DNA of 64,000 nt from Marsupella aquatica (lineage: Eukaryota; Plantae; Marchantiophyta): NCBI GenBank assembly GCA_973895155.1, contig OZ316898.1, forward strand, positions 6,559,079 through 6,623,078. The letters run 5' to 3'. The notes beneath the pieces are model-generated. The model was not told the origin of the DNA, did not search any database, and was given only the letters and a program-made list of their open reading frames with translations. Below, in pieces: positions 1 through 64,000 of the stretch. A program made the translations under genes and the position numbers. The stretch's first letter is position 1; each line of letters begins with the position of its first letter.

Positions 1-372
1 CACTCGGGCCTCCTCCCCCCCGGGCCTCCCTCCACCCGGGCCGGCCTTCCTCCCTCCCCCCACCCGGGCCTCGTCCTCCTCCCCACCCGGTCTCCTCCCC
101 CCCCACCCGGGCCCCCCTCCACCAGGGCCGGGCCTCCTCCCTCCCCCGCCCCCCCCCCCACCCGGGCCCCCCTCCACCCGGGCCGGGCCTCCTCCCTCCC
201 CCCACCCGGGCCTTCCTTCACCCGGGCCGGGCCGGGATGTAAAGCCGGGGCGTAAAGCTGGGGCCGGGGCCGGGGCCGGGTGACAAGAGGTAGGGGGGGG
301 CCGGGCCGGGTCCGGGAAGAGGCCGGGAGGAGTTCGGGCCGGGCCGGGAGAAGTTCGGGCCGAGCCGGGGAA
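1..372. repeat. GC-rich low-complexity repeat (CCACCCGGGCC / GGCCGGG units), truncated by the window edge
   Basis: C-rich repeats of ccacccgggcc/cctcctcccc (1-235) are followed by complementary G-rich ggccggg repeats (~225-372). Confidence 0.7.
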
Positions 373-1519
373 TAATGACGAATATGCGTCAAATGAGAAC
401 ATTTCAGGCCGGCAAATGCCGAGTTTACGTGCCCGGCAACTCGGCAAGTTGCCCGTCACATCAAACCGGGAACGCAACCTTCTGTTAATTCCAGTTTTGC
501 CATGCCCGTTTATGTGACTCTGATCGAGATGGGACGATCGGTGCTGTCCTTGCAGTTTGGGGCTGGGTGGGGGCTGCTGCTGCACACCTCAAACCCACCA
601 GTTCTGGCTTGGGGGAGGCACCTTCTGGTGAGCCTGGAGCTCGGGTTTGAAATTGGCACAGGCTGGTGGGGGTCAAAAAAGATCAACGGCAAGCACCTCT
701 TGCTAAGGACATTGTCGTGCAAACATTCCCCTGGACGGTTGGGGATGCTCTTACTGTATATACAATCCAGCCCAAATCGGTCGAACAGTTAACAGAATCT
801 TTCTTGGGCTGTAGTATGCAATCCCACCCAAATTAGGCCATGATCGATCACATACAACCCAGGTTTTGGACCGAACTTACACTGATGTAAGGGCAGTCCC
901 AACAAGGCCAGGGCAGAAGGGAACCCTCCTTTGCTATTTTGATACAAAGCATCATTTGCACGTTTTGATTCCTCTTCCCATTTTCCCTGTCACCCTAGAC
1001 TCTCACGGGGGACACTTCAATTCATCAACCGTCTCCTCCGTCAACCCCCAGCCATTTTCGCCTCACATCCTTTCTACCTCTCTGTCCAGATGAACAGACA
1101 ACACCATTGTCTATCTAAAGCCCTTCCCTTGCTCGGGAAATGTTGGATTAAACTAATTGTTTTCCTGGCCAGTTGTGAATTTCGAATGCAGAAAACACTG
1201 TCCAGGCTGTGCTGGGGATTATGGAAAATACAGCAAACATACGAACAGCAAGTTCACACTGTCCTTTTAAGTCAAAGTAAACCTTGTTTCGACTCTTCTA
1301 CGCGCACCTCGCTGCTTTGCAAACAAATGTGCTTTGTACCTACCGGACCTAATGCTCTCTCACAGTCAGGTCATTATCGGGATAACTCAAGATGGGGGTC
1401 ATTGTAAGCCATGTCTTGATTAAAGAAAACCAGCTGCCTTTGATTGACATGATTTAGACTGACAGTGACAAGCAACAAGACCGCGAACTTTTGGAGTTGA
1501 ACTCAATCTTGTTGGATTG

Positions 1520-4500
1520 TCACTCACTTCTTTTGTCCACAAGTGCATACAGATCGCCTCTTCTTTGGCTGTCCAATGGCATGTTCAACCTGCAGATAGC
1601 ACAATGCATGGAAGGATTAGCTATTTTAGGCGCCAAACATCACCATTTAGCAAGACCGCGCGAGGACTACAGAATGACGACAAATCCTCCATAATTGAAA
1701 CTCCTATCGCGCATAAGCTCAGGATAAAGCAGGTCTACAAAGAAATTGCGTTTCTTCAACAGAAGACTTGCCTGCCATGGTTAGATATTTACGAAACAAA
1801 GTACAACCTTGTTGCTGAGCGCTTCAGGCAGGGAAGTTAATACAAACCTTCTTTTACTAATTTGCGAGTAATCAATCTCGCCAAATATGGTGGCTTCTTT
1901 GTCCTCTGTTGTTGCCACAATCTCTCCAAACTGTCAGCGAAACAAAAACTTAATTAAACCATGATGTTGATATTGTTGGTCGATTGACTCATCATGGTGG
2001 AATCAGAATGGGAAATAAACACAGAAGAGTCAAACTTGGATGGTCATTGTAAAAACGCCTCAACTCAGGTGCAACAATTGCTTCTCGCCAAAGGTATTTC
2101 TGAATTTTGCAGCTGAGCTTGATTCTACCTCTAAACCGTCTAGCAAGTGACCATCAAAGGAAAATTTGTTTCTTTACTCACGGGTCCAACAATAGTAGAG
2201 TGACCCCATGCAATGTAGCCAGCTGCATTATCCCGCGCAGGAGAACAAGTGACGACATACAGCTGTAACATCAACAGACATCAGTATGTGCCTTACTCCT
2301 ACTTCTTTCGTACAAAGGCGAGAAACCGTGGGGAACAACTGCAGCCAATAAATTCCAGGAGAGTTCACAATTCCTCATCTACAGAGTAAGAAAGCCACCC
2401 ACCTGATTATCCACAGCCCTGATCGATAGATGATAGACGCGTTTGATGAGGTCACAAATATACAGAACAATCGAAGTCATCAGTAAGCTCGCAGCTGACA
2501 ACGCTGAGGGTAAACTTATCAACATCCAGATTCTCACTATATTTTCTGTACAACTTCCTGAGATGACCGACATTGAAATGTACTACAAAATAGATTGCCA
2601 CAAGTAATATCTGATCCCGATTACTAAATTGTGAGGGGAAGGTTCACAGCACAGCATGATGATGACTATTTCCCGCACTGAAGCCCCTAAGACGGATCGG
2701 AAAATCTCAATAACCAAAAACATTTGACCAAAGAGCTTGATATCTTATACAACTTGAGGACAACTACCAATGAGTGCGAACCCCAAAAGGCTACCACAGC
2801 TTGGAAGTTCTTATACCGTGCTTTCTGCAGAAGCTCCCAATGAAGTGGCCCCGTGGTCATGTTGAAAGCTCCTGGGTAAGCTATCAAATGAACACCTGTG
2901 AAAGACCATTTCCAGTCATGAAACACAGAAAACTGGAGAACAAAACCTTATTGCACTTTCTCTTAAAACATCTCCATGTCCATTCATTTCCTCTTCTCGA
3001 AAACTTCAGGACTTTTCCAAATCCAAAACTATTGCATTTAAGTGTTATCCCAGCATCAACGGATGTACTTAGTGGCAACAAGATATGAACCTCGTGTAGC
3101 ATACAGCATGGCCATCTCGGAAAATCGGATGTCATAGCAGATACCAACACCGATCCGCCCAACATCTGCCACAGGCAACCATTGATAAGTCAATCTGTAA
3201 AAGGAAGCGCGAAGAGGGTGCCACAGCAACTTAATTTGCTTGCTGATTTCAATACCAGGATTGAACACATTAAAGGACAGTCATATGTCTACAGAAGGTG
3301 GTTTCTTCACATTATAAAGAGTATTACTCAACCATATGTTTTGTGTTGACTTGATATGCGTGGGTAGTGACATTTAAGAGTGAATGAGTCCTCTATACTC
3401 TGTTGTCTATTGCGCCTAAGTTGTCATCTTAAGAGCGTTCACGAGACGTCTCGAATGTATCGGCCCTGGTAAATGAGCGTCATCTACTCATATCACCAAG
3501 ACTGGGCAGAGTTTCCGTCACTTTGCCTAAGTAGCAGTTTTGAAGCACTTTGGATACCTGTCTCGACGACAGTCAAGCCTTCACCAGGAGAAAGTGTTGC
3601 TGATTCCTTAAACGTAATCTGCCCTGGAATATCAATATCGAACAGGTGCACCTGTTGAAATGCCAAGATGTCATGAGTAAGCTTTCAAGCTCCCAAGCAA
3701 GGAAGGCTTCACATCAGGCTAAAATATCTGAAAAATAGGAAAAACAGCAAGGTGCAAAGATACCTTTCTGTGCTTGCCTTTGAGCTCTCCATCCTTTCCA
3801 AAGATGTAACAGGTGTTGTACAACCGATCATTATTTCTTTCAGGGATTGATCCACCTATGATTGTTACTCCCTTCTTCTGTGCAACATCTGCTAGCATGG
3901 CAGAAGAAGGTCCAGCACTGCCCGCTCCATCACTTTCTTCCGCATATGTAGGAAAACTGTCATTTGAATATGGGCAGTTCCACATCTCCTACACAACCAC
4001 ATCTAAGATCGAGTTATTACATACTACAAGAGGGTCTCAAACGCCGATTTGGCTCACGCATATTTTTCCAGCCCTGCACACCATTTCTCACAATGCAAAC
4101 TCTGAAGAGGAGTTATTCAAACATGCTTCAGCAAGTGACGAATAAAATATCAACACGATAAGTAGGGAAGTAACGAGCTTTGACGCGAGAACATCTGCTA
4201 AGATTATGGTGCTCACCGGTAACACAATGAGTTGCGCACCGTTGTCCGCAGCTGATTCGATTACTTCCCTTGCATGTGCTATATTGGTTTCCTTGTCTGC
4301 CACCACAGAAAGCTGACAAACTGCAACTTTATACTGCACATATCAAAATCAAACCATCAGCTAATGCGCATCAACAATCTGGATGATCAAAAACTGATCC
4401 TATCGGACATGATTTAGACGGGGCAAGCGGGGAGGGCATGAGATAAGCCTTAGCTCTCATGACCCTACATATTTAACATCTGATACAACCCATTATCACC

Positions 4501-5617
4501 ATCACCTGTCATTTCCAATAGTCACCTCGTCATCACTCGTCCCCCTGTGATTACTAAATCTGAATATGCTCTCAACGTATAGAATTTGAATTGCACAGTC
4601 AGCTCCAAGGCGGCCATTGTCGCCAGATCGGAGCTACATTTGTCGGGCAGAATGTCGTAACATCTCCTCAATTTCGCTGAATTGAGCGAGAGAACAGCCA
4701 TATTTGTTGCCACCCGAGACCTCTCTAGACTTCGAGATATTGATGAAATAGAATTTGGGAATGGACTTTGCCTTACCTTATTTACGGAAAGGTCAAGAGC
4801 CTTTGGGCCTACCTATAGAGAATGCTACGTTGGAGAATTCCAACATAAACTAGGAATTAAGAGGGACACGAGAGTTTCATGCTTTTATGAGACAAGACAA
4901 TTACCAATTAACCTCGTCTCCCTAAATTATCCGATGATACCACATAGCGTTCTTTTAGAAAAGCTTTCTCGGATGGCTTTCCTAGATCAGATTCCTAACA
5001 TCTTACAGGCAGAATTGAGCATCAATGTTCATGCAGACAACATCAAGTAATCCTTGGAGCTCTATCTCCCAAAGTCCAAACGATCCCCTCTACAATACAT
5101 GAAAGCAGACCTACAGTTCTGGTCCCACAAAACCATCTGACCATCCGAAAATTTGTCACAGACGTTTATTACAATTTTCATTTCCACAATTCACCACCAA
5201 TGAGAACGATACTCCCTACGGAACTTCCTCCACCACGCCAAACAGCGATCAGATGACGGAACGAGGGGACGAGCTAACGAGCGAATGAGCAAATCCATCC
5301 AAAAAAAAGGTTCAGCGTGAGTTTATAGAGAGATCAAACATGACCTATTGGCCTACCTTTTCCACGCCATGCGGAGGAGGAGCCAGAGGCTGCGCCGGTG
5401 GAATCCTGGCCTGAGAGGCAGCGGCCATCGTGACCTTGGCGACGACGCTGCCCGACCTCCAGTGAGAAAGGGGCTCAGACCGGCGGAACGCGAAGCTCCG
5501 TTGGGAAAAAGGGCGAGGAGAACGAATTGGCGGTCGTCGGGATTGATCTACAAGGCTTCTCCGCACGCGTTTCTGCAATCCCTGGGTGACGCTTGAAGCT
5601 CGAATCAACAATCCCAT
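1520..5617 (-). CDS. NLP3: Nitrilase/carbon-nitrogen hydrolase family omega-amidase (NIT2/NLP3-like) with a probable plastid transit peptide; ~10 exons
   Basis: Approximate GT-AG exons: 5617-5357, 4333-4217 ([15 protein letters not shown]), 3988-3764 ([16 protein letters not shown]), 3651-3558 ([10 protein letters not shown]..), 3166-3090 (GICYDIRF), 2895-2817 ([21 protein letters not shown]), 2418-2403 (AVDNQ), 2263-2181 ([10 protein letters not shown]), 1931-1848, 1589-1520 ([11 protein letters not shown]). The Glu-Lys-Cys catalytic triad motifs are all present. Confidence 0.93.
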
Positions 5618-6129
5618 TCTCAAACTCGAAGCTCCCCCATGACTGCAGCAGTGCCAGCCTCTTCACTATCGGAGCTACTGACCTTCAGTGACATAGCTCA
5701 CGGGTGCTGTCATGCTGTGATCAGCTCAGCTCAGCTCAGCTCAGCTCCAGAGCTTTTACCGTAGTGCTTGAGGGCAGGGTACTTTAAGGTTTTTTTTATT
5801 TTAGCAAATGTGGCGAATGTCAGCCTTTCTCAAGGTTTAGAGGACATGCTAGGAATAGTTTTTATCTCTTGTTCCTTAATTATTTCTTGACCTTCAGATA
5901 TCCCTAGATTTAGAGTACATGCTGGGAATATTTTTTATATCTTTTTCCTGAGTTATTTCTTGACCTTCAGATATCCTTAGATTTACCCAATACAATCTAT
6001 GGGGTACATGATTTTGTGGGAAAGTGGCTAATGACAAACATAGAATCCACCCAGTTTTGCCAAAAGTGGCAACACATTTTAGGGAGGTGGGCTAATATTT
6101 GCACCTAAAAAATACTCTACTTCGGGGCA

Positions 6130-6851
6130 AGAAAGTGTATGTCCCTTGTTCTGCATTTGGTTTCCAAAGGTTTTGTGTAGGATAAGTCCTGTAGTCTTTA
6201 TGCTTGAGAGTACTCCTTTTCTACGTAAGGTTGTTAGACATTTACTTTGAGATCTAAAGTTACAACTATAACTATAGTTAGGGTTGACCTTAGTCATGAA
6301 CTAGGTTGCACACTATATCACAGACAATGTTTGCTTGGATTCTTGTAGAGGCTAGTTGAGAGATAGGGAGATCTTGTATTGCAAAGACTCAATATAGCGA
6401 CGGGCCTAGAGTGTAGTAAAGCTTTCGTGTGTTTGCATGGAAGGAGCCTCAGCAGAGATGAACCACATATCTATGTGTGTCAACTACTTGTGCGTTGAAT
6501 GTTCAAGGGCCTATCGTTGTGGATGTTATCTTTGCTCAACAAAAGGCAGGTAGGACGAGCCTTCACTCCCTTTCCTCCTCGTCACAGTTGCCGCACAAAG
6601 GCAGATCTGAATATAAGACATAGCCTGGACCACGTCTAATTGGTAGTCGCTCCCCTTGGAGAACTCACAACACCAACAGGTTAAATGGAGGAAGTCACTC
6701 ATTGTCTTTCTATGTCAACTCTCCTGGGATCTCAAGATTAGCCCACGGCCTTAGAATAGGCTTGAGTTCACCCACCATCCATTGTAATGTCGTCTCATTT
6801 TCCTGGCCGATTTGCTAGCGCTCAGCATCGACTGGTGGTTGGGTTACAACT
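6130..6851 (+). mobile_element. Degenerate LTR-like fragment
   Basis: Segment 6415-6495 (gtaaagctttcgtgtg..gaaccacatatctatgtgtgtcaactac) resembles 26196-26270 inside the LTR-like element at 24868-26696. Boundaries are not resolved. Confidence 0.35.
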
Positions 6852-6874
6852 ATGAGGAACAGTATTTTATTTTT

Positions 6875-6985
6875 ACAGGGGAATTTTGTGAAACCCCACG
6901 TAAAGGGAGGCAACAGAAGGCAGTTCCAACATTTGAACCCAAGACTTATGAGTCTCTACTCAAGTGAGCAACCACTCAGCCATGT
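6875..6985 (-). mobile_element. Short dispersed repeat, possibly a tRNA-derived SINE remnant (related pieces at ~7055-7085 and ~16720-16845)
   Basis: The copies share ttgtgaaa..catttgaa(c/t)ccaaga..ctcaagtgagc. The minus strand has a B-box-like GGTTCAAAT, and T-rich runs precede each copy on the + strand (a poly-A-like tail on -). Confidence 0.35.
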
Positions 6986-8436
6986 CTGCTTTGGCTATGA
7001 GGCACCGTACTTAAATAGTGTGCTTGAGTGTTGATTTTATTTTATTTTAGTTTAAGGGGAAATCTGTGAAATGCCACAAAAAGGGAAGAGTCAGCCACAA
7101 TAGTTGAATACTTGCAAGGAGTAAGTTGTGTTTGGAAATGAGCATTGTGTTCAGATACTGGCGTTATGATATGATTCATGAATTTTGTACCTTTTGTGCT
7201 TCATGCATAACACTTTAGGGGGTCAAAACTCAAACACAACGGTCTAGTGTTAAACAAACACTTTGTTCAAGTTATTATGTCTTTCTTGTCATGGACCCCC
7301 AAAAAAGTCATTTTCAGACAATGCCATGGTGCTATGTTTCTGGGAAAACCTGGCTTTGTGGAAATCAAGCCAGGAGCCCAAGGACAATGAGGTCTGATAA
7401 TTGACATGCCACCAAAGCCAAACTAAGTCTGGTTAAAGAACTTTATGGCGTTGGGGTTATCTATTATATGCTCAAGATTTGTTGAGGTGTGGAGGCTCAG
7501 AGGGAATGTTTGAAATATCCCAAACAATAGGGGGTGGGATGGCATGGGGTGGGGAGCAGTAGAAGCCCGAATCCTACACCATGCTAGGGGGTTTCATTTC
7601 CACAAAAATTACATATCACATGCAACGAAATATAGGGTCATTTTATTGTTGAGAAAAACAATAGGGTCTTTTAAATCAAATTTTGAGACTTATAAAAACA
7701 TTAAGGTACTTATAACCAATTTTTTAGAATATTCTAACAATATTTCAATTTTATAGAGGTTAATTGAGGCCTAAAAAGGTCACAGGTGATGGGGAGGCAT
7801 CCATATAATGGGACCCCCAAGACACCATGTAAGGCTCTACCTTTCATATCTGGGGCACTATACTCAGATGCCAATGTCCCAATATTCCAAGAAATAAGGG
7901 CAAGGGGGAAGAGGAGAGCAAAAACTGTAGAGCCCAAGTCCACCATGTAAGGCTCCCCTTTTCATATTTGTGGCTCTGAGCCTCCCACACGGGCTTTGGA
8001 GAGCCTTACATGGTAGAGCCCAAATCCACCATGGAGCCTCCCTTTGGGCTTTGGTGAACCCCCTTATGAGATGGGACACCGTGCAAAAGTTGGTGGACAC
8101 TAGAATCTTAAATTCAGATTCTTACTTGCCACAATGAAGACCACTACTACGGTTACATTTGTTGGGACAACTCGCTTGCCACAATGAAGACCATTACCAG
8201 GGTTACACTTGTTTGGACAACTCACATGCGACAGGGAAGCCAGATACCACTGGTACACTTGTTTGGACAACTAGTACACTTTTTGGGACAACTAAAGTAC
8301 AATAAACTGCACTTGTGTGGATAAGCACACCGTAAGTAGCATTCAGAAATGTAAAGCAACCAATCCCCTTAGGCCACACTTGTGGGGACAAATAATGTAG
8401 CAATCAAAAATGTAAATTGTAAGTGACATTCAGTAG

Positions 8437-8700
8437 TGTCTTCACCTTCAATGTGTGTGGGCATGCAATAGCAGAGAACATTGAATGGCAGGGCTCTGTG
8501 TATACAGGCAATGATGGTCAACAAGGCGGAAGACGTAGACTCTCTTGTCTTCACCTTCAATGTGTGTGGGCATGCAATAGCAGAGAACATTGAATGGCAG
8601 GGCTCTGTGTATACAGGCAATGATGGTCAACAAGGCGGAAGACGTAGACTCTCTTGTCTTCACCTTCTCTGTGTGGGGCATGCAATACTGAATGGCAGGA
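8437..8700. repeat. Tandem repeat, 109-bp unit, ~2.4 copies
   Basis: tgtcttcaccttc..gacgtagactctct starts at 8437, 8546 and 8655. The first two copies look identical. Confidence 0.9.
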
Positions 8701-10143
8701 CTCAAATCACGTGTCCAGAACTTGACTGTACCTCTGACTTGGCGGTCCCAGCTTACTCAAATGGCGTGTCAAGCAGGCAATGTACCGGGACGTTCACTAT
8801 ACACAATTCCAACAATTCCTAAATCAACCTGGAAAATTATAGCCAGAAAATGCTAGAAAAGCCGAGTCAAAACTGGTGAAGGCAGTTGTCTCCTTATTCT
8901 CCATTGAATTCTATGGCTCGTTCCAGTAGCGTCGGTTCTGAAGTCGAACTCCTCATGTCAATCAGACGATCCAAACAACTTCGTGAACAGGGCTGAGGCT
9001 TTCATTGACACCAAACTAGAAGATGACCTAAGACGGGCTTCCATCAGTGGGCGATTATGTGAACCATGTCACATATTTTCACTCGCCAGAGGTTTTCGAG
9101 GCACGCAACTACCGCTGGATGAAAATCATGCAAATGGGAAATATAGCTAGAGTCGATGCAATTATAAGATATTTGACCTGTGTACAATCAAATATCTAAC
9201 CTACCTTCGGTATAATTTAGATAGCCAATTCAAACTTCGCAAAATGTTACAGAAATCTTTTACCCAAAAATACCACCGGTCTTCAAGACAATACGTATGC
9301 AGTCGCATCCCGGTTAGGTGGGGGCTTTGCTTTTCACAACTTGTCAACAGAACAACAAAAGCAGAAGACAAGCAAACTCGGTGATGGAAAAATTTATATG
9401 GAAAGAAACAATTCAAAAGAATGAAGCTACATATGAATTAAGTTTAGAACTAGATCTCAGAGTGCTATGGTATTTGCAGCTTGCTGAATCAATTTGGCTC
9501 CACGAGCCCACTTTTCCTTCTTGACAACTACTTGATTGCCTAAAAAATTGCCTGCCTCCACATCCCTCCGACTCACAATGTAAGCTATAATATCGTCAGG
9601 GACCACAATAGTGCTCCAGACAGAAATAGACACTCATTGCTAGTAAATAATGTGATGTGGCCAGTATGGACTATACTACTCGGATGTCACAGTCAGAATT
9701 CATTTGAATTTTGGCTGCAGGTTACCAAATCCTGTTAGCTGATTTCCTAACCCATCTAATATCTCTCACTACATATTGTCAGGGTCGTCCACCCTCAATC
9801 GATCGTACAGTTGATGTAGGCAGGCAACTTGGCTCTAAAGGAAAGAACTCTTGTTGCGAGTCTCGGATTCCGATTGCGGTCTTGCAATTAATCTGGGAGT
9901 ATACATCATCATCATCAAGCTACGTTACATGCCATCCCCAAGTATGGAATGACCTTGGAGCACTTCTCGGACGCTAGGATTTCCGACGCCAGACCCAGCT
10001 TCATGGAAAAGCATTCTAATAAACCTACCCTGGAGTGAAATTTGGGACGGCACGTCTCTTTTCAAGTGGACCCACTCAACCGCATTTTCTCTCATGAGAC
10101 ATGATCTATATAATACAAATCCTTTTCTTAATGACTGCCTTCC

Positions 10144-14873
<4,730 letters not shown>

Positions 14874-14943
14874 TCACTTATTCTCTTCACACTGCAACAA
14901 CAATCAATCAAATCAATGATCGATCAAGATCACGCTTCATCGA

Positions 14944-14946
<3 letters not shown>

Positions 14947-14984
<38 letters not shown>
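14947..14984. repeat. (CT/GA)n microsatellite upstream of the PECT1 start codon
   Basis: About 19 perfect CT units ~120 bp upstream of the ATG on the minus strand. Confidence 0.9.
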
Positions 14985-14991
<7 letters not shown>

Positions 14992-16606
14992 AAAATGCAA
15001 CACACCAACCACTCCAACCGCCAGCGCACCAGGGAGCTTTTGATCGTCTCCTTCGCGCACACACGCAGACGAACCTCTGGGATTCGATCGCCGCAGCAGT
15101 GGCCTGCGGGCTTTCGTACGAGCTTGCTACAGTCCCCCGTTACACTGCACCATGCAGAAAGGGTGTCCGCCAATCCTTCTTCTTCTTGTTCCTTGCCTGC
15201 CCCGCGGAGAACGCAATACAAACCACACCGGTCCTCCACTCGAAGCGAACTTCCCGCACTTCAAATATGTGGATCTCAGGCAGAAGCGACCGGGAGTGCG
15301 CAAACCAGATCTGCACAGCGCACTGCCGACGGGCTCGCGTGCGACATCTGGTCGCAGTGATGCATCAGCCGCATTCAGTCGGGGGCCTGCTGAGGTCCAT
15401 CGATCGTCAGAGAGCCCGAGGTAAAATACGTAGCACTGAAATATACTAGATGGTGATATCAGCCCCTCGCCCTATGTGAGTGTGGTCCAAGAAGTCCTAA
15501 AAAACAAAGAAACAAAGAAACGCCTGAGTTTGCGCTCTTCGCACACCAATCAAATCCCAACAACGTCACCGTGTCATCACTCTCGCATTTACTGCTCGTC
15601 CGGCTCTTTAGAAACTTGCGAGTCCACCACCGACCGATTGCTTCCCGGCGGGCCCCAGGGTTTCTTCCACAAGTTCCAAAGTTCCGGGCCCCAGGGTTTC
15701 TTCCACAACTTCCAAAGTTCCCACCACGCAGCAATAATTCACAACTCGACCTCCCACCTCTTCTTCTGCTCTCCCTCTCTCCCGACACGACAAATTTCTC
15801 TCTCGTTCTCTGGTTTCTTACTTTCCTCCGCTCTGCAATGCAATTCCTCCTCCCTGGGATATCTGCGTGCCGGACGTTGCTTGCGGCTCAAACCTGCCGA
15901 CACACATATAATGTGAAAAACGCGCTATCCAGCAGCATTAGCACGTTGAATCGCCTGCGTACAGGAGGGCGCTGAGGTCACCATTGTGACGGTGAAACGA
16001 GCACCTAATAATCTACACATCACACAACTGTAGAAAGCTCCCTCTCCATGCTTTTTCTCTCCTTTTTTGTGGGGAAAAAGGACGGGATTGCAGACACGCA
16101 TACAATACGAAAAACGCGCTATCGAAGAGCAGCAGGGAGTTGAATGCAGTGCGTACTGGAGGGCACTGAGGTCATCATCAATGTCACGGTGAATGTCGAG
16201 TACCTAAAATTGAATAATGCAGAGGGGAGTAGAGAGCTTCCATTCTTCTTTTTCGAGGGAAACCTCGTCCGAAAGAGAAGGGAGTACAGGAGAGAGCTTA
16301 CTTGTTCTCGAAGCAGCAGCAGCTGTCTCGTAGTCCTCCTCTTTGTCCTTCGTTCCATAATTCATGTGATTAGGCAGTGATTAGATTATTAGAAGGACGT
16401 GTGGGAGTGTGGGACGGTGACACAGGACGGCATTGCATTATTACCTTAATTATGTGATTAGGACTTAGGAGGACGTGTGGGGACGGTGGCACAATTGCAC
16501 AATGGCAAAGGACGCCAATGCATTATTACCTGCACTGTACTACTACTAGCGTAACTTAAAGCACTTCGCTATTTTTCCATTTTATATTATATTTTCTCAT
16601 AATAAA

Positions 16607-16665
16607 CTCCCAGAATGCCCTGAAAAATATATATGAGTTTATATGTTTTCAGGGCATTCTAGGAG
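16607..16665. repeat. Short near-perfect inverted repeat (hairpin)
   Basis: ctcccagaatgccctgaaaa.. pairs with ..ttttcagggcattctaggag; arms ~20-25 bp with an AT-rich loop. Confidence 0.8.
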
Positions 16666-18851
16666 ATTTCGATCACCTAGGTGCAAACTTTTTTTTTAAA
16701 TTTCTTTTGTTTTTTAAAAAGGAAAAATTTGTGAAATCTCACCAAAAAGGAAAGGGAATAGTTAGTCAACATTTGAATCCTCCACTCAAGTGAAATATTT
16801 GAATCCAAGAATTATCACTCTCCCCTCAAGTGAGCTACCACCTTTGTGTACTTGTTTGAACATTGGCTAGGTGACTATTATTTTACTCTACAAACAAGCA
16901 CATGTCTAATTATGGGATGTTCTTGTTTGTAGCATGCTATGATGACTTGGCCTGTTGTGGAGTCTCGAATTTTGCAAGAGACCCCTCAGGGGATCCGTAA
17001 TTATACCAAAAAAAACATTTACTATTGTACATTATTACCTGTCTAACACTCCCCCTAGTGCATTAGGCCATGGGAAATGAAACATAATTTTTTTTAATTT
17101 CAACTTGAGAATCATTAACTTGCCTATGTATTAGGTAAATGATTTTTTTCCTGCATAAAATTGGCTGCCTAGGAATAAATTAATGCCCTTTCCAATTTTT
17201 TCATTTCCTAATCCTGAATGTTCATTGTTTGAATGTTAATGAAATGCAAACAAAAATTATCAGGCATGATCATCATTTGACACACATAGTATCTCATTTT
17301 TCTTTCCATGCACATAAATTTTGGTGGCCTCACAAGCGGGCCCACAAGTCAGTAAAAAATGTTTATTGAGACTTTTTTTATTAATATTAATGAAAATAAA
17401 AAATATCTTCGACGTCCAACTATATTAAGGTCCTGCCTGTGTGTTGCACAAAAGATGTCTAGGTGAGCAAAGATACCGAGGTGAGAAAAAGACGTTGATG
17501 AGAGAAATGATGTCGAGGAGAGAAAAAGATTTCAATGAGACCATGTTGAGGAGAGAAAATGATGTTGATGAGAGAAAAATATGTCAAAATGCCATGCCCA
17601 AAGTAAGTACTTGAGAGAAATTTTTGTTGAGAGAAAAAGATGTCAAAATGCCATGCCCAAAGTAAGTCCTTGAGAGAAATTTTTGTTGAGAGAAAAAGTT
17701 GTCATGCAAGGTGAAAATGTTTCAAAATGGAAGTGTTATTGGAGGGAAAGTGATGTTGTGGTTGTGGAAGATTGCAACTTAATAGTGTTGTCAATTAAAC
17801 AATTGCCAAGAAAAGAGTTGTTGAATGAGTGAAAATCTAGGTTAAGTAGAAGTGGTGTTGTGGTGTTGCACATAAGTGTTGTCATTTTGGAAGTTGTCAT
17901 TCAAGTGTTGCATTTGCTCCATCTTGTAGATATAGAAAGTAACAGATATACAGGTGGTGAGGGCAACAAGAATTTGGGTCTATGTAGAAAAATGATGGTG
18001 AGCATAGAAGTTGGTGAGTGGATTAAATAAAAACTTTGCCAAGACCTCTAGAATGGAAAGAAAAATGATTTAGTTGCCTTTTGTGGGGGTGGGCTTATCT
18101 TGGCAATGAAAGATTAAAAGATGTTTCTTGAAGAAAAGAGAAAACTAAAAACAAAACAACCCATCTCCTACCCCCATTGAATCTATTAATTGTTTTAGAC
18201 CTGTTTACCAATAGTATATGTCCAATGGTTGTTTTAAAGGTCAGGCTCCTTTCCCTCCCCGTGTGGGCTTGCTTTCTATCTGGTGTACTTGTTGCATGCA
18301 TGTCTCCGGGGACATGCAAGCATGAGCTCAATAAAGCTATTGTAGCCCCTTTCTGAGTGTACTTTGTTGTATCCCCATTTTCCCTACAATGTTGCAAACT
18401 AATTTTCAAGTGATCACTGATCACCAAAAACATTGTGATAAATTGGAAGGCTCAATACCATTCCCACTTAATTTTTCTCAATTTGTAAGCAGACAAAACC
18501 CTACCTTTTGGTGGGACAGCTTAATAGAGAGATAGATAAGTGATTTTGTGCAGAGGTGTTATTGAATAAGTGTTTTTAAGTGGTAACTCAATGAAAGTGA
18601 AAGTGAAAGTGATGTCATTTTTGAAAGTGCTTCAATATATGAATTCTTGGTGATAAAAAAATGTGGTAAGTGTTAGCAAAGAGAATCGGAAGGGACATAG
18701 ACGGTTTGTCGGGACAACCCGAATGCATGACAGTGTAAGACTAAACATCAATGACATTGAAAATGGATTACGGTATGTTATTGTCACCTGCTTCTCAAAC
18801 GACTAACACAACAAGCACCACATGGTTCCACTAAAAATTGTTTGTATCGTA

Positions 18852-20574
18852 TGACGGGGACGTGGAGGGACGCTATATGGATCAATTTCCTACTAAGGAT
18901 GGATGAGTAGATTCGTTTCCGCTCCCGGAAATGTATTTTTTGATCAAGTCTACCGACTATACGTACTCTACTTTTGATCAAGTCCCGTGGACTACCTTGT
19001 TTCTACTCCTCCTGGCCTTTGGCAAAGTGCTGTCACCACTTTCCCACTCACAGGGTCGACCAAGCCATGTAAATTTCTCTAAATACTCATACTAGGGGAA
19101 GAACACAATCGTGCAACCAAGAGAGAGAACAACACACAAGAAGTCATGAGAATCCAACCGAATCCATATCTATTAGTGGCCAAAGTAACACATTGCATGG
19201 GCAACCCGGTCTCCTACCGTCTACCCAACTCCTGCCTCACGGGACAATGAGCCCTCTCCACCTCAATACTCCGGATCAATTCCCTACTCTTGTTGAGGGC
19301 TAATCCTCACAAAAATAACACTATTTGACTGAGTTCCCCCTGCTCCTACCGGGGGCTGCAGGTTAAATACTGAAAACAACAATGCGTGAATCACACAAGC
19401 TCTAGGGTGTGGCGGCGGCCACTGCCCTGGCTGGCCGCCATCCCTGACGGCGCCTCTAACCTAAAAGTTTTCTACACATGCGGCACACACATGCACTCCT
19501 AACCCTATTGCTACCTAAGTGAGGCCAACGGTGCCTTCGTCGGTCATCACATCAACCAAAAAAAACTAGACTAATGTCCTATGTAGGCCATGGCCTACCT
19601 TCCTACTACGGGGCGGCCAACGCCTTCCACTACTCTGGGCATGGAAATAGCTGAAAGTAGAAGTTTCTCGAAATCTGGTCCTGAGAAATTTTCTGAGTAG
19701 CCACGGCCTTCCTGATCGTAACCCCGAAAATGGCTCCCAAAACGGACATCAGACGCCCGAGATATGGCCTACCGAGTCTCAAATCCTACCATGGCCAGCG
19801 TCACGTCCAAATCGTCCGTACGGTCCCGGCCCCCCATCACGACATCAAATTGAGGTACCCTGGCCATGGCCACATGCCCTGACTTGGCCGGGTCACCCTC
19901 CTGAAGTCCGTACGGCGTCGAACTCTCATTTTTCACAAAAACGCTCCGGTCTGTATCTCTCTCATTTTATCTCCGTTTGAGGCGTGTCTTACATCATTAG
20001 ATTCAGCTCGACGAGCTCCTTCCAATAAGCCCATGAGTTCTTGATTCTGAGAAGATTGAAAATTTCAACTTTTGTGTGGCCAAGGTCCGTACGGCTCCCG
20101 CACTAATTGTCATTTGACTACTTGCTTGTAGTAAGATCCTCATCTATGGATTGGCCACTGGAACCCACACTGTCCTCCTGGCCGGGGTCTCATTGGGCTT
20201 GGCCTCCGGTGGCCAGGGCCTCTCCCCTCAGGCCGCCTTACTGTTGGCCAACACCCTCCTTGGCCGGCTTGCTGCCTTGCAGGCCGCCTGCCACCCAGGT
20301 CAGTTTCTTCCTCCTTGACCGGCTTGTTGTTTGGCCGGCACTCTATTGGTTGGCCGACACCCAAAAGTGATGCTTGGCCACTCTCGCCTTTCGACCCGGC
20401 CCCCATTACGTTAATACTAGGGCCGCTTAAAAATAAAAAGATAGGAATCCCCCAACGCCTACATGGAAGGGCATTAGGGTACATGCCTTGTCTTGCCCCG
20501 GCCAGTGGCCAACCCCCCCTTATCCTGAGGCTTGGCCGACAACTAAAATTAAGAGGACATAAAAACCATCAACA
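18852..20574 (-). mobile_element. LTR-like retroelement remnant (possible solo LTR)
   Basis: The minus strand starts TGTTGATGG and ends ..CCCCGTCA. It has a ggcc-rich half, an LTR-like gtgtgttgttctctctc segment and no coding ORF. No TSD found. Confidence 0.4.
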
Positions 20575-23500
20575 CTCACCTCATCTTATTGTACGTAAAC
20601 TATCTTTGGCGAGGTTGTAAGAGAACAAAAGCAAAAAAAACTTGACACAAATCTATTTATTTACATGTGTGCGTCACTACTACCCTTTAAAATCATTCCT
20701 TGGGACCATTGGCCCCGTCACAGTTATTAACATAAGAAATCCCTGGTTTAGACTCCATTGGTTTTCCATCCATTTTTTAAATTTTACTTCCATCACCCGA
20801 CAAGCATGTTGTCGAGAATGCCTCACAATTGCATTGGCCGTGGAGAATGGTTGCGGGAAGTAGCAACACAGGATTTGGCCTGAGTATTTGCCCTACTCCA
20901 CATCCTCTATTGTCACCACATGAAACTATGTTGCATTCAATTTCTTCTCATCCTAGGCTTTCAGATTGAGTTCTCATCCCAGCCTTTCAGATCACATACA
21001 CTGGTTGCAATGTCAAGTTTTGGCTGCAAATTCTGGATACATTGTGAGCTGCAAATGTGAGAACTGATTGAAGGACTGCGTTCCCCGGGAACATTGGCTG
21101 TAAAATCTGATGTCGTGCATGGACAATTGTCGATACACTGTGTTTCGACAGCCACAGACCTTTGCTTCCCTGATGATTACCAGTGCCACGTCTAATTAAA
21201 CAATCTTTAATTCTATGATTTCTCAGCACACGGATTGCCAAAAGAACTGTCTCGGTCGCTGCACTGTGGGGATAATCGATTTGCAAGCAGCAAGTAAAAG
21301 CAAAATTAGAATTCTGTGAGTGAGAACTGAGTTTTTTGCACCCCCTTCACCAACTCTTCAAGCAGCTGGAAAATATAAGCAAAGACTGAGAGAAGTGAAG
21401 GAAGTCTATAGAGCTTTTCCTTTCCTCAAATTTGAACCCCATTTGAACTGAGAAATAATGAACTCATTGCGAGTTGGACAATTGAATTGCATGCAAGGAG
21501 AGAGAGACTGTAAAATGAATAATTGAATGAATGTTTGCACGAGGTCATCCAAGCAAAAGAAGAAAATGTATACAAACAACAAGGAAGTAAACTCAGTTGA
21601 GTGTTTTTGCACGAAGCGCAATTCTTCCTAGTGAGCTGAAGATCCAAGCAGTCCATTTCTTTGGAAGTAGGTACAGTCTTTGGAATTCCCTAAACCGTCA
21701 AGGATGTTGTGTTAGTCTGATGTTGAGTTAGTCTCTAAAGGCCTGTAGTGTAGGTGCCCACGGTTGAAGAAGCACCAACGGTGTTTGGACACAATGACAC
21801 CCCTAGACATGGTTCGCAATTCTGTCGAGGATTTTCTCTTTGCTTGTCCTACAATTTGTACCAAGTGTTATCCAAGCAGAGTGGCACTAACAATCATAGG
21901 CAGAAAAGAGTGCAAAAAAAGATACTTAATGTAAGTTGGTGAAGCAAGAAATTAATGGAAAAAGGTGAGAAAATGAGTTGTGGGTGGAGAGGAGAGGTAC
22001 AAGTTTCCACCAAAGTAGGTTTGCGCTCTCGTCCACATCCCCACCCAAAATATTGCTTTCTCTATCCTTATGTCGAGATTGTGGGTAAAAACAAACTCTG
22101 GAAAACACACACTAAACACACAAAAGGGAAAATATGACCAAATGTTTTTCTAGGCAAAATTGAGAACTTGCCAAACCATTTGGACTGGGAACACCCAATT
22201 TTTGGTCTCTTGTCTTTAAACATACATTAGGAAAAACATATGGAATACACCTCCCCACCAACTTTCAAAATACTTATTTAAAATTCCAAAGAGAGACAGG
22301 GAAACTAAAGCCCAAATGGACCTCCACTTTGTACATGAAGCCCAACTGGACTGGCAAAACTTGGATGGACTTGCTCAGAACATTTAAATTGACTTAGATA
22401 ATATTTACACTTTTGACTGAAAATGTGACCTGTAAACGGGCTCCTAACCGTTCGCAGTTAATTTCAATTACATTACGAAACTAGTCTACTCAATAACTTG
22501 AAGACCTTGAACCTCAAAGACGTCAAGATGTCATGTCAATACTCAAGAACACCCATTTCAATTGACACACATGAAAATTTCTAACTGTAAAGTGAAGTCA
22601 TGATTTAGAATATTTGACCATTTTTGTGTTGATTGGAAATGAAGCAAATGATTTAAGAAAAGTCTCAAACTTTGTCAAGCAATAGATTGGACATCAGACC
22701 GAGGTCATGCAACATTTATGCTTAAACATAGATCTAGAAGTTCTTCAAATAAATCAGCCCAATCTGCCAAATTCAAAGGTAAGGCTACATCGCTAACAGT
22801 TGATGACTTTGACGACCCTATACTAGAGTAAGTTGTCAAGACGTCAATCATGCACATTGTGAAAATGCTCTCTGTCCTTGTGAAGTTCATGATGTCTAGA
22901 CAATTTTCTTAAGCGGTAGGCTCAAATCCGTGATATGGGAGCAGTGGAGTGACGCAAATGTTTTCAATCACATTTTTCATTAATCCATTTTGCTTGGTTT
23001 CAATCGGACTGAGATTGGGGCTTCAAGACAAAGCACCTCCATTCGTTTTTGGTAACATTGTTGAGCCATTAAATTGAGTTGAGGTCAAATCCTTAAAATG
23101 TGATGACATCTTTATTGCTTTCTCCCCCTCTTTTTCCCCAAGGTAGTTAAAGTCATCAACTACAATATAGAACCAGTTACTTCTTCTTTTTGGTGTAAGT
23201 GGCAATTGCTTTACCCAGTCCAATGGGATGGGCAGGGACAATGCCTCATTCCATTTGGGCTTTTAAGTAATTAGTCGAAAAGTCCATAATTACACAGAAA
23301 CGATGCCTGGATAAACCCCTAGGTTTGTCAAAATGCTCCCATGGATTTTTGCAACTCAGATGGACCGCATTGTACTCACAATGTGGCAGGGAATATTTTC
23401 AATTAGTCCATCTCAATTGTATGGTTTCTGTCTACGGTCCATGGGAGCATCATTTTCTAATTACACGGATCAAAGTGAATTATGAATTGAGTCCCACCCC

Positions 23501-24867
23501 TCTTGATACCATACAGTACTTTATTTGTCCACCATTTTTAGTTAATGCTGTTGCACATATTTGATTTGTCATTTTCTTCAATTGTTAGGAATTTGGAAGT
23601 GTTGCATTGGCCCCTCCCACTTGTGTGAGTTCATGCATGTCTTTGCTTGTTACCTATGGTCCCCTTTAACTTTTCTTTCATGAATCCAACTATCTTAATT
23701 ATTCATATGATATATCCAATGGCTACAAAAAAATCCTGCCTTTATTAGAAATGGCAGGATACCATATTTAGTAGTTGATTTGTTTATTGTACCAGAGTAG
23801 AAGGTAGGCATAATCATTTTGTACATGCCAAGAAGTTACTATTCTTCTTTTCAAAATTGTAGCAAAATGCCATAGGATTTCTCTATATTTTATTGTGAAA
23901 TGTGTGGGTTGGATGCTGTCAATTGTTATTGATATCCTCCATTGAAGCTTTGTAGCAACTACAGCCAAACTTCAAAGTTGCCACTTTCTTTGTGGAGTAT
24001 AGTGGCAACTGTGCACAATTTGATGGAGCAAATTTTGACAAAGTGTAAAATGGAGTTGTCATGGCAAGTTTGAGAGACGCTTTTTGGCTCAGTCCTTTGT
24101 GGCCATTCTATGATAATGAATTGGTCAATCAAGCTTTTAGGTCAAACAATGGTGGTCTATCAAAATAAGCTTCTACCATGGGCCCATGCTCACATGCTAT
24201 GCAAGGGATCTGCACCCTTGCGGTAGGCTCTAATATGTCTTGTCACATGCTTGGAGAGAGTCAACCAGCATATATGAATGTTCTCATTGTAAATCTAGTT
24301 TCTACTCTAGACATTTAGACACCGATCATTAGTACCTGGTTCTCTAGGGGTCTCCCTATATAGAAGGCCCCTGTCACTTGCTACGGTTTGAAGCCTTGGA
24401 TCCCCTTGAATGTAACTATTTTTATAAAAAGATCCATATAAGGTTGGAATATTCATGGAATATCTCAACCTTTTTTTATTAAAGAGATACTAATGTTCAT
24501 ACAAGACTCAAAATTGGATTTAAAAGACCCTCATGTTTTTCCAAGAAAATTTTGAAGCCATCCCTTACAACCAATAAAATAATCATATGCTTTGTCGCAC
24601 ATGATGTCCCAATTCTGTGGTAGTGAAACCCCCAAGACCAAGCTTTACATCATCTATTTTCTTTGTAATTTTGGACTCAATTTTGGTTTCATACAACTTC
24701 TTTATTTGGGAGGTCTAACATTATGAAGGAACATTCATATTAAAACATTATGCCTTGTCATATATACTATGTAGTCCCTTGTCAGTCTCACATCCAAATA
24801 TCTCACATCCAAATATGCCTTATCACATGTGCTACATCATCATGGCACCAACCATTCTCTTGGGGCT

Positions 24868-26696
24868 AGTCGCGGAACTCGATTACCTTAACACTTAGCT
24901 CCGGCGTCGCTGACTCCGACGCCGAGCTCCCTTATGGTCCAGGCCCGGATAGTCCATCCGGGGAGGACTTAGCATGGGGAGACTTGGGGGCAATGAGACG
25001 TGGCACTAGCGAGGCAAGGGGCCAAGCTGAGGACACACACTAAGGACTTGGACTAGCCTATGGATGGTTGGGTCAAGGGGAAATGGGCCGGGCTCAAGGG
25101 TGGCCGTCTGGACCATTGGATGGGCTTTGAGTTATGAGGGCTTGGGAGTGAGCTCCTCTTGGGCCCAAGGCCCATGAAGTTGTTGCCATTGGCAACAAAC
25201 GCTTGGGGCGCGAGTTGTGGCCCGATCCGGGTTGGGGCGATCGGGGGCCCCGAGCGGCGAACAGACCCGAGGGCCTAGGCAGGAGCACTGGGTCGGCCCG
25301 GTCACAACGGGCTAAGGCACTTCGCTTGCGGATGCCTATCAAGAAAGTTATGGGTGTTGCCAGTTGGTGGCGCGCCCATTATGCGCGATGGGATCCGGGT
25401 TGGGGGCCAAACGTTTAGGGACCAAAGCTGGTCCGGGGGTGGTAGGTCCCCAGAAGCATATATGAGGGGAGTGGTGTCTCCCTGGGGGCTAAGGGCGAGC
25501 CGAAGTCGTGAGCCGCGACGGTCGCGACACTAAAGGAAACCGTCAAACGGAAATGACAATATCTTCCCAACGGGAAGTCTGTTGGAGGACTTCTTAGGTG
25601 CGTTGGAAAGCTCTTGAGGAAGGCTATGCCCTCTTGAGCTCAGCTGGGTCTGGGAGTGCCATGGGTTCTCATGGTTTGCGGGTGTTAGCTCGCCCGTTTG
25701 CCAAACCTTGTCGAACAGCAGCCAAGCCGCGTTCAGCCTCCCAAGGGAGCTTGCGTTGGGGAGGCAAGGCCAAGTAGGTATGGAGGCTGAGTCCCAAGGG
25801 CGCTCGGTCCCTAGACCATCAGTGGGGTGAACCAAAGTCGGTGTTAGAGTCGGGGTCGTTCTGGTCCCGGCGTGTTGAGACAAGCTTGGGACAAGCTTTA
25901 GGACAAGCTACGCTATTTGGGCCATGAGCATGTCCTGAGGTCAGGGCGGTCAGTTGGTGATGGATAGGTACAAGGGGGAACCCGGGCCGCACTGTTAAGG
26001 ATTGCTCTTAGTCTTGTGACTCATAGGTTACGGCACTTAGGCTAACCACAGTTAGGATCTTAGCTGAGGTTAGATTAGTCGTGTGTGACCTTGTATATAC
26101 CAGGGCTAGTGTAAGCCGCTGGAGTGTGGTGCTTACTCATTGTAACGGAGCAACTTGAGGAAGAGGGAGAGCATGTGTGTTCGTTTACTCTTGAAGTAAA
26201 GCTTGAGTGTTCGTGTGGACGTAGCCTTGGAGAAGAGGTGAACCACGTAGAGATTGTGTCGACTACGTGTGCATGAATAAGTCATGGTTGTATGGTCGTT
26301 GCGAATGACGTCTTAGTTCAACACGCACCCAAGGAAGGAGCTATCCTGGACGGACAGTGGGCGTGGGTTCTGGTTCCGGCTTATGGCATCGGAAGGACCT
26401 ATCGCTGACCTATTTACCAACATATGTTGAGCTTGAGTTAGGATGCTAGACTGGGCGAGTTCTAGATCCGAAGGGGTTACTTACCGAGGTATTTGGTTGC
26501 TTGTGCAGACAGTGAGGACCGTTGAGTAGCGGTCGTGTAGGTGAGCAAGTGCGGCTTCGTATGGGAGTGGCCGCTGGTGGTGCTAGAGGCACTTGGATGC
26601 TTGCTCAAAGTATTCCGTGGAGGCGTTCGGGCACCAAGGGCACTTAGGCGCAAGTGCTGGGATTGGTGAGGGTGCTGGGTGGCAAGGTCCACTACT
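24868..26696 (+). mobile_element. Solo-LTR-like element, copy 1 (AGT...ACT termini, 5-bp TSD GGGCT)
   Basis: GGGCT at 24863-24867 and 26697-26701. The ends AGTCGCGGA..TCCACTACT are imperfectly inverted. It contains a plant-LTR-like gtggacgtag..gaaccacgta motif and is collinear with 27429-29081. Confidence 0.7.
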
Positions 26697-27428
26697 GGGC
26701 TCCTGATATTTTGAACACTATTCTGGCCTGATTATATTTACTAGAGTCTCGACTAGAGTATGTTAAATTATCACTATGGCACTCTCTATTTCCAACGGGT
26801 CAATGTGCATTGGAGAAAACTGTTGTTTCTCCATAGCCCTTACTAGCCAAAGGATTTGCTACCTGCTTCCCTCTACAAATTAAAACGTGAGGGAGGGGGG
26901 ACAAGTTGCACAAAGAAAGAATAAGTCTTATTGTGAAAGTTGGGCAAAGAGATCCCATACAACCAAGAGTGATGTTGAGGGAGTTCTTCTGAAAAGTGTA
27001 ATTGTGGAAAGAAAACAAGCAAAGTTCACCACGTGTTTCTAAAAGCTGGGGGGGTTAGGGCATCTCCAACAGTTTGGAGATTTTCACTTGCTACTTGGAA
27101 AGTTTATAGGCACGATGCTTGGCTGGAATTTTTGCCTGTCCGGTCTTTGAAAGTCTATCTCCAACAATGACCCCCTGAAAATAGAGCCCCATTTGCTAAG
27201 TGTGCAACTTCAAATTGTCATTGTAATAGTTTAAAAAGCAACGTGGTAGGGAGAAACCACTGATCGCTTTGGGGGATGGGAAAGTCCTATTGCGCCCACT
27301 TTGGGAGACAAATGTGGAGGTCAAGTCATCACCTTGCAATGTCAAATCCCTATATATTTAGTGACAGGATACCATTGAGATACTAGCCTGCCCAAAATGA
27401 CTACTCTTGTGGAGGTATAGTGAATATG

Positions 27429-29081
27429 AGGGGCCGTCTGGGACTTAAGCTGGTGACACACACTAGGACTTAGACTAGCATGGAGTTGGTTGGGTCATAG
27501 GAAGGGCCGGGCTCAGGGTGGACTGTCCGGACCCCCAGACGGACTTTGAGTTGTGAGGACTTGAGTGGGAGCTCCTCTTGGGCCCAAGGCTAAAAGCATT
27601 TACTTCATGCGCAACAAATATTTGGCGCATAAAATACGGCGCGACCCAGGTGGGGCCATCCAGGACCCCCAACTAATGACAGGGTTCTGAGGGCCAAGGC
27701 ATGAGCACTAGGTCGGCCCGATCACAACGGGCTAAGGCACTTCACTTACAACATTTAGCTAGAAAAGTATGGACATAGCAAGCTAGTTGCATGTCCATGC
27801 GTGTGGGTTGGAGTCCAGGTTGAGGGCCAAATATAGGAGACCAAAGCCGGTCTGGGGGTGACAAGTCTCCAAAAGCATATATGAGGGGAATGATGTCTCC
27901 CTAGGGGCCAAGGGTGAGCCCAAGTCGTGAGCCATGACGGTCGCGACACTAAAGAGAAATGGCAAAAGGAAATGACGATAATTTCTCAACGCGAAGGCCA
28001 TTGGAGGATTTCTTGGATGCGTTGGAAAGCTTTTGAGGAGGACTACATACTCCTGAGTTCAGCTTGGCCTAGGGGTGCCTTTGGGTCTTGAGATTTGTGG
28101 GGGCTATCTTGCACGCTTGCCAAATCATGCCGAAACAACAACCAATCCACGTTTAGTTTCCCATTGGAGCTTGCATTGGGGAGGCAATGTAGAGTAGTCA
28201 CGGCTCGGGGGGTTGACTATCAAAAATCTTAGGAACCACGTGCAATCCAAAATAGGTATTTTTGATAGAAATGAACTAAATATTTAAAAAGCGTAGGAGG
28301 CAAAAGAAGGTATTATAAACTCATGTTTATAGAATATTCTCTAATATATACCTTTTAAAAAGTAAAATAGGTTATTAATATTGAAAATGGAGAATATTTT
28401 TGAAATGTTTTCTTTATAAAACAGGTCTATTTATATTTGGCTAGGATCGCACGTGGTACCCCAAAATATACACTTAGTTAACCCCCCAAGAGTCACGGGT
28501 GTTGAGGTCCAAGTGCATTTGGCCCCTAGACTCTTAGTTGGGTGGAACCTTAGAGATGGTTGCTATAGTTGTGGCCGAACTGGTCCTGACGTTTCAATAC
28601 AAGCTTGGGAAAAGCATCGGGACAAGCTAGCTTATTTTGGTCCTGAGCATGTCCTGGGGGTAGGGCGGTTAGTGACAAATAGGAAGTGGGAAAGCACGGG
28701 CAACTTCCATAGACGGGCTGTTCTGGACCAATAGTGGGTGTCAGCTCTGGCTTCGACTTTGGGCAAGGCCATGCGGGCCTAGGAGGTTCTGTTCGCTAAT
28801 CTACTTACCAAGGTCTGTTGAGCTTGAGTTGAGACACTAGTCTTGGAGTCCCTAGATCCTACGGGGTTACTTACCAAGGTGTTGGTTGCTTGTGCAAATA
28901 GTGAGGATGGTTGAGCGACGGTTGTGTTAGGGAGCAAGTGTGGCTTCTTATGGGAGTTGTCGCCGAAGGTGCTAGAGGTTCCAAGTTGCTTGCTCACAGA
29001 CGTGTAGACGTTCGGACAGCAAGGGCATTTAGGCGAGGGTGCTGGGATTGGTAGGGGCGTTGGGTGGCTAGGTCCACCACT
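27429..29081 (+). mobile_element. Solo-LTR-like element, copy 2 of the same family (AG...ACT termini, 5-bp TSD ATATG), internally deleted and interrupted by a MITE
   Basis: ATATG at 27424-27428 and 29082-29086. Clear homology with copy 1, e.g. gacggtcgcgacactaaag, cacaacgggctaaggcactt and gctgggattggt..ggtccac. Confidence 0.7.
28204..28490. mobile_element. MITE, 287 bp, with 16-bp TIRs and an 8-bp TSD
   Basis: TIRs CTCGGGGGGTTGACTA / TAGTTAACCCCCCAAG (2 mismatches). Inner inverted match accacgtgcaatcc / ggatcgcacgtggt. AT-rich core. TSD AGTCACGG at 28196-28203 and 28491-28498. Absent from the homologous site in copy 1. Confidence 0.85.
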
Positions 29082-29497
29082 ATATGGGGCAAGAAAGCAT
29101 CATGTTTGGAAATGCTCTAAGGGGGCCTTCACAAGAACGGGTGGGCCAGTTTCAGCCAAAATCTAGGCTTGGCCCCACAAATAGATTACATGTCCATACT
29201 CATAAGGACCCACCAACTGCCATGTAGGCTCAGGCTTGAGCTTAAATGGCCTCTATACTAATCAGGACCCACCAACTGACATGTAGGCTCAGGCTGAAAT
29301 TGAGCTGAAGTGGGCACCACAACTCTTCTACAGTCAAGAATGACAAGTCTTAAGAACCTAGGCTGTGGATGAAATTATGAAGATTAATGTCGGCCTAGAG
29401 TTATGAATGATCATTAGCACTGAAGTAACCCTTGGAATAAAATCTCAGTCTAGGACAAAAAGAAATGTCCATCTAGAGTGACCAACAAATGACCAGT

Positions 29498-29615
29498 CAC
29501 TAAACTAGCCAATGAGATTGTTATCTCAGTATATATTCACTAAACTAGCCAATGAGTTTGTTATCTCAGTATATATTCACTAAATTAGCCAATGAGATTG
29601 TTATCTCAATATATA
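29498..29615. repeat. Tandem repeat, 40-bp unit x3
   Basis: cactaaactagccaatgagattgttatctcagtatatatt occurs three times in tandem. Confidence 0.85.
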
Positions 29616-29879
29616 TCTCACACTGCCAAAGAACAAACTGGGAAATCCAAAGAATAACAAAATAAAGTGAGAGGAAACAAAAGGGGAAAAACTCCAAGGA
29701 CAGCATTTAAGACGCCCACAAACCTCAGAGTCCAATTTCTCTTTCTAGATCCCAAGTGAAGAACTGTTTAGTCATCCTTGTAAAGCTTATAATGCTACAA
29801 CTCTGTAGCCTGAAGGAACTCTCTGCAAGTTGCCTGGTTACCTCTACAGTTTACAGTAACCCATCTTTCGTCTTTCCAA

Positions 29880-30800
29880 AGAAGGAAAGAAGCATTCCAG
29901 TGTTGACCGCCGACGACTTTGGGAGAAACCCGACGAGTTTCCCTCTACCGGGGAAGGGGGGAGTTTCTCTGAACGAGAATCTTTCGGAAGGGTAATCTGT
30001 TGAAGGAAAGATCGAGCGTTTGACCGTCGACGAGTTTGGGAGAAATCCGACCATGTTCCCTAACCGGGGGAGTTTCTCTGGAGGAGGATCTTTCCGAAAG
30101 GTAACATGAAGAGGATTCCCGCACAGCCTTTCTTTCGCAAGGGTAATCTGGGAAGGACAGAAGAGCTCAAGTGTGTGAGCGTCGACTACTTTAGGAGAAA
30201 TCCGACGAGATTCCCACACCGGGGGAGTTTTTCTGGCGGGGGATCTTTTCGAAAGGTCCATAAAGAGGTTTCCTGCACAGCCTTTCTTTCGCAAGGGTAA
30301 TCTGGGAAGGAAAGAAGAGCTCAAGTGTTTTGAGCGTCGACTACTTTGGGAGAAATCCGACGAGATTCCCACACCGGGGGAGTTTTCTCTGGCGGGGGAT
30401 CTTTCCGAAAGGTCACGTAAAGAGGTTTCCTGCACAGCCTTTCTTTCGGAAGTGTAATATAACGAGCACAGACTTTCTTTCGGAAGGGTAATCTGGGAAG
30501 GAAAGAAGAGCTCGAGTGTTTGAGCGTCGGCGACTGTGGGAGAAAATCCGACGAGTTTCTCCGACCGGGGGAGAGTCTCTGGAGGGGGATATTTCCGAAG
30601 GATAACTTAAATGAGTTTCTCGGAGAGACTTTCTTTCGGAAGGGTAAGCTGGGAAGGAAAGAACAGTTCGGGCGTTTGAGCGTCGACCACGTTGGGAGAA
30701 AATCCGACGGGTTTCCCCGACCGGGAGAGTTTCTCTGGAGGAGGATCTTTCGGAAGGAGTTGCCAGCACGGACTTTCTTTCGGAAGGGTAATCTGGTGCA
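29880..30800. repeat. Degenerate tandem array (unit ~155 bp, ~6 copies) upstream of the golgin gene
   Basis: The core cgtcgac..tgggagaaatccgacgag..accggggg..tttctctgg..gatctttccgaa(a/g)g recurs near 29910, 30025, 30180, 30336, 30526 and 30681. Confidence 0.85.
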
Positions 30801-31353
30801 GATGCAGGGGAAAAAGCAAGACCGAAGAACGGAGTGAGGACTAAAAAAGCTTTTGGAGAAAGGCAGAGAGAGAGGAAAGCTCAGGAGCGCGAGAGGAGCG
30901 ATGATCGAGCGCAGATTGGAGGCAGGCGGATCGGTGAAGTGCGATGCAAAAAAGTAGCATTTGATGTCATCGATTCAAGGACGAGTAGCAACGGATCTTC
31001 TTTCTCTTCACGGGCTCCTAGCAGAACTCCTATTTGGTTCTAAGTTGTCCCCTCCACGAAACCGGTATTTGCTCTCTCTATCTATCTGGACTGCGTCCGC
31101 TGCATTTGATCTGATCTCTTGAAACGGAAAGGCCCAGCTCCGACCGATCGAGTGGCGAATTGCTGGTGGCATGAGGGTGTGCCCATGCCAATGCCTTTGG
31201 TGGTGGTCGTCGTTGTGCCATTGCTGCCGGCGAACAGGCTGATCGGTGTGGAGGTAATGCCCGGGACGGTGTCGTGATTAGTGGGTTTCGAATGCCCCCG
31301 GAGAGTAGCGGTTCCAACCCTGCCTGACGGGAGACGAGGAGCGAGGGGCAACG

Positions 31354-34300
31354 ATGTGGAGCACAATTGCCAACTTCAAAGATAACCTGTCGCAGATTGC
31401 ATCAGATGTGCTTGAAACTGCAGATGAGCTTAAGAGGGGCGGATCGCAGGATGATTATGATGAGGAATTGTTTGATGACTCTCATGCGACGTCTCACCGG
31501 TCGAGCTACAAGGAAAAGGAAGCGGATCTCAAGGCTGAGGTAACGTCCTGCATTATTTCTCCCGTTTTTGCTAAGAGGCGAAGTCTATCAGGCCTCTCGG
31601 TCCCCATGTCAGTGTCGTTCCAACCCCAAACATTTGCGCACAAAATGTACTTCGTAGCAAGGAATCCTCCTTTTCTGTGTTAGATTCTCTGTCCATGATC
31701 TTTGATGTTTACTCAAGCCTGGATTATGCTTCTTATGAGCTGCAAGGGATTAGTATGGTCTCCAATTGAGAGTGAAGGATTCAAAACGTAGAGTGGTGTG
31801 TCCATTTGAGAATTGAATAATGCAGCTCAACGAGCTCCGAGGTTGCATTTTAACAATTTCACAATCTGACTATAACTCTCTGGCTATGTCATATCTGGTG
31901 TAAAGACGTTCAATTATGCCCCGGCGGCCTTGATGGGATGATTTTTGGTTTTAGCTTGGAATTCATGACGTTGATGGGCATTACAACAGGTCAACGTATA
32001 AGACAAATGAACCTCTGAATCTCTGGAGTATGACTGCTCTGTCCTCCGGTAGGATCTATCTGTGTCTAGGTCGTCAACTCGTGCATCTTCCGAAAACCCA
32101 GTCTTGACAGATGCAAGGATCACCCTGTGTCAACTCTGAACCTGCGTACTTGTGTTTTGTGGGAAGTATTCCTGGATTTTCAGGATCAGTTAGGGTCGGA
32201 TTCTGGCTGTGTCTGTCAAGGGAAAACGAATTCAGTTGTGAAAGAAGTCAGAACTTGTGGAACCTGGCAACTCCAAGTATTTGACACGAGCAGTTGTGCA
32301 GTTACTGAATTCTGGATACTGGACGGGAATGAGGTCCTGACAGTATTATATGCGCACATTTTCTAGTTGGAGTGGTACAGGAATGAAGTCCCCCGGCTCC
32401 AAGCTGCTGAGTCTGAGATCCAATCAACTTGCTTGAAATATCTCTCCGCTCTTAAAGACAAAGAGGTGAGTCCACTCGTATGGTTACTACCCACCTCTGG
32501 ACCTTTTATGTTAGTTTGAAGGTTGAGGCTCAAAGAAGGCCCCAATGACACGGCCTGGTAACAAGACTAGTGGGTCTCTCATCGCTTCAGCTTTCGTGAC
32601 ATCCAAGGTTTTCCGTCTAGTATCCGTAATATGCTGAGTGTCGTGATGGGCTTCTCCATATTCTTATCTGCCTTGGTTAGTGGACTATTTTCAGGATGAG
32701 TTGTTGAGATTACGTGACGGAAACGGAATTTTGAAAGATAAACTCTCATTGGCCACCTCTGAAAATAGTTTCCAAACTCACAATGATCGGGGTGAGGTGC
32801 AACAACTTCAAGACGCCCTGAAGGTTTGTTGTCTCTGTTGGTTTTATTGCAATGAATTCATCTATATGGCAATTTAGGAAGGCGTTACGTGTTGGGCTGC
32901 GCTAAAGCCTTCTTGAGTATCTTGGTACTACAAAATCTGTGTGATTCGAAGGGGATCGGAGATCCATCTCAGACTTTTGTCCATGGTCCTTCTTTTCACA
33001 GAGAGTCTTTCTGTGCAGAAAGTGGAATCTCAGTATCAAATGAAGGAGGAAATTCACCAGGTGTGTTTTTTAACATTTAGCCAGAAGTCCACACGATATG
33101 AGATGATATTTTCCTTGGAAATATGAGATAATATTTTAGCTATACTCTCTCAGAATAGACCGTGTCCTTCACTCTTGAGTTGGTGTCTGTGTGATTGGTC
33201 TCTTGGCAATAACTCCTACCTGATGGGTGTGGTTTTGTGTGCTGTGGGCCTCTGTAGAAGCAAGTCGCAGATTTGCAAGCTGCCCATCAAAAGCAACGTG
33301 AACTTCTGATTGCACAACATAAGAAGGAGCTTTCAAATGTGGATGAACTCAATGGTCCAAATAACGCTTTAGAGGAAAAAGTCCAGCCATCCATACGCAA
33401 CGGACCTGTGCCACTATCGCAAGATGCAAAGGTCCAGAAATTTGAGTCAGAAATTCTCCAACTACAGCAAAATGTTAAGGTAATTGAGTCTTTTCGGTCG
33501 AAACTATGTGGAACAATTGGTCCTGTCTGTGTTGGGATATATCCAAAATCTTCGCAATTTATTAATCGCTGCCGCAACACTTCGTCTGCGTCAGGTTGGT
33601 GAGGACCTTATGAGCGCAATTAACCTTGGTTATACTTTTTTTTATTTTGTAGGAACTTTCAAGTCAATTGTTGGAGAAGGATAAAGTATATGGGAAGCTG
33701 AGGAGTGCTCATGATAGGTCCTTGTCTGAAGTCAGAAGACTGAAAGAGCAATTGTCCAAACTGAAGGCGGTTGCACTTCAGAAAGATTCCCAGCTAGAGA
33801 GTATGCTTCCGCTACATGTCTGCACCTGCAAGAACTAGTAATGGTTCTGAATAAAGTTGTCACTGATGTTGTTTGGATGTTTCTATCGCGTGTCCTTTAG
33901 ATCCAGATGTACTGAAGTACTGAGATTTTGACATGCTTGGACTCCCAGGGGATCATGAAGCTGCAGAAGCTTCTGCAAAAGAATGTGAGGTGTTGAGACT
34001 CGAGAACCTCAAGGTGAGGCCTTAACCAATTTTCCTTGTAATCCTGAACACGAAGACAATCTAACTGCGATATTTCTAGGCACAGTTTTCTCTGGACTCC
34101 ACTTAGCTTTATTCTAACGAAGGATTTACAGAGATTGTTACTAGCTATGTTTTTCATACTTCCTAAACAACTGTCATTAGACCAATGATCAAGTTATGGC
34201 TCAGTGAATGTGGGCATATTTTGAGGGGCACCCGATCAAGCACATCCACACGGAAGTCTTAGTGCATGGGCTTGAACCCGGGTCGAACATACGGCTGTCC

Positions 34301-37300
34301 CAAGCCTATTCGACCAAACAACCTCAAGCATTCCTTAGCTAGATCTATCATTCTATGCACAGGGAGCCTTTGCTGGGTCTAGAAAGATATTTGCGTAGGT
34401 TCACTATGCATTGCATAACTCTTGTTTTCTGAAATTTCAGGTGTCAGAGAAAGTGCGTGAACTGCAGAACAGTTTGGATGAGCTGGATGCTACTACTGGC
34501 AAAAGTATGAAGGAATTTGAGCTCACCATTTCTGATCTTGTAAGGACTAAAGCCGAGCTTGAGGTATGTTGGAGCTACTCACGTGATAGTTTACCAGAAA
34601 GAAAGCATTGAGATAGTTGTTTTCCCATGCTATTAAATCGGAGATGATGTAAGATCATAAGTGCTCTTGTTTGAGTTGTGTTGATTCAGTAAACGTATCT
34701 CTCGTCAATTTCTTCAAAATTAGAACTGATTCTTTAGCAGAGATGTTGGCGTTGTGTCAGTCTCGTTCCAGTTTTGCGAATATTTAACCTACAATAGCAG
34801 TGAACTTTGTTAGAGGAACTTTTCCCGTTTATCAAAATTCCGGGGTAGAAGTGATGCCAAGAGTTTTACTCAATATCCCGTATCGGTAGACGAACCACTT
34901 AATAGGAATACCTTCAACTGCACTCAAAAGAATATTGCTATTGTGAGACGAAGATACAAATGCTTTCTTGGTTGATGATGCAGGAAGAGAAAAATGGTAT
35001 CTTAAAACAATTAGAAGATCATTCCCAACGATCAATAGAACAAAATCCCACAGAACCAGCTGAAGTGGTGTCCGAGCAAGAGCTGGTTGCATTGAAGGAA
35101 ACTGCAACAGAGGTATGGCTGCAACGCTATAGACACTAGGGACAACATTCTGAAAGAAAGCTCGCCAAAGATAAATACGTAGTGTGTTTCAGTATGAAAT
35201 CGTCCACTCTCGTTTGGTCATATCCTATTACTGCTCGTGGATGTTTTTGTTAGTTATAATTCATAGACGACTCATAGTTTCTTGGCTTTGTGGGCGTAGT
35301 TTGGTACTAAATGGCTCTCCTCCGAAAGTTATCCTCAAACACAGAGAAACGCTTTAAGGTCTAGGTTCAGGTTTTGGATTAGGTCTCTATTTAGATCTCT
35401 CTATGAAATGCGCATGTCTTTGTTTAGCTTAACAAATATGGCGAAGTCTTGGTATTGAGGGTTGCCAGAAGCTGTAGAGGTTATTGCATGTTTTGTCTCG
35501 GATTGTCACGCAGGAAGACCTGAGGTGAATAGAGGGTACTAAGCTACGTACCTTGGAAAAGGTTGACAGGTTGCTAGAACGAGCAAAAGAAGCTGAAGAG
35601 GCCTGTGCTTCACAAAAGCTGGAATTTGAGAAGCAGCTAGACCAAGTCATGACAGAGCGAGACAAAGCAATCCGTGATCTGGGAAGGCTCAGGCAACACC
35701 TGCTGGACAAGGTGAGGTGTTATCGCAAACCATTTGTAAGCTCTGTTCGAGTCGTTAGGGTGTATAGCTTCGTCTTCTTCTGCTGTAGCTGCAGCACTTG
35801 ACCGCTGCAAAGGTGCTTCATTCCTCGCTTGTTCACAATATTATGTTAAATGCACATATATTTTGAAATTGACCTCAGGTTACACTACGCAGCAATCGTG
35901 GATCTTGTGCACAAAGGTTTGAGTGGAAGGAATACCTAGTATTTTTGGTTGCAAGATTGCAAGATACGGTTTTTCACTGACAAGGGGCCATATCCATGGA
36001 TATCTTCTCTTTCGCCTGTTTTTGAGATTATCTTGTGGATCCTTTTGTCACCCCTCACAGGAACGCGCGGATTCTGAGAAAATGGATCTAGATAGTGAAC
36101 AGATTGCAGATCTACAAGCACGAGCAGATCTCAGCACTGCTCGTGCTGTCAAAGCAGAGCAAGCACTTTCTGTAGCACTGGCTGATCTTAGGGAAGCCCG
36201 AAAACATAGCAAAGAGGAGTTGAGCAGAGCTACTGAAGAAATTGGAATTCTTCAGCAGAAGCTTGCAAGCTGTATTGCGGCTTTAGAATCGAAAGATGTC
36301 GAGCTATCAAATCTTCAGAGCGCTCTTGGCCAGTACTATGCTGAGAGCGAGGCACAGGTAAAGTAAATTCTGGTTTGGTGGTGAAATAGGTTTTGTTCGT
36401 GTAGAGTTGCTTCCTAGTGATCATGCGTTGGTGACATTCTAAAAGAGATATTGAAGTCATAATTCATACCAAGTTGGGTGTAGTTTTGGGTGTCATCGAC
36501 ACTGTTTTTGCAATTCATGGAAAAACTTTCTCGGATAACCACCTTTGATAGCCCCAGTCAGGACTAATCTTGCCAGAAGTGATGGATTTTCTCCCCAATG
36601 CTTTTGACACCTCGGTGAATCTCGTTGCAGGATCGTGTTTACTTAGAGCTGACCGCTGCTAAGGAGGAGTGTGGTACACTGTCTGAGCAGCTCAAGGTAC
36701 CCCATTCTTCTCCCCCGGTTGAACTCATGAAGAATTGAACGATGAAGTAACTCTCCGCTGATTTTAGTTCTTCAGCTGCTTATATGCGTTTTAAAGAATC
36801 AGGGTTATTAGTTGTTTCCTTTGAACACCCAATATTAGTTTTTAAAATTTTCCTTCACCTTCGAGCTCCTCCTGTGATTTTGCCAAGTCAATCGGAAATC
36901 TGAAATGCTGCCTTAGTTACTTCTGAGACTGAAACGAACAGAAAGTGTCCTCAGAGGTAGGGCTACTTCCTCGTTTTGCTGCTCGCTTTGATCACCCTAG
37001 CATCCAACCGATTAGGCTTGAAATAATGATGCAGGTGGTGTGAGCCATGGCAAGGTTACAAGGGTTTGTTTGAAGAAACTTCCAGCTCTTGTTGCGATTT
37101 CATGTTTCGCTGACACTTGTGCTTGTCTCACAGAAAGCAAACGAGACAATTGAAGTTAAAAATGCAGAGAGAGACGCAGCATTAGAAAAGCTAGCGTTGT
37201 CGGACACAAGAATATCTGAAAAACAGCAGAAAATGCAAAAGCTGGAAGAGGAAGTAGTCAGATTGCGGCGTGCACTGGAGCAGAGCATGACTCGCCTCAA

Positions 37301-38600
37301 TATTCTGTCATCTGATTCAGATTACCATGTGGACAGGTATCTTACCTCCTCTCTCATCAATTTTCAGGTTATCATGGCAAACGACTTGGTTGAACGTAGA
37401 TCCAGAATTTGTCGTTCATGACCAGCTTGATTACCTGGGGTTGATGCTATACACTCAAGTTTTCAAGGTTTTCAATGTAAAGTGCATAGGTAAGGTTAGT
37501 GAAAAGAAGGTTAACTGTAGTTGCTGTTACGGTGGGTTGCAGGCGGATTGTCATCAAACTCCTTGTGACTTACTTTCAAAAGAATCACAGCAGGGAGGTA
37601 AACTATCGGTCTCCACCGTAACTGGGAAAATTCTCTATTTGGAGAATAGTTGTTTTTAATTTTTCGCCTACCGGTTGTCACAAATTTCATGTTTCCTACT
37701 TAGGCCAATATACACAAGATGCTGATTCCTGAATTTTTGCAGGTGCTCGACCTTATGGTTCGTATGCTCGGATTTTCAGAGGAAGACAAACGACGAGTTG
37801 GTCTCGCTCAGCAGGTTGCTAGCAGAGGTTATGTACGTGGTGTTTTGGGTCTTCCGGGTCGCTTTGTTGGTGGGATTATTGGAAGCGCATCATCTGACTC
37901 ATTGTCTCTTCCTTCAACAGATAATAAGGTATTTTCTCATTCATGAAATGCACAAACGATTGTCTCATTTCCTTAATTTAATGATGTAAACTGTGGTGAC
38001 CTAGTTGCTCCTTGGATGTTCTTCAGATAGACGGAGAAATGACCCGTTTGGGTTGAATCTGCTGTGTTGGATGTGCTGTATATTTGGAGATTGTCAAGGA
38101 TAAACTGATTCATCTTTCGTTCTCTCTTCTTGCAGTCTTTTGCAGATTTGTGGATTGATTTCTTGCTGAAGGAATCCGAAGAAAGGGAAAGAAGGCAAAG
38201 AGCAGAGGCTATCGAGAGGGCAGAGGGAAAGGACAGTTCTGGAAGATCGAACAGTAACTCTCAACAAAACCCGGAATATTCTGGATATGATCCAAGCGTC
38301 TCTGCTAGGGGCAGTATTTCTATGCCTCCTTCGCCTAATCGAGGGACTGGACACAGGCCAAGTAACAGCTTTTCCAATTTCTCGTCCGCCTTCTCCCCTT
38401 CAAAAGAATTTTCCCCATCCCCATCTAGTTTAGAAATCCCTTCCGAAGGGCCAGCGTCTGCTAATGGTAAAGTTTTGATACCATCTCGAAGCAGTGATGC
38501 AATTGGGAATGACTTCGCAAGCATCCCTCTCAATTCTTCTTCTGCAAGCACAAATCCTTCCCCAAATCTTGCCCATCTAAAACTTCCTCCCAGAATCTGA
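31354..38600 (+). CDS. Golgin candidate 3/4-like (GMAP-210/Rud3-type coiled coil with GRAB and GA1 motifs); ~15 exons
   Basis: N-terminus MWSTIANFKDNLSQIASDV; coiled-coil exons (..DLGRLRQHLLDK; ELSNLQSALGQYYAESEA; LRRALEQSMTRLN..SDSDYHVDR); GRAB RIVIKLLVTYFQKNHSRE/VLDLMVRMLGFSEEDKRRVG; GA1 SFADLWIDFLLKESEERERR; stop at 38598-38600. Confidence 0.9.
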
Positions 38601-40788
38601 ATATTACAACCCCAAGTCTCAGCTAGTTTCTTGGAACCGTGTAAAACCCTGTACTTAATTGAAACCCCGGCTTTTAGGTTCATTTTTTCCTTAATACAAT
38701 GAGAAGAATCTAAATAGTTGGCTCATATTGAGCTGGACTTGGGCACTCACAGGGACCGTCAACGTGATGCCCTCATAGACCCTTGTTCTCTCCGTCTAGT
38801 TTCTGGCTGTATGGGAGCCTGGAATTCTTGTTCAGAATATCTACGTTGCTGAAGAGGGCATAGAAAAGCTTTTCTGTAGTGATAATTCTTCGACGAATTT
38901 ACATCAGCTTCCTGTGTTTCTGTAGATCTAAAGAGCAATGCATGGTTCTTTCTCCGACACGGGGCATAAATTTGGGAATTGACATTGCAATTGATGGTTT
39001 TCAATTGTGAATGGATGTGTTCCAGTGACGAGTGTTTTGATTGGAATGGCAATAGGAAGGGATTCAATCAGATCAAGCAATTTAGTTGAAATTGGCCCTG
39101 TTCCATTACAAGGCAGATCTTGCATTCTGAGTTTTGATTTGGACATTTCGCTACCTTGTGATTGACAATGTGTGAATTTTAGATTCTTAGTTTTGATTTG
39201 GACACTTCGCCACCTCGTGAAGCACAATGTGTGAAGTTTACATTGCAACTTTGAGAGAGTAAAATCGCTTTGGCAACTTGCAATCATGTAATTTCTTCAT
39301 TGGCCACAATAAAATTGAATTGTTGTGTGATTTTGATGATGGTCAACATCTGTAAATGAATCAAAACGCTTTCCTGCAAATTATACCAGCACTCTTCCGT
39401 TTATCCGATCCTCATTAGCAAAGACGATCTGCTTCGTCATTGAATGTCTAAACTTTTCTTGTTGTTGCTTTTTCCATTATCCTTTACTCGCGGGTTAATG
39501 GGTTGCCCATCTTGAAGCTAATGAGCTAGATCTTGAGCTTCAAGATGTGCAGTGCATTAATACACAAGTGACAGGATAAGAAAAAGTAACAAGCAAAGAG
39601 ACAATAGTAAAGAAGCACTGTTGATTTCAGATTGGAGCACATCTGGGTCCGCTACCACTATGAGACTGTGCCGAGGACTCTCTGCGACATCCAACCTTGA
39701 TTGTGCACTGGAGCATGGCACAGGTGTCCCAACTTCTCCCACGCCGTTGTAGTGGGATGATTTGGCCTCTGCCTCTCCCTTCGCCCGGCATGAAGGGTGT
39801 GCTCACTCCCGCTATGCCATTGTTGATTCCCCCATCGTCTGGCAGATAAGGAGCGACTTAATGGGATGGATTGATGGTCTTTTGCTTAGAAAGGGAAACC
39901 ACAAGCCACACGACTCGCTTGAGGGGACAACCCTCAATTATTGATCGCTCCGTTGTTTCGTCATCTTTTTGTGGGTAAATAGGTTTGCAGTCCGACTCAT
40001 TGTGTTCACTGACCTTGACATGCTGGTTATGTTTATTGCTAAATCCCGTGTGAAGCGTTGTTAGATAGGATATGAGATCTAGCCTCAGTGCCTATACCAA
40101 ACCTTGGTTTGGTCATGTTCAGGACATGATTGCACAGTGGTAGTCTCGGCTGAGGCGTATTAAGGTTCTTTCCCCACCGAATAGGGCTTGCGAGCATCTA
40201 TTTGGAGACATTTACCATACAAAAGCATGAACCAACAGCTGCCATTTCGATCAAACAGGTTCAATGTTTTTTGAAAACCTACGATCATCTCAGATCTCTG
40301 CAAATCGGGCTTCATGATTTTATCTGGCAGTGGAAAAAATCAAAGATGATTGCCATGAGTACCGCAGAATTCCCTGTCAGACGTAGTGTACTTGCAAATA
40401 AGTCCGACAGACATCGTGGCTGCTCATGGAATATTACTGTTGAACCTACCTTGAATGACAAGTTTAAATCTGGGACCCTCTTCAGATGACAAAAGAATTA
40501 ATAAACTCCCCTTATCGAATCATTTGGATGAATTGAAAGCAAAATAGAAACTACTAAGCCCAGCCATGAGTCCATAAGCTCGAGCCGAGAACAATGGCAT
40601 TTAATATCATGTGCCTTACAATAACCCATATGGACTACCACAAACCAGGCAAGAACTTCTTTAGGGTTTAGCCCGCCATTGCAAGAAAGGACAGAAACAT
40701 TTTTACAACTTCTGATAGAGCATGCAGGGGTCGATTGACTAGAATTACTACCAAATGGCGTCTGACTGATAACGTACGTGGTGTAAGC

Positions 40789-41731
40789 TCATTTTTGGGG
40801 AGCGTCTGCAGGCTCAAAAAGCCCAATCATGTGTCCGTCTATGCACCTCACCGCTGCAACCTGAAAAGATGGGCAGCCATCATTGATCAAATCGATTGGA
40901 AGCCAAAATATACTACCTGTGCACCTCCCATTCCGTAAAGTCACTCAAGTTCAGCTAGCAACAGGAGCGTCGTGTCCTAGACAAACGAGAAAAAAATTAC
41001 ACGCTGTGGTAAGAAGCGGACAACTCTGTAGATTCGACAATTTTAGCAATATTATAAGACTCGATGGGGGAAGAACTAAAATTGATGTCGAGATTGCAGA
41101 TTTCTCTCACGGCAATGCAGAGAGCTCTAGTAAATCTCATGTCAAGCGAAAAATGCCTGGGAAGATTAACCAACACAAACCTTTCCATAAGGCGGATACT
41201 TGATCGGGCCATCCAGTTCTGCTCCCATGGAAAGCAGTCTAGTCACAGTACTCTCCATGTTTGTCACGTTAAATGAAAGGAAGGGTGAGTTGCTCATTCC
41301 AGATGGCGTCCCACTGCACCCAAACTTAGATGTGAAAATGTGAGACAAAAGCTCCAGAAAATGGCTGGCATATTGGAACCAGTGTCACTATGTGTGTAAC
41401 TATTCTATGACAACAAAATTAATCACCATCTCGCCTGTGACGAAGCATAAAGAGAGACTGCTCATTTGCAATGTAGTAGCAACGGATGTTTCAAAGCAGA
41501 ATGTGTCATCCCCTGCATGGAAGGAACTAAGGCAAGGATGGGACATGAAGAGAATGAAGGACGAGATGAAAACCTGGGAGCCTGCATAAGAGCGATCTTG
41601 AAAGGACCAGAACGAAGCTCAGCCCATCGCTCAGAGCACACGGTGACTGCAAGGCCTAACCCGTGGGCATAGAACCTTGCTGCTTTCGGCACGTCCTTGT
41701 TCAGAAGCACCACATACTTCATCAGTGCCAT
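40789..41731 (-). CDS. Small glyoxalase/bleomycin-resistance (VOC) family protein; 3 coding exons
   Basis: Approximate exons: 41731-41580 (KDVPKAARFYAHGLGL..RWAELRSGPFKIALM), 41315-41181 (LSFNVTNMESTVTRLLSMGAELDGPIKYPPYGK), 40860-40789 (VAAVRCIDGHMIGLFEPA..*). Confidence 0.88.
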
Positions 41732-42129
41732 CTCTTCTCTGTTCTACCCGAGCAATGCGCCTCACAGGCCCTACCATCGACCGGCGAATGTTTCATTCAC
41801 GTCCCTGCTTTCATCACCCCCTACCGCCAGATTCACGAAAGCGAAGGAAATCTTAACTCCTTCACTTCAAAGTGTACAGTAGATTGGTCAAGAACAGGAA
41901 TCCGAACCAATAAAATCTTCTGCAGAACCGAAAGTCGAAGTGTCAAGTCAATCGTGTCCACAGCAGGAGGGCTTCCCGACAGAGCAACAGCCCAAATGCC
42001 AATGCACTCGAACGAACACAAAATCTGCGATCAACCCAGAACATCGACTATCCCCAGCTGACGATAGTTCTGCTCCGCCCATCATGGCGTGGGCCGTGAG
42101 ACCCAGACCCTCCCCACCAAAGAACTTAT

Positions 42130-42677
42130 GTACAACTTAGAGAGAAAGGAGAGATGTGACATGGGCACCAACCTCAAATCCACGAGTATAACTTTTGTAC
42201 AACTCAGAGAGGAGGAGAAAGGAGAGATTGAATATGGGCACGAACCTCAAATCCACGAGTATAACTTCTGGACAATTCAGAGAGGAGGAGAAAGGAGAGA
42301 TGTATATGGGCACGAACCTCAAATCCACGAGTATAACTTTTGTACAACTCAGAGAGGCGGAGAAAGGAGAGATGCGATATGGGCACAAACCTCAAATCCA
42401 CGAGTAAAACTTCTATACACCTGAGAGAGGGAGGAGAAAAGAGATGTGATATGGGAACAAACCTCAACTCAACTCAGAGAGCAGGAGAAAGGAGAGATGC
42501 GAGATGGGCACAAACCTCAAATCCACGAGTACAACTTCTGTACAACTCAGAGACGACGAGAAAGGAGAGATGTGAGATGGACACAAACCTTAAATCCACG
42601 AGTAAAAGTTTTATACAACTCAGAGAGGAGGAGAAAGAGATGTGATATGGGAACAAACCTCACATCCACGAGTATAA
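42130..42677. repeat. Tandem repeat, ~72-73-bp unit, ~8 copies
   Basis: acctcaaatccacgagt recurs at ~42171, 42244, 42316, 42389, (42460 partial), 42514, 42587 and 42657. Confidence 0.9.
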
Positions 42678-43888
42678 CCGCATTTCACAAACTGCCCCAA
42701 TGGCTCAATGGCTTCGAATTCTTTGCAAGCTCCCACTGTCTGATCGATCTCCCCAATTTACTACCCCTCACTCATGTCCCGTCCATCGAGCCTCCCCAGT
42801 GCCACGAGAGGACAAGGACTACGCAAAATTTGATGGACCTTCCACATCCTTAGTTTTCCTGCCTTCAATTACAATGGCATTAAAATATTGACAGAGAATT
42901 TGTGGAGAATTTTGTGGAGAAAGTGGAGAAAGTGGAGAACCAACGGTAAGGGTTGTAAACTTTCCAGAGCTTGAGGTCTGCTCCTTTAAAATCATAATAA
43001 AACAGACAACATTGTCAAGAAAACATAGAGACAAGAAAAGTACTTGTGGCAGGACAAGAGAATTATTTTAGATTCTGCAATTTAGGGAGTGGTAAGGGCC
43101 TAGGGAATTTAGATCCTGCAATTTAGGGAGTGGAATGCAATTGAGGGAGTAGAAAGGGCATAGCGAGAAAGAAAATTTAGATGTGCAGAGTGGTAAGGGC
43201 CGCCATTTAAGGACCCTCTACATGCAAGACTGCCTGCCCTAAGACTGGATGGACCAAGTGGTTTGTTTTGTTCTTCCTTATGGAATGTGACACACACTCC
43301 TTTACTTTCACTTCACACCTAAAACTGGTTATCTTTGGATGACTTCACTTTTGAGAAGGATGCCCAGAGTGGTTTTCCAGGTGTTCAGATTGAATGTACA
43401 ATGTTCAAATATAGTTGGCAGTTTATTTGGACAGTTTTTTTTCTCTATTTAAGATCAAATGTTTTCAACATGTTCTCTTATGTCCAATAGTTTAGCTGAC
43501 AAAGTTTCAGATTTTTAGCTGAGATCATTTGTTCCATTGCCAATGAGTGCAAAAATGGTTTACTATTGTACATTAACTGCCAACGTTCACTTTTGTGAAG
43601 GATGTCCTCAGTAGTTTGGGCAGGACCACCAACTTACCACTTTGGGGAAGGACGCCCTAATTACTCTGTGCATGTCGAGCCGCAACTTACCACCCTGTAA
43701 TCTACTGGAACCAGTTGCAAATAGTAAGAAGCATTATTACAGGTCACTAGTCAGTCAAACTTTAAGGAGTGCTATCCAAGCATTTTTTGATATTCTGAGC
43801 CAGGCCATCCCAGCTTTGAAAATCCATGGGGCCTCACAGCAAACCCCTTGGTCCATCCAGGCTTAACATTTGCTTCAACTTAGAAGTG

Positions 43889-44602
43889 AAGGTTATGGAC
43901 ATAAAAAGATATAAACTACCAAACTCATGATCTATAACTTTTTGTCATAAAGATTGATCATATGTCATGATCATAAGTCATTGTAGAGGCTAGTGAAAAC
44001 AAAATTCATTTACATAACCCCATGAAAAAGCTATGGCCAAATTCATCATTCATAACTAAGAAGCTTTGAGACACCTTATTTTAAGTGTACGAGTTTTGAC
44101 TTTAGAGCCAATGAGAATGCACTGTACTGTCACTGTACAGGGGCAAGGGGTGCCCCTAGAGTTTAACAGGGAGTATGAGGGAAAATCATACTCCCTACTA
44201 CCTTATTTGTGCACTCCTCATATACTCCTCACTCCCTTGAAAAATCTGTGATCTTATTGGCTCAAACATACTGACACACATGTGCCCCTAATGGTTTCAA
44301 ACCCTGTGAAAGCTCTGGCTGTCTGATTGATCTCCCCTACTTACTACCCTGACGTATGTCCCGTCAATAGAGCCCCCTATGGCATGAGAAGGAAAAGGAC
44401 TACTCGTCTCAAAGCTTCATACTTGCGGATGATGGCTTTTGGCGGTAAACAAGTGGTCATAGCTTTTTCAGAGGGTTATGAACACGGTTGTTTCTTTCAC
44501 TAGCCTCCACAGAGATTTATGGTCATGGCATATGACCAATCTCAATGCCAATATGTTATGGATGATGACTTTGATAGTCATCAACTTTTGTGTTCGTAAC
44601 CT
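43889..44602. repeat. Diverged long inverted repeat (arms ~150 bp; foldback or MITE-like remnant)
   Basis: 43889-44039 (..gattgatcatatgtcatgatcataag..gaggctagtgaaa..gaaaaagctatggcca) is the imperfect reverse complement of 44454-44602. Confidence 0.7.
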
Positions 44603-47600
44603 CAAGGGGGCCCTTACAAGATAGTGGGGGTCGTTCAATGCATGTCTCTCCATCCAAAGCAAAGCTGATGGCCACTTACACAAAAGTTAGAATGCCTGAG
44701 CCAAAATATGTCCGGTCTGGAAAGAATCAATGAATGCAACTTCCTGAAGAGAAGCAGCCCTCTGCTCCAGTTTTTTAGACCACCTCAACAGGAAGTCTAA
44801 AAAACTCCAAATTTTGACAAAAAACATGCACACATCAGCAAAAGGACCCACAAGGGGCCCACTGACATATAACTAGGTTAGGTAATGGTTTTGCCTGACA
44901 GTGCCCCCTAGTTCATGTAAAGTGAAGTGTGGCCTGTTCCCACATGTGAATGGCTACAATTGCATTTCAAACTCAGAAAAAAAAATATACTGGTACCCCC
45001 AAGTTCTTTTAAAGGTACACTTAATCACTATTAACCACTAAGTTAAGGTCCACCAAATTTTGAGGTTTGAGACCCACTATTGAGAGAAAAGAAAGGGTTG
45101 AGGAGACTGATGGAGATGCAAGGAAACAACCCAAGAGTGAGAGCTTTTTTTAACTCATTAACTATGAGTCCCCCATATCAGTGAACCCATTCCTCACTGA
45201 ACTTGGGGCATTAATTTTGCAAAAAAATTTCTCGGGTGGCCACCTAAGTTGAACAATTTTGATGAACTTGGACACCAATTTTGCGGTCGGCTTTTCTCTC
45301 TTGAAGCCATGCTAGATTGGAAAATATTCACTCTCCCGCCTTCTGAGCTCTCGGCTGACCTTGCTGAGTCATCTTCGTAGTAGTGCTCAATTACAAAAGT
45401 TCCACACGCACATGATTGATGGGTGTGATTGATACTTGATAACCAATTTTGACTGATGGGGTTGTGATGCTCGCAAGATCTCTGAAATGCATAAAATGAT
45501 ATTGTACCTCCTGAGAGGTTGTTCACCCCATGAAACACTGATATCAGTGAAGCTAGATGCCCTCACCAAACTTGAACATCAACTCAGCATTCAACATTTT
45601 TTTCTCTCAGCGGTCACATCAAGTTAAGAACATTCCACTCCGCTGACATTGTTGACTCACTTTATTCAACTTAATAGCCCTGCTATTCCTAATTAGTTCG
45701 TGGACCCCTTGACTAATTGATAGCCTTGACTAATTGATAGCCTAGTTATCACAAACAGTTTTCAAAATCAGGCCTTTTCGGTACATGCTACCAAATTCTC
45801 AAGCTACGAGAATCAAAATTCAATTTGTGACATTTGCAATTAGATGAATGTTTGATCAAATGAATTATTTCAGTTCGTTGAGTGTTCAAGTTAGGACCAT
45901 GGCTAGCAGTTTACCTTAATTGCAAATGGCCAAAAATCTTACTCCAGGTGCCAATTACCCTTTGACAAGAAAATTATCAAGTTAGTTATTAGTCGTTATT
46001 TATTATATGAAAAACATTTTTTATAAATCTTTGAATTTAAGTTTTAAAATTGGAAATGTAACTAAAATGGTTACATAGTGACAGTTTTAACAGTCTTGCT
46101 ATTTACATTTCTAATTTTTAACTTTTCTTTTACGGCATGGCGTCCTAAAATGTACACTCAAATTGACACAAACACGAATGAAAACTATAAGTTTGACTCA
46201 CAAAACTGATGAGTCTTGTTTGTTGCGGTTATTGTTGATGTGGCACAATGTGGTACAAGGAATTTTGGAAGGGACCTCTGGTGGGGTCCCTAACAAGATC
46301 CTTTCTATCACTGGTCCAAACTTTGGGAATCAGGCTAAGGAGTTCAAAGTGATATACTTTTAACTGTAAAGTATCAAATCTGGCATCAAAATAAAACATA
46401 AAATAAAATAAAATAAATCTGGCATTCTCACTCTCACTGGAACGATTGATGGATGATTGTTCCAGTTTTGGGGATATACTAGACGAGTAGGTTAGCTACG
46501 TTTCCATTGTAAGTGTCACTGGATTTTCTCCCATTTTGGTTGAGTTTTTTTGTCACAGATTGTGGAGGGGAAAATAACATTAGATTACTTGTCATGTCAC
46601 TCTTCATTGCCTTAATAAGAAATAGCTGGGTTGGTCTTTTCTTTTGCCTCCTCCCTTCTCTACAGTAGTCGCCTTCTCTACTTGCGTTGAAGGTGCAACA
46701 CTAAAAAAGTAACTAGCATTCTTCACCATCAAATTATGGGCCTTCTTTAGTTGCGTTGAAGGTGCAAATCTAAACAATATTTGAGAGATATACTTAGTGG
46801 ACCTCCAAATGCAACTTTCTCTCTTAATGGACCAAAAGTTTCCCACGCCCTCCCAATGGACCCCAAAGTTTAGATTCTCTCCCAATGGACCTCCGGGCTC
46901 ACTCCGTACAGGTATGTTCTTATGAAACAGCTTACCACGCAGTTTGAGTCCACTGCGTACCCTGTGGAAACCGTGGTTGCTCATGTGTAGTCGGCCGTCA
47001 ATAATGTCGCAGTCCACAAGCGTCATAGCCCTGGCGGCAATCGAGCTCCGCGCAGCACCATGGCAGTTTTTGTGAATACAGTATGACTATTGTATTCAAA
47101 ACAATAATTGAATGAGTTTGCGGTGGCATTGGAGCCTTCGTGCCCGACCTCACAGGATTTCAGAATACATTGTCACTTTAGTGTTCAAGATACAAAGGAA
47201 ATAGTTTATTGGAGCTTGCAACAGCCGGCAAGCCGTACCTCCCCGAACCTCCTTGCTTTTATGAAGACATTGTCTATAATGTGTACAAATCTTAAAGGAA
47301 TAATTTTCAAAATTCAAATGTGCCCGCCCTTTATGGAACCCTTTGGGAACCTGTTTTGTTGTCATTTGGTTTGTTACTCGACATTTTCTCGTGTTGCTGG
47401 TTCCGGCTCGTGTTCTTGGGGCCCAACCTCCGTGACAGGAAACAGGAAACAGTAATGCTCATAACAGGAAAAAGAGTGCAACAAAACAGGAGATTACCTA
47501 CTATCATCGACAAAACATGACATAATTCTGGACAAAAAGGAGACCAAGTTCAATCGGAACTCCAATATTTTTAGGGCGGAATACAACAATATCGGAAGAC

Positions 47601-47760
47601 CTTTTACTAGCGCCGAGCGCTACCCAAATACTTGTTGCCAGATAAAACAACATTACAAAATGCCGGCCTTTTACTAGCGCCGAGCGCTAACAAAATATTT
47701 GTTACCGTTTAAAACGGCAACCCAAAAATGCCCGTTCAACGTCTAGTAGATTGCAAAGAA

Positions 47761-50700
47761 TTATTCTAAACCATGCGAATTCCTCCTTCCTATGATGTAC
47801 TGGAGTTCTCCAACAGTCAAAATTGGCTGGCTTGGTAAGACCGAATCCAACGGATCAAGCTTGAAGATTGTTTTGTAAACCCAGTACAAATGTTTATAAG
47901 GCATGAAAGGTCTTCCTCAAGAATGTCGGTGAAAGAAGTCCTCACAAGAGCAACAAGGGAATACGCAAATCTGCACCCAATAAGTGTTTGCCGTCCTTAG
48001 ATGAGCGTGTGTTTGGATGAGTAATCGTTTCCCATATGAGTTCCCCGAGGAAACGTCCAATTTTGTGATAAGAGTCATTGTTTCCTTCGCAGCAGATTCG
48101 ATCCTTCTATGGTATTCCTGAGTAAGATTTGATCTGGGGTTCATTGGGCGCCCATTCCTAGTTCGAACACGGATGTTGATTTGTGCCATATTGATCTTCT
48201 CAGGAAAAACATCAATATTGATTCTCAAGTCAAAAGGCGTAGGTTTGGCAGGCATGCTTTGGTGGTGTTGTCTGGAGATTGCAACCCCCTGTTCTTCCAG
48301 GAAATGTAACTCCAAGTTTGACAAATGTGTTCCTGTTAGTACTGGCACGGAAACTGGATAAGGAGGCAGGTTAGCGATGCCTCGACATGGGTGGCTTTTC
48401 CAACAACTGCCGTTGGGGCAAAACCACATGAACTCGGCATGAGGTTCACTCCTAAACAGGCAATGTCCCTTCGCAACAATTCCGATCACTCCAGCATTAG
48501 AAGGATATCCAACCTTCTTAATCCGGTTTCGACACTCATCACGATCGCATCTACTTGACAATGTCCCGTTACACTGAGGACCAGGCCCAAGTCTTGAAAT
48601 TCGACGAAGATGCCAAGACCCAGGTTCAACGTCCGACTCCAAAAGTGACGTGTCAGGGAGGACTGGAGTTTGGTCCATTTGAGAGACTTCTGGTAATGTG
48701 GAAAATTCTTCACCTGGACCAGAAGCAGATGCGTCCGGCAAGTCACTTGGGCCCTCAATCCCAGTCAAATCGATTGGTGTCTCAGGAACACTTGGTGGAA
48801 TATGAGAAAATTGAGCCGAGTTCAAATTTCTCCATTTCAAACCCCGTGTATTTGGTGTTGTTATCAAAATGGTGTCATGACAATGGGAGTCTTGTGCCGA
48901 GACATTCCCTGTCGCTGGACCTTTTCTTTTGATAGATTTGGTTACAAAATCACCGTTCATTGGAGTACTCCTCTCCAAATCAAATTCCGCCGCATTAGCT
49001 AGTAGCAAATTAGAAGCCTCTTCGAACAATCGAGGGGATCCAGCCAGGTCCGCTAAACGGAAAGCTAGTTCAAATACCGTAGGACCTGCTCCTCTATGTA
49101 ACCCATCCCGATAGGTAGTATAAGCAGCAATTTGAGAGATTGCACGATTGTGGTTAATTTTACAACCCTCAAATAATCCGACAGTTTTCTTCCCTTGCCA
49201 AGCTTTCATGATACCATGAACTGCCTCAGATCCAGTGCAGTTAGGAATCATCCCTCCTTCTTGTGCACTTTTGCTCTGCAGGACGGCCAGAGTTCATCAA
49301 ATCTCAAAATCTACTTTTGGAAGATAAGTTGATATTCTTCAACAATATGTATCAATTAAAGGTAGCGCAAGGCGCTGACCAAAACGCTAAGAGAATCAAG
49401 AAAAAGAAGGTGTTAATAATAGCGCCAGGCGCTAGTATGGAAGTGTCTATTCAATAAATCAAAAATGGTGATACTTACAAGTTGAATAAAATTTCCCCAT
49501 TGCCGCCATCTTACAACCCACCAAGAGATCCATCCCTGCAGCATCCGAAGCTTCCCGGGAATGCAATTGCCAGATCTCCACCACAAATCAATTTCTCGGG
49601 AAATCCTGTAAGCTTCGACAAACGTTGATGCATTTATGAGCTTATCCCAGAGGAGGCGATGCTCAGAACGTTTGTCTTCAAGCACTCCTTCGATAGAATG
49701 GCGGTGCAAAGATTGGTAAAAATGAAAAGCATCCGATCTCTCTTTCTCCGGATTTGGATGGCCCCCAAAGAAAACGTTTCTGACCGCACGCCACCCCGAC
49801 TGAGCATTATCAGCCATGAATCCATGAATTTGAACATCATCTACCCCATTTTCTAAAGCAACCTCGATCATTAATCTCCATGCTTTCTCGAGAGATTCAG
49901 TGTCCTCCGCTTTCAGCTCACACATAAATATTGTACATAAAGCTCGATAGTTATGGTCATAAACATGGGCGCTAAAAGTACTCCAATCTTTCGACATTCG
50001 TTTCATGACATCAAAACTCACCCACGCACCTTCAAGGGGTCCACCCTTTTTCATCTGTCGCAACAAATCTACTCTGGATCCATGCCCTTTGATCGTCATT
50101 TTGAAAATATGAGCTCGGTCCTCCTTAGAGCCTTGCCCTGGAAGTAGATACCTTTGAACAAACGGGAACCTGACATTCTTCTGCATCCGAACCAGATATT
50201 CGAGGTCTCCTCGCCCGGCCTGATCTTTCCGGACACTCTTAAACAAGGCAAAGAACTTTTGCGGAGTCAAAACAAGCATAAGTGATTGCCAAATCTCACT
50301 CTCTTCCATCTTCGAGATGTCATTGATAGATTCATCTAGTCATCCTTAAGAGATCCAGTGATCGCATTTTTCAAAACACTTGGCGAGGAAGAAGGATTCT
50401 TCAAATGCTCTTTCCGAATCTCTTCGACCGCTATCATCTCCAAACTTCTAGACCAGACCTTTCGACACGGATGGTTATGGACACCCATATGCACTGCAAG
50501 GTGTGACATATGTTGCGTTGTCGCCGAATCCAGGAGAACTTGTGGGTACATGTAAAACATTTTTGCGGAACAGGAGTCCAAACAGAACGAAAGTTGAAGA
50601 CAATACCGACAAACAATCCCTCCTGAATCAATCAACTTTCCTAGACAATGTTGGCCTCCCAACTTGGGGGTCCCTTCCCAAGAGCTACAATTCCTACCAT

Positions 50701-51505
50701 TTGTTCTGGTATAAAACTCGCATGATTTGTTTCAGCATTCAAGTGATCCGCTACAGCTGACTTTACCAAACTCCCACATCTTCTTCGGCAAAACATTTGC
50801 AGAGGTAGGAAGAATTCGAGTCCAAAGATAGCAATCCTTCGAACGGTCCATGTTAAGTAGACGCTTCCCCTTTGAACCCACACAATCGACAGGCGGAAGC
50901 TCAAATATGACATTGCCGTTGTAAGTTTTGGGAAGAAATTCTACTTGCTCGTGCTTGAAAGTCTCTGATCGTACAAATCGAGATAGCTCACTTTGACCAG
51001 TCAATTTCAGAAGGGCGTCTAACGCGCTCCTTCTGTAAACTATAGCAAGAGAAGGAGATTTAAGAAGCTTGTCACCTCCACTGTCTTCCGTTGAGGTACT
51101 ACATTGATGCATTGGAAATGAATTCATTAACAAATGACACTCTTCACACTTGATGTTCCTAATGTCAATCGGCAATTGAGAGACAGGGGAAGAGTCATCG
51201 CCATCAGACGTGAGGTCAATGACCTCTGTTGGTGCATCCACCGTCTCTAGTTTCACTACTTTTCCTCGGAGGAAAAGCGTGTACTCGACACCGCAGTGCA
51301 GTTCCCACCATTTTTGACCAAAAATGTAAAAAGAATTCACTACCCCCTCGGTAGCTGTCCCTAGGCTTTGAATGTCTTTCCTCCTAACATCAAACCTTCC
51401 GCAAAGATAATTCTCACTCACACGTTGATTACCATCTCCGTAAGTCATAGGAACGCTAATCACGTCTCCCATTTCAGGACATTTTACCCTAATAACCCGT
51501 GACAT
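47761..51505 (-). pseudogene. Mutator/MULE-like DDE transposase with an N-terminal GCM/WRKY-like Zn finger and a C-terminal SWIM finger (disrupted)
   Basis: Joined ORFs 51505-50732, 50662-50336, 50309-49479, intron 49478-49276 (GTAAGT..TGCAG), then 49275-47761. Motifs: CSGSLEC*NKSC..CRYC..HMGVHNHP; SFDVMKR (D); GFMADNAQ (D); DAFHFYQS; TGSEAVHG (E); CSCEDF..PYKHLYWVY (SWIM). Stops at 50732-50734 and 47917-47919; frameshift near 50340. Confidence 0.8.
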
Positions 51506-52489
51506 TCTGACAGAATGGCAAAATGGTAAGGGTGTTTCCAGCCTTGGTTTATTATTTCCCTCAAGTAAATCATCAAGAACGAAGAAACCACACCCGAACG
51601 CAAAAAATATTTAGAACTTTACCGTTACCTCAACAGATAAATTTGAGATAAATGGCAACGGATGACCGTTGAAAACAAAATGTTTCTGTTAATTTAACGG
51701 ACATTTTCACAATGGAGAATAATAGCACCAAGCGCTAGCAAAAACACTACCAGATCTCCGTTCAAAAGCGTGATATTTAAAATCAGAATTCTGCAAAACG
51801 TGACTTTGTTTGATACTCTACATTGATAGCGCCTGGCGCTATTATTGCGGAAAATGAAAAAACTAGAAATTCTCATGTATATGATGGAACATTTGAAAGA
51901 TTTTACGAATGTTAGACAACAATCAATAATAGCGCCGGGCGCTATTATAGAAACTCAGTGGATTACTAGTATTTCAGGGTCGACTCACAAGAAAATATGT
52001 ATACTTTTTGGTCTAGAAGGAGTGATGTTTATGATAGCGCCGGGCGCTATTAATGTTTATCCTCCGAGTTGTCTGTCCAATGGATATTTGTAACGGTAAC
52101 TTTATGCCTGTGTGACCGTTTTTACCTCTTGAATGAATGTTAATTATGAGATTCTTCGTTACATTTGAGTAGCCACGTCAGCACTATATGCCAACTATCC
52201 CTTTCTCTTTGGTTCGATTGCTCGATTACCTGATATTTTTCATCATGGAACATTCATATTTAAGTCAGTTGTCGGTCTTTTTAGGATCTTTTTCCTGTCA
52301 AAGGTCAATTTGACAGATCTGATCTTGCTATGTGATTTGCTATCGTGTCATTCTGTTGCGGGAAAACGGTCTCCATACTGGCTGTTTCGGACGTGGGTCG
52401 TATCTATTCGGTTGCAACAGTACGTTACAGGCCTTCGTGAGTGGCTGAGAACTCTCCAAATTTTAGGGCCAAAGGCTCTTTATCCAGAT
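51506..52489. promoter_or_regulatory. Divergent intergenic/promoter region with four phased palindromic sites
   Basis: Lies between the head-to-head starts at 51505 (-) and 52490 (+). Palindromes at 51723, 51827, 51930 and 52035 (spacing 104, 103, 105 bp). Confidence 0.55.
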
Positions 52490-55400
52490 ATGGACAACAC
52501 TTCCCCGGGTAATTCTCAAACATCGGAGACATCTTTCGCTGGTTCTGTTTACACACGACGCGTTACTCGCTCGACTGCATCGCATTCTCTTTGGAACTCT
52601 GCGCAAACTTTCCCAACGTAGAGACGAGGTGTCATGGAGAACTCGAGTGATTTCATCATGGAAGACGGGTGTGAAGGGTCGCTAGCGATGGGAGATGTGA
52701 TTGCCAAACATGCAATGTCGTTTGGCACTGATTTCAGAGGAGAGCCCAAGGACCCTCCGCGTATACCGCTTTGTCACCTAGTCAATATGGAAGTTGTTCG
52801 GACTCTCCAGAAGGAGAGTGCTTCAATCGAGAAGCTAAAAGAATCATTTCGCAGTTCCGGTTACAACTCCTCCATTGGGATGCAATTCTATGTGCAACCC
52901 GCTGATTCTGAAGGCGTCATCCAATTTTGTACCCCGGAATTCGCGAGAGTTGGGATGCTGTCTGGACAGTCTAGAATGAGAAATTTGAAGCGGACTGTGA
53001 AGCAAATCCAGATTTCCTTGTCTTAAAAGACAAGATGTTTTGTGTGTTCGACGGGAATCATCGTCTGTATTCCTGGTCGCAGGTAACAAAAGAGAACCCC
53101 GAAAATGTCAAGTACCACCCTCGTGTGCTATGCACTGTATTCAAGGGAGATCGAGGTTCTCTTATTGAGATTGAAGCCGCCATGCACACTGTCAATCAGT
53201 AAGTTTGGTCATTTTCTTTGATTTGGACAAATTTTCAATTGTGGGATTTTGGTTAGCGTTTGGCGCTAACAAATTATGGTTGTGTACAGATTGGGGCAAG
53301 CCGTTGTAGAACCGTCGTGGATCCTCGATGCTGACAGAATTAGTCGGATTCTGTCCCATGACCTTGATTATTACAAGACGATAATTGACGCCAGAAACTT
53401 CAAACGCTTTGAGGCAATTCGCGCAAAGACAAGGAAAGGCTCTTGGTATACAAAGAAGATGCCTTTGGAGGCCCTTGTATACATCTTGTGCGAGAACAAG
53501 ATCAAGTCATACTCTGTGCAATTCAAACTGGACATGGCGACTGCAAACACTCAAGGGAGGCCGTGGTCAAAGGAGGAGGTCACCAAGCGTCATGCGGCAA
53601 TGATGAAGGAGGCCACAAAAGAATGGAGCGTGAAGACCTCAAAGATCACTCCACACCTTAGCCCCAAATTCGAAGATTTTCTGTCAACATGTGCGGAAAT
53701 GTACACGCTGACAGAGAAAAACAAGCGAGAACAGAAAGTAGACGCTGTGGTTTGCACGATGGATCGTGCTCGTCTCTTTACTGCCGTCTCAGCTTTGGAC
53801 TCAAAGTTGCATTCCACTCTTCTTGTGGCGCATTGCACGCCCGAACTTTGCAAGCAATTTTTCCATCCGCCGAGTGTGAACGACGAACCAGTTAAACAAT
53901 GGTGTCACACTTGGCACATGTGGAGTTGGATCGAAGGAATTTCAATGGGGATGATGCAGACTGCTCTCAGACAAGTTCAATCTGTCATGCCTCCGGAACG
54001 ACTTGTCACAGGAGGTGTAGAAACTTTTGATGCTTTAGTGCAGACCATTTGCAATGATTTCAAAAGTTACGGAGATACAGTCAAGGCAAAGTTTTTTAAC
54101 ACAATGTGGGCGTCAAAGTACGGGGAGAAAGAAGATTTTTCTTCCCAAAACCAGAAGCGGGCAAAGAGATACCTTTATCGGTTCTTCTTGTCCATGGAGA
54201 GCAATTCTCCTGAATATTTCTGGGCTTATCCTCCTGCGTTCCAGAGGTGGTCGGTCATGGATGGGGATGATTTCAGTGAGGTTTACTCGATGTATCCTGC
54301 AGAAGGAGCCAATCCTCCACGTGATATTTCCGTTTGGGAGCGAACAAACTGTCCCTGGTACCTTGATACTGATAAGTGGGATACACCTTTTGATGAATCT
54401 GAGAAAGACGCCTTTTTGAAATTGTCCAAATCTTTAGTTCCTCGCAAATGGTTGTCTGAGATGAAGGAAGGATTGTTGGGAGACGTTGAAGCTTCTGCAG
54501 TGGAGCTTCAAAAAATATGTGAGACTAAAGTCTTACATGTTGACAGGAGCCGAAAACCTCGCGCAAAAGTAAAAGTTGATACAGGATTGAATAGCCCATC
54601 CACGAGATCCGGAAGAAAACGTAAGTTATATGACTTTTTGAAGTTCTTCTTGATCTTTTCCTCTGAAATTCACTTAGTTGTTTGCATTGATTTTGGTTAG
54701 CGCCAAGCGCTACTTTAAACTATTAAATGTATACTCATACAAGAGAATTTAGAAAGTAAATGTTTGGCTAGCGCCGGGCACTGTTATAGTTTCCCCAGTG
54801 TTCTTACCTTTTCGATTCTCTGTAGGGGGTAGGAAATCAGAGGGAGAAGAAACTCAAGATGCAACGACGACCATTACCCCTGATCAATCTGAAGCAAACA
54901 CTGAGGCTGACGATGCTACCCAAGAGCAGACTCCTCCTGCAAATACCAACATTGATCGTCCAGTTGATGCCACAAGCACCAGGAAAAAGAAGAAGAAAAA
55001 TCTTGATCTCGGTTCTTCTTCTAGAGATTCGTATGCATGTACTGGCGTCCAACGAGAAGTTGGTCAATTCAAGTCCAAAGTTTGCCGTCATATGTTTGTT
55101 GAGTCCAGTCTAATGGACTTTTTTGATTCTGTTTTTACAAAAGAGACTAAACCCAGGTGGGTGACGAATGTCGAGAAGTGGGGAAAAGACTTAGTGACAC
55201 TTGGTCTCCGAGAGAAAGGGGTAGTTAGGGGAGGCAAGTTGAGATCTTTTGGGGTGGATGCGGGTTTTGTCTACCTACCGACAGGTCTACGACCTTCTTT
55301 GCTTCACCGAAAATCGCCAAAGTGGAATGTACCGGATCACCGAATGGTTGGCTCTTTCTTTCGGGCAATGGACCCATTTCTTGCCGATGATGGGTTGTTA

Positions 55401-56695
55401 GCAGTTTTGCACACTGGGGAGTATGACCAGATCTCCCAAGTAATTTTGGCCAGCCAAGATTCCCAAAAGTTCTAGTGCCTCAAAACGCTCAACGTTGTTA
55501 TGGGTGCCCCAATGTACATGGCCAAAAGCGATTGTCAGGTAATTGTCCTTTTGAATCAAGAGAATCATTTGCTAGCGCTTGGCGCTATTAATAGATCTCA
55601 TTTCATGTTTGATGTTCACATGTAAATATCCTTGTGTACGCAGGGTCTTTTGGGTAGCGCCAGGCGCTATTAATATATGTTACCAAATCTCATATTGAAT
55701 ATTGTTTATTTTCCAGGTTTTCACCTTAAGACTTGATATCTAAGTTAGTCGAGTTACATCGAAGGTTAGGGTCCCCAAAGATTCAAAGTTCAAACCTTTG
55801 TCTTCAACCGAGGACCCTTCAATCACAAACCTCATTGGGCTGCAGACTCTGAAGAAGGATCCTGTTCCAGAAGCTACATTTGCAGGGAATGCACGACTAC
55901 CGGTTGGCTTCATGCAGTCTGTCTTGGAGTTAATTTCTCGTCCGGGAGATATTATTATGGACTGGACGGTTGGGTCAGGAAGTACATTTGTGGCTGGTGA
56001 TTTTTGTGGCCGTTTCATCCTTGGGATTGAGAATCGCAAGGAATTTGTTTGTATTGTAGAGAGGATATACACTGACCTTCTCCTCCCGAAAGAATCGAGT
56101 GAGGCTGGTCCGAGCAAAGACATGGAGAAAAAAGTGAAAGATAAAGTTCGATCTATTCTGAATTTTGATTCTGAAGAAGAAGAAGACGATGTAGCTGATG
56201 AAGAGGCCGGGATTGATGTCCAGAAAGAAGGAGAGAAAAAGGATGAGGGGAATTCAGAAGGAGAAACGGAAGATTCAGATTCTTCTGAGTAATGCCCGTA
56301 AGCTTCTTTACATTACTTAACTTTCCATTTTCTTTTTATCTTGTATACTTGAATTACTGGAATCTCTCGAAGTGTACTTAGTGTTTCAACTGACTCGCAG
56401 GTCAGAGTGGAATCTTCGCGAGAGGTTCAATCTGCGAAGGAAATTTTCAAGCAAAGTCCTAATTACCCCTGAGAAACCATTTGTATTGCCTTCATACGCA
56501 GAGTATGCCGCTCGCAAAGAAGAGAGTAGAAGAACCCTGACTTGGGAGAATAAGGGCTTGCGATTGAGACGTGGTTTGGATAGAAAGTTCATCCGTCATC
56601 CATTTGTCGATGATATGGCACGAAATGAATTTATCAACGATGAAGCAGAGAGTACGGATAGATCGGAGAGTAGTGAGTCGGAATCTGGAGATTAG
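52490..56695 (+). pseudogene. ParB-like N-terminal domain fused to a beta-class N4-C/N6-A DNA methyltransferase-like domain; 5 exons (disrupted)
   Basis: Frame-consistent GT-AG introns at 53199-53289, 54621-54825, 55539-55716 and 56289-56400. ParB-like MFCVFDGNHRLYSW at ~53035-53076. MTase elements in beta-class order: VDAGFVYLPTG (motif IV position, 55254-55286), FFRAMDPFLADDGLLAVL, then LPVGFMQSVLELISRPGDIIMDWTVGSGSTFVAGDFCGRFILGIE (motifs X-I-II). Stops at 52619, 52972, 55473 and 55741; frameshift ~52938. Confidence 0.78.
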
Positions 56696-57034
56696 ATTAC
56701 ATTGGATTAGGTTAGTTTGAATTAGATTAGTTATATATTCATGATTTTAAAACATATTACCTCCTCCAAAATAGTAGCGCCGGGCGCTACTTATTGTACG
56801 CATCAATTTTATATAAATACGAAGTGGGAAAGGTATTAGCTTCCGCATATCTTTTTGTGATGTGAAGTGTAGTGTAATGTTTTCCAAACTGCAAGTACAT
56901 GTACTGATGTACGATGAAAATCCTTAATGACCTTGACTACCATACGTACCTGTTTTCCTAGGTTGAATTCCTTCGCAACGGTAGGTATTTCGACACCCTC
57001 TTCAATTTTACACCCTCTCTGTTTGACATCGCCG

Positions 57035-57568
57035 ATGTTCGAGGATTTCCAGGAGCTCTTTTGCATTTAGCGCTGCATAGACATTGATCCAGAGACCATG
57101 GAGAAAGGAAAGCAAGTCTTGTGTGAGAGAATTGCCGGCCCCACAAAGTTGGAAGAAAAAGCTTCAATTGATTTGCTTGCCTCAGAGGTCCCGATCGACG
57201 AGACTCCTCACCCTATCACCTCAATGGAGAGAAATCGACTATGGCTGGCCTCGGACGAGGGGATAAGCCTTTGAGCAAAACCAGAATCATGCCCTGATTC
57301 GTCTCCTCCCCGGTCTTTTAGAGAACGGTTCTCTATTCACGATCCGGATCCTTCCGATGTCTATAGGGTTGGACGGACGGCGTTTTTCAGGGGCATTCAA
57401 CAATGGACCGGGCGAGTCGGATTTTCTGACTCCAACATTCCAAATTGCAGGCTGAGGAGTCGCCTTCCAGGACCGCGTTTTTTTGCTGAGCGAGAGGATG
57501 GATTTCGCCAAGACGAGGATCGCTTCAATGCGGGAGTCGATGATGAGTGTCATTCATCGACGTCCTGA
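57035..57568 (+). pseudogene. Putative third cargo gene of the element (~177 aa, unknown function, two in-frame stops)
   Basis: A single frame reads MFEDFQELFCI*RCIDIDPETMEKGKQVLCER..SDEGISL*AKPESCPD..DDECHSSTS*, with stops at 57068 and 57272. It is flanked by palindromes at 56775 and 57612. Confidence 0.4.
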
Positions 57569-58017
57569 GATTGTTTGAAAGATGGAGTCTTCTTAAAGAC
57601 TTTTGCGATAGTAGCGCCTGGCGCTACCGCCATCGGAGATTGAAGGTGTTAGGTTGTAGTCTCGGTTCTCCATGTTTTCTTGCGAGCTTACTACATCCCA
57701 GTTCTTTAGCCGTTTTTCTGCTCGCGGTATCTCTTAAGATTTTGTATTGTCGTCGGGCTTTGTGTTTTTGCTACCATGTAACACACATTTTAAAGTAGCG
57801 CCAGGCGCTACTAATATACTTGGCATTTTTATACACCCTTTTTATTGATGGATGTCACAAATATTGTGTAAATTTCCTCACTTATTTTACTGTTACCATT
57901 TCCTGTTTCCTGTTACTGTTTCCTGTCACGGCGAAAAACCTCTGTTCTTGCTCGTGTTCCTTCTGGCTTGTGTTCCTTTTGGCTTGTGTTCCTTCTGTTC
58001 CCGCTCGTGTTCCTGCT

Positions 58018-58656
58018 ATGTCGACCCTTGAGGATGTGCGAATTGCAATGAAGGAGCGGCCAGATAGCGTCATTGGGCCAATCCCGGTATATGTTTGTAA
58101 CTTTCACTCTGATTTCCCATGGCCCAAAAAGTTCACTTACAGAGGTTGCAGGCATGGCATTGGCGGTGGTTTGGTTTGTGGGAAGTCCATTGAGGCAGCA
58201 GAGCAATGCAAGCACGACCCACTGGTAGACGGTAACAATTGTCATTTGTATAGGTTCAATATTTGCATGGTGGATGCATATGAGAACACTGGGCCATTCA
58301 AGGCCACTATCTTTCAAGTTGCACGAGAGCTTGTGGACATGACTGCTGACAAATTTGTAGAGTATGGTACCATTCGCCAACTTGAAACAATGCACCAGCA
58401 AATTTCTCAGATCCCATACTGTCTAGTGTGGATTAAGGCAGGACGACACTCTGCTGTTGTGAATAAGCTCGTTGTTGAGATGTGGCGATGCCCTCCTAGT
58501 CGTGCCCCTGTGAGAACAAGAGTTGAGAAAGTGATCAGCAAAAGCAATCTTGTGGATGCTGATGTCCTTATGCAGCAATTGGAGGTGACTACAACAATGA
58601 TTTCAAAGTTTTGTTTGTCCACCATCGAATCCACCGAAGACTCGAAAGGCAAATGA
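58018..58656 (+). CDS. RPA70 C-terminal-like OB-fold/Zn-ribbon protein, intronless, probably TE cargo
   Basis: From the ATG at 58018: FTYRGC..VCGKSI..QCKH..LYRFNICMVD..TGPFKATIFQVARELVDMTADKF matches the pattern Y-x-x-C..C-x-K..YR-l-x-x-x-x-x-D-x-TG..T-x-F..A..l-x-G-x-(S/T)A of RPA1 DBD-C-like domains. Confidence 0.6.
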   Translation: MSTLEDVRIAMKERPDSVIGPIPVYVCNFHSDFPWPKKFTYRGCRHGIGGGLVCGKSIEAAEQCKHDPLVDGNNCHLYRFNICMVDAYENTGPFKATIFQVARELVDMTADKFVEYGTIRQLETMHQQISQIPYCLVWIKAGRHSAVVNKLVVEMWRCPPSRAPVRTRVEKVISKSNLVDADVLMQQLEVTTTMISKFCLSTIESTEDSKGK

Positions 58657-59700
58657 TAGGGATATTGTGTCATGCAGAATACGTTTTGGTTGTTGTATTC
58701 TTGTTATTTCTTGAAGAGATTGGTGGTTTGGTAAGATGATTTAGTGTCATTTAGCATTCTCCGTAGCTTCAATGATGAACAATTCGCATTTCAGATGAGT
58801 ATTGGGGGAGCCCTTCAGTTGCATAATTTTGAAAACCTGTATTGTGTAATGGGTATTTTCTCTTGCGTTATGAATAGAATACAACATTGTTTATGTATTC
58901 TCTGATCTATCTGTTATGTAACACGTTGCAACATTCTTTTGTATGTTGAGAATACAACACAGAATACTACATGGTTTATGTATTCTTTGAATTCTATTTC
59001 ATGTAACACGTCTAGGTTGCGCCTGCTTTGCTACTTCATTGCTAGGGTTTAGGGTGCATGATCAGTTGCGCATATGCCTTATCTTTGGCGAGGGTTTAGG
59101 ATTTTAGAGAGATGGCGGCCGATGAGCGAGGAGGATTGTTTTAGGGAGGGATTCCACTATTGGAGCTCGCAAATCGATCGATCGATTTAGGGAGCTGGTG
59201 AAGGGGGATCCCTGGGAATCACTCATTGGATTATTAGAACGGGGTGTGAACAAATGAAGGTTATTTTTAATCTTGTTAGAGTAATAATTATAATCAAAAA
59301 CTTATACTAAAGGCATTTAAAAATCCAATTTTGGTAAAAAAATTAGTTTTTATGTTCATGAAGGTATTTAAGAATTGTCAAAGTCATGTTATAAATGGTA
59401 CAAGGGTATATTTAATTGAATTTATTTTTAAATTTATTTTTTCAAATTGGGAGCTGGTGAAGGGGGATTGCAAGCGATTGGGAGCGATTGGGAGTGATCG
59501 ATTGGGAGCTGGTGAAGGGAGCGCGCGATTAGGAGTGAGTGAGTATAGAGCGATTCAGGGAGCTGATGCTGGTGAAGGGGGACTGTGAAATCACTTGGGA
59601 TTGCCTATCGGGTGATTGGAGTGAGTGTCGAATGATTCAGAGAGATCAAGGAGTGAACATTGGGCAGGTCGGTTGGGTTTTGAACCCAACCAAGGTAGTC

Positions 59701-62656
59701 ATGGTGCCCCATGCCAAGAAACTAACATTGGCAAAGGAGGGACAACATTTTCGATACCGTGTAGGCGAGCAGGGGAACCACGTATTCAAGTGTATATGCG
59801 CCGGTCATATATGCTCCTCGCGGTTTCTCTTCGTTCAAGTTGTTTCAAACTCACTTGAGCACCAAGCATGGCCAAAAACTCCCTGCTGATTTGTTGCAGC
59901 CAGGCCTGCCTTGGTTGAGTTCAAAACTCAACACCTCTCGTCCCGGCAAGAAACCACAGAAATGCAGCAGCAGCAGTGGTAAGAAGACGGAAGGTGCGTC
60001 ATGGATTCGATTGCGGTCGACTGCCAAGCTAAGATGGCAAATGACAAAGCAGCGCAAAAAGAATCAATTGAATGTGGACTATTGCATTTCAGTTCTGGGG
60101 AAGAGGGAGCCATCGGTTCCATCGAAATCGGTGCTTGTTCGTCTCATTAAGATCTACCACATTCGTCCAAAGGAGAAGAGTGACTGGGGCTGCTTGGTAG
60201 ACGACAGTTTCTTTGAGATGTTGTAGGAGCATGTCAGCTCTGCTCCTATCACCAATGCTGTGTATCACTGGGCCGAGCATGTGCAGCAATTGCCTGCTCA
60301 GTTGCCTGTGGATCAAAAGTTGCATGCTTTGCAGGTTGATTGTCGACTATTACAGGTACTTTTTCCGCTGAGAGATGTCCCTGCCCAGTCTGTCCAACCT
60401 TCAGCAGGTGAGGAGAGTAGAGAACTCATTGTTGCAGACGCCTTGGAGTTTTTGAGGAAGAAAAGGGAAAGTTTGTTGTGGAAAGTTGGAGCAAAAGAAA
60501 TCGATTTTGACCATGCCTATCCAGACTATGTGAAGTGGAAAAATGAGCAGAAGCATCTGTCAATTGTCACAGCCGGTCGGAATTGTGTGAAAGATTACAT
60601 AGGTGATGGCATGTCACAAGAAGAAGCAGAGGCAGCGGTACGTAACACAATCATTTTACTTGCCTTTGCATTGTTGTGTATACTTCGCGCACAATGTTTA
60701 CACCAGTTTTCATATTGCAGGCTGGGGTTCACAAAGTGTGGGTTGATACCTCAGATGAGGAGGGGTATGAGCCCACCCCTGACAAGTGGGGATTAGATTA
60801 TCATGAGTCCTCTGATGAAGAAGACGCAACAGAGGTATAGTTCCTCTTCCCCTTCTGCCAATGATTTGTTTTGAATCTGCAGAGTTTGACAACATTGACC
60901 GGAATGTCTACAAAACTTCAGGTTCCTTTGAATGACAAAGTTGAAGCCAAAAAATCAGGGAAGAAAGGAAAGCCACGCAGGAAGCCAAACGAACCCAAGA
61001 AGCAGCCTCCACAGAAAATTACGCCTCCTGTTGACACTCAGGAAGCCAATGAGGTAAAATTTGCACTTCCAATGTAAGTATCCCATTTGTATACCGTGAT
61101 ATCAATGTATGCACGAGTGTATGCACGATGGTTTAGTGTTCTTAGCCCGAGTATTGCTTTTTGAGGTTCCTCCCAACAAAGAATCGAAGCCAACGAATCA
61201 AAGCGGAAAAAAAAAGAACCAAGAAATCTGTGGAGCCACCACCAAACGACAACACCACCCTTCCCGTAGATTCTCAGCAAGCTGACCAGGTAACGTTTAC
61301 AGATGAAAGTTCTTTGCAACATCTGTAAATAGTGTGGAGAATGTTTCCTATTTTATCAACACTGCAAGTTCAAGAGTAGGACATTATGTTGAATACCATG
61401 ATGTTAATGTATACTTACTGTTTGAATGTGCCTGTACTCTGAGTACTGCATTTTAGGTTCCTAAATCCCATGAAGGACCTACACCCAAACAATATGTAGA
61501 GCCACCACCGAACGGCAACACCACCCTTCCCGTAGATTCTCAGCAAGCTGACCAGGTAACGTTTACAGATGAAAGTTCTTTGCAACAACTGTAAATAGTG
61601 TGGAGAATGTTTCCTATTTTATCAACACTGCAAGTTCAAGAGTAGGACACCAATGTTATGTTGTATACCACATGTGATGTTAATGTATACTTACTGTTTG
61701 AATGTGCCTGTACTCGAAGTACTGCATTTTAGGTTCCTGAATCCCATGAGGGACCTACACCCGAACAATCTAAGAGGAAATCAAAGAGAACCAAGAAATT
61801 TGTACAACCACAGAAGCCCGCGCCTGAGGTAAACGTGTTTTCAATAGGCCAAGGAGGAACATTCCAGTGTAGACAGTGGTAAAAATGTATTCTATGTGTA
61901 CTTATTTGATTTAAACATGCAATCACCTTAGTTTGCAATGACAGGGACCAAAGGAAGGAGTGCAAGCAACAGCACCCCCAAAGACAGAAAAAAGTGAACC
62001 TAGACGTTCAAAGAGGAAGCAAACAACTGCTCCCACCGAAGAGAAAATTGCCCAAACAAAAAAAGACCAGAACTAAAACCAAGGTAAGTACAAATCATTG
62101 TGTACTATGTGGCCATATTGTATAGGGACTAAACACATGATTTGCTTGATACTGATTTCAGCCTTACAATTGCAGGATTCATCTAAACAAGTCCAGGATG
62201 TCAATGCACAACCAGCACCAGAGGGAGGTAACACTATTGATACTCAGGGTACTGCCCTTCCACCGAATGTGTCTGCAATCCCATCAGGAGAGGTGACTGC
62301 ACCGGTAGGGAGCACCTTCTATAATTGACTTTGGTGGCATGATTGATTGGTAAGATGTGTTTCTTTGCTGATTGCTTTCATATGTGAATTTGCAGGAGTA
62401 CCAAAAACCACCTAATGTGCAACCAGACCCATATGCAAGTAGACGTCGGAGAAAATTGACAGTTCGTGGGCCATTGGGCAAGGCGCAAAGTAAATTTGTA
62501 ATCTCGGGGTCTGTACCACAAGAGGTCACTGTGCAGGAGGACAATATTTTGGATTCCTTGCATGCATCACAAATTCTCAAAGACTGTAGCCAGGCTGATG
62601 TTACCTCTTTTCACACGGCAATCGATAAAATGATTAGTAATGTGGATGAAGTCTAG
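59701..62656 (+). pseudogene. Decayed multi-exon gene of unknown function (possible N-terminal C2H2-like finger; low-complexity K/P/Q-rich C-terminal exons)
   Basis: ORFs 59840-60226 and 60260-60638 are in frame across one TAG. FKCICAGHICS..FQTHLSTKH spans a frameshift. A series of short GT-AG exons runs to the stop at 62654-62656. Confidence 0.45.
61233..61765. repeat. Tandem duplication (~270 bp) of an exon plus intron
   Basis: gagccaccacc..cttcccgtagattctcagcaagctgaccag/gtaacgttt..tactgcattttag/gttcct occurs at ~61233-61490 and ~61499-61765. Confidence 0.85.
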
Positions 62657-62781
62657 GGTACAATTAGCAATATCCGAGGGATACTCTAGGGTACCAAGCC
62701 CTGTTTTGTCACCAATGTGTTCATGATAATAAATATGAAATGTTCCTGCATTTCTTGCTCTCTTTGACGACTATATAACAT

Positions 62782-64000
62782 GATCTGTTCCAAAATTGGT
62801 CATAGTAGATCTGTGTCTGGGATACAATATGTATGTTGTATTCACATTTTCTCTGACTTTACAACAAAGACGCCCCACTGTCGAATCCTTCCCACTGACG
62901 AAGATGCCCCTGCCTAAGCCTGCCCAAATGGACAAAACCTACGGAATTTGAACACATAAAACCCTTTTTCATGTATACGATTTGGACGTTGTATTCAGAT
63001 TTCACACTTGGAAAAAAAATTGTCCCTCCGACTTTACGAACACGGCCTCCGCCGAAGCCTGCCCAAATGGACAAAACCTACGGAATTTGAACACAGAAAA
63101 CCCTTTTTCATGCATACAATGTGGACGTTGTATTCCGATTTCACACTTGGAAAAACAATTGTCCCTCCCCTCCGACTTTACAAACACGCCCTCCGCCGAA
63201 GCTTGCCCAAATGGACAAAACCTACGGAATTTGAACACAGAAAAACCTTTTTCATGTATACAATGTGGACGTTGTATTCCAATTTCACACTTGGAAAAGC
63301 AATTGTCCCTCCCCTCCGACTTTATGAACACGCCCTCCAATGAAGCCTGCCCAAATGGACAAAACCTACGGAATTTGAACACAGAAAACCCTTTTTCATG
63401 TATACGATTTGGACGTTGTATTCACATATGGATCTGTTCCAAAAATGGTCATAGTAGATCTGTGTCTGGGATACAATATGTATGTTGTATTCACATTTTC
63501 TCTGACTTTACAACAAAGACGCCCCACTGTCGAATTCTTCCAACTAACGAAGATGCCCCTGCCTAAGCCTGCCCAAATGGACAAAACCTACGGAATTTGA
63601 ACACATAAAACCCTTTTTCATGTATACGATTTGGACGTTGTATTCAGATTTCACACTTGGAAAAAAAATTGTCCCTCCAACTTTACGAACACGGCCTCCG
63701 CCGAAGCCTGCCCAAATGGACAAAACCTACGGAATTTGAACACAGAAAACCCTTTTTCATGTATACAATGTGGACGCTGTATTCCGATTTCACACTTGGA
63801 AAAACAATTGTCCCTCCCCTCCGACTTTACAAACACGCCCTCCGCCGAAGTTTGCCCAAATGGACAAAACCTACAGAATTTGAACACAGAAAAACCTTTT
63901 TCATGTATACAATGTGGACGTTGTATTCCAATTTCACACTTGGAAAAGCAATTGTCCCTCCCCTCCGACTTTATGAACACGCCCTCCGCCGAAGCCTGCC
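62782..64000. repeat. Satellite with a ~144-bp subunit and a 649-bp higher-order repeat, running off the window
   Basis: aagcctgcccaaatgg (or a 1-2 nt variant) at 62916, 63055, 63199, 63343, 63565, 63704, 63848 and 63992; spacings 139, 144, 144, 222, 139, 144, 144. Confidence 0.93.

Follow-up and report, generated by a model that had tools for sequence, protein, structure and literature searches.

ParB-like and DNA methylase modules are already described among the accessory proteins of algal DNA transposons. In Ectocarpus, the transposon Sola1-1_Ec32 encodes a 1104-aa accessory protein that combines a ParB-like domain with an N4C/N6A-methyltransferase, and this protein has been proposed as a self-modifying accessory protein of the element (PMC12477816). 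In the red alga Bostrychia, the Plavaka accessory genes PAG2 and PAG3 have a ParB-like N-terminal domain and adjacent inverted-repeat arrays, and a DNA methylase is also found among the accessory genes (bioRxiv 10.1101/2025.02.11.637652). Here we report the analysis of a 64,000-nucleotide stretch from the liverwort Marsupella aquatica (contig OZ316898.1, positions 6,559,079 to 6,623,078), referred to below as the window, in which a ParB-like plus methylase-like gene lies at 52490-56695 on the + strand. ParB-methylase accessory genes being published for algal transposons, the family of this gene adds a liverwort-type member. Compared by architecture, it resembles Sola1-1_Ec32 in having a ParB-like N-terminus, a PF01555-type methylase and a length of about 1100-1200 aa; both genes are encoded on the strand opposite to the transposase (here putative) of a large DNA transposon, and each protein has been suggested to act on its own element by binding or modifying it. 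However, the relatives of the window family are from liverworts, its transposon probably belongs to another superfamily, the family lacks the catalytic tetrapeptide, and the window copy is dead. Like the Plavaka genes PAG2 and PAG3, the window family has the ParB-like domain at the N-terminus of a transposon accessory protein, with repeats nearby; in Bostrychia, however, separate genes carry a fusion of ParB to a 2OG oxygenase and one of the methylase to a SET domain, whereas the window family has the ParB-like and methylase-like domains in one protein. The Plavaka inverted repeats moreover form arrays, whereas those of the window element are dispersed palindromes, including sites in introns. 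On the whole, the explanation we consider best, and hold with moderate confidence, is that the locus is a dead accessory-gene copy of a two-gene transposon with terminal inverted repeats, and that the intact protein would be a non-canonical, methylase-derived DNA-binding helper.

The gene is placed inside a 10.5-kb element, whose left terminal inverted repeat at 47432-47455 begins GTGACAGGAAACAG and whose right one occupies 57893-57929, the latter position being the element end. Head-to-head with it stands a conserved partner gene, present as three ORFs at 47917-51505 on the - strand, which is collinear with the DNA upstream of the Riccia gene and has a core 46% identical to that of Riccia (E 6e-80). 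We regard this partner as a putative transposase; the window ORFs and 12 relatives have no Pfam match, nor is there a match among PDB sequences. A MULE transposase was suggested by an Atlas lead only (score 0.89) and was dismissed, the Pfam and PDB sequence searches being negative. The element is also marked by the palindrome TAGCGCCNGGCGCTA, found in 16 copies (up to 3 mismatches) that span 47608-57810 and all lie inside it, while 0.7 copies are expected by chance and zero shuffles reached 16. Five copies are located in introns 1-3 of the gene and zero in its exons, the palindrome being confined to the non-coding DNA of the element. The relatives carry different palindromes, and in each of them element-specific palindromes accompany the gene. 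Within the best explanation, and with the same moderate confidence as the whole, the element would be a two-gene DNA transposon of a kind also found in liverworts. That we are dealing with a host gene, or with ORF fragments assembled by chance, and not with a transposon accessory gene, might be argued from the partner's lack of a Pfam transposase match and from the target-site duplication, none being seen at the element ends, but it is very improbable in view of the terminal inverted repeats and the palindromes confined to the element, the gene pair conserved across species, the collinearity with a protein of 1207 aa, the dozens of Riccia copies on several chromosomes, and a decay typical of dead transposon copies.

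The first-pass annotation had joined the fragments seen here, through four introns, into one gene of about 1200 codons, long-standing and carried by a transposable element, with a DGNHR core, an unassigned middle, a methyltransferase fold and an acidic tail in that order. The transposable element is borne out by the terminal inverted repeats at 47432 and 57929 and by the conserved head-to-head partner. Our analysis likewise finds five exons and four predicted GT-AG introns, all four frame-consistent as judged by frame joins read from the sequence. By tblastn, the + strand pieces (frames 2, 1, 2, 0 and 1) are collinear with residues 119-1191 of the Riccia sorocarpa protein P0110 (1207 aa), and the layout is also collinear with two intact metagenome loci, L001 and L002. 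The proposed order is recovered as well, namely a ParB/Srx-like domain with DGNHR, a family-specific domain of about 440 aa, a beta-class amino-methylase fold and an acidic stretch, the last being followed by a conserved tail exon. The window was searched exon by exon, with the exons left unjoined and not as one spliced protein, while the intact relatives appear to encode a single protein of about 1200 aa that begins with a disordered N-terminus. The fusion is old, as had been supposed, being common to Riccia sorocarpa and metagenome contigs at 26-38% identity. As to the possible prokaryotic or viral source put forward at first, the relatives retrieved include none from prokaryotes or viruses, and a word search with the relative P0111 brought up Riccia proteins only.

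In the window, exon 1 (52490-53198, aligned by tblastn with P0110, L001 and L002) starts with a low-complexity N-terminus and continues with the ParB/Srx-like domain at about 52685-53198, where the DGNHR motif, read from the sequence at 53050-53064, takes the GxxR position of the ParB/Srx fold. Intron 1 (53199-53289, 91 nt, GTAAGT..CAG) contains one degenerate palindrome at 53254 and shares its breaks with L001 and L002; it is absent from the Riccia gene, whose frame runs straight through. Exon 2 (53290-54620) encodes the family-specific middle domain of about 443 aa and is open in the window copy, and is followed by intron 2 (54621-54825, 205 nt) with palindromes at 54698 and 54769. Exon 3 (54826-55538) consists of a charged linker, which includes a K-rich run, followed by the first (N-terminal) half of the methylase fold. 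Intron 3 (55539-55716, 178 nt, GTAATT..CAG, phase 0), with palindromes at 55573 and 55655, has the position of the sole clear intron in the Riccia gene. The C-terminal half of the methylase fold, including motif I and GIE, and then the acidic stretch are located in exon 4 (55717-56288), which intron 4 (56289-56400, 112 nt, GTAATG..CAG, phase 2, frame join from sequence) separates from exon 5 (56401-56695). This last exon carries the conserved C-terminal tail (PFVLPSYAE ... PFVDDMA) and ends in a serine/acidic run, with the stop TAG at 56693-56695. The tail exon of L002 matches that of the window at E 2e-14 (tblastn), and the tail motifs are also visible in P0030, P0120, P0123 and P0124. The gene structure is conserved too: in L001 and L002, whose ORF sets look intact, the ORFs break at protein positions matching the window introns, and intron 3 is matched by the Riccia intron. 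In the Riccia DNA, the ParB-like domain shares an uninterrupted frame with the start of the middle domain, and so does the middle domain with the methylase N-half.

The joined gene, however, is not one open reading frame in the window, and its death had been missed by the first-pass annotation. Exon 1 contains in-frame stops at 52619-52621 (TAG) and 52972-52974 (TAG) and a 1-nt frameshift at about 52939-52941, where the tblastn frame switches between adjacent residues; exon 3 contains the stop TAG at 55473-55475, and exon 4 the stop TAA at 55741-55743. In alignments to P0110, L001 and L002, the relatives carry sense codons at 52972, 55473 and 55741 and at the frameshift; the stop at 55473 is spanned by the alignments of all three, and that at 55741 by the alignment of L002. 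The stop at 52619 is less sure, since the alignment across it is weak. A candidate GT..AG intron of 83 nt at 52892-52974 is frame-consistent but coding in every relative; because the coding sequence of the relatives aligns through it, it was discarded, and a frameshift together with a stop was preferred. Owing to the four stops and the frameshift, the window copy cannot make the protein. As part of the best explanation, and graded with it, the locus probably represents the accessory gene in a decayed form that no longer functions, and its value is limited to what it records of the family and of the way introns and palindromes are laid out there.

For the N-terminal domain, the ParB label of the first-pass annotation appears to hold at the level of the fold only, with moderate and not strong confidence. 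The model of the domain from L002 (pLDDT 85) has DGNHR between a strand (122-124) and a helix (128-140), so a GxxR-type loop is found at a strand-helix junction in both the sequence and the model. With this model, Foldseek gives ParB, Noc, KorB, Srx and PadC as top matches, with probability up to 0.93 and E 0.09 to 2. VIA-align gives Z 7.8 and rmsd 2.9 A over 97-98 residues, a range that, as the tool warns, may reflect a common arrangement, and all 26 of its 26 rows with Z >= 4.6 are ParB/Srx-type. The fold evidence is taken from relatives, the L002 domain being 43% identical to the window piece and the P0111 methylase model, used below, about 25-30%. At the sequence level, Pfam ParBc or related families have no match to the window pieces at E up to 10 or to the relatives at E up to 1, a 24-sequence family profile of the domain finds nothing among PDB sequences, and no NCBIfam threshold is passed. 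The DGNHR motif itself is present in the window, in L001 and L002 and in most Riccia full-length proteins (P0110, P0025 and P0112), while P0030 has DGNHQ. Compared with the N-terminal CTP-binding domains of bacterial ParB, Noc and KorB and with the ParB/Srx superfamily in general (Srx, and DndB with DGQHR), the window family shares the core fold (Z up to 7.8), the GxxR-type loop (DGNHR) between strand and helix, and cognate-looking palindromes nearby; it differs in the missing Pfam-level similarity and in a helical insert of about 40 residues. Unlike in bacterial ParB, no HTH or dimerisation domain is recognised after the ParB-like domain and there is no ParA partner; an HTH or other DNA-binding domain was not identified in the protein, nor a ParA-like gene inside the element.

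These absences would suit a different reading, in which the N-terminal domain does not work as a ParB. It would be a nucleotide-binding or nuclease module of the DGQHR/DndB or sulfiredoxin type, with the palindromes left to the transposase or some other protein to bind. The sole hints at the sequence level are indeed sub-threshold DGQHR matches (TIGR03187 at E 0.013, others at E 0.18-0.2), and Srx, SbnI and a serine kinase are among the fold matches. But the ParB, Noc and KorB N-domains outscore Srx in VIA-align (Z 6.8-7.8 versus 4.6-6.1), and element-specific palindromes go with the gene in each relative, so we consider this reading somewhat unlikely.

The middle domain of exon 2 has 107 relatives at E<=0.001, the best of them 38% identical. 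Neither the window sequence nor 20 relatives match Pfam or PDB sequences, and the word search gives zero matches. An Atlas lead to DUF6589 (score 0.92, low recognition) was not accepted, with hmmscan negative in 20/20 members and PDB sequences likewise.

For the methylase fold, the assignment of a methyltransferase in the first-pass annotation is supported by PF01555, which matches exon 4 at 32.4-32.5 bits against a cut-off of 26.7 (E 1.1e-7) and covers only profile positions 163-219 of 221. Motif I reads DWTVGSGST at 55960-55986, and the replacement of P by W noted earlier is confirmed against DpnA in the PDB sequence matches to DpnA and CcrM. The position of motif IV reads YLPT, also as noted, at 55272-55283, upstream of motif I, and the order is therefore that of the beta class. 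The closest solved structures to the fold are bacterial CcrM and HpyAVI: the family profile matches CcrM at E 2.4e-6 over about 200 residues, and the P0111 model matches CcrM, HpyAVI, MboIIA and RsrI at E 1e-9 to 1e-7 (Foldseek). In the family, the glycines of motif I are kept in 16/16 and 15/16 members and its D in 16/17, with P replaced by W, F, M or Y; the motif II E, an acidic residue after the next strand, is kept in 14/17. Motif IV departs from (D/N/S)-P-P-(Y/F/W) throughout, reading YLPT in the window, ALPT in L001, CFPH in L002 and D[LM][PS][ST] in Riccia. Its fourth position is aromatic in none of the 15 family members inspected, and the D of the first position is lost in the clade of the window, where Y, A or C is found. 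The atypical motif IV is a trait of the family and not an accident of the window copy. Since motif IV is non-canonical in every member examined, it is reasonable to read the family, as was suggested earlier, as having changed its specificity or become a non-catalytic binder.

Two views of the intact protein have to be weighed here. In the one we favour, it would not be a canonical N6A/N4C methylase, the SAM-binding glycine loop being kept and the (D/N/S)PP(Y/F/W) tetrapeptide lost, but a DNA-binding helper with the palindromes of its own element as recognition sites; its ParB-like nucleotide-binding module may build a higher-order complex on the element, and this complex may control the divergent promoter, help transposition or protect the element. 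In the other, intact members would be working DNA methyltransferases whose catalytic loop has diverged, and they would mark their own palindromes with 6mA or 4mC while the ParB-like module targets or spreads the enzyme. The Ectocarpus protein of like architecture was so read by its authors (PMC12477816), and this view is also consistent with the conserved SAM-binding loop, preceding D and motif II E, with a GF[VM]Q motif invariant in 17/17 members, and with D-[LM]-P-[ST]-G conserved in 12 Riccia copies. It is nevertheless unlikely, as the aromatic residue that stacks the flipped base occurs in no family member, the second-position proline is always replaced, and the window's clade is without the D/N/S residue.

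The DNA-binding helper may be pictured in a more specific form, which we put forward tentatively and hold to be improbable as a whole. The intact family would be a eukaryotic, transposon-borne analogue of ParB-parS, in which a nucleotide-gated ParB-like module and a SAM-binding methylase-derived reader devoid of catalysis recognise family-specific palindromes seeded in the promoter region, flanks and introns; protein and sites would co-evolve, and the complex would control chromatin state or transposition. If the family works in the way proposed, land-plant DNA transposons would carry their own sequence-specific self-recognition system, assembled, as proposed for algae, from parts of bacterial partition and restriction-modification systems. 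The loss of the tetrapeptide throughout the family, together with the kept SAM loop, poses a sharp and testable question, that of a pseudo-enzyme reader versus an unusual enzyme.

Among bacterial enzymes, CcrM, M1.HpyAVI (DpnA-type), MboIIA and RsrI resemble the window family in fold and in having motif IV before motif I, and the motif I region aligns residue by residue. They carry DPPY or DPPF, whereas the family has Y/A/C/D-[LMF]-P-[TSH] with no aromatic, and CcrM-type enzymes differ further in that the family has large added domains and introns. As a separate observation, conservation of the SAM loop is equally compatible with a pseudo-enzyme and with an enzyme that is active through an unusual catalytic loop. 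ParB-HTH/Dam fusions (PMC4738411) were set aside as a counterpart, for they belong to a different methylase group. In eukaryotes, Marchantia DN4MT1 (bioRxiv 10.1101/2021.02.12.428880) and bdelloid N4CMT (PDB 8s9m/n/o) are PF01555-type proteins of prokaryotic origin residing in eukaryotic genomes, as the window family may also be. Marchantia DN4MT1 keeps TSPPY, while the window family does not, and bdelloid N4CMT is a weaker match to the family than CcrM, both by profile (E 0.26 versus 2.4e-6) and by Foldseek (1.6e-6 to 3e-6 versus 1e-9).

The locus at 52490-56695 (+) holds a genuine accessory gene of a transposon, though this copy of it is dead; the gene belongs to a kind already described in algae. 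The Ectocarpus transposon survey (PMC12477816) reports a 1104-aa protein with ParB-like and N4C/N6A-methylase parts, from a Sola1 element in which it is encoded opposite the transposase, and the Bostrychia preprint (bioRxiv 10.1101/2025.02.11.637652) describes ParB-like and methylase accessory genes beside inverted-repeat arrays. No paper on land-plant versions of such proteins was found in our literature coverage, which is incomplete. The locus consists of ORF fragments in three frames that are collinear with P0110 (KAL3677308.1), annotated in the liverwort Riccia sorocarpa as a protein of 1207 aa, whose residues 119-233 and 326-759 are found in frame 2, 235-321 and 1085-1191 in frame 1, and 830-1021 in frame 0. 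The searches were run per exon, and the middle exon alone retrieved 107 relatives from a library of 1.84 billion proteins. The nearest are P0001 (38% identity) and P0002 (35%), located on the metagenome contigs L001 and L002 of one ENA assembly, where the same exon set is present as open reading frames. Several Riccia copies (P0108, P0110, P0111 and others) carry the UniRef name 'Trimethylguanosine synthase', which looks like an automatic mislabel; PF01555, in its C-terminal part, is the sole family found to match. Besides, the P0110 gene model switches frame between adjacent bases (11398-11400 of its locus, L003) and leaves out about 33 residues of exon 1. As annotated, it seems to bridge the lesions of a damaged copy, for which reason the Riccia gene models of the family are not to be treated as intact.

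Based on the sequence and the relatives, the gene is predicted to have five exons (52490-53198, 53290-54620, 54826-55538, 55717-56288 and 56401-56695, all +), which sum to about 1206 codons. The four introns proposed by the first-pass annotation hold up as predictions, here placed at 53199-53289, 54621-54825, 55539-55716 and 56289-56400, all being GT-AG with in-frame joins, and the ORFs of L001 and L002 break at the same protein positions. The position of intron 3 is also that of the single clear intron of the Riccia gene (residue 1054/1055). At the Riccia locus, one uninterrupted frame runs from the ParB-like domain into the first part of the middle domain, and another covers the remainder of that domain together with the linker and the N-terminal half of the methylase, which shows that the domain fusion is independent of the splice predictions. 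The proposed architecture and motif readings are borne out by the collinearity with P0110, by the PF01555 match and by DWTVGSGST and YLPT as read in the window.

In the methylase-like domain, exon 4 scores 32.4 bits against Pfam PF01555 (threshold 26.7, E 1.1e-7) and is alignable across motif I to the DpnA-type HpyAVI, CcrM and MboIIA, while a profile built from 23 family sequences matches CcrM over about 200 residues (E 2.4e-6). For the Riccia fragment P0111, an AlphaFold model (pLDDT 70) retrieves CcrM, M1.HpyAVI, MboIIA, BceJIV and RsrI with E between 1e-9 and 1e-7, and bdelloid N4CMT more weakly (E 1.6e-6 to 3e-6). Motif I, DWTVGSGST in the window, is retained in the family: its two glycines are kept in 16/16 and 15/16 members and the preceding D in 16 of 17. 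An acidic residue follows the next strand in 14 of 17 members, and in the window it is that of GIE. In amino-methylases, motif IV holds the flipped base through its D/N/S and aromatic residues. At this position, after strand 24-30 of the model, the window has YLPT, L001 ALPT, L002 CFPH and Riccia D-[LM]-[PS]-[ST]. None of the 15 members inspected has an aromatic fourth residue or a second proline, so that the motif noted as atypical in the window is non-canonical in all of them. The family, as judged from these sequences, is therefore not a canonical N6A/N4C enzyme and may be either a pseudo-enzyme or an unusual enzyme.

The N-terminal ParB-like core claimed earlier stands at the level of fold but not at that of sequence. 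Pfam gives no match for it at E up to 10, the family profile of the domain finds nothing among PDB sequences, and matches to the DGQHR family are sub-threshold only. The predicted model of the L002 domain (pLDDT 85, pTM 0.81) has ParB, Noc, KorB, sulfiredoxin and PadC as best Foldseek hits, with probability up to 0.93 and E only 0.09 to 2. By VIA-align it superposes on Noc and ParB with Z 7.8 (2.9 A, 97-98 residues), and all 26 rows with Z of 4.6 or more are ParB/Srx-type proteins. DGNHR is placed at a strand-to-helix junction, the GxxR loop site of this fold. The models give moderate support to a ParB/Srx-fold domain, a label that is accepted here; membership in ParB proper is not. The middle domain of about 440 aa is conserved among relatives, and 20 members have no match in Pfam or PDB sequences; an Atlas lead to DUF6589 was unconfirmed. 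Conservation in L002 extends to the last exon, whose tail motifs also occur in P0030 and several Riccia copies.

The element is delimited at 47432 and 57929 by terminal inverted repeats starting GTGACAGGAAACAG, with no target-site duplication visible at its ends. Head-to-head with the gene lies a partner of three ORFs (47917-51505, -), which match, in the same order, the sequence upstream of the gene in Riccia (core 46% identical, E 6e-80). These ORFs have no Pfam match, and an Atlas score of 0.89 provides a lead to a MULE-type putative transposase. The palindrome TAGCGCCNGGCGCTA occurs in 16 copies (up to 3 mismatches; 0.7 expected by chance), all within 47608-57810. None is in the exons of the gene and five are in introns 1-3 (53254, 54698, 54769, 55573 and 55655), each of which holds one or two. 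The palindromes of L002 and of the Riccia locus are different: the corresponding L002 introns hold that element's own, with core AACGACGTCGTT, and in L003 there are three copies of GGCGAGnCTCGCC between the divergent gene pair (8744-9229) and three flanking copies of AGCGGAnTCCGCT (4256, 14877 and 15080). A DUF659 (PF04937) ORF downstream of the L002 accessory gene (6035-6451, -; E 7.9e-12) could represent a different type of transposon, either adjacent or nested. In the window, a 194-aa ORF at 62982-63566 (+) matches 4Fe-4S cluster-binding domains weakly and below threshold, with E about 2e-4.

The first-pass annotation took the gene as one open, frame-consistent unit and missed four in-frame stops and a 1-nt frameshift on the plus strand. 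TAG at 52972-74 and 55473-75, TAA at 55741-43 and the frameshift at about 52939-41 all fall where relatives have sense codons, and the alignments to P0110, L001 and L002 run unbroken across them; TAG at 52619-21 is less sure, the alignment there being weak. A GT..AG stretch at 52892-52974 was considered as a frame-restoring intron and rejected, because every relative has about 28 residues aligned inside it. TAG accounts for three of the four premature stops, and several imperfect palindrome copies carry C-to-T or G-to-A changes relative to the consensus (e.g. TAGCGTTTGGCGCTA and TAGCACCAAGCGCTA); both are compatible with decay by deamination of methylated cytosine.
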